A stretch of DNA of 55,667 nucleotides from an uncultured Candidatus Saccharibacteria bacterium (GTDB lineage Bacteria; Patescibacteriota; Minisyncoccia; Phycocordibacterales; GWA1-40-21), in contig CAZSCE010000003.1 of the NCBI GenBank assembly GCA_964605355.1, positions 1 to 55,667 on the forward strand, given 5' to 3'. Made by a program: the position numbers and the translations under genes. The notes under the pieces were generated by a model. That model made no database searches. It worked only from the letters and a program-made list of their open reading frames with translations, and was not told the origin of the DNA. This document shows, piece by piece, positions 1-55,667 of this stretch. How positions within the stretch are numbered: position 1 is the first letter of the stretch; each line of letters starts with the position of its first letter.

Positions 1-57
1 CGAACCAACGACCTTCTCCTTAAAAGGGAGCTGCTCTACCAGCTGAGCTATTGGCGG
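1..57 (-). tRNA. tRNA-Lys(TTT), 3' end cut off by the window edge
   Basis: Reverse complement reads CCGCCAA-TA-GCTCAGCTGGTAGAGC...CTTTTAA (anticodon loop)...GTTGGTTCG. Confidence 0.9.
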
Positions 58-113
58 AATGAGAAAAATATAACAAAATTAAGCCTAAATGTCCAATTTA
101 TATCAGGCTTTAA

Positions 114-527
114 TTAGAGGACGGGGATATCTACCGCAAAGAGGCCGGCGCCAGTGAGGATGAGGGAAGCGCAGATAGCCACAATTAAAAGGTAAAAAAC
201 AAAATCTCTTTTTAAGATTGATTCTTCTCGATACTCAATAAATAGTTCCGTAAAGGCAATTACTCCCAAAACTAAGGCGGAGATTTGGGTATAAGCGCCG
301 GCAATTAAAAGTAAACCACCAATAATTTCTACAATTCCTAAAAGGCCGGTAAAAAATCCTGCTGGGCGCAAACCTAAAATATTCATGGAGCTAATCCAGC
401 CTGGTTTTTCTTTACCCAATTTTAAATAACCTAAATTTAAAAATATAAAACCCACAACTATTCGTAAAATAAAAGGGGCAATGAGTGATAGGGAGATTAA
501 TTCTGGAAAAGCATTAAATGTTTGCAT
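114..527 (-). CDS. DoxX family membrane protein
   Basis: LRIVVGFIF...G..K, EIIGGLLLIAG and GAG.FAVD motifs; 4 TM segments. Start moved to ATG 527, which follows TGA-TATAAT-N6. Confidence 0.8.
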   Translation of the reverse strand: MQTFNAFPELISLSLIAPFILRIVVGFIFLNLGYLKLGKEKPGWISSMNILGLRPAGFFTGLLGIVEIIGGLLLIAGAYTQISALVLGVIAFTELFIEYREESILKRDFVFYLLIVAICASLILTGAGLFAVDIPVL

Positions 528-686
528 ACTCACATTATATCATATTATGTCACGTACCATAACACCTTTTTGGAGTGCGCATAATTTCCTGCTGAAAATT
601 TGCTCTCTCTCGGCTACCCGCCTGCGAAGCCTCCTAAAAGGTATTATGCTGCGTGACAAGGTAGATTTTTAATGTAATATAGAAAT

Positions 687-1163
687 ATGAAAAAGAGGGA
701 AGTGATTGTAATTTTAGATAATATCCGGAGCACCTTTAATGTAGGCTCCATTTTCCGAACGGCTGATGCCTTGGGCATAAATCAGCTTATTTTGAGCGGT
801 ACTACACCAGCCCCTACGGACCGGTTTGGCCGGGCGCGGGCGGATATTGCCAAGGTGGCCTTGGGGGCAGAGAAAAGTGTGCCCTGGGTGTATGAGAAGG
901 AGGCCTTGATGGCGGTGAAAAAAATAAAAAAAGCGGGCTATAAAATAATTGCGGTGGAGCAGGCTAAAAATTCCGTGGATTATAAAAAAGTAAAAATTAC
1001 CGGCAAGGTTTGTTTTGTGATGGGGGAGGAGGTATCCGGTGTGAATCCGGAAATTTTAAAATTGGCTGATACAGTGGCCGAGATCCCAATGCTTGGGCAA
1101 AAAGAATCATTAAATGTCTCTGTAGCCTTTGGTGTGTCTCTGTTTCGAATTCTAAATATTTAA
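687..1163 (+). CDS. TrmH/SpoU family (SPOUT) RNA methyltransferase
   Basis: LDNIRS.FNVGSIFRTADA, GEE..G and IPMLG.KESLNVSVA motifs. Confidence 0.93.
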   Translation: MKKREVIVILDNIRSTFNVGSIFRTADALGINQLILSGTTPAPTDRFGRARADIAKVALGAEKSVPWVYEKEALMAVKKIKKAGYKIIAVEQAKNSVDYKKVKITGKVCFVMGEEVSGVNPEILKLADTVAEIPMLGQKESLNVSVAFGVSLFRILNI

Positions 1164-1194
1164 AGTATTAAAAATACAGCGGTTTCCACAAAAT

Positions 1195-1331
1195 AAAAGA
1201 CCGCTTAACTATTCCTTTTTCTTTGCACGATAATAATTTTGTCGTCTCAAAATTATTTCTCTACTCCCTCGATTTTCTACTGAAAATCTCAGTCCGTAAG
1301 GCACGAAAAAGCAATAATTAATCGGTCTTTT
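1195..1331. repeat. Structured palindromic element, family D, copy 1
   Basis: Arms AAAAGACCG...CGGTCTTTT; 56-nt and 28-nt blocks identical to 24515-24647. Confidence 0.85.
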
Positions 1332-1354
1332 TAAATCCGAAACGGTTTCATTTT

Positions 1355-1480
1355 AAATTAAATGTAGCAAGAATATAGTGCTAGAGGAGGCTTGGGAGCG
1401 CGACGGCGCGAGCACGAGGAATTTTTTAGTAAAAAAATATCCGTGCTCCGGTTAGTACTATATTTTGCGGAGTTTAATTT
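1355..1480. repeat. Long branched palindromic element (family E, single copy in window)
   Basis: AAATTAAA/TTTAATTT, GCAAGAATATAGTGCTA/TAGTACTATATTTTGC and GAGCACG/CGTGCTC stems; TTTTTT-AGTA-AAAAAA apical hairpin. Confidence 0.7.
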
Positions 1481-1486
1481 ATCACC

Positions 1487-2389
1487 TTACTTCTGACACA
1501 CGGGACAGTAATGGGTGCCGCGGCCGGCGTGTTTAATTTTTAATATGAGAGAGCCGCACTTTTTACATTTCTCATCTTTACGGCCATAAACCAAGAGGTG
1601 GGGGACAAAGCCACCAGGCTCACCAGTACTACGCAAATAATTACGGGAAGAAGTGCCTTTTTTCTGAATAGAGAGTATTAGTACCGCAATAATGTTTTTA
1701 TACAGAGCCACCACCTCATTTTCTTTTAAGGTTTTAATTTTTCGAAAAGGTAGAACTCCCGCCATATGTGCACTCTCATCCGCATAAATATTACCAATAC
1801 CGGCAATCAGTTTTTGATCCAGTAATACCTGCTTCACTGTTCTGTTTGGATACTTTTCTAAAATATTTTTGAAGTTCGCAGGTGCGAACTTGCTGGATAG
1901 GGGCTCAATTCCAATTTCCGTCTCCAAATACTTTTTTAATTTATCATCCATTATTCTCACCCAGCCAAATTTGCGTAAATCATTAAAATAAAGTTTTGAA
2001 CCATCTTCAAAACTAAAAATCAGGCGAGTGTGATTGTTTTTAATAACCAAAGGCAAAGTAGTAAAATTTTTCGCGCTTAACCCTTCCCTGAGTACAGGGT
2101 GGGCTCCGACGCGACTCAAAATTTCACTACTTTGCCTTTGGTAGATAAGCTGCCCAGTCATTTTTAAATGAATAAGTAAGCTGATATTATTATTTAAGCT
2201 AATAATTAGCATTTTGGCCCGCCTCTCTACATTTATAATTTTTCTCCCCACAATTATTTTTTTAAAATTATTTGGAGTAGTGGGGGACACTGTTTTAGCC
2301 CATAAAACTTCCACATCAGAAATAATCCTATTTTTAAGGCTTTTATTAAGCTCCCTTTTTATTGTCTCCACCTCTGGTAATTCCGGCAT
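1487..2389 (-). CDS. mutM: Formamidopyrimidine-DNA glycosylase (Fpg) carrying an in-frame palindromic segment
   Basis: MPELPEVET start, HLKMTG, D.RKFG, GIGNIYADE, C-terminal CxxC...CPVCQ zinc finger. Confidence 0.97.
   Translation of the reverse strand: MPELPEVETIKRELNKSLKNRIISDVEVLWAKTVSPTTPNNFKKIIVGRKIINVERRAKMLIISLNNNISLLIHLKMTGQLIYQRQSSEILSRVGAHPVLREGLSAKNFTTLPLVIKNNHTRLIFSFEDGSKLYFNDLRKFGWVRIMDDKLKKYLETEIGIEPLSSKFAPANFKNILEKYPNRTVKQVLLDQKLIAGIGNIYADESAHMAGVLPFRKIKTLKENEVVALYKNIIAVLILSIQKKGTSSRNYLRSTGEPGGFVPHLLVYGRKDEKCKKCGSLILKIKHAGRGTHYCPVCQK
2046..2142. repeat. Palindromic element family C, in frame inside mutM
   Basis: About 25-bp inverted arms ACCAAAGGCAAAGTAGT.../...ACTACTTTGCCTTTGGT around core CCCTTCCCTGAGTACAGGGTGGGCTCCGACGCGA, shared with 25553-25645. 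Confidence 0.85.
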
Positions 2390-3645
2390 TATAGTTTGGC
2401 AATTTCCTCCTCAGCCACTTTAGCATCACTCCATACTTCCTTCACACCATTTTTGCGCATTATATATGGGTCCGTGCCTTTGCCGGTGATCAGTACAATA
2501 TCACCCGTCCGGGCCAGCTTTATAGCCGCAGAAATAGCCTCGCGTCTGTCCATAATAATATTTGTTTTTTCTTTACTAGTATGTTTTGCCATATCCTCCA
2601 CAATCTCTCGTGGCTCATCATCATAGGGATCCTCATCCGTTAAAATTATTTCCGCACAATATTTATCAGCCATCTCGGCCATTTCTTTTCTCTTCCATTT
2701 ATCTCGGCCACCGCCGCAGTTTCCTAAAACACAAATTTTCTTTTTCTCCGGGAAAGTAGAGTACAGGGCTTTTAAGGAATCCGGGGTGTGGGCATAATCC
2801 ACCAGCACTTCTATTCCTAAATTATTAGGAATCTTTTGGGCACGTCCTTTTATTTCTTTTAATTTTTCCAAACCAGCCTTGATACTTTCCATACTGATGC
2901 CCAGGGCGCGGGCATAAGCAATAGCGGAGAGCATATTATAAACATTAAATTTACCAGGCAAGGGAGAAAGTATTTTGGTATCCTCACAGGTAAAATTTAC
3001 ACCATTATCATGGCAAATAATTGGTTCACCATCCTTCAGAGAGTAGGGGGCTTTTTTCTCCACATTTATATTTAAAAATTTGTGGCCTTCTCTGTCATCA
3101 ATATTAGCGGCAATTATTTTTCCTTTTTTAGGGGAAGTTTCCAGGGCGTGGGCAATACTTAATTTAGCTTCTAAATATTTATCATAAGAACCGTGGGATT
3201 CTATATGCTCTGGCGCTAAATTGGTAAAAATAAGCGCATCCAGGTCAATAAATTTATGACGGAATTGTTTGGCTGCCTCGGAAGAAATTTCCAGCACGGC
3301 ATAATCACAGTGGGCATTTACTGCTTGGCGTAAAAATTTCTGGATAAAGAAACGGCCGGGCATGGTCATTTTATACATATTTGGTTTACTCTCATCCCTA
3401 ATTTTAAAACGCAAGGTGCCCGCCAGAGCGGTTACAAAGCCCGCTTCCTCTAAAATAGCATTTACAAATTCTACCGTAGAGGTTTTTCCTTTAGTCCCAG
3501 TTATAGCCACCACTTTTATCTTACGGGAAGGGAAGCGGTAAATTATTGCCCCTAAAAGAGCCATCAAATAATGATAAGCCGGCTGAAAGAAACCAAAAAT
3601 CCTCCGCGGAATCATTTTTTTTATTTGTCTCAATATCTTTTCCAT
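2389..3645 (-). CDS. murE: UDP-N-acetylmuramyl-tripeptide synthetase (MurE-type Mur ligase)
   Basis: ITGTKGKTS P-loop, FTNL.PEH, VDYAHTPD, G.CGGGRD, GKG motifs. Confidence 0.88.
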   Translation of the reverse strand: MEKILRQIKKMIPRRIFGFFQPAYHYLMALLGAIIYRFPSRKIKVVAITGTKGKTSTVEFVNAILEEAGFVTALAGTLRFKIRDESKPNMYKMTMPGRFFIQKFLRQAVNAHCDYAVLEISSEAAKQFRHKFIDLDALIFTNLAPEHIESHGSYDKYLEAKLSIAHALETSPKKGKIIAANIDDREGHKFLNINVEKKAPYSLKDGEPIICHDNGVNFTCEDTKILSPLPGKFNVYNMLSAIAYARALGISMESIKAGLEKLKEIKGRAQKIPNNLGIEVLVDYAHTPDSLKALYSTFPEKKKICVLGNCGGGRDKWKRKEMAEMADKYCAEIILTDEDPYDDEPREIVEDMAKHTSKEKTNIIMDRREAISAAIKLARTGDIVLITGKGTDPYIMRKNGVKEVWSDAKVAEEEIAKL

Positions 3646-3646
3646 A

Positions 3647-4216
3647 TTATTTTCCTAAATGTTTTAAGGCGGCTTTAACTCGTTGACTTGTGGTGAGCGA
3701 AGTCGAACCATCTATTTCCTGGAGGGCTTCACGGCTTTCTTTGTGTGAGTAGCCCAGGGATTTCAGGGCTTCTAGGGCATCTATCTCTTCTTTCATACCA
3801 ATATTTATTTCTTCATAAGTACCCAGTTTACCTTTTAGCTCCAGCACAATTTTATCAGCCATCTTTTTTCCCAAGCCGGATACTTTTGTCAGGTGGGCGG
3901 TTTCTCCAGTGGACACGGCCCGGCGGAGGGAATCTACATTGGCTACATTTAAAATATTTAAGGCAGTTTTTGGCCCCACGCCGGAGATGGTGTTTAATAA
4001 TTCAAAAAAGTCCAGCTCCTTTTTATCAGAAAAGCCGTACAGGTCCAGCGCATTTTCCCGCACGGCTAAATAAGTCCAGATCCGGGCCACATCATTTTCC
4101 TTGGTTTTGCTGACTAATTCTGTGGTGCTGAAAACTTTGTAACCTACACCATTTACATCAACAATCAGGAATTTGTCTGTTTTGTATATAATTTTGCCAT
4201 TTAACTGGGAGATCAT
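3647..4216 (-). CDS. ruvA: Holliday junction branch migration protein RuvA
   Basis: MISQLNG..DVNGVGY, VRE..LDLYGF, SGVGPKTAL, EAL.SLGY. Start at ATG 4216 after TGC-TATAAT-N6. Confidence 0.96.
   Translation of the reverse strand: MISQLNGKIIYKTDKFLIVDVNGVGYKVFSTTELVSKTKENDVARIWTYLAVRENALDLYGFSDKKELDFFELLNTISGVGPKTALNILNVANVDSLRRAVSTGETAHLTKVSGLGKKMADKIVLELKGKLGTYEEINIGMKEEIDALEALKSLGYSHKESREALQEIDGSTSLTTSQRVKAALKHLGK
3687..3712 (-). repeat. Short palindromic element family F (encodes GSTSLTT), in frame in ruvA
   Basis: GATGGTTCGACTTCGCTCACCACAAG, 25/26 identical to 6645-6670. Confidence 0.85.
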
Positions 4217-4271
4217 GAGGTGATTATAGCACATGTTGCTTTTTTACTCACCCTGTGTTAATCTCTCCCTT

Positions 4272-4538
4272 ATGCCTATAACATCATCAGCTAAAAAAGC
4301 TTTACGCGCTTCCAAACACAAAGCCGTTTTTAACCAAAAGAGAAGGGACGCTATTTCTGATATCGTCAAGAAAGCCAAGAAATTAATCACCGCTAATAAA
4401 ATCAAAGAAGCCGAGGCCTTGATGCCCGCTGCCTTCCAAGCCATTGATAAAGCTTGCAAGACTCATTTGATCCACAAAAATACCGCTTCCAGAAAGAAAA
4501 GCCGTCTGGCCAAAATGCTAGCCAAAGCCGCTAAATAA
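4272..4538 (+). CDS. rpsT: 30S ribosomal protein S20
   Basis: MPITSSAKKALR...IDKA.K..IHKNTASRKKSRL. Confidence 0.97.
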   Translation: MPITSSAKKALRASKHKAVFNQKRRDAISDIVKKAKKLITANKIKEAEALMPAAFQAIDKACKTHLIHKNTASRKKSRLAKMLAKAAK

Positions 4539-4547
4539 ATTTTAAAT

Positions 4548-4580
4548 AAAAAATCACCCGTCACAAACGGGTGTTTTTTT
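4548..4580. terminator. Intrinsic terminator (probably bidirectional) between rpsT and tRNA-Arg
   Basis: AAAAAAT-CACCCGT-CACAA-ACGGGTG-TTTTTTT. Confidence 0.8.
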
Positions 4581-4597
4581 ATTTATATTTTTTGCTG

Positions 4598-4669
4598 TGC
4601 CCCTGGCAGGAATCGAACCTGCATTTCTCCCTTCGCAGGGGAGTGTCCTATCCATTGAACGACAAGAGC
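4598..4669 (-). tRNA. tRNA-Arg(GCG)
   Basis: Cloverleaf GCTCTTG...CTCCC-CTGCGAA-GGGAG...GCAGG-TTCGATT-CCTGC-CAGGGGC-A. Confidence 0.93.
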
Positions 4670-4695
4670 AATGGGAAAACACTAACACAAAAAGG

Positions 4696-5154
4696 CTAAA
4701 ATCCCAAATACTCCATCACTTTGTGGGAGGCGGGTTCGGCGAGTTCTTTTTCTTCAATAAATTGACGGAGGACATCAGCCACTTCGTCAGCGCTTTCTTC
4801 ATGGACGGGGATAATAATGAAAGGCATCATAGCCTTCTTAGATTTTAAAATTAATTTTGGCTCGCCACCGCGGGTTTCCACCCAAAAAGCCTCCAGGGTT
4901 AAATATGGGTGCAAGTCTTTACCCACCACCACGCCACGTCTGTTAATTTCATAATTTACATCTTGGGGAATACGAATGGTATAAGAAATAAGAATACCGG
5001 CTGAAAGTAAAATCAAAACACCAAACAAAGCATTTTGATAAACAAAAGCCAATATTGCTATACAAACAGTAATAATTCCCACGGCCCAAAACCAATCCGT
5101 ACTTCTTTGGTAGTGATGATATTCCGGCGCACTCCATTTTAAAGAATCTTCCAT
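4696..5154 (-). CDS. Hypothetical membrane protein (2 TM segments plus small soluble domain)
   Basis: W.APEY...R..DWFW, two hydrophobic helices; TGA-TATAAT-N7-ATG upstream. Confidence 0.75.
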   Translation of the reverse strand: MEDSLKWSAPEYHHYQRSTDWFWAVGIITVCIAILAFVYQNALFGVLILLSAGILISYTIRIPQDVNYEINRRGVVVGKDLHPYLTLEAFWVETRGGEPKLILKSKKAMMPFIIIPVHEESADEVADVLRQFIEEKELAEPASHKVMEYLGF

Positions 5155-5197
5155 GGCAGTTATTATATCATATAATTAAATTTTAAGACAAAATAAA

Positions 5198-5311
5198 ACA
5201 ACCGCCCCGTCCAGCAGACTGGACACCCCTCCTCAACTGAGAGAGGGGGTCTGATTCAGACTCCCTCCTGAGTCAAGGAGGGATGCTGAGTCGGCGAAGC
5301 AGGGCGGTTGT
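5198..5311. repeat. REP/MITE-like element family A, full copy
   Basis: Terminal inverted repeat ACAACCGCCC/GGGCGGTTGT with internal CCTCCT-N-AGGAGG-type hairpins. Confidence 0.85.
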
Positions 5312-5366
5312 CTTTAGGTGACAAGGTGGGGTGAGGTTGTGTTTATAATATGCTAATATATGAGGT

Positions 5367-6776
5367 ATGGAAAAGAATTTTACATTTGTAATCATGGGGG
5401 TGACGGGGGATTTGGCTAAACTCAAGCTTATTCCCGCTATCTATAATTTACTAAAGCTAAATCCCACCATGCGGGTTTCCCTTATTGGCACTGCGCGTTC
5501 GGACACCACCATCCAATCAATTTTAGATGAATCAAAAAAACTTATTTCTAATTTAGACACGGCGGTTTGGAATAAATTATATAATTCTGCTCACTATGTG
5601 CGCCTAAACTTTGATAATTTCGCAGATTTTGAAAATCTGCGCGCTAAAATATTAGAGGTTGAAACTCAGAATAATTTATCTGGTAATAGATTATTTTATT
5701 TAGCCACCCTGCCGGAGCATTTTGAAGCCGCCACTATTAATTTAGCCAAAGCGGGTTTGGTAAACTGTAAAGATAATAAATGGGAGCGTGTATTATATGA
5801 GAAACCTTTTGGGGAGAGTCTGGCTTCAGCTAAACAAATAAACAAAACGATTGATAAAGTTTTTGCGGAGGAAAATGTGTATCGCGTGGATCATTATCTA
5901 GGCAAGGAACTGGTGGGGAATATTGCTCTTCTGCGTTTTACCAACCGGATTTTGGAGCCGTTATGGAATAATAAAAATATAGATTCCGTGCAAATTATTT
6001 GTGATGAGGACTTTGGTATAAAAAACCGGGGTAATTATTATGATAAATACGGCGCCATAAAAGATATTTTGCAAAATCATATTCTGCAAATGCTTTCTTT
6101 GCTGGCCATGGAGTCACCAAAATTTATTTCCGGGGAATATTTGCGAAATGAAAAAGTAAAAGTTTTAAAGGATACAAAAGTGGTGGATATATTACTGGGC
6201 CAGTACGAGGGTTATGATAAGGAACCAGGGGTCAAGCCGGATTCCAAAACGGAAACATTTTTTGCGGCTAAACTAACTGTAAATAATAGGCGCTGGCGCG
6301 GGGTGCCATTTTTTGTTCGAGCCGGCAAGAATTTAAATAAAAAAGAAACCGTTATTCATATTCGGTTTAAACCGGTGGATTGTTTACTGGCTAAAACTTG
6401 TCCGTCTGATAATAATTATTTGACTATCCGGGTACAGCCTAATGAAGGATTTTCTTTTGAGCTCAATTCCAAATCTTTAAGAAAGGGTTTTGAGGTGGAA
6501 ACCGTGGATATGGAATATTGTCACTCCTGTGAGCATGGTCTAAACACACCGGAGGCTTATGAAGTGTTGCTAGAGCAGGCTATTGCGGGGGAGCAGGCGC
6601 TCTTCGTGCGTAATGATGAGGTGGAGTTAGCTTGGAAAATTGTGGATGGTTCGACTTCGCTCACCACAGGTAAAGATGGTAAAAAAGTAGTTTATAAGTA
6701 TCCTATTGGTAGTTCTGGACCAAAAGAATTGGCCGACTGGAATAAGAAGAATAATATTACATGGAAACAAAAATAA
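5367..6776 (+). CDS. zwf: Glucose-6-phosphate 1-dehydrogenase
   Basis: G.TGDLA, EKPFG, RVDHYLGKE, RW.GVPFF.RAGK. Confidence 0.97.
   Translation: MEKNFTFVIMGVTGDLAKLKLIPAIYNLLKLNPTMRVSLIGTARSDTTIQSILDESKKLISNLDTAVWNKLYNSAHYVRLNFDNFADFENLRAKILEVETQNNLSGNRLFYLATLPEHFEAATINLAKAGLVNCKDNKWERVLYEKPFGESLASAKQINKTIDKVFAEENVYRVDHYLGKELVGNIALLRFTNRILEPLWNNKNIDSVQIICDEDFGIKNRGNYYDKYGAIKDILQNHILQMLSLLAMESPKFISGEYLRNEKVKVLKDTKVVDILLGQYEGYDKEPGVKPDSKTETFFAAKLTVNNRRWRGVPFFVRAGKNLNKKETVIHIRFKPVDCLLAKTCPSDNNYLTIRVQPNEGFSFELNSKSLRKGFEVETVDMEYCHSCEHGLNTPEAYEVLLEQAIAGEQALFVRNDEVELAWKIVDGSTSLTTGKDGKKVVYKYPIGSSGPKELADWNKKNNITWKQK
6645..6670 (+). repeat. Family F element in frame in zwf (DGSTSLTTG)
   Basis: GATGGTTCGACTTCGCTCACCACAGG. 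Confidence 0.85.
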
Positions 6777-7681
6777 TAAACAGCAAGATTGGTTTTATTG
6801 GGCTAGGGCGGATGGGGGCAAATATGGTTTTTAATTTATTGGATAAAAAATATCCAGTGGTGGTTTATAACCGAACTCAGGAGAAAATGGCGGAACCGGT
6901 GGCGGCGGGGGCCACACCTTCTTCTTCTATTTCTGAATTAGTAAAACTTTTATCGGAGAAAAAAGTGGTCTGGCTCATGGTAAATGCTGGGGAGGCGCTG
7001 GATGCCGTACTCGCTGAACTCACTCCGCTTTTAAAAGAGGGGGATATTGTGGTGGATGGTGGAAATTCATATTATAAAGATTCACAAAAGAGATATGCTG
7101 ATTTGAAAAAGCTAGGTATAAGTTATATGGACTGTGGAACTTCCGGTGGTATGGGGGGAGCCAGACACGGAGCTTGTCTCATGATTGGTGGTGATAGAGA
7201 AAGTTTTGATTATATAAAAAATGTTTTTACAGATTTAGCGGGTGGACCGGAAGCCTTTGCTTACCTTGGTGGATCCGGTTCCGGACATTATGTAAAAATG
7301 GTTCATAATGGTATTGAATACGGTATGATGTCAGCGCTAGCAGAAGGCTTTGAAACGATAAAAAATTCCGATTTAAATATTGATTTAAAAGAAGTGGCCA
7401 AAGTATATTCTCACGGCAGTATTGTGGAGAGTAAACTGATGAGCTGGCTCTCCGAGGCTTATAATGAAGAAGGATATTTAGATGCTATTTCCGGTAATGT
7501 GCCAAAAGGGGAGACTGAGGAGGAGATGAAGAAACTGGATGAGGCGGCGGTGATGCCCAGCCTGACTAATGCCTTAAAAGTAAGGGAAGAATCCCGGGCA
7601 AAGCCGTCATACACCGGCAAACTCATCTCCGCTATGCGTAATAAATTTGGCGGGCATAAAGTGAATAGAGAGGAGAAATAA
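6761..7681 (+). CDS. gnd: 6-phosphogluconate dehydrogenase, decarboxylating (short form)
   Basis: GLGRMG, VDGGNS, D.GTSGG, GHYVKMVHNGIEYG, MRN.FGGH. Confidence 0.95.
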   Translation: METKIINSKIGFIGLGRMGANMVFNLLDKKYPVVVYNRTQEKMAEPVAAGATPSSSISELVKLLSEKKVVWLMVNAGEALDAVLAELTPLLKEGDIVVDGGNSYYKDSQKRYADLKKLGISYMDCGTSGGMGGARHGACLMIGGDRESFDYIKNVFTDLAGGPEAFAYLGGSGSGHYVKMVHNGIEYGMMSALAEGFETIKNSDLNIDLKEVAKVYSHGSIVESKLMSWLSEAYNEEGYLDAISGNVPKGETEEEMKKLDEAAVMPSLTNALKVREESRAKPSYTGKLISAMRNKFGGHKVNREEK

Positions 7682-7685
7682 AACA

Positions 7686-7717
7686 AACGGCTCAACGGCA
7701 GGGCCCGTTGAGCCGTT
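7686..7717. repeat. Hairpin element family B, copy 1
   Basis: AACGGCTCAACGG-N6-CCGTTGAGCCGTT; second copy at 33575-33607. Confidence 0.85.
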
Positions 7718-7723
7718 GCTTAA

Positions 7724-7774
7724 ACAACCGCCCCGGTTCGCCGACTCACCACCCCTCCTCAACTGAGGAGGGGA
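7724..7774 (+). repeat. Family A half-element
   Basis: ACAACCGCCCC...CACCCCTCCTCAACTGAGGAGGGG. Confidence 0.8.
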
Positions 7775-7845
7775 TTTGGTGGAAGTACTACGCACTACTA
7801 TTATTACTTGAAATACTCTGTTTTTTATGTAATTATTCAGAGCAC

Positions 7846-7932
7846 GGAGGAGTGCCTGAGTGGTTTAAAGGAACAGTCTTGAAAACTGTCGCGCTCGCAA
7901 GGGTGCCGTGAGTTCGAATCTCACCTCCTCCG
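7846..7932 (+). tRNA. tRNA-Ser(TGA)
   Basis: GGAGGAG...ACAGT-CTTGAAA-ACTGT, long variable arm, GTGAG-TTCGAAT-CTCAC-CTCCTCC-G. Confidence 0.95.
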
Positions 7933-8089
7933 CCGAAATTTTAAGCGTAAAATTCGCGTCGAAATTAGTAAATTTTGACGCTGTTATTCCATATAATGTT
8001 TTTATGCTATAATTAATGTCTTATTAGAAAAGTTAATTCACCCACCAAAATTTTTATTAAATAAAAACTTAGGCGGGTAAAATAAAAAT

Positions 8090-8149
8090 ATGGCCAAAGG
8101 AAATAATAGGCAACAAAAAGAGAAGAAGAAACCAAAGAAGGCAAAATAG
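8090..8149 (+). CDS. 19-aa Lys-rich micropeptide MAKGNNRQQKEKKKPKKAK
   Basis: Own promoter (TGCTATAAT at about 8005-8013) and terminator (8156-8192); below the ORF-track cutoff. Confidence 0.55.
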   Translation: MAKGNNRQQKEKKKPKKAK

Positions 8150-8155
8150 ATAAAA

Positions 8156-8192
8156 TAAAAACTTCCTGAAATGATCAGGAAGTTTTTATTTT
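8156..8192. terminator. Bidirectional intrinsic terminator
   Basis: AAAAACTTCCTGA-AATGA-TCAGGAAGTTTTT. Confidence 0.85.
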
Positions 8193-8472
8193 ATTGAAGG
8201 TTGGGGTTTTTAGGGTCAGAGAAATGTTCTGGCGCAATTGGGTTTATTATTTTTGATTTTTTTGGCCAATTGTAAATGATTAAATAAATTATCTCCAAAA
8301 TTCCCACAGTGTTCACAATAAGTAACGCAATAAACCAGATCTTTTGACCATTTCGGGCTGATTGCCAGAGAGCCAAGGCCTTCCAGATAATAATCCAGAT
8401 AAGTAAAAAAGGAATCCAGGGATTATTTTGTAAATATGTTGCTAGAGCGTCATTTAAAATTTGATTATTCAT
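8191..8472 (-). CDS. Small membrane protein (DUF5652-like)
   Basis: WK.LALW.SAR..QK.WFI.LL..NT.GILEIIYL pattern; start at ATG 8472 after TATAAT-N6. Confidence 0.75.
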   Translation of the reverse strand: MNNQILNDALATYLQNNPWIPFLLIWIIIWKALALWQSARNGQKIWFIALLIVNTVGILEIIYLIIYNWPKKSKIINPIAPEHFSDPKNPNLQ

Positions 8473-8531
8473 CACATAATTATACACCTTTTTTTGTTTT
8501 GTAAAAGGGGTTTTTAGTGTAAGATAGAGGG

Positions 8532-8927
8532 ATGAAATATTTAGGGATTGATTTTGGGGAGAAAAGAGTGGGGATAGCCATGTCTGATGATGATGGTAAA
8601 ATAGCTTTTCCAACCGTGGTTTTGGCCAATAATGAGGATTTAATGAAGGGGATTGTGGATTTGTGTATGAAAAATGCGGTAGAAACAGTGGTGATGGGGG
8701 AAAGCCGGGACTATCAAGGCCAAATAAACCCTATCATGTGGAAAATTGAAGGTTTTAAAAAGCAGTTAGAAACTATTGGTTTTAAGGTGGTGTTTGAGCC
8801 GGAATTTATGACTTCCGTTCAGGCCAGTCAGATTACCGGAGAAAATAAGATGCTGGATGCCTCCGCCGCGGCCATAATTTTACAAAGTTATTTAAACAGA
8901 AACACAACCGCCCCGTCATCAGAATGA
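8532..8927 (+). CDS. ruvX: YqgF/RuvX family nuclease
   Basis: LGIDFGEKRVGIA.SD, E..TS, D..AAAIILQSYL. Confidence 0.92.
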   Translation: MKYLGIDFGEKRVGIAMSDDDGKIAFPTVVLANNEDLMKGIVDLCMKNAVETVVMGESRDYQGQINPIMWKIEGFKKQLETIGFKVVFEPEFMTSVQASQITGENKMLDASAAAIILQSYLNRNTTAPSSE

Positions 8928-9030
8928 CACCCCGCCTTGACTAAGGCGGGGAAAGGGAACGTAAAAAGTTAGGTCCCCTTTCTCCTCCTTGATTAAGGAG
9001 GAGTACCGAGTCGGCGAGGGGAGGTGGTGG
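8904..9030. repeat. Family A element, full copy; supplies the ruvX C-terminus and stop codon
   Basis: ACAACCGCCCCGTCATCAGAATGACACCCCGCCTT-N-AAGGCGGGG...CTCCTCCTT-N-AAGGAGGAG...GAGGTGGT. Confidence 0.85.
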
Positions 9031-9047
9031 AGTTAATTTAAAAAAAC

Positions 9048-9416
9048 ATGGAAGAAAATATAATAAAAATAGAAGAGGTGGCGAAAATAAAATATGAAGA
9101 TTGGAAAAAAGTGGAAATTAAAATTGGCCAAATTTTAACCGTGGAGCCAATTGAGAAATCAGAAAAATTATTAAAATTATCTGTAGATTTTACTGAGGCT
9201 ACTGGCCCACGACAAATTATTTCCGGTATTGCCAAGTATTTTCCTGATATCTCTGTTTTGGTAAATAAAAAGTGTGCTTTCGTGACAAATTTAGAGCCAA
9301 AACCGCTGATGGGGATGGAGAGCAATGGTATGATACTGGCCGTGGGTGGTGGGGAAGAGCCATTTTCAATATTTGAGGTTAGCGCTGAAATTAAAACGGG
9401 CACCCAGGCAAAATAA
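9048..9416 (+). CDS. Stand-alone tRNA-binding OB-fold protein (MetRS C-terminal/Trbp111/CsaA family)
   Basis: KLL.L.VD, RQIISGIA, NLEP..LMGMESNGMILA. Confidence 0.9.
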   Translation: MEENIIKIEEVAKIKYEDWKKVEIKIGQILTVEPIEKSEKLLKLSVDFTEATGPRQIISGIAKYFPDISVLVNKKCAFVTNLEPKPLMGMESNGMILAVGGGEEPFSIFEVSAEIKTGTQAK

Positions 9417-9418
9417 TT

Positions 9419-10027
9419 ATGAAACATCTATTTGATATCATGTATTTAATTGATTATGTTGGATTAATAGGTATTTTTGCTATTATTTTTACTGAGTCTG
9501 GTTTGTTCTTTGGCTTTTTTCTACCCGGTGACTCACTTTTGTTTACTGCTGGCTTTGTGGCTTCTCAGGGGTTGTTACCTTTCCCCGCCTTACTCACGGG
9601 CTCTATAATTTGTGCTGTTTCTGCTGGTTATATTGGTTATTGGTTTGGCCGAACGGTGGGGCATAAATTATTTGAAAAGGCAGACTCCTTATTTTTTAGG
9701 AAAAAGCATTTAGAAGACACCAAAAAGTTTTTCGAAAAATATGGTAACAAGACAGTGCTTTTGTCCCGCTTTGTGCCTATTATTAGAACTTTTGCCCCTA
9801 TTATGGCTGGTGTGGGGGAGATGAATTTTAAACATTTTTCTTTTTGGAATATATTTGGCGGGATTTTATGGCCCAGTATTATGATTACCGCCGGTTTCTA
9901 TCTAGGTCGCCTTATTCCTGGGATAGAAAATTTTTTATTACCAATAGTCCTTCTTATTGTTATTGCCTCTGTTCTTCCTGGGGTTTATGAGTGGTATAAA
10001 AGCAAGAGAATTAAAAAAGTGCTATAA
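9419..10027 (+). CDS. DedA family membrane protein
   Basis: F.ESGLFFGFFLPGDSLLFTAG, RFVPIIRTFAP. Confidence 0.93.
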   Translation: MKHLFDIMYLIDYVGLIGIFAIIFTESGLFFGFFLPGDSLLFTAGFVASQGLLPFPALLTGSIICAVSAGYIGYWFGRTVGHKLFEKADSLFFRKKHLEDTKKFFEKYGNKTVLLSRFVPIIRTFAPIMAGVGEMNFKHFSFWNIFGGILWPSIMITAGFYLGRLIPGIENFLLPIVLLIVIASVLPGVYEWYKSKRIKKVL

Positions 10028-10044
10028 TATTAGGAGATAAATTT

Positions 10045-11109
10045 ATGTCTCAGAAAGTATTATATTCAAAAACATTTAAACCACCTAAATTCCTAGAGAT
10101 GTCCTCAGTGGCGGTGGAAATACTGCCTAGTGGTATTACTTTTTTGTTGACCAAAGCCACTGAGTCCGGTTTGGTTCCAGAAATGCAGGGGTTTATTTCT
10201 TTGCCACCTGGGGCAGTAGAGCAAGGGAAAATTTTTAAGCGTGAGCCGGTGGTCAAGGCCTTGATAGAAATTAGAGAAAAGACCAAGGTTAGTTTTGCCC
10301 GGTTATCTATTCCTGAGGAGAAAACTTATATTTTTAAAACCTCCCTACCGGAGATGGCCGCTGATGAAGTCCGAGACATCATTGATTTTAAAATTGAAGA
10401 AAATGTACCTCTGTCCTCCAAAGAAGCAGTTTTTGATTACGATATTATCCCCAATGTTAAAAAGAAAAGTGGTTTAGAAGTGGTGGTGTCAGTTACACCA
10501 TTAGATTTTGTGATGGATTTACAAAGTCTTTTTGATTCCGCTGGTCTCACCCCAGTATTTTTTAGCCCGGAATCAAATAATGTGGCTAAATCTGTGGTAA
10601 AAGAGGGGAATCAGCAGGTGGTAGTAGTTGCTAATATTCGCGAATCAAACATTATTTTATCACTAGTTATTTATGGGGTGGTTTGTCAGACAGCCTCACT
10701 AAATTTTGGTAGTAGTACTTTTACAGATTTACTGGCAAAATATTTTAAAGTGACTACGGCGGAGGCGGCTAAAATTAAAAATGAAAAGTTGTATACTGAG
10801 AATTCTGATAATATGGAAATATTTTCTTATCTTATAAATACCATTTCTGCTATTAAAGATGAGATCTATAAATTTATTTCTTATTGTAATGAGCGGGAAG
10901 ACGTGACCGGAGAAGTGGATAGGATTATCTTGTGTGGCCGTGACGCCTTGATTGTGGGGATGGATAGGTATTTAGCTTTAAATTTGGATATGAGTGTCAG
11001 CGTAGCTAATGTTTGGATTAATAATTTTGAAGCAGAGAATTATGTGCCAGAAATAAACAAACTGGACTCCATGGATTTAGCTGTTCTAAACGGGTTAAGT
11101 CAATTTTAA
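10045..11109 (+). CDS. Type IV pilus assembly protein PilM-like (actin-like fold)
   Basis: G.V..G.I, EENVP....A.FDY, ILCG motifs; first gene of a pilMNO-like operon. Confidence 0.75.
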   Translation: MSQKVLYSKTFKPPKFLEMSSVAVEILPSGITFLLTKATESGLVPEMQGFISLPPGAVEQGKIFKREPVVKALIEIREKTKVSFARLSIPEEKTYIFKTSLPEMAADEVRDIIDFKIEENVPLSSKEAVFDYDIIPNVKKKSGLEVVVSVTPLDFVMDLQSLFDSAGLTPVFFSPESNNVAKSVVKEGNQQVVVVANIRESNIILSLVIYGVVCQTASLNFGSSTFTDLLAKYFKVTTAEAAKIKNEKLYTENSDNMEIFSYLINTISAIKDEIYKFISYCNEREDVTGEVDRIILCGRDALIVGMDRYLALNLDMSVSVANVWINNFEAENYVPEINKLDSMDLAVLNGLSQF

Positions 11110-11111
11110 TT

Positions 11112-11660
11112 ATGGCAAATTTAATTACTGAAAAACAAAAAAAGTTAATAAAAATTGATTATTTGATGAGACTGTTTTCACTTTCCCTCATCATGCCTTC
11201 CGCCCTGCTCGGTATTTTTTTGTTGGCTTACGTAATTCCTTATTATCTATCTATTAATAAAAAAGATCAGATCGTGGCCGGGCAGTTTACCGCCGTTCTT
11301 AATGCTGAGAACAGAGAAAATGTTGGGGAAAGTACCACTCAATTAATGGGCCGAACTACAGAGGAGATAAAGGCTCTAGAGTTTTATAATACAAAATCTT
11401 TGATGCCGTTAGATTATTTTAATAAAATTATTGGGAATAAAAATCCAAATATTAGTTTAAGTAAGATGTCAGTTTACTCAGTAAAGGTGGGGGAAATACA
11501 AATTGTTATAAGTGGAGTATCTAAAAATAGGGAAGGGTTAGTCCTCTTTATTCAAGATTTAAAGTCTAAAGCGGGGTTTGCTAGCGTTACTTCACCCATT
11601 TCTGATTTTGCCAAAAATATGGATATTTCATTTACCATAAACATTAATAGTCCTATATGA
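11112..11660 (+). CDS. PilN-like protein
   Basis: N-terminal MANL, single TM, ISG.SK.RE.L..F...L, F..V.SP.S; follows the pilM-like gene. Confidence 0.65.
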   Translation: MANLITEKQKKLIKIDYLMRLFSLSLIMPSALLGIFLLAYVIPYYLSINKKDQIVAGQFTAVLNAENRENVGESTTQLMGRTTEEIKALEFYNTKSLMPLDYFNKIIGNKNPNISLSKMSVYSVKVGEIQIVISGVSKNREGLVLFIQDLKSKAGFASVTSPISDFAKNMDISFTININSPI

Positions 11661-12208
11661 AAATAAATTTTTCCAAAAAAATATTTATAGTTTCTATTAC
11701 AATTTTTATTGTAGTTTTAGCTATGGATATGGTTTCTTCATATTTATTAATAAACAAGATTATAGATATTAATAATAAAGTAAAGCAACTAAATATTTCC
11801 TCCCAAGATAGGTTAAAACAATTATCCTTAAATGATGCTATTAGTAGTTCTGTGAAAGAAAGAGAGAAATTAACCGGTTACTTTGTGGGGCCAGGGGATC
11901 TGAATACAGTAGATTTTACTAAATCACTAGAAGATTTGGCTGATATTATGGGTGTTACTCAGAAAAAAAGCTTGGCCTATGAAGAGGTGCCTGGCTTGGC
12001 TTCAGCTGGTGCGGTTCAATCTATTAGATACAAGTTTACTGTCTCCGGCAAGTGGGCAAATGTTTATAATTTTGTTCACGCTATTGAAAATTTACCAAAA
12101 ATATCTGCTCTGGCCAGCGTATCATTTATTTATAGTGCTGGGGATAAAGCTGGTGCTGGGGTGTGGTTTGCGGATTTAGATTTTTCCGTTTTAAAACTAA
12201 AAAATTAA
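11657..12208 (+). CDS. PilO-like protein
   Basis: N-terminal TM, G.W..V..F...IENLP motif; operon position. Confidence 0.65.
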   Translation: MKINFSKKIFIVSITIFIVVLAMDMVSSYLLINKIIDINNKVKQLNISSQDRLKQLSLNDAISSSVKEREKLTGYFVGPGDLNTVDFTKSLEDLADIMGVTQKKSLAYEEVPGLASAGAVQSIRYKFTVSGKWANVYNFVHAIENLPKISALASVSFIYSAGDKAGAGVWFADLDFSVLKLKN

Positions 12209-12209
12209 T

Positions 12210-12551
12210 ATGAAAAAAATTAATTTAAAAAACCTCTTAAAAAGAAAAGCTGAGTCTATAAAATTTGGGACAACTCCCGCTTGGCCAATACATCATATTC
12301 GAGACTGGAAAATTTTAGTTTACACTTTTGCTATTGGTTTGATAGCTATTTCAATATTTTCCTGGCAAATATACCTGAGTAATGAAATTGCTGGAGGCTA
12401 TTTAAATATTCAAGATGCTAATCAGCAGGTTCCGGCCAAGGCTATAAATTTAAAAAAATTACAAGCCGATCTATTAATTTTAGAAACCAGGCAGACTGAC
12501 TATTTAAAAATTAAAGCTAATCCAGTAAAATTGGTTGACCCAAGCCTTTAA
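12210..12551 (+). CDS. Single-TM protein closing the pilMNO-like operon
   Basis: RDWK + TM helix, C-terminal VDPS; starts 1 nt after the pilO-like stop. Confidence 0.6.
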   Translation: MKKINLKNLLKRKAESIKFGTTPAWPIHHIRDWKILVYTFAIGLIAISIFSWQIYLSNEIAGGYLNIQDANQQVPAKAINLKKLQADLLILETRQTDYLKIKANPVKLVDPSL

Positions 12552-12620
12552 AACTGTTATATTCTCTCTTGTTCTTTGAATTTGGTACATAGGGTTAGAA
12601 TAGTGTGGTATAATCCTTAT

Positions 12621-12962
12621 ATGCCATACAAAGATAGGAAAAATCTCTATGCCGCACAGAAAAGACACCGTGTGAGGATAAGAGAAAAACTTTTTATATT
12701 TTTGTCTTCGAAATCTTGTTTTGATTGCGGGGAGAAGGATCCTGTGGTTTTAGATTTTGACCATCGTGAACATTCTAAAAAATTTAAAACTATTGGACGA
12801 ATGTTGTCGGGACATTATTCTTGGGTTTCTGTATTACATGAGATAGAAAAATGTGAAATAAGATGCGCAAACTGTCATAGGCGTAAGACCTATATTGAAC
12901 AAAAAAGTTGGGGTAGGGGCATATGCTCCCATAGCTTAATGGATAAAGCAGGACTCTTCTAA
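12621..12962 (+). CDS. HNH-type endonuclease (CxxC...FDH...CANCH); stop codon lies in the tRNA-Arg anticodon loop
   Basis: SCFDCGE.DPVVLDFDH...EIEKCEIRCANCHRRKT; start at ATG 12621 after TGG-TATAAT-N6. Confidence 0.85.
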   Translation: MPYKDRKNLYAAQKRHRVRIREKLFIFLSSKSCFDCGEKDPVVLDFDHREHSKKFKTIGRMLSGHYSWVSVLHEIEKCEIRCANCHRRKTYIEQKSWGRGICSHSLMDKAGLF

Positions 12963-12996
12963 GGTCTTGATGGGGGTTCGATTCCCTCTGGGGGCA
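12925..12996 (+). tRNA. tRNA-Arg(TCT)
   Basis: GCTCCCA-TA-GCTT...GGACT-CTTCTAA-GGTCT...GGGGG-TTCGATT-CCCTC-TGGGGGC-A. Confidence 0.93.
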
Positions 12997-13061
12997 CAAA
13001 AATAGAAAATATGTTAATATAATAAACAGATCACTGAACCTTTAGGGGAAGGAAGTAGTTA

Positions 13062-13406
13062 ATGAATAAGTATGCCCGACCTATAATTTGGACATTTTTT
13101 CTGGTGACGGTGCTATGCGGCTGCCAAACTACTGGTATAAAGCGCCAGGTCTATACACAAGGAGAGGTGCCGGCAGTTGGGGAATATGTGTACGTTTTTG
13201 ATGTCATTAGCTATTTTCAGTCTGGCCAAATGAAACATGTACTTGTTTGGAAAATAGCTGGTGAACAAACAGTTCGTACGGCACACCTTTTTGGTTTTTG
13301 TTTTTCAGGCCTTCAGAATTACAATAGTCAGGGTTGGTACTTAATTCAAGCTGATCCAGAAACTGAGAGACACTTCCAACCGGTAAAGATGGATAAGTTT
13401 GAATAA
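13062..13406 (+). CDS. Orphan putative lipoprotein
   Basis: Signal-like N-terminus with VLCG-C lipobox-like motif; purine-rich RBS GGAAGGAAG; hairpin plus T-run at 13436-13460. Confidence 0.55.
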   Translation: MNKYARPIIWTFFLVTVLCGCQTTGIKRQVYTQGEVPAVGEYVYVFDVISYFQSGQMKHVLVWKIAGEQTVRTAHLFGFCFSGLQNYNSQGWYLIQADPETERHFQPVKMDKFE

Positions 13407-13466
13407 TGGTTCGGGATACCATGGTAAGTTCTCCCAAGGCCGAGCATCCGCTGGCCTTTTATTTTG

Positions 13467-13539
13467 TGGGCGGTAGAGGGCTCGAACCCCTGACATCGTC
13501 AGTGTAAATGACGCGCTCTACCAACTGAGCTAACCGCCC
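13467..13539 (-). tRNA. tRNA-Val(TAC)
   Basis: GGGCGGT-TA-GCTCAGTTGGTAGAGC...CGTCA-TTTACAC-TGACG...GGTTCGAG. Confidence 0.95.
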
Positions 13540-13606
13540 ATAGGCAATAGATTAACCTAAATTTCAAGATAATGCAATTTTTCTCATTTTATGTTAGAAC
13601 TTAGGG

Positions 13607-14326
13607 ATGGAAATAGAAATCCTTTATGAAGATAAGAATCTATTGGCGGTGAATAAACCAAGCGGTCTTGTGATACATACTGATGGCCGCACTAAAGAGG
13701 AGGCCCTGACAGGCTGGATTAAGAAAAAATATCCTGAGTGTGAAGAGGTGGGAGAGCCTTTAAAAATTGGTACTGGTGAGACTATAAAAAGATGGGGAAT
13801 AGTACATAGAATTGACCGGGAGACATCCGGGGTGGTGGTTATTGCTAAAAATCAGAAAACTTATCTTTTTTTAAAAAAGCAGTTTTTGGATAGAGAGATA
13901 GAAAAGTCATATCATGCCATAGTCTATGGTGATGTGCGTTATGACGAGGGAATAATTAATTTACCTATTGGTAGAAACCAAAGTGACTTTAGAAAAAGAG
14001 CCACGGGTAAGGAGGTGCGTGGGGAGGCACGGGAGGCTATTACTCATTACAAAACTCTAGCTAGAAAAGAAAGGATTTCTCTAATTGAAGCAAACCCTAG
14101 AACAGGGCGTACCCATCAGCTCCGCGTGCATTTTGCGGATATTGGTCATGGAATTATTAGTGACCGTTTATATGGTGTCTCTAAAAAATCTCCAATTGAT
14201 ATCAAACGTTTAGCCTTGCATGCTTATGCTATAGAGTTTGAATTACCGGAAGGGAAACTAATAAAAATAATTGCGCCTTACCCACCAGATTTCCAAAAGG
14301 CGGTGAGCTTCTTTAAATTTGCCTAA
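13607..14326 (+). CDS. RluA/RluD family pseudouridine synthase
   Basis: VNKPSGL, GIVHRIDRETSG, TGRTHQLRVH, LHA. Confidence 0.95.
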   Translation: MEIEILYEDKNLLAVNKPSGLVIHTDGRTKEEALTGWIKKKYPECEEVGEPLKIGTGETIKRWGIVHRIDRETSGVVVIAKNQKTYLFLKKQFLDREIEKSYHAIVYGDVRYDEGIINLPIGRNQSDFRKRATGKEVRGEAREAITHYKTLARKERISLIEANPRTGRTHQLRVHFADIGHGIISDRLYGVSKKSPIDIKRLALHAYAIEFELPEGKLIKIIAPYPPDFQKAVSFFKFA

Positions 14327-14353
14327 ATTATTTAATTGTGCTAGATTACGGGA

Positions 14354-14737
14354 ATGAAAATTTCATCAGTAAACATTGAAGAGCGAAAGAAACTATCCCT
14401 CAAAGCTGGGGATACTGTTCGTATTCACCAAAAAATTGTAGAAGGAGACAAAAGCCGAATCCAGATTTTTGAAGGTTTGATGATTGCTCGTAAACACGGT
14501 AATGAAGCTGGTGGTACTATGACTGTGAGAAAGGTGATTGATGGAGTGGGGGTAGAGAGAATTTTCCCATTTTACTCACCAAATATTGATAAGATAGAGG
14601 TGGTCAGAAGTTCCAAGACTCGCCGAGCCAAACTATACAATGTCCGTGACAAAGCCGCCAAGGAAATCCGCCGTAAGATGAAAAATATTATTAATGCCAA
14701 GGAAGTAGTTGAGGAAGCTCCAGTTGAAACTAAATAA
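14354..14737 (+). CDS. rplS: 50S ribosomal protein L19
   Basis: [32 protein letters not shown]. Confidence 0.98.
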
Positions 14738-14739
14738 AT

Positions 14740-14779
14740 AAAAACAAAAACTCCAGTTTAAAGACTGGAGTTTTTGTTT
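14740..14779 (+). terminator. Intrinsic terminator after rplS
   Basis: AAACAAAAACTCCAGT-TTAAAG-ACTGGAGTTTTTGTTT. Confidence 0.85.
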
Positions 14780-14806
14780 GTTTTAAGCTATATTTAGCAT
14801 TCAAAT

Positions 14807-14890
14807 GCCCGGGTGGCGAAATTGGTAGACGTACTACCTTGAGGTGGTAGCGCCTTTACAGGCATGGGAGTTCAAGTCTCCCCCCGCGCA
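14807..14890 (+). tRNA. tRNA-Leu(GAG)
   Basis: GCCCGGG-TG-GCGAAATTGGTAGAC...CTACC-TTGAGGT-GGTAG, variable arm, GGGAG-TTCAAGT-CTCCC. Confidence 0.93.
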
Positions 14891-14914
14891 CAAAGAAGTG
14901 ATATAATAGATATT

Positions 14915-15475
14915 ATGTTATACACAAAAAGTGGAGATGACGGTAAAACAAGTTTGTTTCATTGTGACCAAAGAATGTCTAAAAGTTCCTTGGTAGCTGA
15001 AGCTTTGGGTTCTTTAGACGAGGCCAATTCTTTTTTGGGAGTTGTTAAGGCTAAATTAGCTGAAAGAAACATTACTTTATTTTCCGTGGGTCCGGAAAGA
15101 GCGGCGGATATTATTCAAGAGATGCAGGAAAATCTTTTTACTATTCAAGCCGAGGTGGCTGGGGCAGATAAAGATGTTAATGCGGAAAAAATAAAAGAAG
15201 TTGAAGATTTGATTTCTAGTATAGAAAAAGAAATTCCTCCTATTACTTCTTTTATAATTCCTGGTGGTTGTACAGAGTCGGCTGAATTAGATTTTGCTAG
15301 AACACTAATCAGAAGAACGGAGAGACAGGTGGTGGCGGTGGTGGAAGAGGGTATAGTCAAAGTCTCTCCAAATACTTTAGCCTATATAAACCGTTTATCC
15401 AGTCTTTTATTCGCCCTAGCTAGACTTTCCGCCCATAAAAGTGGTGTTAAGGAAAATAGCCCCAGTTACGAATAG
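14915..15475 (+). CDS. ATP:cob(I)alamin adenosyltransferase (PduO type)
   Basis: LYTKSGDDG.TSL, G.LDEANS, F.IPGG, ART..RR.ER, Y.NRLS.LLF.LAR; start at ATG 14915. Confidence 0.92.
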   Translation: MLYTKSGDDGKTSLFHCDQRMSKSSLVAEALGSLDEANSFLGVVKAKLAERNITLFSVGPERAADIIQEMQENLFTIQAEVAGADKDVNAEKIKEVEDLISSIEKEIPPITSFIIPGGCTESAELDFARTLIRRTERQVVAVVEEGIVKVSPNTLAYINRLSSLLFALARLSAHKSGVKENSPSYE

Positions 15476-15542
15476 GGAAGCACTGATATTTCTGAAATAT
15501 TCAGAAGTTGTCTTAATAACTATTTGATGATATACTTAAGGC

Positions 15543-16034
15543 ATGATTGCTAAATGCTTAAATTGTAAAATTCCTTTTTATACAAAACCATCTTGGGTAA
15601 AGAGTGGTGGTGGAAAATATTGTTCATTAAATTGTAAATACATCGCCTCAAAAGTGGGGGAGAATATCCCTTGTTTTACTTGTGGCAAAGTCGTTTATCA
15701 TCCAAAGGCTCGAATAGCCAAATCAAAGAGTAAAAAATATTTTTGTGGTAAGTCCTGCCAAACAATCTGGCGAAACTCTTACTTTATAGGTAAAAAGCAT
15801 GCAAATTATAAAGACGGCCGGTCTACCTATCGAGATGTTTTAATTAGAAATAAAATTCTGGCCGTTTGCAGATTATGTAAAACTAATGATAAACGTGTTC
15901 TTGCTGGACACCATCTAAATAAGGATAGAAGGGATAATAGGGTTGAAAATTTGGTCTGGCTGTGTCACAATTGCCATCACCTCATTCATCACTATGATAT
16001 TGAGGCAAGAAAGCTTATGGTGGCTATAGTTTAG
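15543..16034 (+). CDS. Zinc-finger repeat plus HNH endonuclease; stop codon lies in the tRNA-His D-arm
   Basis: Two CxxC...(Y/F)CxxxC modules, then CRLC...GHHLNKDRRDNRVENLVWLCHNCH. Confidence 0.87.
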   Translation: MIAKCLNCKIPFYTKPSWVKSGGGKYCSLNCKYIASKVGENIPCFTCGKVVYHPKARIAKSKSKKYFCGKSCQTIWRNSYFIGKKHANYKDGRSTYRDVLIRNKILAVCRLCKTNDKRVLAGHHLNKDRRDNRVENLVWLCHNCHHLIHHYDIEARKLMVAIV

Positions 16035-16093
16035 TGGTAAAACTCAGGTTTGTGGAACCTGTATCGAGAGTTCAATTCTCTCTAGCCACCCCA
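16019..16093 (+). tRNA. tRNA-His(GTG) with encoded G-1 and CCA
   Basis: G-GTGGCTA-TA-GTTT...CAGGT-TTGTGGA-ACCTG...GAGAG-TTCAATT-CTCTC-TAGCCAC-C-CCA. Confidence 0.94.
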
Positions 16094-16119
16094 ATTTATT
16101 TTTATGTTATTATATTGAC

Positions 16120-17148
16120 ATGAAGAGGAGGGTATTTATCATGTTTTTAATAACCATTTTATTTTCTAGTTTTCTAGGGGTATTTTGTATTTCAAAAACA
16201 GAAGCCGCGGCCTATGAGCGGGTATTTTATTTTAGAGAAGGACCGAATGCCAGGAAATCATTTTTTAGTCATCCGGGGCCAATTGATGTTTTTGCTCCGC
16301 AAAATTATATGGTGGATAATAATGGTCATTTATTAGGCACAGTCAAACCTGACTTATTAGCCTATGCTAGAAATAATAAAATAAAGGTGATGCCGCTTTT
16401 AACTAACGGCGCCTTTAATGCCACTACCAGTAAAATATTTTTAGATGACACAGTTAAGCAGGATGTCTTGATCAATAATTTAGTTTTAGAGGCTAAAAGT
16501 TTTCAATATATTGGTTGGCAAATTGATTTTGAACAAATGGAGCTCTCTTATCGTGATGTTTTTTCTAGGTTTATTGAACGTGCGTATGTGGTATTTCAAA
16601 AAAATAATTTAAAATTAAGTGTAGCGGTAATTGCTCAGATATCAGAAAATCCTAATGACTATCCAAAGAATTTATGGCAAAGGATTATTGGGGTGTATGA
16701 TTATGCTCGGTTGGCCTCTAGCACAGATTTTATCAGTATCATGTCATATGATGACCCAAGCTCAATTGGTCCAGTGACCGGTTATGAATGGCTAAATAAA
16801 GTTATTGATTTTAGTTTAACCAAAATTCCTAAAGAGAAAGTATCTCTCGGGTTAGCTTTTTATTATTGGCAGTGGCGGGATTTAGATGGTAAAAGAACGG
16901 GGATTGGTGGGGTAGAAGGAATAAATAATGTCATAAGTAAATATAAAGTTACATATCATTATAGTACAGAAGAACAGGCCCCATATTTTCACTATTGGAG
17001 TACCAGAGATGGTAAGGGTTACACCATTTGGTATGAGAATGCCAAAAGTATTAGTAAAAAGATAGCCCTAATAAAAGAGCATCAGTTAAAAGGCTTTTCC
17101 GCGTGGGCCCTTGGCCTGGAACTGCCTAGCGTGTATACTGTAATGTAA
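16120..17148 (+). CDS. Secreted glycoside hydrolase family 18 protein
   Basis: Signal peptide, GWQIDFE catalytic DxE, IMSYDD, IWYEN..S...K, GFSAWALG.E. Confidence 0.87.
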   Translation: MKRRVFIMFLITILFSSFLGVFCISKTEAAAYERVFYFREGPNARKSFFSHPGPIDVFAPQNYMVDNNGHLLGTVKPDLLAYARNNKIKVMPLLTNGAFNATTSKIFLDDTVKQDVLINNLVLEAKSFQYIGWQIDFEQMELSYRDVFSRFIERAYVVFQKNNLKLSVAVIAQISENPNDYPKNLWQRIIGVYDYARLASSTDFISIMSYDDPSSIGPVTGYEWLNKVIDFSLTKIPKEKVSLGLAFYYWQWRDLDGKRTGIGGVEGINNVISKYKVTYHYSTEEQAPYFHYWSTRDGKGYTIWYENAKSISKKIALIKEHQLKGFSAWALGLELPSVYTVM

Positions 17149-17180
17149 GCTATACTTTATTAGTTTAATAATAACAAAAC

Positions 17181-17564
17181 ATGCAACCATTTATAAAAAA
17201 TATTGAGAAGGAGACTTTAGAAAATGAGAATTTTAGAACAGTTCTTTATACCTCACAACATGGCCAAGTGGTGGTAATGTCATTATTACCAAATGAGGAG
17301 ATTGGCATGGAGGTGCATGAGACCACAGATCAATTTTTTAGAATTGAGAGCGGGGAAGGGCAAGTAATTATTAATGGGGAGACGTTTCAAATATCTGACG
17401 GTTCTGCCGTGGTGGTGCCGGCTGGTTCAAAACATAATGTGGTAAATACTTCCGGTGATAAATCTCTAAAACTTTATACTATTTATATGCCGCCACATCA
17501 CAAAGATGGCGTGATTCATAGAAACAAAGAAGATGCGGAAAATGACACCGAGGATCACCTTTAA
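17181..17564 (+). CDS. Cupin domain protein
   Basis: EIGMEVH...DQFFRIESG.G, VPAG..HNV.N, KLYTIY.PPHH. Confidence 0.92.
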   Translation: MQPFIKNIEKETLENENFRTVLYTSQHGQVVVMSLLPNEEIGMEVHETTDQFFRIESGEGQVIINGETFQISDGSAVVVPAGSKHNVVNTSGDKSLKLYTIYMPPHHKDGVIHRNKEDAENDTEDHL

Positions 17565-17565
17565 T

Positions 17566-18141
17566 ATGAAGCCGGAAAATATTGAGATTTTAAAGCGTGG
17601 CGGGGTGGGGGTAATACCTACGGATACTATTTATGGATTGGCTTGCTCGGCTTTTTCTGTGACGGCAGTTGAGAGGATTTATAATTTAAAAGGGCGGGAT
17701 GAAAATAAACCATTGGTTATTATAATTTCTGATATTTCTGATTTAGAAAAGTTTGGGGCTAAAGTTTCTGAGGAGCAATTAAAATTTATAAAGAAATATT
17801 GGCCTGGCAAAGTTACTATTATTTTTGAAATCTCCAAAGATTTTAATTATTTAGACAAGGGTTTAGGTTTAGCTATTAGATTACCAGCGGATGAAAATAT
17901 ATTAGAATTTTTAAAACAAAGCGGCCCCCTAGCTACCTCGTCAGCCAATATTCAAGGAAAAATACCAGCTAAAAATATAGAGGAAGCGCAGAAATATTTT
18001 GGGCCGTCTACAAGCCGGGCAGGTGATAAGGTGGATTTTTATGAAGATGCAGGAGAATTGGATTCCGCCCCCTCCACTCTGGTTCGAATTTCTGGTGATA
18101 AGGTAGAAGTTTTACGTGAAGGTGTAGTGAAGATTTTATAA
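17566..18141 (+). CDS. tsaC: L-threonylcarbamoyladenylate synthase (Sua5/YrdC)
   Basis: PTDTIYGL, KGR...KPL, WPG..T, SSAN..G, PST, LREG. Confidence 0.93.
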   Translation: MKPENIEILKRGGVGVIPTDTIYGLACSAFSVTAVERIYNLKGRDENKPLVIIISDISDLEKFGAKVSEEQLKFIKKYWPGKVTIIFEISKDFNYLDKGLGLAIRLPADENILEFLKQSGPLATSSANIQGKIPAKNIEEAQKYFGPSTSRAGDKVDFYEDAGELDSAPSTLVRISGDKVEVLREGVVKIL

Positions 18142-18184
18142 GTGGAAACAGGACTTTTTTCTCTATTTCTGCTATATTTGGCAT

Positions 18185-19072
18185 ATGTTAAATATATTAA
18201 TTACAAAACCAAGTAAGGGCTATGAACTGATTGATTCCGGAGACGGGGAGAAACTGGAGCGGTTTGGGGAGTTTACCCTGAGACGGCCTGATCCACAGGT
18301 CCTGTGGCGTAAAAATTTAGAGGAAGCTCACTGGAAATTGGCTGATGCTTCTTTTATTCGTGATGGACATAATACCAAATGGAAAACCAAAGAGGGGTTG
18401 CCAAAAGAGTGGGTAATAGAAATGCTTGCCCGCCCAGATGGAGGGTCTGGACTTAAATTTGTTATTTCACCAACCGCTTTTAAACACACTGGTTTATTTC
18501 CAGAACAGGAACCAAACTGGTTATGGATCAAGGAGCAGGTGAAGAAAGCGGGCCGCCCAATTAAAATATTAAATCTTTTTGGTTACACCGGTGGCGCCAC
18601 CTTGGCTGGGCTTTCTGCCGGGGCAGAAGTCACTCAGGTGGACAGTTCTAAAAGCGCTATTACTTGGGCTAAACAAAACGCCGAGGCGTCAAAACTGGAT
18701 GATAAAAAAGTGCGCTGGATAGAAGATGATGCCCGCAAATTTGTGCAGCGTGAAATAAAAAGGGGGGTAAAATATGACGCCATTATTATGGATCCGCCGG
18801 CTTTTGGTCACGGCGCTAATAATGAATTATGGAAAATTGAAGAGGATTTTTTAAGCCTATTGGATTTATGTGCTCAAATATTATCAGACAAACCTTTATT
18901 TGTTTTAGTAAACGGATATTCTGCCGGTTATTCTGCTTTGGCTTATAAAAATAGTTTATTATCTTTTCAAAAAAAGTTTGGTGGGGAGATAGAAAGTGGG
19001 GAATTAGCCTTGGAAGAAAGTAAGTCTGGCCGGCTCCTGCCCGCTGGTATATTTGCCAAAATCTCTTTTTAA
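18185..19072 (+). CDS. Class I SAM-dependent methyltransferase (RlmI/YwbD-like)
   Basis: HTGLFPEQ, ILNLFGYTGGAT, VD.S, DPPAFG. Confidence 0.88.
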   Translation: MLNILITKPSKGYELIDSGDGEKLERFGEFTLRRPDPQVLWRKNLEEAHWKLADASFIRDGHNTKWKTKEGLPKEWVIEMLARPDGGSGLKFVISPTAFKHTGLFPEQEPNWLWIKEQVKKAGRPIKILNLFGYTGGATLAGLSAGAEVTQVDSSKSAITWAKQNAEASKLDDKKVRWIEDDARKFVQREIKRGVKYDAIIMDPPAFGHGANNELWKIEEDFLSLLDLCAQILSDKPLFVLVNGYSAGYSALAYKNSLLSFQKKFGGEIESGELALEESKSGRLLPAGIFAKISF

Positions 19073-19140
19073 GATAGGTATTTTATTCGTTGGTGCCCGG
19101 TATGTTTTTTGTGCTATAATACTGTCATAAATTAAATACT

Positions 19141-20625
19141 ATGATAAAAAATAAAATTCGTTCACTATTTCATTTTATAAAAGCTCACAAAATTTGGTCT
19201 GTTGTTATTGGTCTTGTAATAATTGGAATTGCCTGGTATATAATTTCCGGTGGCAAAAGTGCGGTGCCACCTACTTTTGTATTAGCAGAAAGAGGTAATA
19301 TCAAAGAAATAGTGAGTGTTACCGGTAATGTAAAGCCTTTATCTGACGTGTCTTTAGCTTTTGAGCGCGGTGGACGGATGGCTAATATAAATGTGGCGGT
19401 TGGTGATAAAGTGTATACCGGGCAAACATTAGCTTCTGTGTCTAACGCCGATTTAGTGGCTAATCTGGACCAAGCAAAGGCAAACTTAAAAAAGGTTCAG
19501 GCTGGCCTGGGGGACAATGCTGAGCAAACATCCTTGAGCTTTTTTCAAGCAGAAAATTCATTAGTAAATTCTATCAAGGACTCTTATACCAAAGCAGATG
19601 ATGCTCTCCGGAATAAAATATATTCTCTATTTACTGATGCGGTAAAATACAATGCTAGATTGAGTTTTACTACAGACACTTCTTTGCAGGAAGATATTGA
19701 GGATGGTAAGGATAATATGGTGGACAGTTTAGATAGTTGGTACCGCACCCTTAATAAAACTAATATTTCTACTAATTTGGAGATTAATTATAATGTTGCT
19801 AAAACTAATTTAACCTCCTTAAAATCATTATTAGATAAGTGTGCTGAAGCGGTAAACGGCTTGAGTGCTGGTGATGTAACTCAAACACAAATTGATACTT
19901 GGAAAACAGGTATTTCTACTGCGAGAACAAATATAAACACCGCCATTGATACTTTAGTTGCCTCATATAATAACTACACCAGCGCCGGTTTATCACTAAA
20001 AATTTCCAAGAATAGTACTTTATCAGAAGAGGCCGGTATTGACCAAGCCAAGGCGGGGGTGGCTAGTGCCGAGGCGGAATTAGCAAAAACTATTATTACG
20101 GCTCCTATTAGCGGAGTTATTACCAGTGTGGATGCCAAAGCTGGTGAGATGGTCCAGACGGCCAAAAATATTATTTCCGTTATTTCGTATGGTGATTATG
20201 AGGTGGAATCATTTGTGCCAGAGGCAGATATTGCCAAAGTAAATCTGGGTGATTTGGCCAGCACCACTCTAGACGCTTATAGAAATACGGTTAATTTTGA
20301 TACTAAAGTAATTAAAATAGATCCGGCGGCTACTGTTATTGACGGTGTGCCAACCTATAAAGTTACTTCAAAGTTTATAAATCAAGATAGTAGAATAAAA
20401 TCCGGGATGACTGCTAATTTGGATATATTAACTGCGGAAAAGGAGGGGGTTCTCATTGTGCCAGCTAGGGCGGTGATCACAGATGGGGATAAATTTGTTG
20501 AAATATTAAACATAGATAAAACAACTTCAGAAATTAAAGTGGAAGTTGGTTTACGTGGCTCTGATGGTATGGTGGAAATTATTTCCGGCCTAAAGGTGGG
20601 GGACAAAGTGGTAACTTCTCTTTAA
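19141..20625 (+). CDS. Efflux membrane-fusion (MacA/HlyD-like) adaptor
   Basis: N-terminal TM, lipoyl half-motifs (VAVGDKV..GQ.LA; I.APISGVI), long helical region, GMTA, EIISGLK.GD.V. Confidence 0.9.
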   Translation: MIKNKIRSLFHFIKAHKIWSVVIGLVIIGIAWYIISGGKSAVPPTFVLAERGNIKEIVSVTGNVKPLSDVSLAFERGGRMANINVAVGDKVYTGQTLASVSNADLVANLDQAKANLKKVQAGLGDNAEQTSLSFFQAENSLVNSIKDSYTKADDALRNKIYSLFTDAVKYNARLSFTTDTSLQEDIEDGKDNMVDSLDSWYRTLNKTNISTNLEINYNVAKTNLTSLKSLLDKCAEAVNGLSAGDVTQTQIDTWKTGISTARTNINTAIDTLVASYNNYTSAGLSLKISKNSTLSEEAGIDQAKAGVASAEAELAKTIITAPISGVITSVDAKAGEMVQTAKNIISVISYGDYEVESFVPEADIAKVNLGDLASTTLDAYRNTVNFDTKVIKIDPAATVIDGVPTYKVTSKFINQDSRIKSGMTANLDILTAEKEGVLIVPARAVITDGDKFVEILNIDKTTSEIKVEVGLRGSDGMVEIISGLKVGDKVVTSL

Positions 20626-20634
20626 CTTTGAAAT

Positions 20635-21354
20635 ATGAACATTATTGAGGCAAAAAATCTGGCCAAAATTTATGATAATGATGGCGTAAAAACTAAGGCC
20701 CTTGCTGGTGTAACTTTTGATATTAAAAAAGGCGAGTTTGTGGCCATTATGGGTCCATCTGGCTCTGGGAAATCCACCCTACTTCAAATTTTAGGTTTAC
20801 TTGATGATTATTCCCACGGTGAGTATAAATTTATTGGGAAAAATGTAAAAACTCTTAATCCAGAAGAGGTGGCCAGAATCAGAAATGAGGAAATGGGTTT
20901 TGTTTTTCAGGCCTTTAACCTTTTACCAAAATCGACCGTCTTAGAAAACGTAAAACTTCCTTTATTATATTCTGATCATCCGGAAAGTGAGTGGGAGGAA
21001 CTAGCTACCAAAGCTGTGCAGGAAGTGGGCCTCATGCACCGTATAAATCATGAAGCTAATCAGCTCTCCGGTGGAGAAAAACAACGAGTGGCTATTGCCA
21101 GAGCTTTGGTTCATAATCCGGCTATTATTTTTCTAGATGAGCCCACCGGTAACCTGGATTCTAAATCTGGGCAGGCAATTGTGGAAATAATTCAGAAATT
21201 AAATAAAGATTTGGGTCACACTATCATTTTAATTACTCATGAAACTTATACTGCAGAGTATGCGGAGAGAATTATCCGATTACATGACGGAGAGATTGTT
21301 AGTGATGTTCAAGTTTCTAATCGCCGAACCCATGCTGAAGATTTTATAAAATAA
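20635..21354 (+). CDS. ABC transporter ATP-binding protein (MacB/LolD type)
   Basis: GPSGSGKS, LSGGEKQRVAIARAL, DEPTGNLD. Confidence 0.95.
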   Translation: MNIIEAKNLAKIYDNDGVKTKALAGVTFDIKKGEFVAIMGPSGSGKSTLLQILGLLDDYSHGEYKFIGKNVKTLNPEEVARIRNEEMGFVFQAFNLLPKSTVLENVKLPLLYSDHPESEWEELATKAVQEVGLMHRINHEANQLSGGEKQRVAIARALVHNPAIIFLDEPTGNLDSKSGQAIVEIIQKLNKDLGHTIILITHETYTAEYAERIIRLHDGEIVSDVQVSNRRTHAEDFIK

Positions 21355-21358
21355 AAAG

Positions 21359-22591
21359 ATGAAATTAAAATATAGTATAAAAACCGCTTTGAGTGGACTC
21401 CGAACGCATAAATCACGCTCCGCTTTAACTATTTTAGGAATTGTGATTGGTATCACTTCTATAATTTTAGTTATGTCACTGGGGCAGGGGGCGCAGAATC
21501 TTATCTTGGATCAGGTCAAGGGTTTGGGAGCAACCACGGTTATTGTTCTGCCTGGTAAAATTTCCTTTGGGCCCTCAACTGCCGCCCAAACTATGAATGA
21601 TTCCTTGAAAGAAAAAGATTTGAAACTTATAGAGTCAAAAGCTAATGTGCCACATGCCAAATACGCTATGCCAATGGTGGTGGGGGCGGGTAAAGCAGTT
21701 TTTGGCAGTAATGTGTATCAGGTAGCCGTTTTTGGCTCCGGAGATTTAGTGCCAGATATTTTTAGTATTATACCAGATCGGGGATATTTCTTTACTGCTG
21801 ATGATGTACTTAGCCGGGCCGCTGTTGTGGTGATTGGTTATAAAGTAAAGCAACGTCTTTTTGATGGGGATGAGGCAGTGGGGCAGAAAATAAGAATTAA
21901 AAATAATACTTTTAAAGTGGTGGGTGTTTTACCAGAAAAAGGTTCATCATCCAGTTTTGATGATGCAGTTTTTATGCCCTATACCACTACCCAGCAGTAC
22001 ATAACCGGGACAAAATATTATAGCCGAATTGTGGTAGAAGCAGATTCTAAAGATAATCTTCGTGGAACGGTGGAGGATATTAAAATTACTTTAAGAAATT
22101 CTCATAATATTACAGATCCAGAAAAAGATGATTTTTCTGTCACCACCGCCGCTGACGTGGCCGCTACTTTGGGTACTATTACCAGCGCCCTGACTGCTTT
22201 CTTGGCTGCTGTGGCCGCTATTTCCCTGATTGTAGGTGGTATTGGCATTATGAATATCATGCTAGTTTCTGTGACGGAGAGGACAAAGGAAATTGGTTTA
22301 CGAAAAGCGATTGGGGCCACTGACAGAGATATTTTAACTCAATTTTTATTAGAAGCGGTGATCCTCACCGGAACAGGGGGAGTCATAGGTATTATATTGG
22401 GGACGGGTTTGTCATTTATAATTTCACTATTAATAACTAAATATGGCGGCTTAGCCTGGACATTTACTTTCCCAATTATGGCCGCGATCCTAGGTATTGG
22501 TGTCTCCAGCCTCGTGGGCCTAGTCTTTGGTATTTACCCCGCCCGCCAGGCCGCCAAAAAATCTCCAATGGAAGCACTTCGTTATGAATAG
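21359..22591 (+). CDS. ABC transporter permease (MacB/FtsX family)
   Basis: RS.LT.LGIVIG, GGIGIMNIMLVSVTERTKEIGLRKAIGA, P.EALRYE. Confidence 0.95.
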   Translation: MKLKYSIKTALSGLRTHKSRSALTILGIVIGITSIILVMSLGQGAQNLILDQVKGLGATTVIVLPGKISFGPSTAAQTMNDSLKEKDLKLIESKANVPHAKYAMPMVVGAGKAVFGSNVYQVAVFGSGDLVPDIFSIIPDRGYFFTADDVLSRAAVVVIGYKVKQRLFDGDEAVGQKIRIKNNTFKVVGVLPEKGSSSSFDDAVFMPYTTTQQYITGTKYYSRIVVEADSKDNLRGTVEDIKITLRNSHNITDPEKDDFSVTTAADVAATLGTITSALTAFLAAVAAISLIVGGIGIMNIMLVSVTERTKEIGLRKAIGATDRDILTQFLLEAVILTGTGGVIGIILGTGLSFIISLLITKYGGLAWTFTFPIMAAILGIGVSSLVGLVFGIYPARQAAKKSPMEALRYE

Positions 22592-22623
22592 CTTTTATTT
22601 TATTTATATATTAGTATTTCTCC

Positions 22624-23529
22624 ATGCCTAAAATACTAGATGGAAAAATTGTAAGGGACGGGATAATGGCCGATTTAAAAAAGAAAATTGGTGATTTTAA
22701 AGTAGTGCCCACATTAGCGATAATTAAAATTGGTGATAATCCAGATTCGGATATTTATGTACAGAGGAAATTAGCCTTTGCTAAAAAGATAGGCGTAAAT
22801 GCTTACATTGTAGATTTAAATATTATTGAAAGTGGGGAGAAAAGGGAAATTAATCAAGAAGAATTATTATTGGCTGTTGAAAAATTAAATAAAGATGAAA
22901 GTGTGAATGGCATAATTATTCAAGCCCCTTTACCACCGCCTTTGAATTGGGCGGAAGCGGTAGGAAAGGTGTTAAAAGAAAAAGATGTGGATGGTATGCA
23001 TTCGGATTTTATTTCACCCACAGCCAGAGGGGTGCTCACTCTTTTAAATTATTATAAAATTCCAGTGAAAGGTAAAAAAGTGGTGGTGATGGGGCGGTCA
23101 GCCCTAGTGGGGACACCAGTGGCGGAACTTATGAGAAGAAATGGCGCTGACGTGACCGTGGTGCATAGTCAGACTGAAAACCCAGACAAAATTACCAGGC
23201 AGGCTGATATTTTGATTGTAGCTATTGGGAAACCGGAACTGGTGGGGGCGGATTACGTAAAAGAGGGGGCGGTGGTTATAGATGTGGGAATTAGTACTGT
23301 AATTAAAAATGACGGCACTTTCAACCGCCCCCGTCATCAGAATGCCACCCCCTCCTCATCTGATGAGGGGGTTAGATCGAAGCCTTTGGCTACTGTGGTT
23401 GGAGATGTGGATTTTGAATCAGTGCAAGATCTAGTGACCGCTATTTCTCCGGTGCCGGGTGGGGTAGGGCCTATGACGGTGGCCTCATTATTTCAAAATT
23501 TGGTAGATTCCTGTTCCCCCTCTCATTAG
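22624..23529 (+). CDS. folD: Methylene-THF dehydrogenase/cyclohydrolase with an in-frame repeat insertion
   Basis: ILDGK, KDVDG, GRS.LVG.P, VIDVG, GDVD, PVPGGVGPMTV. Confidence 0.95.
   Translation: MPKILDGKIVRDGIMADLKKKIGDFKVVPTLAIIKIGDNPDSDIYVQRKLAFAKKIGVNAYIVDLNIIESGEKREINQEELLLAVEKLNKDESVNGIIIQAPLPPPLNWAEAVGKVLKEKDVDGMHSDFISPTARGVLTLLNYYKIPVKGKKVVVMGRSALVGTPVAELMRRNGADVTVVHSQTENPDKITRQADILIVAIGKPELVGADYVKEGAVVIDVGISTVIKNDGTFNRPRHQNATPSSSDEGVRSKPLATVVGDVDFESVQDLVTAISPVPGGVGPMTVASLFQNLVDSCSPSH
23322..23372 (+). repeat. Family A half-element in frame in folD (NRPRHQNATPSSSDEG)
   Basis: CAACCGCCCCCGTCATCAGAATGCCACCCCCTCCTCATCTGATGAGGGGG, matching 8904 and 5198. Confidence 0.85.
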
Positions 23530-23558
23530 TTAAGGGGAGGGGTTAGGAGTGAGGTTGT
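23514..23558. repeat. Family A-related end element; overlaps the folD stop
   Basis: TTCCCCCTCTCATTAGTTAAGGGGAGGGGTTAGGAGTGAGGTTG; near-identical at 24651-24693. Confidence 0.8.
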
Positions 23559-23628
23559 GTTAAAATATGCTATAATAGTGTAGTTGGGTTTTATTAGTTT
23601 AGTTAACTTGCCCGTATAGGGTAAAAAA

Positions 23629-24507
23629 ATGGATACAAATAATCAAAATACAAATACTTGTTGTTCGGGAGGAAATTGCGCGGAAGGTGAGGGAAAGAAA
23701 TGTGATTGTAAAATGTGTCAGAAGGTAGGTTGGTGCCCGGCTAGTATGGGCAGGGGACATCGGGTAATAAAGTGGATAGTAATAATCATTATTATCATTT
23801 TTATCGGCAATATGGTTTCCTGTGATCATGAGGGTTGGAGAGATAATAATCAGATTGTAAATACCATTACCGTATCGGGACTTGGTGAAGTGGTGGTCAA
23901 GCCGGATATTGCTACCGTTTCTTTTGGTGTTACAGCTGAAAATCTGGATGTAGCCAAAGCGCAAACAACCGCAACCACCAAGATGAACAATATTATTAAC
24001 CTTTTGAAAGAAAAAGGTGTAGCCGAAAAGGATATAAAATTAACAAATTATAATATTTATCCCAGGTATGATTACACCCCTACTTCTTCAATTTATCCTT
24101 ATACTGGCAAGCAAGTTTTAGCGGCTTATGTTGTTTCTCAAACAGTAGAGGTAAAGATTCGTGACATTTCCAAAGCAGGGGCAATACTTACCGGTGTCGG
24201 TGAGTTTGGGGTGACGGATGTGAGTGGTTTAACTTTTACCGTTGATAATGAGAATGTAGTTAAAGATCAAGCTAGAGATTTGGCCATTATTGATGCCAAG
24301 GATCAAGCCAAGGTTTTAGCAAAAGGTTTGGGTGTCAGATTGGTTAAAATTACCAGTTTCTCTGAAGGGGGAAATTATCCGATATACTCCATGAATAAGA
24401 GTATGGCTCTAGGTATTGGTGGTGCTGATGCCGCTATAGCTCCACAGGTGCCAATGGGGGAGAATAAAATCACCTCAAACGTGACTATCACTTACGAAAT
24501 TAAATAA
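23629..24507 (+). CDS. SIMPL/DUF541 family protein with Cys-rich N-terminal extension
   Basis: TITVSG.GEV.VKPD.A, A...A...AK..A..LA..LGV.L, GE..I...V...YEI. Confidence 0.9.
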   Translation: MDTNNQNTNTCCSGGNCAEGEGKKCDCKMCQKVGWCPASMGRGHRVIKWIVIIIIIIFIGNMVSCDHEGWRDNNQIVNTITVSGLGEVVVKPDIATVSFGVTAENLDVAKAQTTATTKMNNIINLLKEKGVAEKDIKLTNYNIYPRYDYTPTSSIYPYTGKQVLAAYVVSQTVEVKIRDISKAGAILTGVGEFGVTDVSGLTFTVDNENVVKDQARDLAIIDAKDQAKVLAKGLGVRLVKITSFSEGGNYPIYSMNKSMALGIGGADAAIAPQVPMGENKITSNVTITYEIK

Positions 24508-24514
24508 GCCTTAC

Positions 24515-24647
24515 GAAGGTTATCAAATATAGCTTTTTCTTTGCACGATAATAATTTTGTCGTCTCAAAATTATTTCTCTACTCCCTCAGTTTCTTGCTA
24601 GAAACTTCAGTCCGTAAGGCACGAAAAAGCAATATCTGATAACCTTC
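24515..24647. repeat. Structured palindromic element, family D, copy 2
   Basis: Arms GAAGGTTATCA/TGATAACCTTC; core blocks identical to 1195-1331. Confidence 0.85.
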
Positions 24648-24650
24648 TAT

Positions 24651-24693
24651 TTCCCCTCCTATTAGTTAAGGGGAGGGGTTAGGGGTGAGGTTG
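24651..24693. repeat. Family A-related end element
   Basis: TTCCCCTCCTATTAGTTAAGGGGAGGGGTTAGGGGTGAGGTTG. Confidence 0.8.
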
Positions 24694-24767
24694 CTATATA
24701 TTTTGTTTTGTGCTAGTATTGAAAGACCTCGGAGACGGGGTTTTTTAATAAGATAATTTAAAATATT

Positions 24768-24950
24768 ATGAGTAAATTAACTGAATATTTAAGTGAGACC
24801 AAGGCTGAATTAAAGCATGTTACCTGGCCTACAAAAAACCAAGCCATTTTATTTACCGTGATTGTAGTGGTGTTTTCTATTGCCACTGCTTTTTTCCTAG
24901 GTGCTTTTGACTTTCTATTTACCAAAGGGTTAGGCTTATTCATTCAATAA
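24768..24950 (+). CDS. secE: Preprotein translocase subunit SecE
   Basis: ELKHVTWPT + TM; directly upstream of nusG. Confidence 0.95.
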   Translation: MSKLTEYLSETKAELKHVTWPTKNQAILFTVIVVVFSIATAFFLGAFDFLFTKGLGLFIQ

Positions 24951-24951
24951 T

Positions 24952-25497
24952 ATGGCTAAACAAAATATACAAGAAGGTAGAAATTGGTATGCTATCCACA
25001 CTTACGCCGGTTATGAAAATGCGGTAGCTAGAAATTTGAAACAAAGAATTGATTCACTAAACATGAATGAAAAGATTTTTGATGTGATTGTCCCAATTGA
25101 GAAAAAAATAAAAGTTAAGGGTGGTAAGAGAGTGGAGGAAGAGGAAAAGATCTATCCTGGATATGTTTTGGTGGATATGATTGTAACTGATGATTCCTGG
25201 TATGTGGTGAGAAATACTCCACGTGTAACTGGGTTTGTGGGTTCTGGAGTTTTCCCTGTGCCACTAGAAAAGAAAGAAATTGAGAATATTTTCACCAGAA
25301 TGAATGCCGGTACAGTCAAACATAACTCCGGTTTGGTGATGGATGATGCCGTGATCATTACTGATGGTCCATTTAAAGATTTGGAGGGTAAAGTGAGCGA
25401 GATAGACAATGATAGGGGTAAGGTCAAGGTATTAGTACTCATGTTTGGCCGGGAGACTTCAGTAGAGCTTGATATGTTGCAAATCAGAAGAATTTAG
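24952..25497 (+). CDS. nusG: Transcription termination/antitermination factor NusG
   Basis: WYAIHTYAGYE, PGYVLV, RNTPRVTGFVG, GPF, MFGRET. Confidence 0.98.
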   Translation: MAKQNIQEGRNWYAIHTYAGYENAVARNLKQRIDSLNMNEKIFDVIVPIEKKIKVKGGKRVEEEEKIYPGYVLVDMIVTDDSWYVVRNTPRVTGFVGSGVFPVPLEKKEIENIFTRMNAGTVKHNSGLVMDDAVIITDGPFKDLEGKVSEIDNDRGKVKVLVLMFGRETSVELDMLQIRRI

Positions 25498-25552
25498 GTA
25501 TTATTAGAAATCTGATTGCTTCTAAATCAGATAAGTTAAAAATCGATAATTC

Positions 25553-25645
25553 AGGACTAAAAATTATTTAAATTTTTTACGCTTCACCCTTCCTGAGTAC
25601 AGGTGGGCTCCGACGCGATAAAAAATTCAAACAATATTTAATCCT
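25553..25645. repeat. Family C element in the rplK leader
   Basis: Core CCCTTCCTGAGTACAGGTGGGCTCCGACGCGA with imperfect AT-rich arms AGGACTAAAAATTATTTAAATTTTTTA/TAAAAAATTCAAACAATATTTAATCCT. Confidence 0.85.
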
Positions 25646-25654
25646 TCAAATAAC

Positions 25655-26080
25655 ATGGCAAAGAAAATAACAAAGAAATTAAAATTACAAATTCCCGCTG
25701 GTAAAGCTAACCCAGCTCCACCAGTTGGTCCCGCCTTAGGTCAGGCCGGTATTAATATTGGTGATTTTGTACAGAAATTTAACGCCGCCACCGCCAAACA
25801 AATGGGGGATATTGTGCCGGTAGAAATTACTGTTTATGAAGACCGCAGTTATGATTTTAGATTAAAGACCCCACCAGCTACTGGTTTGATTTTGAAGGCG
25901 GCTGGCGTGGAGAGTGGTTCTGGCAAGCAGTTAGTCAAAAAGGCTGGTACTATCACCCGTGCGCAGTGTAAAGCTATTGCGGAGAAGAAAATGGCGGATT
26001 TGAATGCCAATGATATCAACGCCGCTATGAAAATCATTGAGGGTTCCTGTAGGTCTATGGGGATTGAAGTGAAAGGCTAA
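25655..26080 (+). CDS. rplK: 50S ribosomal protein L11
   Basis: [30 protein letters not shown]. Confidence 0.98.
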
Positions 26081-26099
26081 TAAAACTCATATTACAAAC

Positions 26100-26132
26100 A
26101 AAAAGCAACCCCTAATCAAGGGTTGTTTTTTT
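26100..26132 (+). terminator. Intrinsic terminator after rplK
   Basis: AAAAAGCAACCC-CTAATCAA-GGGTTGTTTTTT. Confidence 0.8.
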
Positions 26133-26157
26133 ATTATTAAAGCGTAAAATTGACTGT

Positions 26158-26649
26158 ATGTCTGAAACATACAAGAGACCAAGTTGGGATGAATATTTTA
26201 TGAATATTGTGCACGCCGTGGGCGCGCGGGCCACTTGTGATAGAGGACGAACTGGTTGTGTTTTGGTAAAAGATAAACATATTATTTCTACTGGTTATGT
26301 GGGGGCACCAGCTGGGTGCAAAAGTTGTGATGATATAGATCATGAAATGAATACTGTAGTGCATGAAGATGGCACGCAAAGCAAACATTGCATCAGAACT
26401 ACTCATAATGAACAAAACGCCATTGCCCAAGCCGCCAGAATGGGTATTAGCACAGATGGATCAACTTTATATTGTATGATGACGCCTTGTTATACTTGTG
26501 CCAAACTCATTATTAATGCCGGAATAAAAAGAGTGGTAGCGGAAAAGGATTATCACGCCGGTACCAGGAGCAAAGACATTTTTAAAGAAGCCGGGGTTCA
26601 GTATGAATTACTAAATTCAGAAATGGTCACTTATGCTAATATGAAATAA
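26158..26649 (+). CDS. dCMP deaminase (ComEB family)
   Basis: RPSWDEYFM, H.EQNAI, PCYTCAK Zn motifs. Confidence 0.92.
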   Translation: MSETYKRPSWDEYFMNIVHAVGARATCDRGRTGCVLVKDKHIISTGYVGAPAGCKSCDDIDHEMNTVVHEDGTQSKHCIRTTHNEQNAIAQAARMGISTDGSTLYCMMTPCYTCAKLIINAGIKRVVAEKDYHAGTRSKDIFKEAGVQYELLNSEMVTYANMK

Positions 26650-26650
26650 A

Positions 26651-27205
26651 ATGGCTAAACTAATTTTAGGTTTAACTGGACCTATTGCCAGTGGTAAGGG
26701 CACGGTCAAAAAATATATTGTAGAAAAATATGGGGCCAAGGACTGCCGTTTTTCCACTATTTTGAGAGATGTGTTGGATAGAATAAATATCCCCACCAGC
26801 CGGGATAATTTGATAACTGTGTCCACCGTTTTACGCCAAACTTTTGGTGAGGATTTATTAGCCAAAGCCATCACCAAAGATGCCTCAAACTTAGAATCAG
26901 ATATTGTCATTATTGATGGTATCAGAAGAATGACGGATATTGGTCATTTGATGAATCTGGAACATTTTATTTTAATAAGTGTGGATGCAGACCCTAAAAT
27001 TCGTTACGAGCGTCTTGTTTTAAGAAATGAAAATGAGGGTGATATTAAAAAAACTTTTGAGGATTTTTTAAACGATCACAAAAGAGAAACCGAGCTTACT
27101 ATTCCTGAGGTGATGGGTTATGCCAAGGAGAAAATTGATAATAACGGTTCCCTTGAAGAATTATATAAGCAAATTGACGGCATAATAGCTAAATATTTAA
27201 AATGA
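26651..27205 (+). CDS. P-loop nucleotide kinase (dephospho-CoA kinase-like / putative dNMP kinase)
   Basis: GLTGPIASGKGT, IDGIR, R..RL..R, NNGSLEEL. Confidence 0.75.
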   Translation: MAKLILGLTGPIASGKGTVKKYIVEKYGAKDCRFSTILRDVLDRINIPTSRDNLITVSTVLRQTFGEDLLAKAITKDASNLESDIVIIDGIRRMTDIGHLMNLEHFILISVDADPKIRYERLVLRNENEGDIKKTFEDFLNDHKRETELTIPEVMGYAKEKIDNNGSLEELYKQIDGIIAKYLK

Positions 27206-27831
27206 AAAAAGGTTTATTTATTGTGGTAGACAGCGGTGAGGGGTCCGGCAAAACTACTCAACTTAAAAAGGCCCAAGAGTTTTTTGGGGAGACTTTGGTG
27301 CTGACGCGTGAACCGGGTGGTTCACCTTATGCTGAGGAGATTCGTCAGATCATTTTAAAATCTCCACACGCTGGGCAGGCTGATGCTAAAACTTTGTTTG
27401 CCTTGTTTTGGGCAGCCAGAGCAGATCATATGAAAAACACAGTTCTGCCGGCTTTGAAGGCGGGCAAGATTGTGATCAGTGACCGTTTTGATTCATCCAC
27501 TTTTGCTTATCAGATTATTGCGCAAGGAGCCAAGGAGTTGAAGAAATTCTTTTGGCAGATGCGTGATTTTTATTTGGGTGATGTCAAACCGGATCTGTAT
27601 GTTTACTTTGATATTGAACCCGCCGTTGGTTTGGCGCGGAAGAATAATCAAGGTGGGGAAGAATTGAACCACTTTGAGGCCAGGGACCTAACTTTTCATA
27701 ATGCCCTCAGGCGTGGGTACAAGGAGTTCATCAAGCATGTGCCCAGCAAGGTGATAGATGCCAGTCAGCCTATTGATAAAGTCTGGGAGGACTTTAAAAA
27801 GGTGCTGGACCGGCGAATGTCAGAGAGGTAA
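27202..27831 (+). CDS. tmk: Thymidylate kinase
   Basis: GSGKTT, TREPGG, AARA.H, SDRF.SST.AYQ. Confidence 0.95.
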   Translation: MKKGLFIVVDSGEGSGKTTQLKKAQEFFGETLVLTREPGGSPYAEEIRQIILKSPHAGQADAKTLFALFWAARADHMKNTVLPALKAGKIVISDRFDSSTFAYQIIAQGAKELKKFFWQMRDFYLGDVKPDLYVYFDIEPAVGLARKNNQGGEELNHFEARDLTFHNALRRGYKEFIKHVPSKVIDASQPIDKVWEDFKKVLDRRMSER

Positions 27832-27844
27832 AAAAAGAAATAAG

Positions 27845-27878
27845 AAAAGGGCGTCCGCGGCGGACGCCCTTTATTTTT
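27845..27878. terminator. Bidirectional terminator between tmk and folA
   Basis: AAAAGGGCGTCCG-CGG-CGGACGCCCTT-TATTTTT. Confidence 0.85.
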
Positions 27879-27884
27879 CCGATT

Positions 27885-28379
27885 TTATTCTCGGATCAGT
27901 TCAAGGAAAGTAAAGCTGGCTGAATTTTTCTCATCCTGGCCGTGAGGCTCAGACGATATTATTTTCCAGCTCTCTTTTCCAAAACGGAAGAATGTGTCAC
28001 CTTCACAAGTAACAGAAACCTCCGTCACATACAATTTGTCTGCTATTGGTAAAAACTGCTCATAGATCTGGCCTCCGCCAATAACAAACACCTCCTCTGG
28101 ATTTTGGGAAAACATTTTTACTACCTCAGTCACTGACGGCACCACCAAGCAACCCGGCGCGCTAAAATCAGCTTGTGAGGTAATAACAATATTTTTCCTG
28201 TCCGGCAAAGCGTGTCCCAGCCTCCGCATAATTGATTCATAAGTCTTCCGGCCCATGATCACGGTGTGGCCCTTGGTCAGCTTGGCAAAATGCCTCAGAT
28301 CACCGGAAAGATTCCAGGGCAGATTACCCCCCTTCCCAATAACCCCATTCAGAGACCTGGCAACAATAATGGATATCAT
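27885..28379 (-). CDS. folA: Dihydrofolate reductase
   Basis: N.VIG..G.LPW.L..DL.HF, IMGRKTYESI, LP.R.NIV, VIGG, GDT.F. Confidence 0.97.
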   Translation of the reverse strand: MISIIVARSLNGVIGKGGNLPWNLSGDLRHFAKLTKGHTVIMGRKTYESIMRRLGHALPDRKNIVITSQADFSAPGCLVVPSVTEVVKMFSQNPEEVFVIGGGQIYEQFLPIADKLYVTEVSVTCEGDTFFRFGKESWKIISSEPHGQDEKNSASFTFLELIRE

Positions 28380-28393
28380 TTTTCCTTTCTTGG

Positions 28394-29236
28394 TTAAACA
28401 ATCATCTCGGCCTTGATGGCAGGATGGTGTTCATAGTCTAAAAGCTTGATATCATTCATCGTGAATTTGTAAATATCCTTTACCTCCGGGTTTAGCCAGA
28501 GTTTGGGGAGCTTCATTGGTTCACGAGAAAGTTGTTCCTTCACGGCGTCAAAGTGCTCGTGATAGATGTGTGCGTCATTCAGTGTGAGAACACATTCATG
28601 AGGCGTCATACCCACCACCTGAGCCACCATAGCCAAGAGCAGAGCGTAGGAGGCAATGTTAAAGGGCACGCCCAAGAACATGTCACAACTGCGCTGAGTC
28701 ATATGCAGAGAAAGTTTCCCGTTGGCCGCAAAGAACTGGAAGATCATGTGACAAGGTGGCAGAGCCATCTGGTCAATTTCTCCCGGATTCCAAGCTGTTA
28801 CTACCAGGCGACGGTCATTCGGGTCTTTCTTGAGTTGGTTGATCAGATTAGTCATCTGATCTACAGATGCCCCGTCTGTTTTTTTCCAGTCTCTCCACTG
28901 CACACCATAAACGCGCCCTAGGTCTCCAGGGAACTTTGCTTTTGGCTTCCAGTAAGGAGCCTCAGCATTATCCGTCCAGATGGTGTGCTTGGCTGGTACT
29001 CCGTCCTTGCTCATAATTTCCTTTAGACGCTCGTCACTGCCACTGCCTTCCAAAAACCAGAGCAGCTCACCTTTAACCGCGTTAAAAGCTAGCTGTTTGG
29101 TGGTCACGGCTGGGAAGCCTCCCTCCATGTTGAAACGCATTTGGATGGCAAAACAGGCGCGGGTCATGGCATTTCTGCCTTGGCGATCAACACCAGTTTC
29201 AAGAATCTGCTTTAGAACGTTATTGTATGTTTTCAT
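28394..29236 (-). CDS. thyA: Thymidylate synthase
   Basis: ELLWFL.G, GRVYG.QWR, MALPPCH, QRSCDMFLGVPFN, HIY. Confidence 0.98.
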   Translation of the reverse strand: MKTYNNVLKQILETGVDRQGRNAMTRACFAIQMRFNMEGGFPAVTTKQLAFNAVKGELLWFLEGSGSDERLKEIMSKDGVPAKHTIWTDNAEAPYWKPKAKFPGDLGRVYGVQWRDWKKTDGASVDQMTNLINQLKKDPNDRRLVVTAWNPGEIDQMALPPCHMIFQFFAANGKLSLHMTQRSCDMFLGVPFNIASYALLLAMVAQVVGMTPHECVLTLNDAHIYHEHFDAVKEQLSREPMKLPKLWLNPEVKDIYKFTMNDIKLLDYEHHPAIKAEMIV

Positions 29237-29375
29237 CTTTTTACTCTCCTTATTTATTTGTTAAAAGACCGTTATTGGTCCATCTTTATAATAGCTTTAA
29301 TCTGATAAAAAACAAGACTTGTTATTAATCATAATCTAATCTAGAATTGATGATATATAAATAATTTTTATTACA

Positions 29376-30632
29376 ATGAAAGATAAACAAATTGAGAAAC
29401 TTATTAAGGCAGAGGAGGGGAGGCAGAAGAAAAATATTTCTTTAATTGCGTCAGAAAATTATGTGTCTGACGATGTACTAAAGGCCCTCGGTTCAAAACT
29501 CACGAATAAATATTCAGAAGGTTATCCTGGTCACCGTTATTATGGGGGGCAAACTTTTACGGACAAGATAGAGATTTTGTGCCAAGAGAGAGCACTTAAA
29601 CTTTTTAAATTAAATAAAAATGATTGGGCCGTAAATGTTCAGCCCTTGTCTGGCTCACCGGCAAACTTGGCGGTTTATATTGCTTCTGTTCCGCTTGGTG
29701 GGAAAATAATGGGCATGTCTCTGGATCATGGTGGGCATTTAACTCACGGACATAAAGTGTCAGCCACCGGTAAAATCTGGCAACAAATTGCTTATGGTGT
29801 GGATGCTAAAACAGAACAGCTGGATTATGAAGCCATAAAAAAATTAGCAATTGAGTCTAAACCAAATATTATTGTGGCCGGTTATACCGCTTATCCGCGC
29901 ACCGTGGATTTTAAAAAGTTTCGGGAAATTGCAGATGCCTGCCCGAACATTGATCTTAATGGGCGGGGTGAGAAACCTATTTTTATGGTAGATATGTCAC
30001 ACTTTGCGGGACTCGTGGCGGGGGGTGCGTATCCATCACCGTTTGAATATGCGGATGTGGTAACCACGACGGTGCATAAAACTTTGCGTGGCCCTAGGAG
30101 TGCCATGATTTTTTCTAGAAAAGATAAAACACAAGTGAATGCGAAAGGGAATACGGTAAATCTAAGTGACTTGATTGATAAAGCGATTTTTCCCGGGCTT
30201 CAAGGTGGCCCGCATATGAATCAAATTGCCGCTGTGGCCGTGGCCCTAAAAGAAGCTTCCGCCCCCGCTTTTAAAATTTATGCCAAGCAAGTCGTAAAGA
30301 ATGCCAAAGTACTGGCCAGTGAATTACAAAAGCTCGGTTGGCGGATTGTGTCCGGTGGCACAGATAGCCATTTGCTTTTGGTGGATACTTGGAATGGAGG
30401 TAACCCTTCGACTAAGCTCAGGGCAAGTGGGATTACCGGAGCAGAAGCTTCAGTAAAATTGGAAAAAGCCGGAATTATTGTAAATAAAAATACCATCCCA
30501 AATGAAACTCGTAGTGCTTATGATCCGTCTGGTATCCGCCTTGGCACCGCCGGGGAAACCACTCGTGGTGCCAAGGAACGCGATATGATCAAACTCGCCA
30601 AAAGAATTGACCAGGCGTTGAGAAAAAAATAA
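29376..30632 (+). CDS. glyA: Serine hydroxymethyltransferase
   Basis: LIASEN, NKYSEGYPG.RYYGG, TTT.HKTLRGPR, FPGLQGGP, SGIRLGT. Confidence 0.98.
   Translation: MKDKQIEKLIKAEEGRQKKNISLIASENYVSDDVLKALGSKLTNKYSEGYPGHRYYGGQTFTDKIEILCQERALKLFKLNKNDWAVNVQPLSGSPANLAVYIASVPLGGKIMGMSLDHGGHLTHGHKVSATGKIWQQIAYGVDAKTEQLDYEAIKKLAIESKPNIIVAGYTAYPRTVDFKKFREIADACPNIDLNGRGEKPIFMVDMSHFAGLVAGGAYPSPFEYADVVTTTVHKTLRGPRSAMIFSRKDKTQVNAKGNTVNLSDLIDKAIFPGLQGGPHMNQIAAVAVALKEASAPAFKIYAKQVVKNAKVLASELQKLGWRIVSGGTDSHLLLVDTWNGGNPSTKLRASGITGAEASVKLEKAGIIVNKNTIPNETRSAYDPSGIRLGTAGETTRGAKERDMIKLAKRIDQALRKK
30404..30427 (+). repeat. Family F variant in frame in glyA (PSTKLRAS)
   Basis: CCCT-TCGACTAAGCTC-AGGG-CAAG; the outer stem covaries with TGGT/ACCA of the ruvA and zwf copies. 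Confidence 0.75.
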
Positions 30633-30646
30633 ATTTTTAAACTGGG

Positions 30647-31069
30647 ATGAAATTAAAAATTAAAAAATTACATAGTGAGGCGGTGATGCCAAAGTATGCT
30701 CATCCAGGGGATGTGGGGATGGATATGTTTTCTTTGGAAGATTATGATTTGAAGCCCATGGAGCGCCGAATTTTCCCATGTGGTTTTGCTTTGGAATTTG
30801 AAACGGGTTTTGCGGCCATTGTAAAAGATAAAGGATCACTACCAAAAAATGCCGGTCTGCACACTATGGGCGGAGTTTTTGATGCGGGATACCGAGGTGA
30901 GTATAATATTAATTTAATAAATTTAGGATCAGAAACTTATCATATTTCCAAAGGTGATAAAATTGCGCAACTTATTATTTATCCAGTGGTGATTGCGGAG
31001 CTTGAAGAGACCACAGAATTATCAGACTCCAGCCGGGGTGACGGCCGATTCGGTAGTACTGGTAAGTAG
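30647..31069 (+). CDS. dut: dUTP diphosphatase
   Basis: G.D, G..DAGYRGE, GDKIAQL, RG.G.FGSTG. Confidence 0.95.
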   Translation: MKLKIKKLHSEAVMPKYAHPGDVGMDMFSLEDYDLKPMERRIFPCGFALEFETGFAAIVKDKGSLPKNAGLHTMGGVFDAGYRGEYNINLINLGSETYHISKGDKIAQLIIYPVVIAELEETTELSDSSRGDGRFGSTGK

Positions 31070-31104
31070 GGACAGAAACTGCTTTTTGTGTTAGTGTATT
31101 CCTC

Positions 31105-32457
31105 ATGGTTAAGAAAGTTATAAAAAAAGCAAAAATTACCCCTAAAAAGAGAAAGCCTTTGCTACATTCTAAATTCCAAATTCCAAATTCTACCTATGAT
31201 GTAATCATCATCGGTGGGGGGCCGGCGGGGCTGATGGCGGCGTGTTCAGCCGGGGCGGAAAATAAGAAAGTTTTGGTTATTGAGAAGAATGATGAACTTG
31301 GCAAGAAATTATTGATCTCCGGCGGTGGGCGCTGTAATTTGACGAATGCCAACCCTAACCATCGGGAATTTGTCAGCAAGTATGGTAAGAAAGGCAACTT
31401 TTTATTTTCACCCTTCTCCATTTTTGGTGTACCGCAAACTATTAAATTTTTTAATGATTTGGGGATGAAAACTAAAACAGAGGCGGGCTTCCGCGTTTTT
31501 CCGGAGAGTGATAGTTCCGCGGATGTTTTAAATATTTTAGTAAATAGAGCCAAAGAACTTGGCGTAGAATTTAAATTAAATGCCGAGGTAGAAAAAATTA
31601 ACACGAAAAATAAAGAAATAATTTCTGTCAGCCTGAAGGGCGGCGAAAAAATATTGGGTCATAAATTTATTTTGACCACCGGGGGCATGTCTCATCCGGA
31701 AACTGGATCAACTGGGGATGGCTTTAAATGGCTAAAGGAAATAGGGCATAAAGTGGCCGAGAGCAACCCCTCTTTAGTGCCCATAAAAATCAGTAATTCT
31801 TGGGTGAGTGAGCTTTCTGGGATTGTCTTGGATAAAGTGGGTGTTTCTGTTTGGTCACCGTCCGGTAATCAGGGTTATCAAAAAGTTTTAAATAAAGTGG
31901 GCCGGGTATTATTTACACATGTGGGCCTCACGGGCCCCACCATATTAAATATGAGTAAGGCGGTGGGGGAATATTTAGAATACCCGCCGGTAGATGGCCG
32001 GGCCGGCAGTGACGTGCTTATTTCCATAGATTTTTTCCCCGGCGTGGGTTTAGATATTATGCATGCCAATATGCTAAAAACTTTTGAAATAAATGTAAAT
32101 AAAAAAATAAAAAATCTGAGTTTCAAGGAAGTGCCGGCAAAAATATTTGATTTGATTTTAAAACAGTTGGAAATAGATCCAGAGTGGGAGATAAATGAAA
32201 TCAAGCGGGAGGAGCGCCTGGCCTTGGTGGAAAAGTTTAAAAAGTTTGAAATGACAGTGGCCGGCCTTTTGGGTTATGACAAAGCCATCATTTCCAGTGG
32301 TGGTTTAGATTTATCAGAAGTGGATTTTAAAACCATGGCCTCCAAATTATACGGAAATTTATTTTTTGCCGGTGACATCCTCGATTTTGACCGCCCTTCC
32401 GGCGGCTTCTCCCTCCAGCTCTGCTGGACCACGGGGTATATAGCAGGTAAAAACTAA
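31105..32457 (+). CDS. HI0933/BaiN family NAD(P)/FAD-dependent oxidoreductase
   Basis: IIGGGPAG, GKKLLISGGGRCNLTN, TGG.S.P.TGSTGDG, LFTH.GLTGP, GG..LQ. Confidence 0.93.
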   Translation: MVKKVIKKAKITPKKRKPLLHSKFQIPNSTYDVIIIGGGPAGLMAACSAGAENKKVLVIEKNDELGKKLLISGGGRCNLTNANPNHREFVSKYGKKGNFLFSPFSIFGVPQTIKFFNDLGMKTKTEAGFRVFPESDSSADVLNILVNRAKELGVEFKLNAEVEKINTKNKEIISVSLKGGEKILGHKFILTTGGMSHPETGSTGDGFKWLKEIGHKVAESNPSLVPIKISNSWVSELSGIVLDKVGVSVWSPSGNQGYQKVLNKVGRVLFTHVGLTGPTILNMSKAVGEYLEYPPVDGRAGSDVLISIDFFPGVGLDIMHANMLKTFEINVNKKIKNLSFKEVPAKIFDLILKQLEIDPEWEINEIKREERLALVEKFKKFEMTVAGLLGYDKAIISSGGLDLSEVDFKTMASKLYGNLFFAGDILDFDRPSGGFSLQLCWTTGYIAGKN

Positions 32458-32536
32458 GCATTTACAGTCCTATTTTCTTGTCTCCCAATACTTATCCACC
32501 GTTGTGGTGAACGTCCGTTCACTATATAATGTATGT

Positions 32537-32979
32537 ATGAAAAAGAAACAAATTAAAAATGAGGTGGTAATTTATCAGACGAAGAGCGGGTCGATAGAAT
32601 TTAAAGGTGATTATAAGCATGAAAATATATGGGCCACTCAAGCTCAGATAGTAGATCTTTTTAACGTTGATCAGTCTGTGGTTTCTCGTCACGTTCACAA
32701 TATTTTTAAGGAAGGAGAGATAGATGAAAAAAGCAATATGCAAAAAATGCATAATGCAATTTCAGATAAGCAGTCACTTATTACTCTTTAGATGTAATTT
32801 TAGCCATTGGTTACAGGACAAATTCTAGGATCGCAGTACAGTTTCGTCAGTGGGCCACCAGGACTTTGCGTCAATATATTACCCAAGGCTATGTCATTAA
32901 TCGGGCCAAAGTTTCCAAAAATTATGGGATGTCGTTGAAAAACATGGCATCAATCCGCGTCGAGTCAGAGACTTTGTGA
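32537..32979 (+). pseudogene. RhuM/virulence-protein family gene, frameshifted and truncated
   Basis: IW.TQ.QI..LF.V..S.VS.H..NIF.EGE. A 1-nt deletion near 32771 (AAG CA GTC); the shifted frame gives YYSLDVILAIGYRTNS..A.QFRQWAT..L..Y...GY. Confidence 0.85.
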
Positions 32980-33104
32980 ATAATGGAGATTATCAAAAGG
33001 GAGCAGAATTTATTAGAAAAGAAAGAGAATCTCTTGCAAAAAGGCTAAAATAAGGCAGAAAAAGTGTCAGGAATACTTTGTAATAAATATGTTACAATGT
33101 CGGG

Positions 33105-33443
33105 ATGCAAACATTAATATTAATCATCGTGGGGATAGTGGCGGTGGGGTTGGGGTATTGGCTGGGTAGAAATAAAAGTAAAAAGGGCGGTTGTGTAAAT
33201 AATAATGATGCAGAAAAGAAGACAGGCTTAATAGAACAGCAGGCGGAGGAGAAGAAGCGGAATTTGGAAGCTATTTTGGGCTTGATGAGAAGTGGAAATC
33301 AGCCTTTGACGAATAATGACGTGGAAGCGATGCTTGGTATACCAGAGTCTACCGTGACCAGATATTTTGATGAATTGGAAAAGGCCGGCAAGGTAAGGCA
33401 GATCGGCCAAACTGGCCGGGACGTGGCTTATGAATTAAAGTAA
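33105..33443 (+). CDS. Membrane-anchored winged-helix protein
   Basis: N-terminal TM; TNNDVE.MLG..ESTVTRYFDELEK.GKV.Q.G.TGR.V.Y wHTH. Confidence 0.75.
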   Translation: MQTLILIIVGIVAVGLGYWLGRNKSKKGGCVNNNDAEKKTGLIEQQAEEKKRNLEAILGLMRSGNQPLTNNDVEAMLGIPESTVTRYFDELEKAGKVRQIGQTGRDVAYELK

Positions 33444-33461
33444 TACAAAGTATTTCGATCT

Positions 33462-33514
33462 AACCTTCTCCTCAGTTGAGGAGAAGGTGTCATTCTGATG
33501 ATGGATGAGGTTGT
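33462..33514 (-). repeat. Family A half-element, reverse orientation
   Basis: Reverse complement ACAACCTCATCCATCATCAGAATGACACCTTCTCCTCAACTGAGGAGAAGG. Confidence 0.8.
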
Positions 33515-33574
33515 CTAGGGGAGGTGGTGTGTTACGGATGAGGTTGTGTAGGAGAGGCTAGGTGAGGTTGTCTA

Positions 33575-33607
33575 AACGGCTCAACGGGCCGGCCCCGTTG
33601 AGCCGTT
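33575..33607. repeat. Hairpin element family B, copy 2
   Basis: AACGGCTCAACGG-N7-CCGTTGAGCCGTT. Confidence 0.85.
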
Positions 33608-33698
33608 CCTTGGGGGAGGGTAAAAAAAAGGGGGGCTTATAGACTTGTTGACAATTACTTGACAATTGAATATAGATTAGTTTACAATGGGGTTACTT

Positions 33699-33989
33699 AT
33701 GATAAATAATAAACTATCTTACAACTTGCCAGTAATAATAACTAAGCAAAATAAGCGTTTTGTGGCTTATACTCCGGCTCTGGATATTTCCACTTCAGGA
33801 AGGTCTGAAAAGGAGGTCAAGAACCGTTTTGTAGAACTGGCTAATCTTTTTTTAGAGGAAATTATAGAAGCTAAAACAGCCGAGGATGTTTTGACAGAAT
33901 TAGGCTGGACAAAAATGCAAAAGGTTTGGACGCCGCCTAAAATTGTTTCATCTCAATCTATTGGATTAAAAATCCCTGCTTTTGCCTAA
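33699..33989 (+). CDS. HicB-like antitoxin
   Basis: FVAY.PALD.STSG.S..E....F.E...LF.EE partial RNase H-like fold; TTGACA-N18-TACAAT promoter at 33659-33688 puts the start at 33699. Confidence 0.8.
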   Translation: MINNKLSYNLPVIITKQNKRFVAYTPALDISTSGRSEKEVKNRFVELANLFLEEIIEAKTAEDVLTELGWTKMQKVWTPPKIVSSQSIGLKIPAFA

Positions 33990-33995
33990 TCATTT

Positions 33996-34226
33996 ATGCC
34001 CCGCATCCAATCAATACATTGGAAGGAATTTGAAAAGTTCCTATTAAAAGTGGGCTGTGAGTTTAAGAGAGAGAAGGGTGATCACCGGGTATACTGGAAG
34101 GTGGGAATAAAAAGACCAATTATTGTACCAAGAGAGACTTCTCTGCCGGCTTTTATTATTCTAAATAATTTAAAGGTATTAAGTATCTCAAGGGAGCAGT
34201 ATTTAAGGATTATCTCTGAAAAGTAA
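33996..34226 (+). CDS. HicA-like toxin (mRNA interferase)
   Basis: FL.K.G..F.R.KGDH..Y.K....RPI.VP; 76 aa, basic. Confidence 0.85.
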   Translation: MPRIQSIHWKEFEKFLLKVGCEFKREKGDHRVYWKVGIKRPIIVPRETSLPAFIILNNLKVLSISREQYLRIISEK

Positions 34227-34246
34227 AAAAATGCTATAATACGCAA

Positions 34247-34408
34247 ATGGTAATAGATATTGAATTAACTTTGAATAGGTGGGGGTTTGGCAGGATTGCG
34301 GAAAATAAATTCCAATTCCTGTGCCTTAGATTTTCCAAATGGAAAATTCCCAATAAATATTCCATCTCCTTTGAAATAAATTGGAAAGTGGGGGATAAAA
34401 AGATTTAA
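34247..34408 (+). CDS. 53-aa hypothetical small protein
   Basis: MVIDIELTLNRWGFGRIAENKFQFLCLRFSKWKIPNKYSISFEINWKVGDKKI, preceded by TGC-TATAAT-N6-ATG. Confidence 0.5.
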   Translation: MVIDIELTLNRWGFGRIAENKFQFLCLRFSKWKIPNKYSISFEINWKVGDKKI

Positions 34409-34422
34409 TAAATAAAATATAA

Positions 34423-34587
34423 AAGCGGATTATTATTCCTCATAATAACTGCGCGTTGGATGTGCGTCGGCAACTCCGGAAGGACCTCGGAAAAGGCTGG
34501 CGCTTCAAGAAGACGAGTGGTGGCGGGGATCCCTTGATTGAGTATAAGGGAAAGATCAAACCTTGCGTGTATTGTCAACATCGTTAG
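34423..34587 (+). other. GC-rich unit: ORF remnant without ATG (HxxC...CxxC) or structured RNA
   Basis: Open frame KRIIIPHNNCALDVRRQLRKDLGKGWRFKKTSGGGDPLIEYKGKIKPCVYCQHR*; also long-range pairing ACCTCGG/CCGAGGT; terminator follows. Confidence 0.4.
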
Positions 34588-34603
34588 CCGAGGTGGGGTT
34601 ACG

Positions 34604-34635
34604 GAGCGCTGTTCACGGGAACAGCGCTTCTTTTT
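34604..34635 (+). terminator. Intrinsic terminator
   Basis: AGCGCTGTTC-ACGG-GAACAGCGCT-TCTTTTT. Confidence 0.85.
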
Positions 34636-34637
34636 AA

Positions 34638-34666
34638 TTGACAAAATATGGTTTTTGCGGTATTGT
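34638..34666 (+). promoter_or_regulatory. sigma70-type promoter for the GIY-YIG gene
   Basis: TTGACA-N17-TATTGT. Confidence 0.7.
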
Positions 34667-34730
34667 CTGTGCGGACAAGGGACGGGTAGAACAAAAAAGA
34701 AAAACAAAAAACAAGAGAAAGAGGTGGAGA

Positions 34731-35174
34731 ATGAGCAAGGCCAAGTTGACGGCAATGGTTACAAGCTTTGGGACCAAGATGAATATCGGTGGCCTAGTCT
34801 TTGAAAAGGCCGGAGAGTTTATCTTTAAGATGGGTTGCCTCCTGGCGAACATTGGCTGGTCCGAAAGCAAGCACCAGCACTTTGTGTATGCCCACGTGGT
34901 GGCGGGCCGGGTGGTGTATGTGGGGGAGTCATCACGTACTCTTCTGAACCGGATGTATTTATACATCACCCATAAGGGTTCTACCAATGTCCGGGTTCGC
35001 ACAGCACACATTGCTGATCTGCAGGCCGGGCAAAAGGTGGAGATCTACTTCTACAAACCCCAGGCGGTGCTGATTGACGGCGTACTCAGCGTGAATCCCT
35101 ACATAGGGGTGGAGCAGGCCCTGATCAGCAAGCTCAAGCCGATATTGAACAGAAAGGATGTTGGCGCCAAGTGA
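34731..35174 (+). CDS. GIY-YIG endonuclease, T4 endonuclease II-like
   Basis: FVYA....G.VVYVGES...L..R...Y, L..G.KVEIY, E..LI..LKP.LN; SD GAGGTGG before ATG 34731. Confidence 0.75.
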   Translation: MSKAKLTAMVTSFGTKMNIGGLVFEKAGEFIFKMGCLLANIGWSESKHQHFVYAHVVAGRVVYVGESSRTLLNRMYLYITHKGSTNVRVRTAHIADLQAGQKVEIYFYKPQAVLIDGVLSVNPYIGVEQALISKLKPILNRKDVGAK

Positions 35175-35190
35175 CCTTTATCTGACTGTG

Positions 35191-35230
35191 ATCCCCAAGT
35201 GTGTTACGGAACACACTTGGGGATTTTCTT
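35191..35230 (+). terminator. Intrinsic terminator
   Basis: ATCCCCAAGTGTGTT-ACGG-AACACACTTGGGGAT-TTTCTT. Confidence 0.85.
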
Positions 35231-35369
35231 ATATTTGTATTCTCCCTTGGGGACTGGTGGCGGGGAAGGGGCCTTTGTGATATACTAGCAGGGTCGTTTA
35301 TTTATAAGTTTATTAGCTTTAATTAGTCCTAAATCAAAATATTAATTTTGACCGGACAAAAACAAAAAT

Positions 35370-35621
35370 ATGGCAGAGAAAAAAGTGTCAGCATTTATGC
35401 AACCAAAGAACTTGAGCGCCGAGTTAGAAGCAGTAGTGGGTAAGGGCCCAATGCCTCGCTCAGAAATTGTGAAGAAACTTTGGGTTTACATCAAGGGTAA
35501 TAATCTCCAGGATACCAAGGATAAGAGAATGATTAACTGTGATGCTAAATTAAAGCCAATTTTTGGTAACTCCGTTCATATGATGAAAATGGCCGGTTTT
35601 ATTTCCAAGCATATTTCCTAA
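35370..35621 (+). CDS. SWIB/MDM2 domain protein
   Basis: S.EL..VVG..PM.R.E.VKKLW.YIK.N.LQD..DKR.IN.DAKLK.IFG. Confidence 0.92.
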   Translation: MAEKKVSAFMQPKNLSAELEAVVGKGPMPRSEIVKKLWVYIKGNNLQDTKDKRMINCDAKLKPIFGNSVHMMKMAGFISKHIS

Positions 35622-35709
35622 ATCTATAAAAAAAGAGAGCAAAATAATCTATTTCAAAAAATACTCGCTATCCGCGGGTATTTTTTGTTTTTTATGCTAA
35701 GATATATAG

Positions 35710-37419
35710 ATGATAAAGGAACAGATAATAGATTTAATAAAAAAGGCGGTGAGGGAAATGGGTATTAAAGAAGGGGAGATGCCGGTTTTTACCTTGGAGC
35801 ATCCGGATATTATGAGCCAGGGGGATTTTGCCACCAATGTGGCCTTGATGCTTTCCAAACCATTAAAAAAGGCGCCGGTAGAAATTGCTAAACAAATCCT
35901 TGAGATTTTAAATAAAAATAAAACGGCAGAGCTAGAAAAAATAGAGGTAGCCGGACCGGGTTTTATAAATTTCTTTTTAGCACCTAAATATTTTACCACC
36001 GGTGTTAAAGATATTATAAATCAGGGAGAAAATTTTGGTGGGAGTAAGGAAGGCTTTTTAAGTAAATTATTTAAAAATAAACAGACGGTGATTGTAGAGT
36101 ATTCCTCACCGAATATTGCCAAGCCTTTTACGGTGGGGCATTTACGCTCCACTATTATTGGTGATGCAGTGGCAAATATTTTAGAATTTACCGGGAAAAA
36201 AGTGGTTCGGGATAATCACCTGGGTGATTGGGGGACGCAGTTTGGTAAATTAATTGTGGCTTTGAAGAAATGGTCCAGCATTGAAGTTATAGAAAAATCT
36301 GAGAAACCAATTAAGGATTTGGTGGATTTATATGTGAAATTTCATGATGAAGCGGAAAAGGATAAAACTTTAGAGGATGAGGCGAGGGGCTGGTTTACTA
36401 AATTAGAAACAGGGGATAAGGAGGCGCGGGATATTTGGCAAAAGTGCGTGGCGCTTTCCCTGGTGGAATTTAAAAGAATTTATGATGTGCTAGGGGTAAA
36501 ATTTGATACGGAATATGGCGAGAGCTTTTATGAAGACAAGATGGCTGATGTGATAAAGGATGTAAAGAAAGCGGGGGTAGCCCGGGAGAGTGAAGGGGCT
36601 TATTTAATTTTCTTTAGGGATGAAAAATATCCGCCATTGATGCTTTTGAAAAGTGACGGTTCCTCCCTATACGCCTTGCGTGATTTGGCCGCGGATAAAT
36701 GGCGTAAGAAAAAATATGGTAGAGATACTATTATTATAAATGAAGTGGGGATGGAGCAGGAATTACAATTTCAGCAACTTTTTGAAGCGGAAAAATTATT
36801 GGGCTATGTGAAAGACGGGGAGCGGGTGCATGTGGCTCATGGATTTTATCGTTTCAAGGAAGGGAAAATGAGCACCAGAAAAGGAAATGTGATTTGGCTG
36901 GATGACGTAATTAACGAAGCGGTAGAGCGCGCCGGACAAATAAATAAAGACACGGCAGAAATTGTGGCCATGGGGGCGCTTAAATTTAATGATTTGAAGC
37001 GCGAGGCCCGGGGTGATATTAATTTTGATTGGGATGAGATTTTAAATTTAAAAGGGGATTCCGGGCCGTATTTACAATATGCTTGTGTGCGGGCTAAATC
37101 TATTTTAGAAAAAGCTAAAAAAGAAGAAGTATCTGGAAATGTATCTGGTTTAGATAATATAGTATTAGGAGAGTTACCAAAATTATTAGTGAGATTTCCG
37201 GAAATTGTGGAGCGAGCGGGCAGGGAGTATGCACCACATTATTTAGCTACTTATTTAACCGAACTGGCTTCCACATTTAGTACTTTTTATGCAGCGCAAA
37301 CTATTGTGGATAAAAATGATAAGGGATCCGGAGCACGCGTGGCTTTGGTCCAGGCTTTTTCTATTGTCATGAAAAATGGCCTCAAACTATTGGGAATAAA
37401 AGTGCCGGAGAAAATGTAG
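35710..37419 (+). CDS. argS: Arginine--tRNA ligase
   Basis: GDFATN, AGPGFINF, EYSSPNIAK.F.VGHLRS, GDWGTQFG, KMSTRKG, GPYLQYA. Confidence 0.98.
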   Translation: MIKEQIIDLIKKAVREMGIKEGEMPVFTLEHPDIMSQGDFATNVALMLSKPLKKAPVEIAKQILEILNKNKTAELEKIEVAGPGFINFFLAPKYFTTGVKDIINQGENFGGSKEGFLSKLFKNKQTVIVEYSSPNIAKPFTVGHLRSTIIGDAVANILEFTGKKVVRDNHLGDWGTQFGKLIVALKKWSSIEVIEKSEKPIKDLVDLYVKFHDEAEKDKTLEDEARGWFTKLETGDKEARDIWQKCVALSLVEFKRIYDVLGVKFDTEYGESFYEDKMADVIKDVKKAGVARESEGAYLIFFRDEKYPPLMLLKSDGSSLYALRDLAADKWRKKKYGRDTIIINEVGMEQELQFQQLFEAEKLLGYVKDGERVHVAHGFYRFKEGKMSTRKGNVIWLDDVINEAVERAGQINKDTAEIVAMGALKFNDLKREARGDINFDWDEILNLKGDSGPYLQYACVRAKSILEKAKKEEVSGNVSGLDNIVLGELPKLLVRFPEIVERAGREYAPHYLATYLTELASTFSTFYAAQTIVDKNDKGSGARVALVQAFSIVMKNGLKLLGIKVPEKM

Positions 37420-37527
37420 GTTTTATCCACAGGCTTATTTTGTGACGTATCTGTATAGTTGTGTTATTTCCATATTTGTGGTATAAATTTAGGCAGAAAA
37501 ATAAACGCTTTACGAAAGGAGAGTTGT

Positions 37528-37776
37528 TTGAAAGGGTCTTTAAAAGATGATCAATATCGGTTGAAGCATGGGCTCAACAGGAAAATCAGAGTGTGGGTAC
37601 CAGAGCCATGTGTCCCTAAGGTAAGGGATCATTTCGAGGGGGCGGTTTTGGTCATTGGGCCACCGCCGGCGGGAGATACGGGTATGCATTCCTTAGAAAG
37701 GAACGGTTGGGCAAAACATCCACATTGCCCAGAGTTTGCTAAGAGAAGGCTTCAGAGGAAAGTGTGGAGACAGTAG
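37528..37776 (+). CDS. Orphan hypothetical protein (probable TTG start)
   Basis: SD GAAAGGAG upstream of TTG 37528; higher GC than flanks. Confidence 0.45.
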   Translation: MKGSLKDDQYRLKHGLNRKIRVWVPEPCVPKVRDHFEGAVLVIGPPPAGDTGMHSLERNGWAKHPHCPEFAKRRLQRKVWRQ

Positions 37777-37809
37777 TATGGTGTGTTCATGTGACGAGAG
37801 GAGAGGGAA

Positions 37810-37950
37810 ATGAAGATCAATAGCCCTTCAGACTTGCGACGGAAGCAGGAAAGGTGGGCAAAAGCTCGCGAGGGAGAGTGGAAGCCAGAGTGGTGGATCC
37901 TCATCTTCGTGTTGGCGCTTGTGGCTGCGGTTGTGGCCCGCGCTCTCTGA
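37810..37950 (+). CDS. 46-aa small protein with a C-terminal TM helix
   Basis: MKINSPSDLRRKQERWAKAREGEWKPEWWILIFVLALVAAVVARAL; SD GAGGAG; terminator at 37977-38017. Confidence 0.55.
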   Translation: MKINSPSDLRRKQERWAKAREGEWKPEWWILIFVLALVAAVVARAL

Positions 37951-38066
37951 AACGGGGTTTAGGACCAAGCAAATACGCCACCCAAAACACGCAAGTGTGC
38001 TGGGTGGCTATTTTTTTGCCTAATTTTGCCTAAACTGATACAATAAAAACTTATAATATTAACGTT

Positions 38067-41000
38067 ATGAGTGAAGAAAATAACAAAAGCCCCAGAGCCC
38101 AAAAGGAAGAGCAGACTTTAAAATTCTGGCAAGATAATAATATCTTTCAAAAAAGTCTGGACAAAGAATCACCAAAAGGTGAATATATTTTTTATGATGG
38201 GCCACCTTTTGCCACCGGGACACCCCACTACGGGCATTTATTGGCTGGTACAATTAAAGATTATGTTGGCCGTTATCAAACTATGAAAGGGCATCATGTG
38301 CCCAGACGCTGGGGCTGGGATTGTCATGGCTTACCAGTAGAAAATATTGTTGAAAAAGAATTAAATTTAAAAACTAGAAAAGATATTGAAGAATATGGTA
38401 TTGAAAAGTTTAATGAAAAAGCGCGCGCTAGTGTTTTAACTTATGTGGATGACTGGAAAAAGATAGTGCCCCGGATGGGCCGTTTTGTGGATATGGAAAA
38501 TGATTACCGGACCATGGACTCTTCCTTTACGGAAACTGTTTGGTGGATTTTTAATAAATTAAATAATAAGGGCTATGTGTATGAAGGTTTTAAATCCATG
38601 CACTTCTGTCCGCGCTGTGAGACCACGCTCTCAAACTTTGAAGTAAATCTGGGCTACAGAGATATTACGGATATTTCTGTGACGGTAAAATTTGCCGTGA
38701 CGGGGGAGGCTAATACTTTTTTTCTGGCCTGGACCACTACGCCTTGGACTTTGCCTGGTAATGTGGCTTTGGCTGTAGGTCCGGAAATTGATTATGTAAA
38801 AATAAAAGTGCAGGCTACGGGAGAAAATTATATTTTAGCTAAATCACGCTTGGCCATAATAAAAGATGATTACGCCATTGTGGAGGAATTTAAGGGGGAG
38901 AAAATAATTGGTAAATCATACCGCCCGGTTTTTGATTATTACAATAATAAGGAAACCAAAAATATTGAGAATGGTTTCAAGGTTTATGGGGCCGCTTTTG
39001 TCACTACGGAGGATGGTACGGGTATGGTGCATATTGCGCCAGCGTTTGGTGAAGATGATATGACTCTTGGTAAGGAAAATAATTTACCTTTTATTCAACA
39101 TGTGGGCACGGATGGTAAATTTAAACCAGAGGTAAAAGATTTCCCCGGAGTCAGTGTCAAGCCAAAAGATAATAAAGAAACCGGGGAGGATCATCAGTCC
39201 ACAGATATTTTGATTATAAAATATTTAGCTGGCAAGGGAGCTCTGTTTGCCAAGGAAAAATTAATTCACTCTTATCCACACTGCTGGCGCTGTGAGACCC
39301 CGCTGTTAAATTACGCTTCTTCCTCTTGGTTTGTAGAGGTGAGTAAGTTTAGAGATAAATTAGTAAAAGCAAATAAAAGTATAAATTGGGTGCCGGCGGA
39401 TATTAAAGAAGGGCGGTTTGGTAAGTGGCTGGAAGGCGCTCGTGATTGGGCTATTTCTCGTTCCCGTTTTTGGGGCGCACCCTTACCAGTTTGGCGCTGT
39501 GATAAATGTGCCAAGAAAGAATTTATTGGTTCCGTGGAGGATATAAAAAAGAAGACTAGCCAGAAAAATAATTTATATGTTATTCGTCATGGTGAGGCGG
39601 ATAATAATGTGTTAGGGATAATCAGCTCTGATCCCAAGCGTGGGCATCACCTGACGGAGCGGGGGAGAGATCAAGTAAAAGAAGCGGCGGAGAAATTAAA
39701 AGCCAAGAAAATTGATTTGGTTTACGTCTCACCTTTTGTTCGGACCCAGGAGACAGCTAAAATAGTGGCTGATGTTTTAAATATTTCAGCAGATAAGGTG
39801 GTTACTGATGACCGAATTCATGAGGTGTATGCCGGGGAGCTGGATGGTAAAACTGATGCCGAATATCAGCGTTTCTTTGAATCTAGAATGGAAAAATTTG
39901 ATAAAACGCCACAAGGTGGGGAGAATTATACAATGATAAAAAATCGCATGACGGATTTTGTCTATGATATAAATTCTAAAAATGCTGGGAAAAATATTTT
40001 GATTATTACGCACAACACCCCCTCCTGGCTGATGTTTTCCGGGGCCTTGGGCTTGACGCCAAAGCAAGCAATAGAGCTTCGTCATGAATCACATGATTTT
40101 ATAAAAAATTCTGAGGTGAAAGAATTACCTTTTGCCCCTATTCCCCATAATCATAATTATGAACTGGATTTACACCGCCCCTTTATTGATGAAATAACTT
40201 TTGCTTGTGACTGTAATCAGGGTGGGGTGATGAAAAGAGTGCCAGAGGTATTTGACTGCTGGTTTGAATCCGGCTCCATGCCTTTTTCTCAGTCCCATTA
40301 TCCATTTGAAAATCTAGATAAATTTAATCCAGACCCCGGTTTTTTTAGGAAGAGTGTGGGTTTCCCGGCAGAATTTATTGGTGAAGGCTTGGATCAAACT
40401 CGTGGCTGGTTTTATTCTATGTTGGTTTTGTCCGTGGCTTTATTTGGAAAATCTTCATATAAAAATGTGGTGGTAAATGGTTTAGCTTTAGCCTTAGACG
40501 GTAAAAAAATGTCAAAAAGTTTGAAAAATTATCCTGACCCCATGATTGTGGTGGATAAATATTCCGCTGATGCCCTGCGCTATTATTTGCTTTCCTCGCC
40601 GGTGGTAAGAGCGGAAGATCTATGTTTTATGGAAGAAGGGGTAGATGAGATTCAGAAAAAAGTAATCATGCGCCTGGATAACGTGCATTCATTTTATGAA
40701 ATGTACAGTCAAAATATTTCCGTGCCGGTGAAAAACTTTGTGCCAAATTCTTCAAATATTTTGGATCAATGGATTTTAGCCAGATTAAAGGGTGTGGTTT
40801 TTGAAGTTACCAAGGCCTCAGATAATTATGAAATGGATCGGGCCACCCGGCCAATACTTGATTTTGTGGACGACCTTTCTACTTGGTATTTGCGCCGTTC
40901 TCGTGATCGTTTTAAAGGCACTGATGTGGCTGATAAAAATCAAGCCATCAGCACCAGCCGGTTTGTATTAGAGGAATTAGCCAAGGTGATGGCTCCCATT

Positions 41001-41606
41001 ATGCCTTTTTATGCCGAGGACCTATATCAAAAAGTAAAATCTTTTGACGGCAAGGAAAGCGTGCATTTAGCGTCCTGGCCGGAGGCGGTAAAGCCAAATT
41101 CCGCGGATGAGAAAATAATTATAAATATGGCCGAGACCAGGAAAATAGTATCTCTAGGTTTAGAAGCCAGATCAAAAGCTAATATAAAAGTCCGTCAGCC
41201 ATTATTAAAATTAAAAATTAAGGATACTAAATTAAGGGTAACAGACAGCGAAAAATATCTGGATTTAATTAAGGATGAAGTAAATATAAAAGAGGTAGTT
41301 ATAGATGAGTCCATCACGGAGCCGGTGGAGCTCGATCTAAATATTACTGGTGAGCTCAAAGAAGAGGGAAATGTGCGCGAGCTCACCCGCGGTATTCAGG
41401 AATTGAGGAAACAAGAGAAACTGAGCCCGTCAGATATTGTAAATTTAAAAATTAAAACTGATAAAGTTGGTCAGGATCTGATTAAAAAGTTTGAGGCTGA
41501 AATTAAAAAAACAACTTTGTTAAAGAATCTTTATTTAGAGGAGTTTGAAGGGGGAACGGTAGTAAAAGTAGAGGAAACTAATTTTGAATTAAAAATAAGT
41601 AAATGA
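38067..41606 (+). CDS. ileS: Isoleucine--tRNA ligase (type 2) with an inserted histidine-phosphatase domain
   Basis: FYDGPPFATG.PHYGH, WTTTPWTLPGN, DWAISR.RFWG, GLDQTRGWFY, KMSKS; RHG domain at about 39565-40130. Confidence 0.97.
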   Translation: MSEENNKSPRAQKEEQTLKFWQDNNIFQKSLDKESPKGEYIFYDGPPFATGTPHYGHLLAGTIKDYVGRYQTMKGHHVPRRWGWDCHGLPVENIVEKELNLKTRKDIEEYGIEKFNEKARASVLTYVDDWKKIVPRMGRFVDMENDYRTMDSSFTETVWWIFNKLNNKGYVYEGFKSMHFCPRCETTLSNFEVNLGYRDITDISVTVKFAVTGEANTFFLAWTTTPWTLPGNVALAVGPEIDYVKIKVQATGENYILAKSRLAIIKDDYAIVEEFKGEKIIGKSYRPVFDYYNNKETKNIENGFKVYGAAFVTTEDGTGMVHIAPAFGEDDMTLGKENNLPFIQHVGTDGKFKPEVKDFPGVSVKPKDNKETGEDHQSTDILIIKYLAGKGALFAKEKLIHSYPHCWRCETPLLNYASSSWFVEVSKFRDKLVKANKSINWVPADIKEGRFGKWLEGARDWAISRSRFWGAPLPVWRCDKCAKKEFIGSVEDIKKKTSQKNNLYVIRHGEADNNVLGIISSDPKRGHHLTERGRDQVKEAAEKLKAKKIDLVYVSPFVRTQETAKIVADVLNISADKVVTDDRIHEVYAGELDGKTDAEYQRFFESRMEKFDKTPQGGENYTMIKNRMTDFVYDINSKNAGKNILIITHNTPSWLMFSGALGLTPKQAIELRHESHDFIKNSEVKELPFAPIPHNHNYELDLHRPFIDEITFACDCNQGGVMKRVPEVFDCWFESGSMPFSQSHYPFENLDKFNPDPGFFRKSVGFPAEFIGEGLDQTRGWFYSMLVLSVALFGKSSYKNVVVNGLALALDGKKMSKSLKNYPDPMIVVDKYSADALRYYLLSSPVVRAEDLCFMEEGVDEIQKKVIMRLDNVHSFYEMYSQNISVPVKNFVPNSSNILDQWILARLKGVVFEVTKASDNYEMDRATRPILDFVDDLSTWYLRRSRDRFKGTDVADKNQAISTSRFVLEELAKVMAPIMPFYAEDLYQKVKSFDGKESVHLASWPEAVKPNSADEKIIINMAETRKIVSLGLEARSKANIKVRQPLLKLKIKDTKLRVTDSEKYLDLIKDEVNIKEVVIDESITEPVELDLNITGELKEEGNVRELTRGIQELRKQEKLSPSDIVNLKIKTDKVGQDLIKKFEAEIKKTTLLKNLYLEEFEGGTVVKVEETNFELKISK

Positions 41607-42223
41607 AAGCCAAGAAGAAAGTAATCCTTGTGCCTGGTTTCGGCGGCTATGCTGAGAGTGGTTGGCCCCGATGGCTGGAGGGGGAATTCATTAAAAATGG
41701 TTTTGATTTTAGTTATTTAGAGATGCCAAATATTATGAGCCCACAAATTTCTGAGTGGATGGCTTTTTTGAAGAGTAAAAAAATTATAGTAAATAGAAAT
41801 ACTTATTTTATTGGCCACAGCCTAGGTTGTATTACTATTGCTAGGTTTTTAGAGACCTTGCCCAAAACAGCTGTGGCTGGGGGTTGTGTTTTTGTGGCGG
41901 GCTTTTGTTCTATACCTAAAATACCATTAATTTCAGATTTTTGTAGTCTACCTTTGGATTTTTTAAAAGTTAAGGAGCATGCTCAGGAATTTGTGACGAT
42001 TTTATCTAACAATGACACTTTTGTCTCTAGACAGCTTAGTGAAGAGTTGGCGGGGAAATTAAGCGCAAGAGTTATTGTGGAGAATAAAAAAGGACATTTT
42101 TTATCTAATGTAAAAGAATTAGACAGCGTTTTAAATACTATTTTAGAGATGGAGCAGATGAAAGTGGAGAAAAAAGAAATTAGTAATTTTAGAAAATTTA
42201 AACTTAAAAGTAAGAAAGGGTAA
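41603..42223 (+). CDS. RBBP9/YdeN family alpha/beta hydrolase
   Basis: W..WL...., GHSLGC nucleophile elbow, S.ND..V, GHF. Confidence 0.88.
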   Translation: MKAKKKVILVPGFGGYAESGWPRWLEGEFIKNGFDFSYLEMPNIMSPQISEWMAFLKSKKIIVNRNTYFIGHSLGCITIARFLETLPKTAVAGGCVFVAGFCSIPKIPLISDFCSLPLDFLKVKEHAQEFVTILSNNDTFVSRQLSEELAGKLSARVIVENKKGHFLSNVKELDSVLNTILEMEQMKVEKKEISNFRKFKLKSKKG

Positions 42224-42226
42224 AAT

Positions 42227-42814
42227 ATGCATACTATTTATACTACAGATAGCTTCATATTAAAAAGTATAAATTTTGGAGAAGCCAATAAATATTATTT
42301 TATTTTTACTCAGGAATTTGGTCTGATCAGGGTGGCCGCCCAGGGCGTGCGCCATTTAAAATCTAAATTACGTTATGGACTGAGCGATTTTTCTTTTTGC
42401 CAAGTGTCCGTAGTAAGAGGAAAAGAAATATGGCGCTTGACTGGTGCAGAAAAGAAATTAGATTTAAAAGATCAGGATAAATTATTACTCCTGTCGCGTA
42501 TATTTTCCTTGCTTTTACGTTTGCTTCACGGTGAAGAAAGAAATGATAAATTGTTCGAGGTTGTAAAAGAAGGAATGGTGTTTTTAAATAATTATTTAGA
42601 TAATAATTCTAAAAAAGAAGAGGATTTGGCTAATTTTGAATGTATTATTGCCTTACGTATTCTCTCAGCCTTGGGTTATATTGGTAAGCTGGGGGAGTTT
42701 GATCAATTTACCACTTCACCTTATTTTAGCCCCGAACTTTTAGCTAATATGTCCACCCTTAAATCCCGGGCTATTTTAGAAATCAATAAATCCCTACAAG
42801 AAACTCATTTGTAA
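42227..42814 (+). CDS. recO: DNA repair protein RecO (short form)
   Basis: GEANK...FT...GLI...AQGVR.LKSKLR..L N-terminal OB fold; L..LGY. Confidence 0.8.
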   Translation: MHTIYTTDSFILKSINFGEANKYYFIFTQEFGLIRVAAQGVRHLKSKLRYGLSDFSFCQVSVVRGKEIWRLTGAEKKLDLKDQDKLLLLSRIFSLLLRLLHGEERNDKLFEVVKEGMVFLNNYLDNNSKKEEDLANFECIIALRILSALGYIGKLGEFDQFTTSPYFSPELLANMSTLKSRAILEINKSLQETHL

Positions 42815-42882
42815 TCCCTGCGCTTTTCTTAAGAGGGGGCTGGGGGCTGGTTTGGTATTAAAAATATGGTATAATTCTTTCT

Positions 42883-44820
42883 ATGTATGAAGATCCTAAA
42901 AGCAAAATAAGTCAGCTGGAAAAAGTGCTGGATGCCAGGGAAGACCGCGTTTCTAGTAAGGTAAAAAGGCACGAGCTCCATGAGCAGAGTGTTAATGTGA
43001 ATGAGGATTGGGACAACAGCGAGTTTAAAGTGGGCGCAGAAATATCTACCGCAGAAGAGACCCCCGCCAAAATAAGTCCCATATCTTTTAAAATACTAAT
43101 TGGATCTATTATTTTTTTTGTAGTGGCTATTTTGGTAGTAGCTTACAATTTTATTGCTGGCGGTAATATGGTTTCTGGTAATAACATAAACATAACAGTC
43201 AAGGCGCCCATTTCTATTTCTGGGGGGAGCGTGGTTTCTTTTGAGTTGGAAATTAAAAATAATAACAACATTACTTTAGCTGGTGCTGATTTAGGAATAA
43301 CCTTCCCGGTTGGAGCCATGGAGGCTTCAAACACCGCATTGCCTGCCAAAAGAGTCCAGGATTTTATTGGGAATATTTTGCCAGGTCAAACCATAAAGAA
43401 AAATTATTCCATTGTTTTGGTGGGTACGGAAAATGAGAAGAAAGATATAAATATTAATTTGGAATATAAAGTAGCCGGTTCAAATTCTTTTTTTAATAAA
43501 ACTAAGGTGATTTCTATTCTTATTTCTTCCGCGCCTGTAAGTATTGTGGTGACTGGGCCAAATGAGGTTAATACTAATCAAAATGTAGATTTGACCGCGG
43601 AAATAACTTCAAATTCTCCCACAGTAATTAAAAATTTATTATTAAAGGTTGATTATCCTTTTGGTTTTATTTTTGCCAATTCAAATCCAAAAACTTTTTC
43701 AAAAAATAATCTTTGGCTGATTGGTGATCTGGAGCCTGGCGCAAAAAGAGTAATTAAATTTTCAGGCATGCTCAGTGGTCAGGAGGGGGAAGAGCGGGTC
43801 TTTAATTTTAGCCTTGGTTCACAAGCAAAATCTGACAGTTTAACTATTGATGTGCCATATAGTACTTCACTTTCAGCGGTTACTATTAGAAGGCCTTTTG
43901 TCAGCGCTGATCTGTATTTTAATGGGAGTGATTCAACAGATTTTGTTTCAGCTGCTGGATCAAAAATAGAGGCTGTTATTAAGTGGAAAAATAATCTAGC
44001 CTATGAAGTGAACAATGTTTCTATCATGGTTAATATTAATGGTAATACGGTAAATAAGGCAACCATTAGTGCTGATGGTGGATATTATAAATCAATTAAT
44101 AATACAATTACTTTTAATAAAACTACAGATATTACATTAGCCAGTCTAGCGCCGGGTCAAGAAGGGGAAAGTAAGTTTGAGTTTAGTAGTTTTGGGGCGG
44201 GTACGGTTACCGGTTCTGGACTAGTAAACCCTACTATTGTTTTGGATTATTCTGTGTCTGGCCAGCGGGTAGATTTTCAGGCTGGTCAAGAAAATATTTT
44301 ATTTACAGATACTCGTAAAATTAAAATTACTTCTAACCCTAGATTATTTGCCAAGGCCCTGCATTATACCGGACCATTTCAAAATACCGGGCCAATGCCT
44401 CCACGGGCCGAGCAGGAGACCTTTTACACTGTCACATGGACAATTACAAACCCATTAAATAATTTATCTGGGGCTCAGGTTTCTGCTGTTTTACCGCCTT
44501 ATGTTAAATGGCTATCTGCTATTAGCCCAAACAAAGAACAACTGGATTACGACCCCGGGACAGGGAGAATTATTTGGAATGTAGGTGCGGTTTTAGCTGG
44601 CGCAGGGACAGTAACACCAGCCAGGGAGGTGTCATTTCAGATTTCCTTTTTACCGAGCGTTGATCAAATTGGCGAAGCACCTGGACTTGTCAGCGAGGCA
44701 TCCTTAACCGCTAAGGATGCTTATACCGGGACAGCAGTTTCCAGTTTATTTCCAATCCTAAACACTAGGCTGAGTAGTGACCCATATTTTAAAACAGAGG
44801 CTGAAACGGTAATCAGGTAG
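42883..44820 (+). CDS. Large membrane-anchored surface protein with tandem Ig-like beta domains
   Basis: One TM near aa 70-90, then repeated beta-rich modules (W.IGDLEPG, W.VG.V.AG, GP.PP..E.ET.YTVTW). Confidence 0.7.
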   Translation: MYEDPKSKISQLEKVLDAREDRVSSKVKRHELHEQSVNVNEDWDNSEFKVGAEISTAEETPAKISPISFKILIGSIIFFVVAILVVAYNFIAGGNMVSGNNINITVKAPISISGGSVVSFELEIKNNNNITLAGADLGITFPVGAMEASNTALPAKRVQDFIGNILPGQTIKKNYSIVLVGTENEKKDININLEYKVAGSNSFFNKTKVISILISSAPVSIVVTGPNEVNTNQNVDLTAEITSNSPTVIKNLLLKVDYPFGFIFANSNPKTFSKNNLWLIGDLEPGAKRVIKFSGMLSGQEGEERVFNFSLGSQAKSDSLTIDVPYSTSLSAVTIRRPFVSADLYFNGSDSTDFVSAAGSKIEAVIKWKNNLAYEVNNVSIMVNINGNTVNKATISADGGYYKSINNTITFNKTTDITLASLAPGQEGESKFEFSSFGAGTVTGSGLVNPTIVLDYSVSGQRVDFQAGQENILFTDTRKIKITSNPRLFAKALHYTGPFQNTGPMPPRAEQETFYTVTWTITNPLNNLSGAQVSAVLPPYVKWLSAISPNKEQLDYDPGTGRIIWNVGAVLAGAGTVTPAREVSFQISFLPSVDQIGEAPGLVSEASLTAKDAYTGTAVSSLFPILNTRLSSDPYFKTEAETVIR

Positions 44821-44857
44821 TTGTGAAAATATTTTAATTATATATACTGTATTTATT

Positions 44858-46195
44858 ATGAAAGAAAAAAATAAGGCTAATGAATTGATGGAAAAGATAG
44901 TATCCCTCTGTAAAAGAAGGGGATTTGTTTTTCAGGGTTCAGAGATATACGGTGGCCTGGCTGGTACTTGGGATTATGGTCCATTAGGAGTAACTCTCAA
45001 AAATAACCTAAGGGATTTATGGTGGAAAAAGTTTGTCACTGATCGGGAAGATATGTATGGGGTAGATGCCGCTATATTGATGAATCAAAAAGTTTGGCAG
45101 GCCACCGGACATGTGGGTGGTTTTTCTGATCCACTAGCCGAGTGTGAAAAATGTAAAAAAAGGTTTAGGACTGATCAGTTAGAAAACAAAGAAAAATGTC
45201 CGGATTGTGGTGGCAAAATGGGTGAGGAGAGACAGTTTAATATGTTATTTAAAACGAATGTTGGTTCCATTGAGGATGATACGTCCATCTCTTATTTACG
45301 TCCCGAGACTGCCCAGGGAATGTTTGTAAATTATAAAAACATTATTGACTCATTTCATCCTAAATTACCGTTTGGTATGGCCCAGATAGGTAAGGCTTTT
45401 AGAAATGAAATTGCGCCCAGGGATTTTACTTTCCGCTCACGTGAATTTGAACAAATGGAGATTGAATATTTAATCAAGCCTGATATGTGGCAGGATACTT
45501 TTGAGCACTTTCGCCAGGAGATGCTGGATTGGACCAAGATGATTGGCTTGAAAGAAGGTGGCGTGCATGAACTTGAAGTGGCTGACGCGGATAGGGCTTT
45601 TTATTCTAAACGAACTATTGATTTTGAATTTGATTTTCCTTTTGGCCGTAAAGAGCTTTATGGTCTGGCTTATCGTACAGATTATGATTTAGATAGGCAT
45701 GGCAAAGCTAGCACGGTGGATTTAATTTATATTGATGAGGAAGAGATTGATCCAGTTAAGAGAAAAATAATTCCACACTGTATTGAACCTTCATTTGGTT
45801 TAGACAGGACCGTTTTGGCTGTTTTATCTAGTGCATATACTGAGGATGAGATGAATGGAGAAGTACGTTCGTATTTAAAATTTACCCCAAAGGTGGCGCC
45901 AGTAAAAGTAGCAGTTTTTCCTTTGATGAAAAATAAGGAATTATTGATTAATAAAGCCAAGGAAGTTTATGGAGAGTTAAAAAATAAGTTTGGGGCAGTG
46001 ATGTTTGACGATAACGGTAATGTGGGGAAGAGGTACCGCCGTCAGGATGAAATTGGTACTCCTTATTGTGTGACTGTAGACTTTGACACCATTGAGAAAG
46101 ACGATACTGTAACGGTCAGAGATAGGGATTCCGGTAAACAGGAAAGGGTGGCCATAAAAGAATTAATAGATTATTTAAAAACCAAATTAAACTAA
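44858..46195 (+). CDS. glyQS: Glycine--tRNA ligase (homodimeric alpha2 type)
   Basis: SLCKRRGF, YLRPETAQG, FRNEI.PR, REFEQME, IEPSFG, GKRYRRQDEIGTP. Confidence 0.97.
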   Translation: MKEKNKANELMEKIVSLCKRRGFVFQGSEIYGGLAGTWDYGPLGVTLKNNLRDLWWKKFVTDREDMYGVDAAILMNQKVWQATGHVGGFSDPLAECEKCKKRFRTDQLENKEKCPDCGGKMGEERQFNMLFKTNVGSIEDDTSISYLRPETAQGMFVNYKNIIDSFHPKLPFGMAQIGKAFRNEIAPRDFTFRSREFEQMEIEYLIKPDMWQDTFEHFRQEMLDWTKMIGLKEGGVHELEVADADRAFYSKRTIDFEFDFPFGRKELYGLAYRTDYDLDRHGKASTVDLIYIDEEEIDPVKRKIIPHCIEPSFGLDRTVLAVLSSAYTEDEMNGEVRSYLKFTPKVAPVKVAVFPLMKNKELLINKAKEVYGELKNKFGAVMFDDNGNVGKRYRRQDEIGTPYCVTVDFDTIEKDDTVTVRDRDSGKQERVAIKELIDYLKTKLN

Positions 46196-46222
46196 TTACT
46201 AATTTTGTGCTAGTGTAGAAAT

Positions 46223-47491
46223 ATGAAATGTAAACGGACTGTTTTAAATAATGGACTCAGAATAATCACGGTGCCTATGAAGGATAACCCCACCGTTACG
46301 GTTTTTGTGCTGGTAGAGGCCGGCTCAAAATATGAGACCAAGGATAAAAACGGCATCTCACACTTCCTAGAGCATATGTGCTTTAAAGGCACCACCAAGA
46401 GGCCGTCAAACGCTAATATTAGCATAGAATTAGATAGTTTAGGTTCGGTTTACAATGCTTTTACTTCACAGGAATATACCGGTTATTATGCTAAGGCAGA
46501 ATATAATCATTTAGATAAGATATTGGATATTGTGTCAGATATGTATTTAAATCCTCTTTTTAATCAAAAAGAAATAGAAAAAGAAAAAGGGGTGATTGTA
46601 GAGGAGATAAATATGTATGAGGATTTACCACAAGCCAAGGTTCAAAATTTAATTACAGAATTAGTTTACGGTGACCAGCCAGCTGGCTGGGATATTACTG
46701 GGCCAAAGGAAAATATTAAAAATATGAGCCGGGAGGATTTTATAAACTATCGTAAGAAATTTTATACCAGTGCCGGGACCACGGTGGTGATTACTGGAAA
46801 TATTAATGAAAAAAAAGCTATTCAGAATGTGAAGAAGGCTTTTTCTGCTATGCCTAAACAAAAGAAAGGGACCAAGAAAAAAGTTACTGAGGGGCAAATA
46901 AAACCCGCGGTGAGTTTATTTAAAAAAGAAACAGATCAAACCCACCTGGTTTTGGCGGTGAGGACTTTTGATATTTATAATAAAAAAGGGAGAGTGATGA
47001 AAGTACTTGACGGTATTTTGGATGCTGGGATGAGTTCACGTTTGTTTAAAAAATTAAGGGATGAAATGGGTGTTTGTTATTATGTTAGTGCTGGTCAGGA
47101 CGCTCTTACTGATCATGGTTTGTATACTATTTCTGCCGGAGTGGATTCTAGCCGGGTGAAGGAGGTAATAACCGTTATTTTAGGAGAGCTAAATAAATTA
47201 AAAACAGAACTAGTTTCTGTGGAAGAATTAAAAAAAGTTAAGCAGAATATAATTGGAACTATGTATCTAGGTTTGGAATCTTCAGACTCCCTGGCTAAAT
47301 TTTATGGTGGCCAGGAGATTATGAATAAAAAAATTAAAACTCCGGCAGAAATAAAGAAGGATATTGAATCAGTGACCGCAAAGGAGATAATGACTCTGGC
47401 GCGGGAGATATTTATAGATAGGGGCCTAAATCTGGCTATTGTGGGGCGTTTTGAGGATAAGGCGGAGTTTGAAGCAGTCCTTAAATTTTAA
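46223..47491 (+). CDS. M16 family (pitrilysin-like) zinc peptidase
   Basis: GISHFLEHMCFKGT (HxxEH), NAFTS.E.T.Y, MSSRLF..LR. Confidence 0.95.
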   Translation: MKCKRTVLNNGLRIITVPMKDNPTVTVFVLVEAGSKYETKDKNGISHFLEHMCFKGTTKRPSNANISIELDSLGSVYNAFTSQEYTGYYAKAEYNHLDKILDIVSDMYLNPLFNQKEIEKEKGVIVEEINMYEDLPQAKVQNLITELVYGDQPAGWDITGPKENIKNMSREDFINYRKKFYTSAGTTVVITGNINEKKAIQNVKKAFSAMPKQKKGTKKKVTEGQIKPAVSLFKKETDQTHLVLAVRTFDIYNKKGRVMKVLDGILDAGMSSRLFKKLRDEMGVCYYVSAGQDALTDHGLYTISAGVDSSRVKEVITVILGELNKLKTELVSVEELKKVKQNIIGTMYLGLESSDSLAKFYGGQEIMNKKIKTPAEIKKDIESVTAKEIMTLAREIFIDRGLNLAIVGRFEDKAEFEAVLKF

Positions 47492-47544
47492 CTTGTAATG
47501 CGTAGCTTCTTTATAAAAGTGCCGTGGTATGATATTATACCTAT

Positions 47545-48690
47545 ATGGATAAGCCAGAAAAAAACTTCAATATTAACATTAGTTCCGGGGTTATTATAAA
47601 AACTTTGGTGGTTCTCTTGGTTGCTTTTTTGTTATATAAAATGCTTGATCTAGTCTTGGTGGTTATGACAGCGGTGATAATTGCTTCTGCCATTGAGCCC
47701 CTGATTAATTGGTTTGCTAAATATAAGGTAAAGAGAGTTTTTGCCGTTATTATTACCTATCTCTGTATCGTGATAGTTTTTTCCAGTTTATTGTATTTCT
47801 TTGTCCCACCGGTTTTAGATGAAGCTTCAGATTTATTAAGTAATGCCCCTAAATATTTAGATTCTGTTACTCTGTGGAATCCTCTAAATGATGGTAAGTT
47901 AGTGGAGACCGGTAAAATAGCCGGTAGCTTATCTGACGGTCTTAATGGTGGCAAGAAAATTATTGGTGATTTATCATCCGGAGCTGTAAATACTTCTGTT
48001 TTGTCTGACCTGATCTCAAGGTTTCAAAGTATAACCTCAAACGCTTCTGAGAGCGTGATCAGTATTGCCAGCAATATATTTGGAGGTGTCTTCTCTTTTA
48101 TTTTGATTATCGTTTTATCTTTTTATTTGGCAGTGCAAGAGGCGGGAGTGGAAAAGTTCCTAAAAATTATTACCCCTTTAAAGCATGAAAATTACATTTT
48201 GGGTTTGTGGAAGAGGTCACAAAAGAAGATTGGTTATTGGATGCAAGGTCAGTTATTGCTGGCTGTGTTGGTGGGCGTCCTAGTTTATTTGGGACTTATG
48301 ATTTTGGGTGTTAAAAATGCTTTAATCCTTGCTGTTTTTGCGGCGGCTTTTGAGATTATTCCTTTATTTGGGCCTATTATTGCGGCCATTCCTGCTATTT
48401 TAACCGGCTTTGCTGGCGGGGGACTCTCTATGGGCCTTATTGTTCTTGGTCTATTTGTTATTATTCAGCAATTTGAAAATCATTTGATTTACCCACTTGT
48501 GGTAAAGAAAGTGGTGGGCATTTCGCCTATTTTAGTTATCATTGCCCTTATTGTGGGTGCTAAACTAGCGGGCTTTTTAGGTATAATTCTCTCAGCACCA
48601 CTAGCCTCTATTTTGATGGAATATATTGATGATGTACAAAAAGACAAACATTTCCTTGAAGACAAGATAACTCCAAATATTTCTGTTTAG
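47545..48690 (+). CDS. AI-2E family transporter
   Basis: Multiple TMs; IP.FGP, QQFENHLIYP.V, GFLGIILS.P. Confidence 0.92.
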   Translation: MDKPEKNFNINISSGVIIKTLVVLLVAFLLYKMLDLVLVVMTAVIIASAIEPLINWFAKYKVKRVFAVIITYLCIVIVFSSLLYFFVPPVLDEASDLLSNAPKYLDSVTLWNPLNDGKLVETGKIAGSLSDGLNGGKKIIGDLSSGAVNTSVLSDLISRFQSITSNASESVISIASNIFGGVFSFILIIVLSFYLAVQEAGVEKFLKIITPLKHENYILGLWKRSQKKIGYWMQGQLLLAVLVGVLVYLGLMILGVKNALILAVFAAAFEIIPLFGPIIAAIPAILTGFAGGGLSMGLIVLGLFVIIQQFENHLIYPLVVKKVVGISPILVIIALIVGAKLAGFLGIILSAPLASILMEYIDDVQKDKHFLEDKITPNISV

Positions 48691-48702
48691 TTTATTTTTT
48701 CC

Positions 48703-50157
48703 ATGCCTAAAAATTTTTACATTACCACCACGCTACCATATGTGAATGCGGAACCCCATATGGGTCATGCTTTGGAAATGGTGCGAGCAGATGTTATTGC
48801 CCGGTATAAAAAACTCCTGGGTTATGAAGTATATTTTAATACCGGCACAGATGAGCACGGCCAAAAGATATTTCAAAAATCGGTTGAGGCGGGTAAAACC
48901 CCAAAAGAGTATGCTGATTTTTATGCCAAAAAGTTTCAGGAATTATTAATTTTACTTGGAGTGACGGAGACGGAGGGAATTACCAGAAATTTTATTCGTA
49001 CCACAGATGAGCATCATATTAAATCTGCCCAGGCGTTTTGGAAACTGTGTGATAAAAATGGCTATATTTATAAAAAAAATTATCAGATAAAATACTGTGT
49101 TGGTTGTGAATTAGAAAAGACTGATTCTGATTTGGTTGATGGTAAATGCCCGGATCACCCTAATAGGGAATTAGAGCTGCGGGATGAGGAAAATTACTTT
49201 TTTAAATTTTCGGAATTTCAAAAACCCCTTTTAGATTTGTACAAGAAGAATCCAAATTTCGTTATTCCGGAATCACGCTTTCATGAAATTAGTAATTTTG
49301 TGGAGGCCGGCCTAACAGACTTTAGTATTTCTAGGTTAAAGGAAAAAATGCCATGGGGGATAGAAGTACCGGGAGATGAGAAACAAGTAATGTATGTTTG
49401 GTTTGATGCCTTGGAGAATTATATATCAGCTATTGGCTGGCCAGATAATATGGAGAAATTTGATAAGTGGCAAGTAGAAACGGGAGGGATGGTCCAGTAC
49501 TGTGGTAAAGATAATTTACGCCAGCAAACCGCCATGTGGCAGGCCATGCTGATGGCGGCTGGGTTACCAAATTCTAAAACGGTAATAATAGATGGCTTTG
49601 TGACTGGTGCCGGTGGGGTAAAAATGAGTAAATCTTTAGGTAATGGTATTGATCCAGTGGAGCTTATAGCGGAATACGGCACGGATGCTATGCGCTATTA
49701 TGTGACCAGGGAACTCTCTCCATTTGAAGATAGCCCCATGACCAAGGAAATGTTTAAAGAGGCTTATAATGCTAATCTCGCCAATGGTTTAGGTAACCTC
49801 ACCTCCCGGGTAATGAAAATGGCGGAGACAAATTTGAGTGAACCCGTAACTGTACCAAAAAAAAGCATTCCCACGGAATTTTTTGATTTCTTGGAAAAAT
49901 TTGAAATTCAAAAAGCTATAGATTTTATTTGGCAGAAAATAGCCGAGGCTGATAAAATGATCCAAGAAACTGCACCATTTAAATTAGTAAAGACAGATAA
50001 AGAGAAAGGAATAGAAATAATAAAAGATTTAGTGATTAAGCTTTATACCATTGGCCGAATGCTAAATCCAATTATGCCTGAGACTTCAGAAAAAATATTA
50101 AAATTAATTAAGGAAAACAAAAGTCCCGAAGCCCCACTATTTTTAAGGAAAGATTAG
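48703..50157 (+). CDS. metG: Methionine--tRNA ligase (short form, no C-terminal OB domain)
   Basis: YITTTLPYVNA.PHMGH, GTDEHG.KI, YVWFDAL, KMSKSLGN. Confidence 0.97.
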   Translation: MPKNFYITTTLPYVNAEPHMGHALEMVRADVIARYKKLLGYEVYFNTGTDEHGQKIFQKSVEAGKTPKEYADFYAKKFQELLILLGVTETEGITRNFIRTTDEHHIKSAQAFWKLCDKNGYIYKKNYQIKYCVGCELEKTDSDLVDGKCPDHPNRELELRDEENYFFKFSEFQKPLLDLYKKNPNFVIPESRFHEISNFVEAGLTDFSISRLKEKMPWGIEVPGDEKQVMYVWFDALENYISAIGWPDNMEKFDKWQVETGGMVQYCGKDNLRQQTAMWQAMLMAAGLPNSKTVIIDGFVTGAGGVKMSKSLGNGIDPVELIAEYGTDAMRYYVTRELSPFEDSPMTKEMFKEAYNANLANGLGNLTSRVMKMAETNLSEPVTVPKKSIPTEFFDFLEKFEIQKAIDFIWQKIAEADKMIQETAPFKLVKTDKEKGIEIIKDLVIKLYTIGRMLNPIMPETSEKILKLIKENKSPEAPLFLRKD

Positions 50158-50309
50158 ACAACCGCCCCGTCCATCAGAATGTTCACCCCGCCTTAACCAA
50201 GGCGGGGAAAGGGGACTTTTAGATTACTTACGGTAGCTAAAGAGCTAGCTCCGCTTTCTCCTCCTTAGTCAAGGAGGAGTGGCGAAGCTTTGTGAGCCGA
50301 GGTGGTTGT
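50158..50309. repeat. Family A element, full copy
   Basis: ACAACCGCCCCGTCC...CCCCGCCTT-N-AAGGCGGGG...CTCCTCCTT-N-AAGGAGGAG...GAGGTGGTTGT. Confidence 0.85.
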
Positions 50310-50324
50310 GTTACTATTAATCCT

Positions 50325-51131
50325 ATGAAATACATTGATATTCATTCACATCTGGGCTTTGAGGACTATGGTGCAGATAAAAATGAGGTTATAAGCCGGA
50401 TGAAAGAAAATGGGGTGGGGACTATTGCCATAGGGGCGGATTTAGCTAGCTCTATTGACGCCGTAAAAGTGGCAACTGAACATGAAAACATCTGGGCCTG
50501 TATTGGTATGCATCCAAATCATAATTTAACCGAAAATTTTGATGAGAAAAATTATGAAGAGCTAATTAAAAATCCCAAAGTGGTGGCGGTGGGTGAGTGT
50601 GGTTTGGAATATTATAAGTTAGTTGGATCTCCAGAAGAAATAGAAAAAATTAAAGCCAAACAAAAAGCTGATTTTATTAAACAAATAAATTTCGCCCTTA
50701 AGTATAACAAAGCCCTGATGCTTCATATTCGTGATGGGGAAGTGAAAGGTGGAGCTTTTAATGACGCTTATGAAATTTTAAATAAGATCAAGCAAGAACA
50801 AGGTTTAACCTTGTTCCGGGGGGATGTGCACTTTTTTACTGGTAAATTAGAAATGGCGCAGAAATTTATTGATTTAGGTTTTACAATTTCCTTTGTGGGG
50901 CTTATTACCTACGTTCATGACTTTGATAAAATCATTAAAAACGTGCTCCTAGAGAGCCTCCAGGCGGAAACCGATGCCCCTTATGTGTCACCGGTGCCGC
51001 ATCGTGGTGAGCGCAATGAACCATCCTATGTTACTCACGTCTACCAAAAAATCGCGGAAATCCGCGGTGAAGACCCCGAATTCGTCCGCCTCCAACTTCT
51101 AGAAAATGCCAAAAGAGTATTTGGAATTTAA
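50325..51131 (+). CDS. TatD family deoxyribonuclease
   Basis: IDIHSHL, G.HP, VGECGL, H.R, ETDAPY..P...RG.RNEP; start at ATG 50325. Confidence 0.95.
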   Translation: MKYIDIHSHLGFEDYGADKNEVISRMKENGVGTIAIGADLASSIDAVKVATEHENIWACIGMHPNHNLTENFDEKNYEELIKNPKVVAVGECGLEYYKLVGSPEEIEKIKAKQKADFIKQINFALKYNKALMLHIRDGEVKGGAFNDAYEILNKIKQEQGLTLFRGDVHFFTGKLEMAQKFIDLGFTISFVGLITYVHDFDKIIKNVLLESLQAETDAPYVSPVPHRGERNEPSYVTHVYQKIAEIRGEDPEFVRLQLLENAKRVFGI

Positions 51132-51133
51132 GT

Positions 51134-51898
51134 TTATTTCTCTCCCTCCCAAATATTTTTAAACATTTCTCGCATATTGTGGGCGAGGGTAGCGTCATGA
51201 ATCTGCACTAGATAATGTGGGTGCTGATTAGTAACCACCATTACCAAATAATCTCCGTTAACCCAGGTGGTGGCGGTAAAATTGTTACTATTTTTCCAGA
51301 ATTTAATTTGTCTACGTTCATAACCCTTCTTGGCCACCAGTTGTTCATCCGCTGTATCGTTTGAGAGTAGCTTTAGTTTTAAATCTTTTGGTGCGCTTTC
51401 TTTCCAAAACCAATCAATCCATTTTTGATAATAAAGAACAAAGGTTGGGTCCTGAAAACCCCACCAGGTCTTGTCCTTACTCATAGCACTATTGTTCCAC
51501 TCTGGAGTCTGTTTGTATAAAAAGTTTTCAATATCTTCCTCATAAATAAAACTGATTTTGGGAATAGAGTATTTGGTATTTTTAGTAAAATTTTGTAATT
51601 CAGCCGTGACTTGGTTTATTAATATTTTTTTAGACTCTAAATCACGCTCTTCCTTTCTGGCTAAATTTTTCAGATCTTCTGGGGGTAGGGCAACGAGGTA
51701 GCTTTTTGGCCCGGCAATATCCTCGGCAATCACGCCTTTCTCCAAAAGCTCTTTGGCAATGCTATAAACTGTCGTTCTATTAATGCCGGTTAATAAGGCA
51801 ATATTGGCTGGGGTAGTTTTACCTTGTTCTAGCACGGCTAAATAAACTTCTATTTCTTTTTCCGCGAAATCTAATTGTTTTAATGATTCTTTTATCAT
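51134..51898 (-). CDS. TrmB family transcriptional regulator
   Basis: E..VYLA.L..G......IA..TGINRTTVY.....L.EKG wHTH plus C-terminal effector domain ending F..IW. Confidence 0.85.
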   Translation of the reverse strand: MIKESLKQLDFAEKEIEVYLAVLEQGKTTPANIALLTGINRTTVYSIAKELLEKGVIAEDIAGPKSYLVALPPEDLKNLARKEERDLESKKILINQVTAELQNFTKNTKYSIPKISFIYEEDIENFLYKQTPEWNNSAMSKDKTWWGFQDPTFVLYYQKWIDWFWKESAPKDLKLKLLSNDTADEQLVAKKGYERRQIKFWKNSNNFTATTWVNGDYLVMVVTNQHPHYLVQIHDATLAHNMREMFKNIWEGEK

Positions 51899-51998
51899 AG
51901 GGGTATCTTAGCATAGTTGTTATAATTCTGTCAACAGTATTTTATCTTTATATAATATAGCTATTATTGTAAAATAAGGCTATTTTGTTGAAATATTA

Positions 51999-52027
51999 TT
52001 GACAAAGCCTATAAAAAGGTATATACT
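51999..52027 (+). promoter_or_regulatory. sigma70-type promoter divergent from the trmB-like gene
   Basis: TTGACA-N17-TATACT. Confidence 0.75.
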
Positions 52028-52079
52028 TATATCAGTTAGAAAATTTAACAGAAGAAGTTCATTCACAAAGGAGCTAGAA

Positions 52080-52487
52080 ATGACAACGTTATTTGAAATT
52101 CAGAGTGCGATGATCGGCCATGAGATTACCGTCGACATCGGTTCGTCAGTCCGTAAGGGGATCATTACTTCTATTCGAGAGGTGGTTCTCGGTCTCACTA
52201 CCAAGCGTTTTGTTTTGACGATTGGTGGCGGTAACGGACTGGAGTCCTGCGGGATGACCGAATTCAGCAGCGGCATCAATTTCTATAGTGCCGTCGTCGA
52301 TGGGGTCAATCGGGATATAGGTACCCCTTCGGTGGGAGTTGACCGTGTTGCCGAGATTCAAATTCCCGCGAGAGAGGTTCAGCTCAAGTCGTCTGCTCCG
52401 GTTCGCGAGAGGCGCTTCCTCTCGGTAGTGTATCAAGCCATTGTTATGGCAATCGAATCGAGAAGGTGCAAGTGTCGCCAAAACTAA
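52080..52487 (+). CDS. Orphan hypothetical protein
   Basis: SD AAGGAG, ATG 52080, higher GC, hairpin at 52491-52519. Confidence 0.55.
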   Translation: MTTLFEIQSAMIGHEITVDIGSSVRKGIITSIREVVLGLTTKRFVLTIGGGNGLESCGMTEFSSGINFYSAVVDGVNRDIGTPSVGVDRVAEIQIPAREVQLKSSAPVRERRFLSVVYQAIVMAIESRRCKCRQN

Positions 52488-52653
52488 AAATGGCGGATGT
52501 GTTCAATCCACATCTGCCACCTGTCCAAGAATATGTTTTCTTGCTGATGAGCTCAAAAGAGCGAAACAGTTTATTAGAATAGATTTGTAGCCAGGTTGTG
52601 ATATAATAGTGAGAAGTTTTATAAAAAAATAAAGTTCTAATTTTAGAAAAAAT

Positions 52654-53496
52654 ATGCAAAATAATTGGTTAAAAAATGTTGGTCTTGTTGTCTTAGTTAT
52701 CATTGTTAGCTTGCTGACTGTAAATTTTTCAGGATCATCTACTGACTCTAGTCAAAATTTAGTAGCTGAAAAAGTTTTAGCTTCAGGTGAAATACGCATT
52801 GGTTACATTATTTGGGCTCCTTTTATGTATAAAGATGAATCAACTGGAAAATTGACAGGTATCTCTTATGATATTGTTGAGGCAGCAGCTAAAAAATTAA
52901 ATCTAAAAACAAATTGGGTAGAGGAAGTTGGTTGGGGAACCTCAATTGAGGGCCTAAAAACAGGAAGATATGATATTCTCGGAACTCAGATCTGGCCAAA
53001 TTCTGCACGAGCTCGTGAAGCTGTTTTTTCTGTCTCTCCTTTTAGTTCTGTTCTCTACGCTTATGGTAAAACTGGCGACAACCGATTTATAGGAGATCTT
53101 TCTAAGATTAATTCTGATAAGGTTACTGTAGTTACTACTGATGGCGATGCTGCTGTTTCAATTGCTAATGAGAGTTATCCTCTCGCTAAATTATCTACTC
53201 TATCACAGACTTCATCACACGCTGATTCATTGTTAAATATTATTAATGGGAAGGCAGATGTAACTTTTACAGATTCAGTAACTATTGATCTATTTAATAA
53301 AACGAATCCCGGAAAAATTCAACAGTTAGGAGATACTCCTGTTCGTACTTTTGGGCTTGTTTTTGCTTTTGCTAGAGGAGAGCATTCTTTTGTTTCAATG
53401 TGGAATGTTGCTTTGGGTGAATTAATAAATGATGGCTCAGTTGAGAGAGTTTTAGAAAAGTATAATGTTTCCCAAAATTATCAAGTAAATAAATAG
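52654..53496 (+). CDS. Polar amino acid ABC transporter substrate-binding protein (SBP family 3)
   Basis: G.IRIGY....PF...D..TGKLTG...D, W...IEGL.TGRYD, G.ADV. Confidence 0.88.
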   Translation: MQNNWLKNVGLVVLVIIVSLLTVNFSGSSTDSSQNLVAEKVLASGEIRIGYIIWAPFMYKDESTGKLTGISYDIVEAAAKKLNLKTNWVEEVGWGTSIEGLKTGRYDILGTQIWPNSARAREAVFSVSPFSSVLYAYGKTGDNRFIGDLSKINSDKVTVVTTDGDAAVSIANESYPLAKLSTLSQTSSHADSLLNIINGKADVTFTDSVTIDLFNKTNPGKIQQLGDTPVRTFGLVFAFARGEHSFVSMWNVALGELINDGSVERVLEKYNVSQNYQVNK

Positions 53497-53534
53497 TTAA
53501 AACTTGCTTCGTTGGTATAGGTTTAAAACACCAA

Positions 53535-54200
53535 ATGACAATAATTAACATCATTGCCACCTATAAAGACAGTCTGATTTCTGGACTCCTTGTTACTTTA
53601 GGTTTGTGTTTAATTATTTGGATTTCTGGACTTATCTTTGGATCCCTTTTTGGTGTATTGGCGCATAGACAAAAAGAGAGTACGGGGTTGTTTCTTAAGG
53701 TATTGTCTTTTGTTTTGGCTAGCATCCCAGTACTTGTGTTTTTGTACTGGTTGCACTATCCACTCCAGGCTATACTTGGTGTTGTTGTTATTCCTTTTGT
53801 TACGGCCTCGTTTGCTTTGTCAGTAATTAATATTGTTGGTGTTGCTCAGATAGTGCGCGATGCACTTGATGAATTTCCAGAACAATACGTAACCGCCGGA
53901 AAAGTTTGTGGTTTAAGTAAAAAATATATTTTTTCTAGAATACAATTTCCAATTATTTTTAGGCAGACTATCCCTCAGCTACTTACTTTGCAGGTGAATA
54001 TGCTTCAGCTCACACTGTTTGCTAGTTTAATTTCTGTGCAAGAGCTTTTTCGTGTAACTCAACAAATTAATTCTTTGATTTATAAACCAATTGAGATCTA
54101 CACCGCCTTAGCTGTATTTTTTATCGCAATTTGTTTACCGTTAAACCTCTTGGCTTATTGGCTAAAGAAAAAATACACCAGAAATTTATCTGAAAAATAA
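53535..54200 (+). CDS. Polar amino acid ABC transporter permease
   Basis: GL.VTL, P.LV.L.W, Q..AG...GLS.....RI..P, T..ASLISV.EL. Confidence 0.9.
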   Translation: MTIINIIATYKDSLISGLLVTLGLCLIIWISGLIFGSLFGVLAHRQKESTGLFLKVLSFVLASIPVLVFLYWLHYPLQAILGVVVIPFVTASFALSVINIVGVAQIVRDALDEFPEQYVTAGKVCGLSKKYIFSRIQFPIIFRQTIPQLLTLQVNMLQLTLFASLISVQELFRVTQQINSLIYKPIEIYTALAVFFIAICLPLNLLAYWLKKKYTRNLSEK

Positions 54201-54203
54201 TTT

Positions 54204-55370
54204 ATGTTAAAAGGAGAAAATATCACAAAAAAATATGAAGAGAGATTAATTTTGAATAATATTAGTATTGATATTGAACCTGGGAAAATTACTTCAATAA
54301 TTGGTCCTAGCGGAAGCGGAAAGACTACTTTGCTCAAGACTCTATCTTTGCTTGATTTACCTCAGTCAGGAAAGGTAACTATTGATGATAAGATTTATAA
54401 TTTCCCTGAGGATGCAGATAAGATTACATCACCATGGCCAAAAGTTTCAGTAGTTTTTCAGCAATTGTTTATTTGGCCACATTTAACTATGAGGGGAAAT
54501 ATTGAATTACCACTTGAAGTCCGAGGGTTGCTAAAAGAAAATAAAGATTACCTTGAAGAACTATATGAAATGTTTGACATGAAGGGTTTTATTGACCGTT
54601 TTCCAAATGAGGTATCTCTAGGCCAGCGTCAAAGAGGGGCTCTAGTTCGAGCTTTGGCCTTAAAACCGGAATATTTGTTACTTGATGAAATTACGTCGTC
54701 TCTTGATGTCGAGCAGTCTGAAATTATTCTCTCTCATCTCACTAAAATTAGAAATAAAGGAGTGGGCATTATTATGGTGGCTCATGATATTGATTTTGCC
54801 CTTTCAAATGCAGACTCTGTTTGTTTTATTGAAGATGGAAAAATAGTAAAACAAGGCAAGCCTTATGAGTTTTTGCTTGAAACAAATAATAAGAGAATTA
54901 AAAGTTTTATTGACAGCGCATCCTTAGGCGCGTTAAAAGTAAAAATTTATTCTGGAGAGGAGGAATTTCAGGCTTACCATCTTTCATTAGTTAAAAGACT
55001 TCCAGAAGGTAGTGTTATTACTGTTATTGGTGGAGTTGGTGATACTTGGTATGAACCAATGAAGAATAAACTAAAGGAATATAATGATATTAGAAAAGAG
55101 AGAAACATCGCTTATGATATGTTGATGTACGAATATGGTAAAAATGATGCAAACATGGTAAGAGAACATCCAGAAATTAATAGGTTTTATATTTTGCCGA
55201 CTGCTGTAAAAAATAAGGCGAATATAAATATTCACAGCACTGGCACTGTTGTTTTACAGATCTTTGATCCTGTGCCAACGATAATAGAGATTGATAATCA
55301 AGCTTTAGCAAGGTCATATATGAACTATTATAATGATTTATTAAAACAAAGTAAAAAGTTTCTAGGGTAA
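54204..55370 (+). CDS. Amino acid ABC ATPase with a C-terminal TrmB-effector-like domain
   Basis: GPSGSGKT, S.GQRQR, LLDEITSSLD, AHD; about 145 extra aa (KIYSG.E...IIEIDN.ALA.SY..YY..L). Confidence 0.88.
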   Translation: MLKGENITKKYEERLILNNISIDIEPGKITSIIGPSGSGKTTLLKTLSLLDLPQSGKVTIDDKIYNFPEDADKITSPWPKVSVVFQQLFIWPHLTMRGNIELPLEVRGLLKENKDYLEELYEMFDMKGFIDRFPNEVSLGQRQRGALVRALALKPEYLLLDEITSSLDVEQSEIILSHLTKIRNKGVGIIMVAHDIDFALSNADSVCFIEDGKIVKQGKPYEFLLETNNKRIKSFIDSASLGALKVKIYSGEEEFQAYHLSLVKRLPEGSVITVIGGVGDTWYEPMKNKLKEYNDIRKERNIAYDMLMYEYGKNDANMVREHPEINRFYILPTAVKNKANINIHSTGTVVLQIFDPVPTIIEIDNQALARSYMNYYNDLLKQSKKFLG

Positions 55371-55384
55371 TAATTAAAAATAAA

Positions 55385-55667
55385 ATGACAAATAACAACG
55401 AAGAGCCAAAGGTAAAAAATAGTGAATATTACGATAGATTTTCAGGCGTGCTGGGGAAGTATTACAACCTACGTTCTTTAGCAATGTCTTATCACGAGAA
55501 ATTTCAGGATACAGTGAAAGAAATATTAACAACTTATGCAAAGGAACATCCAGAATTGACGGAGTTAAAAGTTTTGGAGATTGGAACAGGAACAGGTTTA
55601 ACATCAGTCCGAGTTTTGGAATCTGACCCAAGAGTTAAATTAACCACTGTAGATGCGGACGGAAACT
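55385..55667 (+). CDS. Class I SAM-dependent methyltransferase (partial, runs off the window)
   Basis: Translation ...KVLEIGTGTGLTSVRVL...LTTVDAD, motif I and acidic beta-2 residue. Confidence 0.8.
   Translation, partial: MTNNNEEPKVKNSEYYDRFSGVLGKYYNLRSLAMSYHEKFQDTVKEILTTYAKEHPELTELKVLEIGTGTGLTSVRVLESDPRVKLTTVDADGN

Follow-up and report, generated by a model that had tools for sequence, protein, structure and literature searches.

A dispersed hairpin element with an AATT-bounded span and paired, site-specific arms, found within mutM and upstream of rplK in a CPR bacterium

The two copies of the hairpin called family C in the window (the whole 55,667-nucleotide stretch of DNA analysed here), one in frame within mutM and one upstream of rplK, share a conserved, covarying and strand-asymmetric fold that recurs at many unrelated sites; its presence is patchy, and a single site may hold different cores, a flipped core or none. 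MutM orthologues lack the loop and the palindrome, and further copies exist elsewhere, which supports reading family C as a dispersed inserted element. On balance we favor a selfish, non-autonomous cassette bounded by AATT, which would be kept in the mRNA and translated where it lies in a gene, and whose site-specific arms would be made and kept complementary by polymerase template switching.

The core coordinates of both copies in the first-pass annotation are exact (Table 1), as is the difference of one base pair between their tips, which form a 5-bp stem in mutM and a 4-bp stem at rplK. The mutM arms, described there as near-perfect over about 25 bp, are 25 nt long and 96% complementary; the host ORF is MutM by Pfam, and its open frame encodes the peptide that had been read from it. 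Folding z-scores are -9.6 and -10.3 (plus and minus strand) for the mutM copy and -4.8 and -7.0 for the rplK copy, with 0/200 shuffles folding as well in either case; the core of the mutM copy folds better on the minus strand, which is the mRNA strand of mutM. A contig from another study (run X8) covers positions 1997-2228 with zero differences; being independent and identical across the mutM hairpin, it establishes this as real DNA and not an assembly artefact. The sole RNA run covers 2338-2400 of the mutM region, outside the element. Two further kinds of repeat occur in the window: a palindromic repeat at 3674-3712 and 6645-6683, which contributes the in-frame peptide GSTSLTT near the C-termini of ORFs 3647-4234 (minus strand) and 5367-6776 (plus strand), and a larger, GC-rich intergenic family of purine/pyrimidine-tract hairpins (5199-5314, 7725-7785, 8911-9028, 23322-23382, 50141-50285).

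Table 1. Features of the two family C copies and their sites (positions in the window).
Feature	Position	Strand	Remarks
mutM (fpg) ORF, host of copy 1	1487..2389	-	300 aa; Pfam; insert in surface loop between two beta strands
Copy 1, left arm	2046..2070		25 nt; single mismatch is G.T on minus strand
Copy 1, AATT-to-AATT span, likely mobile unit	2065..2119		55 nt; AATT at 2065 and 2120
Copy 1, conserved core	2074..2114	-	3-bp stem, purine-rich internal loop, CCC/GGG stem, bulge, tip
Copy 1, tip hairpin	2086..2099		5 bp and 4-nt loop
Copy 1, right arm	2118..2142		complementary to left arm
nusG-like ORF upstream of copy 2	24952..25497	+	named from translation
Copy 2, left arm	25553..25576		outer part matches coreless palindrome at same site in G004 (L123)
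Copy 2, AATT-to-AATT span	25571..25623		53 nt
Copy 2, conserved core, 4-bp tip	25580..25618	-	better-folding strand antisense to nusG-rplK
Copy 2, right arm	25622..25645		ends 9 nt before rplK start codon
rplK ORF	25655..26080	+	downstream of copy 2

The source genome (G000; 608 kb, 38.6% GC, 93% complete) is that of an ultra-small CPR bacterium (Paceibacteria), the relatives of its MutM bearing Parcubacteria-type names. By profile and covariance model it holds 13 copies, 12 of them full and one divergent, with an extra fragment adjoining an N gap; 2 of the 13 (in mutM and gatB) lie within ORFs and the remainder are intergenic. The exact pattern is present in 6 of 53 genomes of the taxonomic family, all six in the same genus as G000, and at 52 loci in GTDB, of which three (L082, L083 and L113, from Rhodoluna and Limnocylindrales) are armless and were excluded as chance matches before counting; a search of viral contigs for the pattern gave 0 matches. 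Within the genus 10 of 16 genomes have covariance-model matches, in a sample from the whole order 5 of 141, and in a Nomurabacteria-type genus 26 of 40; copies outside G000 are mostly found in records titled Nomurabacteria, Paceibacteria or Patescibacteria. Genomes carry between 1 and 15 copies in this search, all single, with no REP-iREP dimers. The total set comprises 62 coding copies at 18 sites and 59 intergenic copies at 48 sites.

Double changes occur in 11 of the 19 base pairs of the fold, where shuffles give 5.7 (0/500 reach 11) and slid controls are lower, a count that is overstated in that the copies are kin and some tip columns are fixed by the search pattern. Distant family members retain the internal loop and the CCC/GGG stem, while their tip is fully changed. 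At the gathering score Rfam has no match for the element, and the window yields tRNAs only. A kink-turn reading of the internal loop was dropped, since the second G.A pair varies.

Whether the loop and palindrome in MutM are ancestral, a possibility raised by the first-pass annotation, can be read from the orthologues, which lack the loop; the 14 closest orthologous DNA loops contain no long stem. Of 120 homologues 119 were parsed, and 77 of these have a segment of 26 residues, versus 40 in the query; the motif GGHP is invariant in the 76 standard loops and missing from the query. The element is found in just one further MutM among the 119 (P0001), in the identical loop, frame and orientation and with different arms: the residues that flank the element peptide there differ from those of the query, and over 7 positions their possible codons allow a perfect inverted repeat. 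When the loop is left out of the comparison, the nearest relative of the query is the empty P0002 (81%) and that of P0001 is the empty P0017 (88%), and a tree on 24 proteins rejects the query and P0001 as sisters (p-AU 0.005); there were thus either two arrivals, or the loop moved by recombination. The native GGHP...QTPG stretch is absent from both filled alleles, and the antisense frame of the element places GAHP at about the GGHP position. A metagenome scan for close mutM relatives found loci only 31-49% identical, with the element peptide in none of the parsed loops.

The insert maps between residues 81 and 92 of the MutM structure 1l1t, with which the N-terminal PE motif, the DxRKFG motif and the zinc finger of the query all align. 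An AlphaFold model from 77 sequences (mean pLDDT 87; a single-sequence model with pLDDT 38 was not used) predicts that the MutM fold is intact despite the insert, residues 97-113 having low confidence. The same loop bears other short inserts in P0005, P0007, P0033, P0050, P0076 and P0087, some of which resemble translated repeats; to judge from these sequences, it is an insertion hot spot.

The sole recurrent direct repeat of the family is AATT, present on the left in 86/121 and on the right in 82/121 copies, and it is the distance between the two that tracks the reading frame. This span is a multiple of three (3n) in 56/62 coding versus 8/59 intergenic copies; counted per site, with orthologues grouped, in 15/18 coding versus 7/48 intergenic sites (Fisher p 3e-7); and, when anchored on the nearest AATT instead, in 41/51 coding versus 5/48 intergenic copies. 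The rule holds across different tips, with units of 42, 48, 51, 54, 57 and 63 nt, and an open frame runs through each of the 62 coding copies. Between L090 and L308, two HolB-like genes placed as sisters with support 99/97, the length difference is exactly 18 residues. From the 3n spans at coding sites and this difference we infer that the AATT-to-AATT span of ~54 nt (about 46-57) is the likely mobile unit, gained or lost as a whole, and that coding copies are likely translated, being kept in the mRNA rather than spliced out.

The difference between the two tips had been taken for a compensated indel. The base-pair difference itself is real; it does not record an event between the mutM and rplK copies, being instead a difference of subtype across genomes. 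In a set of 67 distinct copies of the pattern, a 5-bp tip goes with a coding position in 36/37 and a 4-bp tip with an intergenic one in 29/30, which is partly a lineage effect; within the genus of G000 the two further 5-bp copies are both coding and the three further 4-bp copies intergenic, and 5-bp intergenic copies exist in other genera. The AATT-to-AATT distance is a better variable than tip length for predicting whether a copy is coding or intergenic. Two G000 copies break the 3n rule, those in mutM (55 nt) and gatB (52 nt), and would have needed further changes beyond insertion of the unit; the 55-nt unit of mutM would be off frame alone, the frame being kept through additional loss of native loop sequence. 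A role of the extra base pair in restoring the mutM frame was considered and rejected: neither 53 nor 55 nt is a multiple of three, and in G030 the 55-nt copies lie between genes.

Arms have a median length of 23 bp across 63 copies (10-90% range 16-28; the contig-end or truncated copies L035, L046, L053, L076 and L348 were left out of arm analyses). The first-pass annotation had called them largely unrelated between copies, which is correct for the outer part, where they are site-specific, but not for the inner ~10 bp, which are shared family sequence. Its reading of near-perfect arms as the mark of a recent event is not supported, such arms being usual and staying paired through divergence: across 235 arm positions from 11 orthologous pairs, with two loci entering more than once, both sides have changed at 30, every one still Watson-Crick, and one side at 26, and no double change is left unpaired, in a count that favors the paired outcome because arms were delimited by pairing. 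Near-perfect arms thus say little about insertion age. The net gain at coding sites is ~10-27 aa, versus 32 aa for a whole hairpin, so that the arms must overlie native positions. In gatB, where a related core (D) occurs in four genomes, the right arm encodes the native LG-x-L residues and the left arm is its complement; one of these genes nests, with full support, among three empty genes. A native arm always on one fixed side was considered and rejected, since it is the right arm in gatB with core D, the left in HolB and P0001, and neither, in frame, in the mutM query. The 5' arm of mutM reads TKGKVV in a shifted frame, matching native xKGKII codons at the expected place (shuffle p 0.02-0.03). 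This arm may have been copied from native sequence, but similar letters occur in the arms of L397 and L072.

Exchange of cores within arms is seen at several sites: the HolB copy L062 has its core flipped between the arms, and in the loops of leuS, gatB and HolB the cores are many and varied and stand beside other palindromes. The abstract of PMC8604942 names two products of template switching, arm homogenisation and spacer inversion, and the swaps and flips of family C cores fit such a process. Neither MutS nor SbcD could be found in G000, which is 93% complete. Three other G000 families likewise have a conserved centre within site-specific perfect arms: core D (C1:14756, C4:28892, C5:35412, C24:3387, C25:3195; two copies inside ORFs), core E (C12:15110, C22:86) and core F (C4:2945, C12:14221, C22:196).

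The favored cassette would enter at AATT, often at the centre of an existing palindrome (a terminator or a relic), and would leave AATT on both sides, so that only 3n lengths would readily survive in genes. One flank would then be copied onto the other, giving a stem of ~23 bp that overwrites native codons and is continually corrected, and a host without detectable MutS or SbcD would tolerate such rewriting of arms. A bolder version, which we regard as doubtful, would make family C an undescribed class of CPR cassette, in which an enzyme recognises the structured tip, inserts at AATT, and builds and re-corrects the ~23-bp stem from the host flank by nick-primed fold-back synthesis; the stems would then be reusable docks at which tips are swapped, flipped or lost, repeatedly rewriting the surface loops of housekeeping proteins. 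No very close pair of filled and empty alleles was found, so that gain and loss cannot be polarised.

That the whole hairpin of ~95 nt, arms and foot loop included, is mobile in the manner of a MITE, with its inverted repeats drifting together and native sequence lost by separate deletions, is unlikely, although part of the arm is element-borne in some copies. A conserved 3x3 loop ends the stem there, with TTC on the right in 21/83 copies and on both sides in 13 (background 6%), and the G178 copies have arm sequence in common; the fixed distance of the loop and these shared arms both point to sequence carried by the element. The narrow range of arm lengths and the resemblance of the mutM arm to those of L397 and L072 speak for the same reading. 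The 3x3 loop, present in some copies (for example L109, L111, L345 and L353), is purine-rich on the GTAG strand and closes the stem ~17 bp out from the core. Against a mobile whole hairpin, the net gain in genes is near that of the core unit and not 95 nt, the frame tracks the AATT-to-AATT length, and the arms of core D in gatB encode native residues.

At rplK the arms had been described as decayed; they are imperfect, with 20/24 positions Watson-Crick, and not simply decayed, since of the four mismatches three form G.T wobbles when read on the minus strand. Of the 13 genus loci displayed, 12 lack the element in the nusG-rplK spacer, and in most the spacer is short. In G004 the outer arms form a 23-nt palindrome with no core between them, which differs from the filled site by 70 nt, not 53, and in G007 similar arms surround an unrelated core. 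As the rplK, leuS, gatB and HolB sites are all reused by different cores, the copy is unlikely to be a dedicated regulator of rplK; no terminator was called at it. A small hairpin at 25511-25531 in the same spacer, which has no Rfam match, is kept in most of the genus loci displayed, with or without the element, and on its conservation would be a better candidate for the true rplK leader signal. Upstream of rplK in G012 (L115) and G009 (L126), a much longer inverted repeat encloses ~100 nt with inner hairpins and is unrelated to family C.

The two strands of the element are not equivalent. On the strand that reads CGCTT, arm mismatches are 64 A.C versus 8 G.T, which means that wobble pairs fall on the opposite strand, named for its tag GTAG; the tag is GTAG in many copies, commonly also GTGG, GTAA or GTCG, and reads GTCG-GAG in the mutM and rplK copies. 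Neutral template switching does not explain this bias, which suggests selection or biased repair; the GTAG strand may be the one recognised, or strong folding of its complement may be selected against. In antisense copies, taken as a control, the count is 3 A.C versus 2 G.T, a sample too small to weigh. The CGCTT strand is on the G-rich strand in 12/13 G000 copies, including that of mutM, where it is antisense to the gene, and orientation in G000 thus seems to follow replication more than transcription. These orientations also bear on whether the copies are RNA structures selected by the host (terminators, RNase III or stability signals, a leader switch of rplK) that spread by usefulness, which we hold to be improbable. 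Strong covariation, the many intergenic copies in terminator-like stems directly after genes, the terminator-like hairpins at empty orthologous KH sites and the RNase III of the genome would all suit it. However, it is the non-transcribed strand that folds better at rplK and at most g1 sites, and mostly the transcribed one in G178 and G030, where orientation relative to genes is mostly reversed; copies within ORFs occur in both orientations; and both the missing Rfam match and the many rplK spacers without the element count against it.

For the favored cassette, we tentatively suggest by analogy, as the likeliest mover, a RAYT-like single-strand HUH nuclease that would work in trans and act on whichever strand bears the GTAG-like tag. 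No family C copy lies within ~1.5 kb of the 21 Y1_Tnp loci from 11 genomes of the genus, nor of three GIY-YIG loci and a reverse transcriptase locus, and no mobilising gene is therefore assigned. An HuH-type motif was sought in 307 neighboring ORFs and found in none, and Pfam searches on 19 proteins, including 12 unexplained neighbors, gave a reverse transcriptase, a LAGLIDADG and a GIY-YIG gene, each found singly and not seen again in another species. Pairs of copies on either side of a small gene were considered as a possible sign of a mover and rejected: in the five pairs examined, the genes that they enclose or occupy are housekeeping or ordinary ones. The Y1_Tnp genes of the genus (L286-L301) are flanked by short perfect palindromes of their own, often one per side; G000 itself encodes two Y1_Tnp proteins (C15:9118 and C7:22097).

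One G000 locus (L420, C11:2082-5690) holds a reverse transcriptase, an Avd-like neighbor of 113 aa and a target-like ORF, and is presumably a diversity-generating retroelement (DGR). That family C spread by reverse transcription of an RNA copy, with this enzyme or a similar one, is very improbable: the enzyme and its Avd-like neighbor are at hand and the fold is strand-specific, but no copy lies near the locus, no A-specific variation was noted in the cores, and promoter or transcript evidence for the element is lacking. Hardly credible is an intron or intervening sequence cut from the RNA, its arms joining the ends. The long closing stem includes exon-like sequence and the purine-rich internal loops may resemble RNA loop E motifs, which would suit it, but splicing would need neither the open frames of 62/62 coding copies nor the 3n units of 56, and removing the hairpin from mutM would not restore the native loop, which is already gone.

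Known systems share some traits with family C, as far as the available parts of the cited papers describe them. The in-frame palindromic repeats in Rickettsia genes (PMC2229807, PMC3733652), or RPEs, are likewise stem-loops of ~100 nt in a reduced genome, found both between genes and in frame in conserved genes, and with no known transposase (PMC2229807); RPEs are described as having their own 12-bp terminal repeats, the identity of which is said to fade with time (PMC6649704), whereas family C is conserved at its centre, its outer arms differ at each site yet remain paired, and it has no family-conserved terminal inverted repeats. With the GTAG-REPs mobilised with RAYT genes, family C shares a GTAG-like tetranucleotide 5' of a strand-specific, bulged hairpin of 20-50 nt, as in group 2 REPs (PMC8266576), as well as intragenic copies in repair or replication genes and, as for some REPs, a place within longer palindromes (PMC3733652, PMC8266576). 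It differs in that its tag varies, stands at least 2 bases from the stem and lies inside a larger hairpin; in that REPs come in hundreds, often as REP-iREP dimers (BIME/REPIN), against 1-15 single copies; and in that the repeats of a REP system flank their cognate tnpA-REP gene, the product of which cleaves at CT/CA, whereas none of the 21 Y1_Tnp loci of the genus is flanked by family C, other palindromes flanking them.

YPAL/RU-2 of Yersinia also has targets that span or adjoin dyad symmetry, and carries an open frame; it measures 168 bp with target duplications of 3-26 bp, and the part of PMC2229807 that treats it describes neither co-evolving site-specific arms nor core exchange. Perfect inverted repeats in coding DNA are actively maintained in Nematomorpha mitochondria (PMC6649704), and arm homogenisation or conversion and spacer inversion occur in template-switch systems (PMC8604942, PMC5941160); these palindromes have no shared mobile core, whereas family C has a conserved central cassette and a narrow arm length. 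Bacterial MITEs have conserved terminal repeats and duplicate TA, whereas family C has no conserved outer ends and only the internal AATT. Searches of the CPR literature, mainly of open main texts, gave no description of family C; PMC9297842 deals with rRNA insertions. Family C is thus apparently an undescribed variant of RPE/REP-like palindromic elements.

New here are a unit bounded by AATT that carries a frame rule, two likely arrivals in MutM with loss of GGHP, and counted evidence for arm pairing. The AATT-bounded span and the frame rule describe a widespread source of odd in-frame peptides such as TLPGVPGG and HPVLREG in CPR proteins, which can mislead annotation and phylogeny, and the perfection of arms is no clock for the age of an insertion. 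If the building of arms belongs to the insertion reaction, this would be a mode of transposition that makes inverted rather than direct copies of its target, and that remodels essential proteins.

What the first reader, a model, noticed from the sequence alone, without database searches (positions are those of the whole stretch)
12606..12996. HNH endonuclease gene that reads into tRNA-Arg(TCT) and takes its stop codon from the anticodon loop
Seen: TGG-TATAAT-N6-ATG (12606-12623) precedes a 113-aa CxxC/FDH/CANCH HNH protein. Its frame runs 38 nt into an intact tRNA-Arg (12925-12996) and stops at TAA 12960-12962 in the anticodon loop. I see no clear separate -10 just upstream of the tRNA. The same layout recurs 3 kb away with a different nuclease (15543-16093). 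Established: RNase P cuts at the tRNA 5' end, and non-stop mRNAs are handled by trans-translation. Inference: a class of free-standing, tRNA-coupled selfish endonucleases. The nuclease sits between promoter and tRNA, so it is hard to delete; tRNA maturation would cut its mRNA before the stop codon and dampen expression. This is my best candidate for an undescribed system.
Basis: partly seen in the sequence, partly recalled or inferred. Interest (0 to 1): 0.85.

Follow-up and report, generated by a model that had tools for sequence, protein, structure and literature searches.

The report
Homing-type nuclease genes parked before tRNAs
Small HNH nuclease genes with their own promoter sit directly in front of single-copy tRNA genes of this tiny-genome bacterium and its relatives, usually ending on a stop codon inside the tRNA, and they behave like selfish homing elements that come, go and move between species.

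Summary
ORF 12621-12962 (113 aa, HNH) reads 38 nt into tRNA-Arg(TCT) and stops in the anticodon loop. ORF 15543-16034, a second HNH subfamily, reads 15 nt into tRNA-His.

Across species genomes, 74 of the 80 best relatives of the first protein lie directly upstream of tRNA-Arg(TCT). In 64 of those 74 the stop codon lies in the tRNA: 47 use TAG at tRNA positions 8-10, and 11 use the same anticodon-loop TAA as here. The window's 38-nt form is a recent frame change, and the same change recurs in other lineages.

The cassette starts abruptly at GGGTTAGAA-N5-TGnTATAAT, 6 nt before the ATG, which suggests a leaderless mRNA. It sits between the native tRNA promoter and the tRNA.

It is sporadic: 3 of 27 loci in the family and 4 of 300 genomes in the class. 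A deletion-footprint allele exists in another metagenome. HNH2 plus tRNA-His is 100% identical to a congener whose flanks are about 75% identical, with a decaying gradient.

Best reading: free-standing homing endonuclease cassettes in tRNA 5' leaders, a new variant of the HNH genes known in phage tRNA clusters. The proposed damping of expression by RNase P and tmRNA is untested.

The parts
12535..12563 (+). Native sigma-70-like promoter of tRNA-Arg(TCT), TTGACC-N17-TATATT with TG before the -10. It is embedded in the 3' end of the upstream pilus-operon gene (12210-12551). It is retained upstream of the cassette.
   Evidence: One search gives 10 of 12 matches, the only strong site in 12400-13100. 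The same element is found within 90 nt upstream of the tRNA in 18 of 24 HNH-less alleles of the family.
12568..12924 (+). The HNH1 cassette as an insertion/deletion unit (357 nt). It lies between the native promoter and the first base of the tRNA.
   Evidence: A DNA contig of run X5 joins 12567 to 12925 and skips these 357 nt, with 17 other letters in between. The first 11 of those letters equal the 3' end of the HNH ORF as found in G004. Empty alleles in G002, G003, G005 and others have 9-33 nt here.
12592..12620 (+). Conserved 5' end of the cassette. It consists of GGGTTAGAA (12592-12600), N5, the extended -10 TGGTATAAT (12606-12614), CC, and N4 before the ATG. It is probably the promoter of a leaderless mRNA. 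The role of GGGTTAGAA is unknown.
   Evidence: The element is present in 68 of 80 relatives. Conservation starts abruptly at GGGTTAGAA, which lies 28 nt before the start codon in 50 of them. There is no Shine-Dalgarno-like run before the ATG.
12621..12962 (+). HNH1 ORF, 113 aa. Residues 1 to about 100 are the conserved HNH protein. Residues 102-113 are encoded by the tRNA.
   Evidence: phrog_2255 matches at E 1.9e-21. C33, C36, H48, C82, N84, C85 and H86 are invariant in 32 sequences. dN/dS is 0.06-0.09. The model has pLDDT 85, with residues 100-113 below 50.
12925..12997 (+). tRNA-Arg(TCT), the only match of this query in the assembly. Its D-stem pair 13:22 is T:A.
   Evidence: The core (positions 8-66) is 98% identical to HNH-linked tRNA-Arg genes of distant lineages, but only 76-86% identical to those of its own family.
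12960..12962 (+). Stop codon TAA of HNH1, which is U36-A37-A38 of the tRNA. TAG at 12932-12934 (U8-A9-G10) is the stop used by most relatives and is out of frame here.
   Evidence: The nearest relative, G004 (L088), uses the TAG with a 10-nt overlap.
15508..15536 (+). Promoter-like site of HNH2, TTGTCT-17-TATACT with TG. The -10 ends 6 nt before ATG 15543.
   Evidence: The same layout, with the -10 lying 6-8 nt before the start codon, is seen in the other HNH2 subfamilies.
15543..16034 (+). HNH2 ORF, 163 aa, with zinc-ribbon motifs followed by an HNH domain. The stop TAG at 16032-16034 lies in the D-loop of tRNA-His.
   Evidence: Relatives lie before tRNA-His, tRNA-Ser(TGA) or tRNA-Leu(TAA) in 30 of 30 hits.
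16019..16093 (+). tRNA-His(GTG), including G-1 at 16019.
15450..16091 (+). Block that is 100% identical to congener G003 and covers HNH2 plus all of tRNA-His. Upstream, identity decays from 96% to 88% as far as tRNA-Leu(GAG) at 14807. The background is about 72-80%.

Best explanation
Both ORFs are free-standing HNH homing-endonuclease cassettes that live in the 5' leader of a tRNA gene.

Each cassette carries its own extended -10 promoter placed 6 nt before the start codon, so the mRNA is probably leaderless. The cassette abuts the tRNA so tightly that the ORF usually has no stop of its own. It ends on a stop supplied by invariant tRNA nucleotides: TAG at U8-A9-G10, or TAA at U36-A37-A38.

The tRNA is transcribed through the cassette, from the cassette promoter, the retained native promoter, or both. 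RNase P then releases it, so the insertion does not harm the host. Leader removal plays the part that splicing plays for intron-borne homing genes.

The nuclease is inferred to cut or nick cassette-less alleles of the same tRNA gene. Repair would then copy the cassette together with part or all of the adjacent tRNA gene (co-conversion).

Shown: the position, the conserved cassette borders, the sporadic distribution, a deletion allele, a recent interspecies transfer with a gradient, purifying selection, and a link to a particular tRNA allele. Inferred: cleavage activity and target, co-transcription, and processing by RNase P.

The overlap itself is most simply a tolerated by-product of the tight abutment.
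For: Family assignment:
- PHROGs HNH families match at E 1.9e-21 and 3e-14.
- The Cys4 plus H-N-H residues are invariant.
- Phage homologues are annotated as HNH endonuclease or endonuclease VII.

Position:
- 74 of the 80 best relatives in species genomes lie directly before tRNA-Arg(TCT). Three of the other 6 are cut by contig ends.
- All 30 HNH2 hits lie before a tRNA. Twenty-five are within 50 nt or overlapping, and 5 are the upstream member of a tandem pair.
- In the own genome, 3 of 4 HNH ORFs overlap a tRNA 5' end, and the fourth is divergent from tRNA-Thr.

Cassette borders: conservation begins at GGGTTAGAA in 68 of 80 loci. The native promoter is retained upstream.

Sporadic distribution:
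- 3 of 27 tRNA-Arg(TCT) loci in the family carry the gene.
- Close relatives (E below 1e-40) occur in 4 of 300 class genomes.
- G003 has HNH2 but an empty tRNA-Arg locus. G012 has an identical tRNA-His without HNH2.

Loss: a contig of run X5 lacks the 357-nt cassette but keeps an 11-nt remnant of its 3' end.

Transfer:
- There is a 100% identity island over HNH2 plus tRNA-His against flanks of about 75%, with a decaying gradient.
- The HNH1 region is 80-86% identical to G004, while the flanks are 50-70% identical.

Target or immunity hint, from the D-stem pair 13:22 of the tRNA:
- It is A/T in 69 of 74 occupied loci.
- In the class sample, 30 of 300 genomes have the A/T form and 141 of 300 have C:G. 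All 4 occupied loci in that sample are A/T, and 0 of the 141 C:G genomes is occupied.
- In the family, 3 of 3 occupied loci are A/T, against 2 of 24 empty loci.

Other evidence:
- The protein is under purifying selection, with dN/dS 0.06-0.09.
- RNase P RNA is present in the genome.
- Precedent: SegB of T4 recognises a tRNA T-arm motif (abstract).
Against: - No cleavage assay exists, and the target is unknown.
- G012 carries a tRNA-His identical to the occupied allele but no cassette. For HNH2, therefore, immunity or target cannot lie in tRNA differences.
- 26 of the 30 class genomes with the A/T D-stem have no close HNH1. The allele is therefore not sufficient evidence of past occupation.
- How homing would work between cellular genomes is unclear, because donor and recipient DNA must meet in one cell.
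- Strong purifying selection and dS of about 0.9 between the window and G004 also fit a long-kept useful gene.
- The gradient shows recombination. It does not show that a nuclease caused it.
Confidence: 0.68

Rival explanations
1. One reading: the overlap is a selected regulatory device. RNase P cleavage at the tRNA 5' end removes the stop codon, leaving a non-stop mRNA. tmRNA then tags the product. Nuclease output would be kept low and tied to the kinetics of tRNA processing.
For: - The stop codon lies inside the tRNA in 64 of 74 HNH1 loci, 14 of 25 HNH2-type loci and 19 of 30 tRNA-adjacent viral loci.
- The same arrangement was re-created on many different tRNAs: Arg, His, Ser and Leu, and Lys, Pro and Trp in phages.
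- An unrelated protein family shows 15-nt overlaps in 13 of 30 loci.
- RNase P RNA (113.9 bits) and tmRNA (89.4 bits) are encoded in the genome.
- The tRNA-encoded tail is predicted to be disordered.
Against: - 10 of 74 HNH1 relatives have their own stop before the tRNA.
- The junction frame switches repeatedly on the tree (ov38 at least 5 times, own-stop at least 4), as expected if the position of the stop is nearly neutral.
- Any ORF that abuts a tRNA without a stop will find one within 10-38 nt by chance of tRNA sequence.
- No RNA 5'/3' end data exist. The one RNA contig runs 13 nt past the RNase P site.
Confidence: 0.25
2. The unit that moves is a tRNA gene with its nuclease. This would be a mobile, perhaps phage-derived, tRNA gene that replaces the resident copy, with the HNH acting to secure its inheritance, as SegB does for the T4 tRNA region. 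On this reading it is not a nuclease cassette that merely uses the tRNA as a safe site.
For: - The 100% identity block with G003 covers the whole tRNA-His and ends at its 3' end.
- The core of the window's tRNA-Arg is 98% identical to HNH-linked tRNAs of distant lineages, but 76-86% identical to those of its own family.
- The window's type of tRNA-His matches only 2 of 14 congeners at E below 1e-8, yet it matches several other genera at 93-95%.
- Phage homologues sit in tRNA arrays.
Against: - The nearest HNH1 protein (G004, 88%) is linked to a different tRNA-Arg body (83% in the core). Nuclease and tRNA therefore recombine apart.
- Conservation of the cassette has a sharp left border, but the tRNA alleles also occur without the gene.
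Confidence: 0.3
3. The proteins are kept for a host function linked to the tRNA gene or its transcript, such as repair or gene conversion of tRNA genes, processing, or defence. On this reading they are not selfish.
For: - Purifying selection is strong, with dN/dS 0.06-0.09.
- Each subfamily stays with one tRNA species across wide phylogenetic distances.
- Six or seven of the 26 tRNA genes in a 0.6-Mb genome carry such a neighbour.
Against: - Distribution is patchy: 4 of 300 class genomes have a close HNH1, and 24 of 27 loci in the family are empty.
- A deletion allele exists.
- Six of the 80 HNH1 loci carry an in-frame stop: L154, L161 and L162 and L094, L104 and L164.
- There is an interspecies identity island.
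Confidence: 0.1
4. Chance or annotation artefact: a spurious open frame that happens to run into a tRNA.
For: Short open frames cross the 5' end of nearly every tRNA in the genome.
Against: - The frames here are 113-164 aa long.
- They belong to families with hundreds of members: 469 in species genomes.
- They carry invariant catalytic residues.
- They show dN/dS below 0.1.
Confidence: 0.01

Closest known systems
SegB of phage T4, a free-standing GIY-YIG homing endonuclease in the tRNA gene cluster (PMC2330249; abstract read)
   Same: It is a free-standing nuclease gene among tRNA genes. Its recognition site includes a conserved tRNA motif. Homing carries neighbouring tRNA genes along. Related genomes lack the gene.
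   Different: SegB is GIY-YIG, not HNH, and sits in a phage, not a cellular chromosome. No ORF-tRNA overlap is reported in the abstract. Here the host gene is a single-copy housekeeping tRNA, and the cassette lies in its leader.
HNH endonuclease genes inside tRNA arrays of mycobacteriophages, Streptomyces phages and mycobacterial tRNA clusters (PMC6582537 and PMC6409571, passages read; records)
   Same: These belong to the same protein family: 37-47% identity to phage proteins and up to about 55% to proteins of viral contigs. They lie between tRNA genes and are read in print as homing elements. Among the best 80 viral-contig relatives, 30 have a tRNA starting within 100 nt after the ORF, and 11 of those overlap it by exactly 10 nt.
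   Different: The printed accounts concern accessory tRNA arrays of phages and actinobacteria. I found no account, in the searches listed, of cassettes in the leaders of core tRNA genes of Patescibacteria, of the stop codon inside the tRNA, of the conserved leaderless promoter end, or of one subfamily per tRNA species.
Homing endonuclease genes carried by group I introns and inteins (general knowledge; review listing)
   Same: A selfish nuclease gene is made harmless because the host's processing removes it from the mature product. Distribution is sporadic, with a cycle of gain, decay and loss.
   Different: No intron or intein is involved. Rfam finds only the tRNAs in 10000-18000. Removal would be by RNase P cleavage of a 5' leader, an ordinary host step.
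tRNA punctuation of animal mitochondrial transcripts (recalled, not from a call)
   Same: mRNA ends are made by excision of an adjoining tRNA, and the reading frame and the tRNA abut or overlap.
   Different: In mitochondria, incomplete stops are completed by polyadenylation. Here the stop lies inside the tRNA and would be lost on processing. Nothing here shows that processing defines the mRNA end.

Membership tests
HNH (beta-beta-alpha-metal) nuclease superfamily | Significant match to a curated HNH profile | tested here: inconclusive
   PHROGs HNH families match strongly: phrog_2255 at 1.9e-21 for HNH1 and phrog_1271 at 3e-14 for HNH2. Pfam stays below its cut-offs: PF01844 at 12.5 bits against 21.4, and PF13392 at 19.7 against 24.8. 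NCBIfam gives nothing for HNH1 and only sub-threshold domain hits for HNH2.
HNH (beta-beta-alpha-metal) nuclease superfamily | Catalytic His after the first strand, conserved Asn, metal-binding His, and in this branch a Cys4 zinc site | tested here: met
   C33, C36, H48, C82, N84, C85 and H86 are invariant in 32 sequences. HNH2 has the motif CHNCHHLIH.
HNH (beta-beta-alpha-metal) nuclease superfamily | beta-beta-alpha fold resembling solved HNH nucleases | tested here: inconclusive
Free-standing homing endonuclease gene | Present or absent at an otherwise conserved locus in related genomes | tested here: met
   Three of 27 tRNA-Arg(TCT) loci in the family are occupied. G012 is empty and G000, G003 and G006 are occupied for tRNA-His. 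A deletion-footprint contig exists.
Free-standing homing endonuclease gene | Not inside an intron or intein, with its own expression signals | tested here: met
   Rfam finds only tRNAs in 10000-18000. A conserved extended -10 lies 6 nt before the start codon.
Free-standing homing endonuclease gene | Horizontal spread with co-conversion of flanking markers | tested here: met
   For HNH2, the block is 100% identical to G003 over 15450-16091, and identity decays to 88% by 14800. The background is 72-80%. For HNH1 the evidence is weaker: 80-86% identity against flanks of 50-70%.
Free-standing homing endonuclease gene | Site-specific cleavage of the cassette-less allele, and resistance of the occupied allele | not testable with these tools
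   Only indirect evidence exists. The D-stem 13:22 pair is A/T in 69 of 74 occupied loci, against 30 A/T and 141 C:G among 300 class genomes. For tRNA-His, the empty allele of G012 is identical to the occupied allele.
Bona fide tRNA gene | Covariance-model score above the gathering threshold, a cloverleaf structure, and being the only copy of that anticodon found | tested here: met
   Rfam RF00005 scores 65.5 and 67.5 bits against a cut-off of 29. ARAGORN also calls both tRNAs. There is one match for each query in the own genome.
Non-stop mRNA / trans-translation control | Co-transcription of ORF and tRNA, RNase P cleavage upstream of the stop, and tmRNA tagging | not testable with these tools
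   The components are present. One RNA-library contig covers 12672-12937. It extends only 13 nt into the tRNA, which is under the 31 nt needed to count as bridging.

The most novel reading that the evidence does not exclude
The 5' leader of a tRNA gene is a third kind of 'silent niche' for homing nucleases, beside introns and inteins. RNase P does the excision.

In Patescibacteria this niche is filled on a large scale by at least two unrelated protein families, each subfamily bound to one tRNA species. In this 0.6-Mb genome they occupy 6-7 of the 26 tRNA genes found.

The stop codon borrowed from invariant tRNA nucleotides would make nuclease synthesis depend on the race between translation and tRNA processing, so that processed transcripts become non-stop and are tagged by tmRNA. 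The elements would also drive interspecies replacement of core tRNA genes.
Probability: 0.3. Interest if true: 0.8.

Novelty: new variant of a known kind. Interest (0 to 1): 0.62.

Why it matters
If the reading holds, core tRNA genes of ultra-small bacteria are routinely colonised and exchanged between species by nuclease cassettes. This would bear on several points:
- how tRNA genes evolve in these lineages, including odd D-stems and T-loops next to the cassettes;
- how automatic annotation treats ORF-tRNA overlaps, which are usually trimmed or dropped;
- the general rules for where selfish nucleases can survive in very compact genomes.

It also offers many natural pairs of nuclease and tRNA-gene target for specificity studies. 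It gives a simple test bed for whether RNase P processing and trans-translation set the level of a protein encoded upstream of a tRNA.

A second family, with no known fold match, occupies the same position and deserves its own study.

Tried and rejected
- **Pfam and NCBIfam for HNH1:** nothing reached the cut-offs. The HNH assignment rests on PHROGs and on the motif.
- **Solved structures by sequence:** no relatives were found.
- **Foldseek for HNH1:** the top hits are HNH nucleases but are not significant.
- **Hairpin idea for GGGTTA...TAATCC at the cassette's 5' end:** 96% of cells pair in 49 in-register sequences, but the pairs hardly vary, so there is no covariation either way. The motif is left unexplained.
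- **Promoter inside the ORF:** none was found in HNH1. In HNH2, TTGCCA-16-TATGAT at 15971-15998 lies 22 nt before tRNA-His, but the scan found 7 sites against 4.3 +/- 2.1 expected, so it carries no weight.
- **Family-2 protein (231 aa), suspected LAGLIDADG from a motif seen by eye:**
  - There is no Pfam hit beyond an N-terminal HTH and no PDB sequence hit.
  - The model has pLDDT 83.6.
  - The Foldseek best E is 5e-3, to unrelated MotB-like domains, with TM 0.2-0.3.
  - The Atlas returns only 'hypothetical' clusters.
  - The LAGLIDADG idea is not supported.
- **Reads:**
  - All four runs were contigs, so no transcript ends or strands could be seen.
  - Lack of X5 cover over 15524-15976 and lack of X7 cover over the neighbouring genes are not evidence.
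  - The X6 joint 16042 to 15527 and the X7 joint 12988 to 14806 look like other organisms' tRNAs and were set aside.
- **Prophage or integrative island reading:** rejected, because the insert is 357 nt, lies at the tRNA 5' end and has syntenic flanks.
- **Literature:** searches found no account of HNH genes in tRNA leaders of Patescibacteria. Supplements of the papers cited could not be seen and might list such genes.
- **Rows dropped before counts:** the tree used 71 of 75 rows. L154, L161 and L162 were dropped for in-frame stops and L164 for being too short. The register test used 49 of 80. The motif count used 68 of 80.
Full report
**1. What is in the window**

The sequence shows TGGTATAAT at 12606-12614, then six bases, then ATG at 12621. 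The frame from this ATG stays open for 113 codons and ends at TAA 12960-12962.

ARAGORN places tRNA-Arg(TCT) at 12925-12997. Rfam places it at 12925-12996 with 65.5 bits against a cut-off of 29. The ORF therefore reads 38 nt into the tRNA. Its stop is U36-A37-A38 of the anticodon loop.

The second case is ORF 15543-16034 (163 aa), which runs 15 nt into tRNA-His at 16020-16093. The G before 16020 is the G-1 of tRNA-His and is present in every allele looked at.

Both proteins match phage HNH families: phrog_2255 at E 1.9e-21 and phrog_1271 at E 3e-14. Both stay under the Pfam cut-offs.

**2. The position is conserved, not accidental**

- **HNH1 in relatives.** In 61 genomes of relatives, the closer homologues of HNH1 all sit directly before a tRNA-Arg.
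- **HNH1 in species genomes.** A scan with a six-sequence alignment found 469 relatives.
  - Of the best 80 loci, 74 have tRNA-Arg(TCT) as the next feature on the same strand.
  - Three of the other six end at a contig edge.
  - The remaining three are from Acidobacteriota and have a tRNA-Met upstream instead.
- **Where HNH1 relatives stop.** In 64 of the 74, the stop codon lies wholly or partly in the tRNA.
  - 47 use TAG at tRNA positions 8-10. ARAGORN scores these as an overlap of 10 nt, or 11 nt in two cases.
  - 11 use the same anticodon-loop TAA as the window.
  - The other 6 overlap by 15 nt (2), 24 nt (1), 197 nt (1) or 1 nt (2).
  - 10 have a stop of their own before the tRNA.
- **HNH2.** All 30 hits in relatives precede a tRNA on the same strand: His, Ser(TGA) or Leu(TAA). 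Twenty-five are within 50 nt or overlapping. Five are the upstream member of a tandem HNH pair before tRNA-His.
- **Own assembly.** It has 26 tRNAs and four ORFs with an HNH motif. Three of the four overlap a tRNA 5' end (Arg-TCT, His, Leu-TAA). The fourth is divergent from tRNA-Thr, about 110 nt away.

**3. The window's 38-nt overlap is derived but recurrent**

The nearest protein is from G004 (88% identical) and ends on the TAG with a 10-nt overlap. The window has four bases fewer just before the tRNA, which shifts the frame.

On a tree of 71 proteins, the window is sister to G004 (support 100/97). The 38-nt state needs nine changes, at least five of them forced by well-supported branches. 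The own-stop state needs at least four.

The junction frame is therefore labile, and whichever frame arises is caught by a stop in the tRNA. The tRNA-encoded tail (residues 100-113) is predicted to be disordered.

**4. Anatomy of the cassette**

In 68 of the 80 loci, sequence conservation starts abruptly at GGGTTAGAA. This motif lies 28 nt before the start codon in 50 of them. It is followed by N5, TGnTATAAT, CC and N4. Nothing upstream of it is conserved.

An extended -10 ending six bases before the ATG, with no Shine-Dalgarno run, suggests a leaderless mRNA. The same layout is seen for HNH2 (TATACT ending at 15536, ATG at 15543) and for its Ser and tandem-His subfamilies.

Empty alleles of tRNA-Arg(TCT) in the family carry TTGACC-N17-TATATT at the end of the upstream pilus gene. 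The motif is found within 90 nt of the tRNA in 18 of 24 empty alleles. In 17 of them the -10 ends 9-33 nt before the tRNA, and in one it ends 61 nt before.

The window keeps this promoter at 12535-12563, and the cassette lies between it and the tRNA. For tRNA-His, the empty allele of G012 has only ten bases between the stop of the upstream gene and the tRNA. HNH2 is inserted there.

**5. Evidence that the cassettes come, go and move**

- **Sporadic presence.** Only 3 of 27 tRNA-Arg(TCT) loci in the family carry HNH1. In an even sample of 300 genomes of the class, close relatives (E below 1e-40) occur in four.
- **Mixed occupancy within genomes.** G003 has HNH2 but an empty tRNA-Arg locus.
- **A deletion allele.** A DNA contig of an independent lake metagenome (X5) joins 12567 to 12925 and skips the 357-nt cassette. 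It has 17 letters in between, and the first 11 equal the last bases of the HNH ORF as in G004. This is one contig, laid at 90% likeness, with 39 letters on the shorter side.
- **A recent transfer.** Against G003, flanking DNA is 72-80% identical. The stretch 15450-16091 (HNH2 and all of tRNA-His) is 100% identical. Upstream, identity falls stepwise from 96% to 88% as far as tRNA-Leu(GAG). This is the pattern expected from a recent transfer with co-conversion.
- **HNH1 versus its flanks.** The HNH1 region is 80-86% identical to G004, while the pilus genes beside it are 50-70% identical.
- **Selection and decay.** The proteins are under purifying selection, with dN/dS 0.06-0.09. Six of the 80 HNH1 loci carry an in-frame stop: L154, L161 and L162 and L094, L104 and L164.

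**6. A link to a particular tRNA allele**

The tRNA-Arg(TCT) genes next to HNH1 nearly always have an A/T pair at D-stem positions 13:22. This holds in 69 of 74 occupied loci, and the other five have C:G.

| Sample | A/T at 13:22 | C:G at 13:22 | Source |
|---|---|---|---|
| Occupied HNH1 loci (74) | 69 | 5 | |
| Class sample (300 genomes, exact patterns) | 30 | 141 | |
| Family, occupied (3) | 3 | 0 | |
| Family, empty (24) | 2 | 21 (one more is C:C) | |

All four occupied loci in the class sample have the A/T form right beside the gene. None of the 141 C:G genomes has the gene there. About 129 genomes of the class sample matched neither exact pattern.

The window's tRNA core is 98% identical to HNH-linked tRNAs of distant lineages, but 76-86% identical to those of its own family. 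The tRNA next to the nearest nuclease (G004) is different.

This fits co-conversion of the tRNA gene, or a cleavage-resistant allele, with recombination between nuclease and tRNA. It does not prove either. Kin are not independent.

The tRNA-His case argues against a simple immunity allele, because G012's empty allele is identical to the occupied one.

**7. Relation to what is known**

The closest relatives outside Patescibacteria are phage proteins.
- In the phage collection, 296 records hold a match, all under 60% identity.
- Of three records looked at, two lie inside tRNA arrays. Streptomyces phage Persimmon has the gene after tRNA-Arg(tct). Mycobacterium phage Bonray has one copy 27 nt before tRNA-Glu and a second copy 6 nt before tRNA-Thr. 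The third record is not adjacent to a tRNA.
- Of the best 80 relatives on viral contigs, 30 have a same-strand tRNA starting within 100 nt after the ORF. Eleven of these overlap it by exactly 10 nt, and 47 have some tRNA within 300 nt.

In print:
- SegB of T4 is a homing endonuclease in a tRNA cluster whose site includes the T-arm motif (abstract).
- HNH genes in tRNA clusters of mycobacteriophages and mycobacteria are read as homing elements that spread tRNA genes (passages).

Six searches found no description of such cassettes in the leaders of core tRNA genes of Patescibacteria, of the stop inside the tRNA, or of the conserved promoter end. Supplements were not available. I therefore rate this as a new variant of a known kind.

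**8. Mechanism, and what remains inference**

Shown:
- the position and borders of the cassette;
- the sporadic distribution and the loss allele;
- the transfer signature;
- purifying selection and the allele link;
- the presence of RNase P RNA (113.9 bits) and tmRNA (89.4 bits) in the genome.

Inferred:
- that the proteins cut cassette-less tRNA gene alleles;
- that ORF and tRNA are co-transcribed;
- that RNase P frees the tRNA and so makes the insertion harmless.

The only transcript hint is one contig of a metatranscriptome (X7) that matches 12672-12937 without a mismatch. It runs 13 nt into the tRNA, which is too short to count as bridging, and DNA in the library cannot be excluded.

It is possible, and it would explain why so many independent junctions lack their own stop. 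However, the frequent frame switches and the 10 relatives with their own stop fit a tolerated by-product at least as well.

How homing would operate between cellular genomes also remains open.

**9. Seen in passing**

A second, unrelated family has an N-terminal HTH and a C-terminal domain with no Pfam, PDB-sequence or significant fold match. It occupies the same niche.
- In the own genome it has three copies. Two overlap their tRNA by 15 nt: one before tRNA-Gln(TTG) and one before tRNA-Tyr(GTA). The third ends 50 nt before tRNA-Ile(TAT).
- It occurs in 40 of 61 genomes of relatives.
- In 24 of 30 loci it has a same-strand tRNA within 100 nt, and 13 of these overlap by 15 nt.
- More than 2,375 homologues exist, and those that carry a name are all called hypothetical.

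Together, the two families neighbour 6-7 of the 26 tRNA genes found in this 0.6-Mb assembly.

**Verdict.** The selfish, tRNA-coupled reading is supported by comparative evidence. The regulatory coupling is untested. The kind of element is known from phage tRNA clusters. Its scale, precision and location in core tRNA leaders of Patescibacteria appear to be undescribed.

Noticed in passing
G000:C1:56651-57358 (-), G000:C8:1930-2571 (-), G000:C13:5012-5662 (+); loci L171, L172, L175-L204: A second, non-HNH family of about 230 aa also sits directly before tRNA genes. It has an N-terminal HTH and a conserved LYWxEG...NSDP C-terminal domain with no known family or fold match. It overlaps tRNA-Gln and tRNA-Tyr by 15 nt, and lies 50 nt before tRNA-Ile-TAT. 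In relatives, 24 of 30 loci have a tRNA within 100 nt (Gln, Gly, Arg, Tyr, Ile, Trp). More than 2,375 homologues exist; those that carry a name are all called hypothetical.
   Followed up: partly
window 12592-12600 and the same place in 68 of 80 relatives (L088-L167): The motif GGGTTAGAA is almost invariant and marks the left end of the HNH1 cassette, 5 nt before the extended -10. It is too close to be a -35 element. It could pair with TAATCC of the -10 region, but there is no covariation to test this. It resembles the 5' half of a tRNA T-arm. Its function is unexplained.
   Followed up: partly
L057 (G010), L058 (G054), L059 (G009): tRNA-His next to tandem HNH2 genes: These tRNA-His genes have unusual T-loops (GGAGCATAACC or GGATCATACC instead of GGTTCRAnnCC). 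Five genomes carry two HNH2 paralogues in tandem before tRNA-His. This may reflect target-site escape, but it was not tested.
   Followed up: no
window 14807-14891 and 14864-15475: The listed ORF 14864-15475 starts inside tRNA-Leu(GAG). Its N-terminal stretch looks like an over-extension, and a later ATG (the M in ...IIDIMLYTKSGDDGKT) is the likelier start. This overlap is therefore probably an ORF-calling artefact, unlike the two HNH cases.
   Followed up: no
window about 16092-16220 versus G003 (L080): G003 has about 2 kb of extra DNA directly after tRNA-His that the window lacks. The 100% identity block ends exactly at the tRNA 3' end.
   Followed up: no
G000:C8:10138-10740 and L069 (G012): The HNH ORF before tRNA-Leu(TAA) stays open through the whole tRNA, an overlap of 101 nt, in two congeners. 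Relatives stop 3-5 nt before the tRNA or 6-7 nt into it.
   Followed up: no
L165-L167 (Acidobacteriota contigs): The most distant of the 80 HNH1 relatives lie about 280 nt downstream of a tRNA-Met, not upstream of a tRNA-Arg. The tRNA link may therefore extend beyond Patescibacteria in another geometry.
   Followed up: no

Follow-up and report, generated by a model that had tools for sequence, protein, structure and literature searches.

The window (the whole 55,667-nucleotide stretch of DNA analysed here) carries on its forward strand, at 15543..16034, a frame from the ORF list that codes for a predicted HNH nuclease of 163 residues and ends inside a tRNA-His(GTG) gene at 16019..16093, coordinates that include an encoded G-1 (the G at 16019) and the CCA (Aragorn, 16020..16093; Rfam, 16020..16090 with 67.5 bits). 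The HNH gene stands alone, outside any intron or intein and with a predicted promoter of its own, and the tRNA-His gene is the sole one detected in the 93%-complete window genome, where 26 tRNAs were found. The last ORF codons (ATG GTG GCT ATA GTT TAG) lie at 16017-16034, with the tRNA providing the ORF's five final codons and its stop; the two share 15 nt, or the 16 nt given by an earlier, sequence-only reading of this DNA once G-1 is counted. A second HNH gene (12576..12962, +; ORF list) overlaps a tRNA-Arg(TCT) gene at 12925..12997 (Aragorn). The proteins of the two genes are not detectably alike beyond the motif itself (BLASTP E 0.12), as the sequence-only reading had supposed.

The overlap between the HNH gene and tRNA-His exceeds chance: an identical in-frame overlap of 15-16 nt is found in 51 of 78 related loci, with other overlaps in 2/78 and gaps of just 2-26 nt in the remaining 25/78. 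An ATG lies just 5' of tRNA-His in 73/78 loci, including loci where the ORF stops earlier, and also in four HNH-free alleles of the genus; this ATG is therefore part of the tRNA-His context and not of the ORF. Gene-calling programs will go on predicting ORFs whose ends lie within tRNA genes.

The architecture that had been proposed for the protein, two zinc modules followed by a C-terminal HNH motif, holds up in an alignment with 34 homologues at 50-80% identity, among which the zinc cysteines and the residues of the HNH motif are invariant. A first Cys4 module (Cys 5, 8, 27 and 31; residues 5-31) and a second one (Cys 44, 47, 68 and 72; residues 44-72) make up an FCS/TRASH/MYM-like N-terminal half, with weak matches only, and are joined through a conserved linker to a Zn-HNH domain at about residues 100-150. 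The residues of this domain are C109, C112, H123, H124, N132, N136, C141, N143, C144, H145 and H149, the CxxC pairs C109/C112 and C141/C144 flanking the HNH motif and being invariant across the same 34 homologues. The suspected likeness to phage-type nucleases is supported by the phage profile phrog_1271 of PHROGs ('HNH endonuclease'), which matches residues 4-154 with an E of 3e-14, while Pfam HNH_3 reaches 19.7 bits, below its cut-off of 24.8. The AF2 model of the protein has a pLDDT of 85.7, and a Foldseek search against the PDB returned no match at E<=1e-3 for either structure model; with VIA-align the top rows are nearly all HNH nucleases, the best Z of 7.1 being below the tool's level for a firm call (IscB HNH: Z 7.1, rmsd 2.4, 64 residues aligned; EcoKMcrA: Z 6.7, rmsd 2.8, 73 aligned; I-HmuI: Z 4.5, rmsd 4.0, 66 aligned). 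Taken with the invariant residues, the phage profile and these structural neighbours, the protein looks like an intact nuclease. A PDB profile search also gave a match to IscB (E 0.0027), but identity with IscB/OMEGA systems was rejected, as the protein has only 163 residues, the NCBIfam IscB model matches residues 102-155 only (E 1.5e-5, 24.3 bits against a cut-off of 175) and there is no accompanying Rfam RNA family.

Upstream of the gene, the sequence TG-a-TATACT at 15528-15536 is followed by six bases and the ATG at 15543, an arrangement recognized from the start together with the 163-residue frame. A promoter scan adds a -35 element (TTGTCT, 15508-15513), which a spacer of 17 nt separates from the -10 (TATACT, preceded by TG), giving a putative promoter at 15508..15536 (+) that would be of the sigma-70 type. 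As the -10 ends only 6 nt 5' of the start codon, the HNH mRNA is predicted to be leaderless, and probably is. The best -10-like hexamer begins at -13..-11 in 64/78 loci, and a full promoter at such spacing is present in 40/78 HNH loci versus 39/369 long ORFs of the genome. The lack of a Shine-Dalgarno sequence was dropped as an argument for a leaderless mRNA, since only 16 of the 369 long ORFs of the window genome have such a motif and absence is the norm; the fixed promoter spacing stays. The promoter falls in an insert-specific spacer that is absent from empty alleles, and this position, along with the fixed distance from the ATG, argues that it belongs to the inserted unit, hereafter the cassette.

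Because the ORF runs into the 5' end of the tRNA, the HNH gene and tRNA-His would form one transcription unit. Another promoter-like site at 15971..15998 (+; TTGCCA, 16 nt, TATGAT; promoter scan) lies within the 3' end of the ORF, its -10 ending 21 nt before the tRNA, and may be a tRNA promoter: internal sites scoring >=9/12 occur in 14/78 loci versus 6/234 control windows inside ORFs, an enrichment to be read with the fact that the site is built of the conserved N-C-H and H-H-Y-D codons. Positions 15404-15607 and 15771-16002 are represented at 100% identity and low depth in contigs from one metatranscriptome run, for which DNA carry-over is possible. The contig covering 15404-15607 spans the predicted start site and may reflect read-through transcription or DNA in the library, this run being available as contigs, from which transcript ends are not readable. 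Three DNA runs gave fragmentary contigs only, and a joint from 14854 to 16038 was set aside, its shorter side being just 21 letters in a run at 85% likeness.

The association of this nuclease family with tRNA-His is fixed. Of 80 related loci, 79 have tRNA-His immediately downstream and one (L045) ends at a contig edge; Aragorn finds a same-strand tRNA-His(GTG) there in 78/80 loci, which come from genomes of different species, and the one it missed (L071) was found by nhmmer (E 2.5e-10). A class-level sample that overlaps the 80-locus set likewise has tRNA-His downstream in 24/24 loci. The distribution of the gene is patchy: a strong match (E<=1e-30) is present in 23/401 genomes of the class (22/354 high-quality ones; 23/283 genera), and within the window's genus matches better than 1e-60 occur in 6/16 genomes. 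Empty sites exist in four genomes of the genus (G002, G004, G008 and G012), where tRNA-Leu(GAG), an adenosyltransferase gene, some 10-20 nt and tRNA-His follow each other with no nuclease gene, and three others (G000, G003 and G006) carry the cassette at the syntenic position where these relatives are empty. Elsewhere the nuclease gene is truncated (G151 and G409) or present as a tandem pair (G009, G010, G013, G020, G210, G351 and G221), the members of a pair falling in different clades in all cases except G221; truncated copies and tandem pairs amount to decay and repeated invasion. The tandem pairs are not simple nested insertions, since in G009 the two ORFs share 4 nt and are not separated by a tRNA remnant. 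Carriage by phages was rejected, as the viral contigs of IMG/VR hold no full-length gene of the family and gave only two partial matches, both limited to the HNH motif.

The history of the nuclease gene conflicts with that of its hosts. Identity to the window protein is 46-50% for copies of its own genus but goes up to 57-58% in other taxa, and the gene tree is at odds with taxonomy. Grouping the six tRNA-proximal copies of the genus in one clade is rejected by an AU test (delta lnL 90.3, p 9.6e-69), in a quick IQ-TREE run on the about 165 columns of a short protein and for a group defined by taxonomy and position, but after the tree was seen.

The tRNA-His alleles, too, are discordant with genes less than 1.5 kb away. 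In G012, G010 and G013 the tRNA-Leu genes are 97-99% identical and tRNA-His only 58-66%; G000 and G012 have the same tRNA-His, yet identity is 80% between their tRNA-Leu genes and 59% between their adenosyltransferases; and the tRNA-His allele of the window is found unchanged in G003, G006 and G012, the flanking genes of which are only 59-72% identical. It therefore appears that the tRNA-His allele moves between genomes. G012 has the window's allele with no nuclease gene and an ordinary empty-site junction, a state that could have come about by exchange of the allele alone or by precise loss of the cassette, and that the simplest model of cassette movement would not lead one to expect.

A search of 78 loci with a tRNA-His profile (nhmmer, E<1e-3) revealed what could be the former occupant of these sites. 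Upstream of the cassette promoter, 15/78 loci have a dead 5' half of a tRNA-His gene that starts at model position 1 and ends at the anticodon loop (positions 32-44), with 47-59 nt from there to the nuclease ATG in all but one of them (L034, 70 nt); such halves are also found in 6/24 loci of the class sample. They are 59-80% (median 68%) identical to the 5' half of the intact tRNA, and 11/15 keep the ATG context of a real tRNA-His gene. The matching 3' half can be seen beyond the intact tRNA, at a distance of 10-49 nt, in three loci (L017, L065 and L101) and, as a weak match with an E of 0.013, in L008. Read by eye, the two remnant acceptor strands of L065, and likewise those of L008, can pair at all but one position and are unlike the intact tRNA that they enclose. 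An earlier search, in which each upstream region was aligned locally to the locus's own tRNA, gave 5/78 loci at a score >=24 with inconsistent ends and was replaced by the profile, the remnants being different alleles to which such an alignment is insensitive. With the profile, no 5' half is recognizable in 63/78 loci; the split-gene picture thus comes from a minority of loci, and decay is assumed for the remainder.

In the window itself, 15480..15496 (+) is a possible decayed remnant of this kind, as read from the letters: it resembles the end of a D stem followed by an anticodon stem and loop (the loop now TTCTGAA), directly follows the stop codon of the adenosyltransferase gene (15473-15475) and matches in position the 5' halves of the 15 other loci, though it is too short and diverged to score with nhmmer in L003, the window's own sequence in the locus set. 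It runs into a junction palindrome, TTCTGAA-ATA-TTCAGAA (15490..15506, +), that forms a perfect 7-bp hairpin in L003. The right arm of this palindrome corresponds to a conserved motif of the cassette's left end, an inverted copy of the anticodon-loop region, and the right-arm 5-mer stands at -55..-42 from the ATG in 53/78 loci, about 19 times its rate at other upstream positions. A hairpin score of at least 7 is reached in 10/78 loci versus 2/78 shuffled sequences, but the arm types combine without strict covariation and the hairpin was rejected as a selected structure. We treat it as a probable consequence of the inverted anticodon-loop motif at the cassette end rather than a proven RNA or DNA structure.

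Since split remnants of a different allele flank the cassette in some loci, the tRNA that the ORF overlaps is cargo and not the target. The suggestion that the gene homes at tRNA genes stands as far as fixed pairing, patchiness and empty alleles are concerned, but not in its geometry: the target would be a resident tRNA-His gene, surviving as split halves in part of the loci. Both a broken copy of the target gene and a linked intact one are present there, as they are in a cleave-and-rescue element, a likeness of logic and not of descent. Our preferred reading, to which we give a probability of roughly 0.7, is that a selfish mobile cassette of some 0.6-0.65 kb, made of a promoter, a zinc-finger HNH gene and a complete tRNA-His gene, begins at about 15490-15500, extends at least to 16093 and inserted in a resident tRNA-His gene by such a logic.

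In this scheme the nuclease would recognize and cut, as DNA, the anticodon stem-loop region of the tRNA-His gene, which would be the isotype-specific part of the gene and of which the cassette bears an inverted copy at its left end. The cut, placed from where the remnants end, would fall in the anticodon loop after about nucleotides 35-38. Repair of the break from a cassette-bearing copy would then install the cassette, leaving the resident gene as two dead halves while the tRNA-His of the cassette takes over its function. The host gene would thus be restored by a linked rescue copy and not by the splicing of an intron or intein, and the cassette would be hard to lose once the only working tRNA-His lies inside it, fed by its promoter. 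The anticodon loop of the cargo tRNA is the same as in the remnants and no resistance determinant was found, so that any immunity of the cargo would remain, like the repair route, a supposition.

One could instead see here a classical free-standing homing endonuclease gene, lodged between the upstream gene and the resident tRNA-His, with the tRNA as a neighbour or target that is co-converted over short tracts and the upstream halves as scars of unrelated rearrangements. Within the genus the cassette does occupy precisely the interval of about 10 nt that separates the adenosyltransferase gene from tRNA-His in empty alleles, the tRNA-His of the empty G012 is identical to that of the occupied G000, and most loci lack a recognizable 5' remnant. 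We nevertheless consider this unlikely. Scars would not be expected to span position 1 to the anticodon loop at a fixed distance from the promoter, as they do in both locus sets, nor to have matching 3' halves just past the intact tRNA in four loci; the remnant and cargo alleles differ at about a third of positions, and the discordance of tRNA-His with genes so close by also speaks against a tRNA that is merely a neighbour.

The cassette may also be mobile by means other than its HNH protein, either by DNA uptake and homologous recombination at the tRNA sequence or through an unseen helper, the protein serving in exclusion of competitors, in defence or in repression of its own promoter. Cleavage by the protein is a prediction, the left-end motif beside the -35 might serve as an operator and not for cutting, and putative type IV pilus genes lie just upstream in the window. 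The invariance of the catalytic residues at 50-80% identity points rather to a nuclease activity kept under selection, the arrangement recurs in no fewer than two unrelated HNH families and in a LAGLIDADG-like one, as expected if the nuclease is the driving part, and tRNA halves of about 35 nt are too short for efficient recombination without a break; movement independent of the nuclease is improbable in our view. Least probable of all, and by our estimate very much so, is a vertically inherited and often lost host gene with a housekeeping or regulatory role linked to tRNA-His, such as precursor processing or tRNA-His supply. It would account for the tight and conserved overlap and for probable co-transcription, and an RNase P cut at G-1, which would remove the stop codon of the ORF, could couple the two products. 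It sits poorly with a gene that has a strong match in so few genomes of the class and of the genus, whose copies within the genus do not go back to one origin according to the AU test, that exists in truncated copies and whose nearest folds are DNA nucleases.

The cassette containing tRNA-His does not seem to be the only one of its kind. That the arrangement arose more than once, as first surmised from the two genes of the window, is borne out by the 12576 family, which is unrelated and has its own pairing: tRNA-Arg(TCT) follows the gene in 5/5 close homologues, and in more distant relatives the downstream tRNA is Arg(TCG), Gln(CTG), Pro(TGG) or Asn(GTT), with upstream 5' remnants of the same isotype at the loci for Pro and Gln. 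A subfamily related to the 15543 gene sits at tRNA-Ser(TGA), and a LAGLIDADG-like family is found at Gln, Lys, Met, Arg and Gly tRNAs. A sequence search of the Gln-linked protein against the PDB gave no match. No remnants are recognizable beside the Gln, Tyr, Leu-TAA and Arg-TCT nuclease-tRNA pairs of the window genome. The pattern of a nuclease gene followed by a tRNA gene is thus general across families and isotypes. We would tentatively go further, at somewhat less than even odds, and propose that Patescibacteria harbour a guild of natural cleave-and-rescue elements, in which small nucleases of at least three unrelated families (two HNH and one LAGLIDADG-like) break resident tRNA genes and install their own; a given nuclease would be matched to a single isotype, through its anticodon region, and be fused to the tRNA gene that serves as replacement. 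Should this be true, much of the tRNA gene set of these tiny genomes would be turned over horizontally by selfish cassettes, and an essential gene could be invaded without an intron or intein, by carrying a spare.

On the usual view, a homing endonuclease persists in an essential gene only when hidden in a self-splicing intron or intein, or else it sits between genes. The cassette suggests a third route, which is to break an essential gene and bring a working copy of it. Such a route would explain why ORF and tRNA are welded together, why tRNA-His alleles within one genus differ as much as those of different families, and why the 5' side of tRNA genes has attracted several nuclease families in these reduced genomes. 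tRNA genes may accordingly be poor markers for phylogeny and synteny in Patescibacteria. These small (about 160 residues), protein-only nucleases, which apparently read the anticodon regions of different tRNAs as DNA, would also offer a series for studies of specificity retargeting.

In openly accessible full texts, supplements apart, we found no description of nuclease-tRNA cassettes in Patescibacteria. The closest known system is SegB of phages T4 and T6, a free-standing GIY-YIG homing endonuclease in phage tRNA gene clusters that cuts within tRNA genes and spreads itself along with neighbouring tRNA genes; segB is reported to share microhomology at its 3' end with the 5' end of a tRNA gene (PMC13096335, PMC6409571, where Brok-Volchanskaya et al. 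2008 is cited as the primary study). As is the case for the cassette nuclease, SegB is encoded by a stand-alone gene among tRNA genes, but its fold is GIY-YIG rather than HNH and it belongs to phages rather than to cellular chromosomes. The account in PMC13096335 reports no isotype preference for SegB, whereas here each subfamily is tied to one isotype, and these sources do not describe SegB as splitting its target tRNA gene and replacing it with a carried copy, as the cassette would.

The tRNA anticodon loop is also a known site of bacterial group I introns (PMC3984707). Homing endonucleases encoded in introns invade, like the cassette, a conserved essential gene, and one of them, I-HmuI, is of the HNH type as well. 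Group I introns, however, have a ribozyme and restore their host gene by splicing; the cassette would do so through a second complete tRNA gene, the old halves decaying, and the space between these halves is filled by the promoter, the ORF and the complete tRNA, with no self-splicing core. Rfam (gathering thresholds) finds only tRNAs in 11000-18000, and a group I intron, a HEARO/omega RNA or another structured RNA was rejected on this ground. The likeness of the cassette protein to IscB/Cas9 and McrA-type enzymes is limited to the HNH module, the protein having no RuvC domain, guide RNA or modification-reading domain.

Another parallel is with integrative elements that target tRNA genes: Williams is said to have described in 2002, in Nucleic Acids Research, how they insert in a tRNA gene, often at the anticodon loop, and carry the tRNA sequence that restores it. 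Such islands have a tyrosine integrase and carry the displaced 3' part of the gene, whereas the cassette of about 0.65 kb has a single ORF (HNH), with no tyrosine or serine recombinase gene, and carries a whole tRNA gene, with the old 5' half upstream and the old 3' half downstream. In its logic the cassette is closest to synthetic cleave-and-rescue drives. Cleave and Rescue (ClvR) is a selfish element of this sort, engineered with Cas9 and guide RNAs and acting in a diploid animal. It couples the nuclease-mediated disruption of an essential gene with a linked functional version of it (PMC6442612). The cassette would be the natural counterpart of such engineered drives, protein-guided rather than synthetic, bacterial, and lodged inside its own target.

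The HNH nuclease ORF of the window (15543..16034, + strand) encodes a protein of 163 aa and runs into a tRNA-His(GTG) gene of the same strand, which Aragorn places at 16020..16093 and Rfam at 16020..16090 (67.5 bits), with G-1 at 16019. The overlap amounts to 15 nt, or 16 with G-1, the tRNA supplying the five final sense codons and the TAG stop. An extended -10 element (TG-a-TATACT, 15528-15536, + strand) lies six bases ahead of the ATG at 15543, and a promoter scan located a -35 box (TTGTCT, 15508-15513, + strand) with a 17-nt spacer to the -10. The sequence-only reading had described this -10 sequence, start codon, ORF and overlap along with the zinc modules and HNH motif of the protein, and all are present in the window as it stated.

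In the protein, two Cys4 modules precede a Zn-HNH motif, and the residues that define them are invariant in an alignment of 34 homologues. Curated profiles recognise it only weakly: Pfam HNH_3 scores 19.7 bits, below the cut-off of 24.8, and the NCBIfam IscB model covers residues 102-155 only. A phage profile, phrog_1271 ('HNH endonuclease'), covers residues 4-154 (E 3e-14). Foldseek returned no match at E<=1e-3 with the AlphaFold model (pLDDT 85.7); VIA-align of the C-terminal half of the model returned almost exclusively HNH nucleases, the IscB HNH domain (Z 7.1) and EcoKMcrA (Z 6.7) being nearest and I-HmuI (Z 4.5) also among them. Relatives of 155-170 aa number hundreds (347 of 353 candidates at E<=1e-3), and those with a source name are labelled as Patescibacteria (Parcubacteria-group) taxa or as a plain 'bacterium'.

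A survey at one genome per species found a relative in 332 genomes, and the 80 best loci were examined for a downstream tRNA. In 78 of them Aragorn placed a tRNA-His(GTG) immediately after the gene and in the same orientation; in locus L071 the tRNA-His (3478-3549) has an unusual T arm and was missed by Aragorn, being recovered with a tRNA-His profile (nhmmer E 2.5e-10), and the remaining locus, L045, stops at a contig edge. The fixed pairing of this nuclease family with one tRNA isotype, which had been proposed as a check on homing, is thus borne out. ORF and tRNA overlap by 15-16 nt in 51 of the 78 loci and otherwise in 2, and in the other 25 the two are 2-26 nt apart. A C-terminus of the form M-[VAE]-x-[ILMV]-[VA], which is the translated 5' end of the tRNA, is shared by many of the homologues at 50-60% identity, and two aligned homologues read straight through a tRNA-His. 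A whole-genome search of the class gave the same pairing in 24/24 loci, a count that is not independent of the first since it comes from the same species-representative collection, with at least 4 contigs common to both.

The distribution of the family is patchy. Strong matches (E<=1e-30) occur in 23/401 genomes of the class (22/354 high-quality genomes; 23/283 genera, from many families), and in the window's genus a match better than 1e-60 is found in 6/16 genomes, those with no family match or weak partial ones only including some that are 91-99% complete. Four genus members (G002, G004, G008 and G012) have at the syntenic site tRNA-Leu(GAG), an adenosyltransferase gene, about 10-20 nt and then tRNA-His, with no nuclease gene; the window's genome (G000), G003 and G006 have the nuclease gene and a 67-nt spacer there, and G009, G010 and G013 carry two tandem nuclease genes. 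The patchy presence with empty alleles anticipated for a homing gene is therefore what is found. Truncated copies exist in G151, between tRNA-Leu and tRNA-His, and in G409, adjoining tRNA-His.

Identity to the window protein is 100%, 82%, 50%, 47% and 46% for copies within the genus and 57-58% for the best copies from other taxa. A quick maximum-likelihood analysis of 36 copies splits those of the genus into at least three well-supported separate clades and groups the upstream tandem members from five genomes in a further clade. The AU test rejects the grouping of the six tRNA-proximal genus copies as one clade (lnL difference 90.3, p 9.6e-69), a result qualified by the small size of the protein, the quick tree search and the choice of the group once that tree had been seen. 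Similar discordance is seen in the tRNA genes of eight genus members, in which tRNA-Leu(GAG) lies 0.7-1.5 kb from tRNA-His. The tRNA-Leu(GAG) genes of G012, G010 and G013 are 97-99% identical and their tRNA-His genes only 58-66%; G000 and G012 have identical tRNA-His genes, with tRNA-Leu 80% and adenosyltransferases 59% identical; and the adenosyltransferases of G000 and G004 are 80% identical, their tRNA-His genes only 72%. G012 thus carries the window's tRNA-His allele without the nuclease. These comparisons suggest that the tRNA-His allele is itself mobile.

Within the 90 nt upstream of the nuclease starts, many loci show the 5' part of a further tRNA-His, ending just past the anticodon. 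Using a profile built from the 78 tRNA-His genes, such 5' halves were detected in 15/78 loci (E<1e-3), and in 6/24 loci of the class sample. They start at or next to model position 1 and end at 32-44, mostly 36-38; these ends lie 47-59 nt upstream of the nuclease ATG in 14 of the 15 and 70 nt upstream in L034. Compared with the 5' half of the downstream intact tRNA, the 15 halves show an identity of only 59-80% (median 68%), and the ATG context is kept in 11 of them. Matching 3' halves were found 10-49 nt past the intact tRNA in L017 (E 4e-5), L065 (E 3.5e-4) and L101 (model 37-73, E 0.0047), and a weaker one in L008 (E 0.013). Read by eye, the acceptor strands of the upstream and downstream halves in L065 and L008 pair with one mismatch, and both are unlike the intact tRNA between them. 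In the window, 17 nt (15480-15496), too weak to score, may be read as a trace of such an older tRNA-His. These observations are most simply explained if the promoter, the nuclease gene and a complete tRNA-His make up one insert, a cassette, which split a resident tRNA-His at the anticodon loop and left its halves to decay.

Such an insertion could come about if the nuclease reads the anticodon stem-loop region of the tRNA-His gene as DNA and cuts there, the break being repaired from a cassette-bearing molecule, perhaps taken-up DNA, with homology provided by the tRNA halves or by wider flanks. The cell would afterwards depend on the tRNA-His of the cassette; 26 tRNAs were found in the window's genome (93% complete), of which one is a tRNA-His, that of the cassette. 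Four consecutive ORFs upstream in the window (10045-12551) may be type IV pilus assembly genes (PilM/N/O-like), and if these serve DNA uptake they would offer one route for cassette entry. Architecture, pairing, polymorphism, split remnants and discordant alleles are shown by the analysis, and we put the probability of the cassette model at about 0.7. The rest goes mostly to two alternatives, a simple homing gene lying between genes and a cassette with some other means of movement. The original suggestion of a free-standing endonuclease homing at tRNA genes is largely supported, with a change of geometry, as on the cassette model the resident tRNA-His would be split and the overlapped tRNA would lie inside the insert.

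At the left end of the cassette, a motif of conserved position, CCACA[AG] or TCAGA[AG], occurs 6-10 bases upstream of the -35 in 53/78 loci (about 19 times background). Read in reverse complement, it gives the anticodon loop region of tRNA-His, and where it adjoins a surviving 5' half the two make a palindrome (17 bp and perfect in L007, 14 bp in L073, 7 bp in the window at 15490-15506). We do not claim a selected hairpin at this junction; the types of palindrome arm lack strict covariation. As the motif in double-stranded DNA is the anticodon-loop site turned round, the nuclease could also bind at this second place, which might for instance act as an operator. I-TevI represses its own promoter by such operator binding.

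The cassette promoter is located within the insert-specific spacer. The best -10-like hexamer begins 11-13 nt upstream of the ATG in 64/78 loci, and a complete -35/-10 pair at this spacing is present in 40/78, against 39/369 long ORFs of the window's genome. Shine-Dalgarno-like motifs are scarce throughout that genome (16/369 ORFs of >=200 aa), so the prediction of a leaderless nuclease mRNA takes only the fixed promoter-ATG spacing as its basis. This scarcity and the 39/369 ORFs (>=200 aa) with a full pair at leaderless spacing from the first ATG suggest that leaderless or non-Shine-Dalgarno initiation is common in this organism. Another promoter-like site, within the 3' end of the ORF (15971-15998), is enriched (14/78 loci versus 6/234 control windows); it consists of conserved codons and is retained as a candidate only. 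Contigs of one lake metatranscriptome run match 15404-15607, which spans the predicted transcription start, and 15771-16002 at 100% identity and low depth. In loci of the overlap class, RNase P cleavage at G-1 would remove the stop codon from a co-transcript. An ATG immediately precedes tRNA-His (positions -3 to -1; 16017-16019 in the window) in 73/78 loci and in all four nuclease-free alleles; it belongs to the tRNA-His genes of this lineage. G-1 is expected for tRNA-His, and the conserved A and U upstream of it may reflect RNase P site choice.

In the window's genome, the 5' ends of several other tRNAs likewise adjoin a nuclease-like ORF or are overlapped by one. The second HNH gene of the window, at tRNA-Arg(TCT) (12576-12997, + strand), is a member of another, unrelated family that has an isotype pairing of its own, in keeping with the earlier view that the two proteins share no evident similarity beyond the HNH class: tRNA-Arg(TCT) follows close homologues in 5/5 genomes, and Arg(TCG), Gln(CTG), Pro(TGG) and Asn(GTT) follow more distant ones, 19 weaker matches among the 30 loci examined having no following tRNA. 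At tRNA-Pro and tRNA-Gln loci of this family, a same-isotype 5' fragment is visible by eye upstream of the nuclease. An HNH ORF (Pfam HNH, E 2.3e-7) on contig C8 (10138-10740, + strand) lies between tRNA-Cys and tRNA-Leu(TAA), its frame continuing through tRNA-Leu, and another on C6 (about 15990-16400, + strand) is divergent to tRNA-Thr(TGT), some 100 nt from the 5' end of the tRNA. An HNH subfamily about 30% identical to the His family is found at tRNA-Ser(TGA) in three genus members. In one of its loci (L096, on contig C1 of G009), a decayed tRNA-Ser(TGA)-like sequence lies 40-100 nt downstream of the intact gene; it retains, by eye, the acceptor 5' strand, the TGA anticodon arm and a T-arm-like stretch, and looks like a displaced older copy.

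Proteins of about 230 aa form a further, large family in Patescibacteria (2375 members at E<=1e-5; 82/201 class genomes, up to 9 copies per genome). It is represented in the window's genome by ORFs on C1 (56651-57358, - strand; tRNA-Gln at 56593-56665), C8 (1930-2571, - strand; tRNA-Tyr at 1862-1944) and C13 (5012-5572, + strand; upstream of tRNA-Ile(TAT) at 5713-5786). Its 30 best loci hold 31 frames, of which 14 have a tRNA-Gln(TTG) downstream and 3 a tRNA-Lys; Met, Arg(TCT), Arg(TCG) and Gly each occur once, no tRNA lies within 120 nt of 8 frames, and 2 frames are at contig ends. The family ends inside or beside tRNA genes, and its subfamilies are linked to Gln, Lys, Met, Arg or Gly. The N-terminus holds a helix-turn-helix, and the C-terminal domain is closest to LAGLIDADG folds, with Z scores (WhiA 6.7, intein endonuclease domain 6.6, I-DmoI 6.4, E-DreI 6.2) that are middling and make the likeness a lead only. 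The regions upstream of the Gln- and Tyr-linked ORFs (C1 about 57360-57420; C8 about 2575-2635; both - strand) share a motif of about 55 nt holding a GC-rich hairpin (ccctcc...aaagg.gggg).

No account of such nuclease-tRNA cassettes was found in the full-text literature, subscription journals and supplements aside. Integrase islands restore tRNA genes by partial copies, whereas the cassette has no integrase. The closest described system is SegB, a free-standing GIY-YIG endonuclease among phage tRNA genes, which cuts them and spreads with them (PMC13096335, PMC6409571); it belongs to phages and differs in fold, and the cited passages report for it neither an isotype preference nor the splitting and replacement of its target. 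Anticodon loops of tRNA genes are also insertion sites for group I introns (PMC3984707), but Rfam detected no ribozyme in the cassette region. We rate the cassette as an element of the homing-nuclease type, one that carries a spare copy with which its essential target is restored, a logic that matches that of the synthetic cleave-and-rescue element (PMC6442612).
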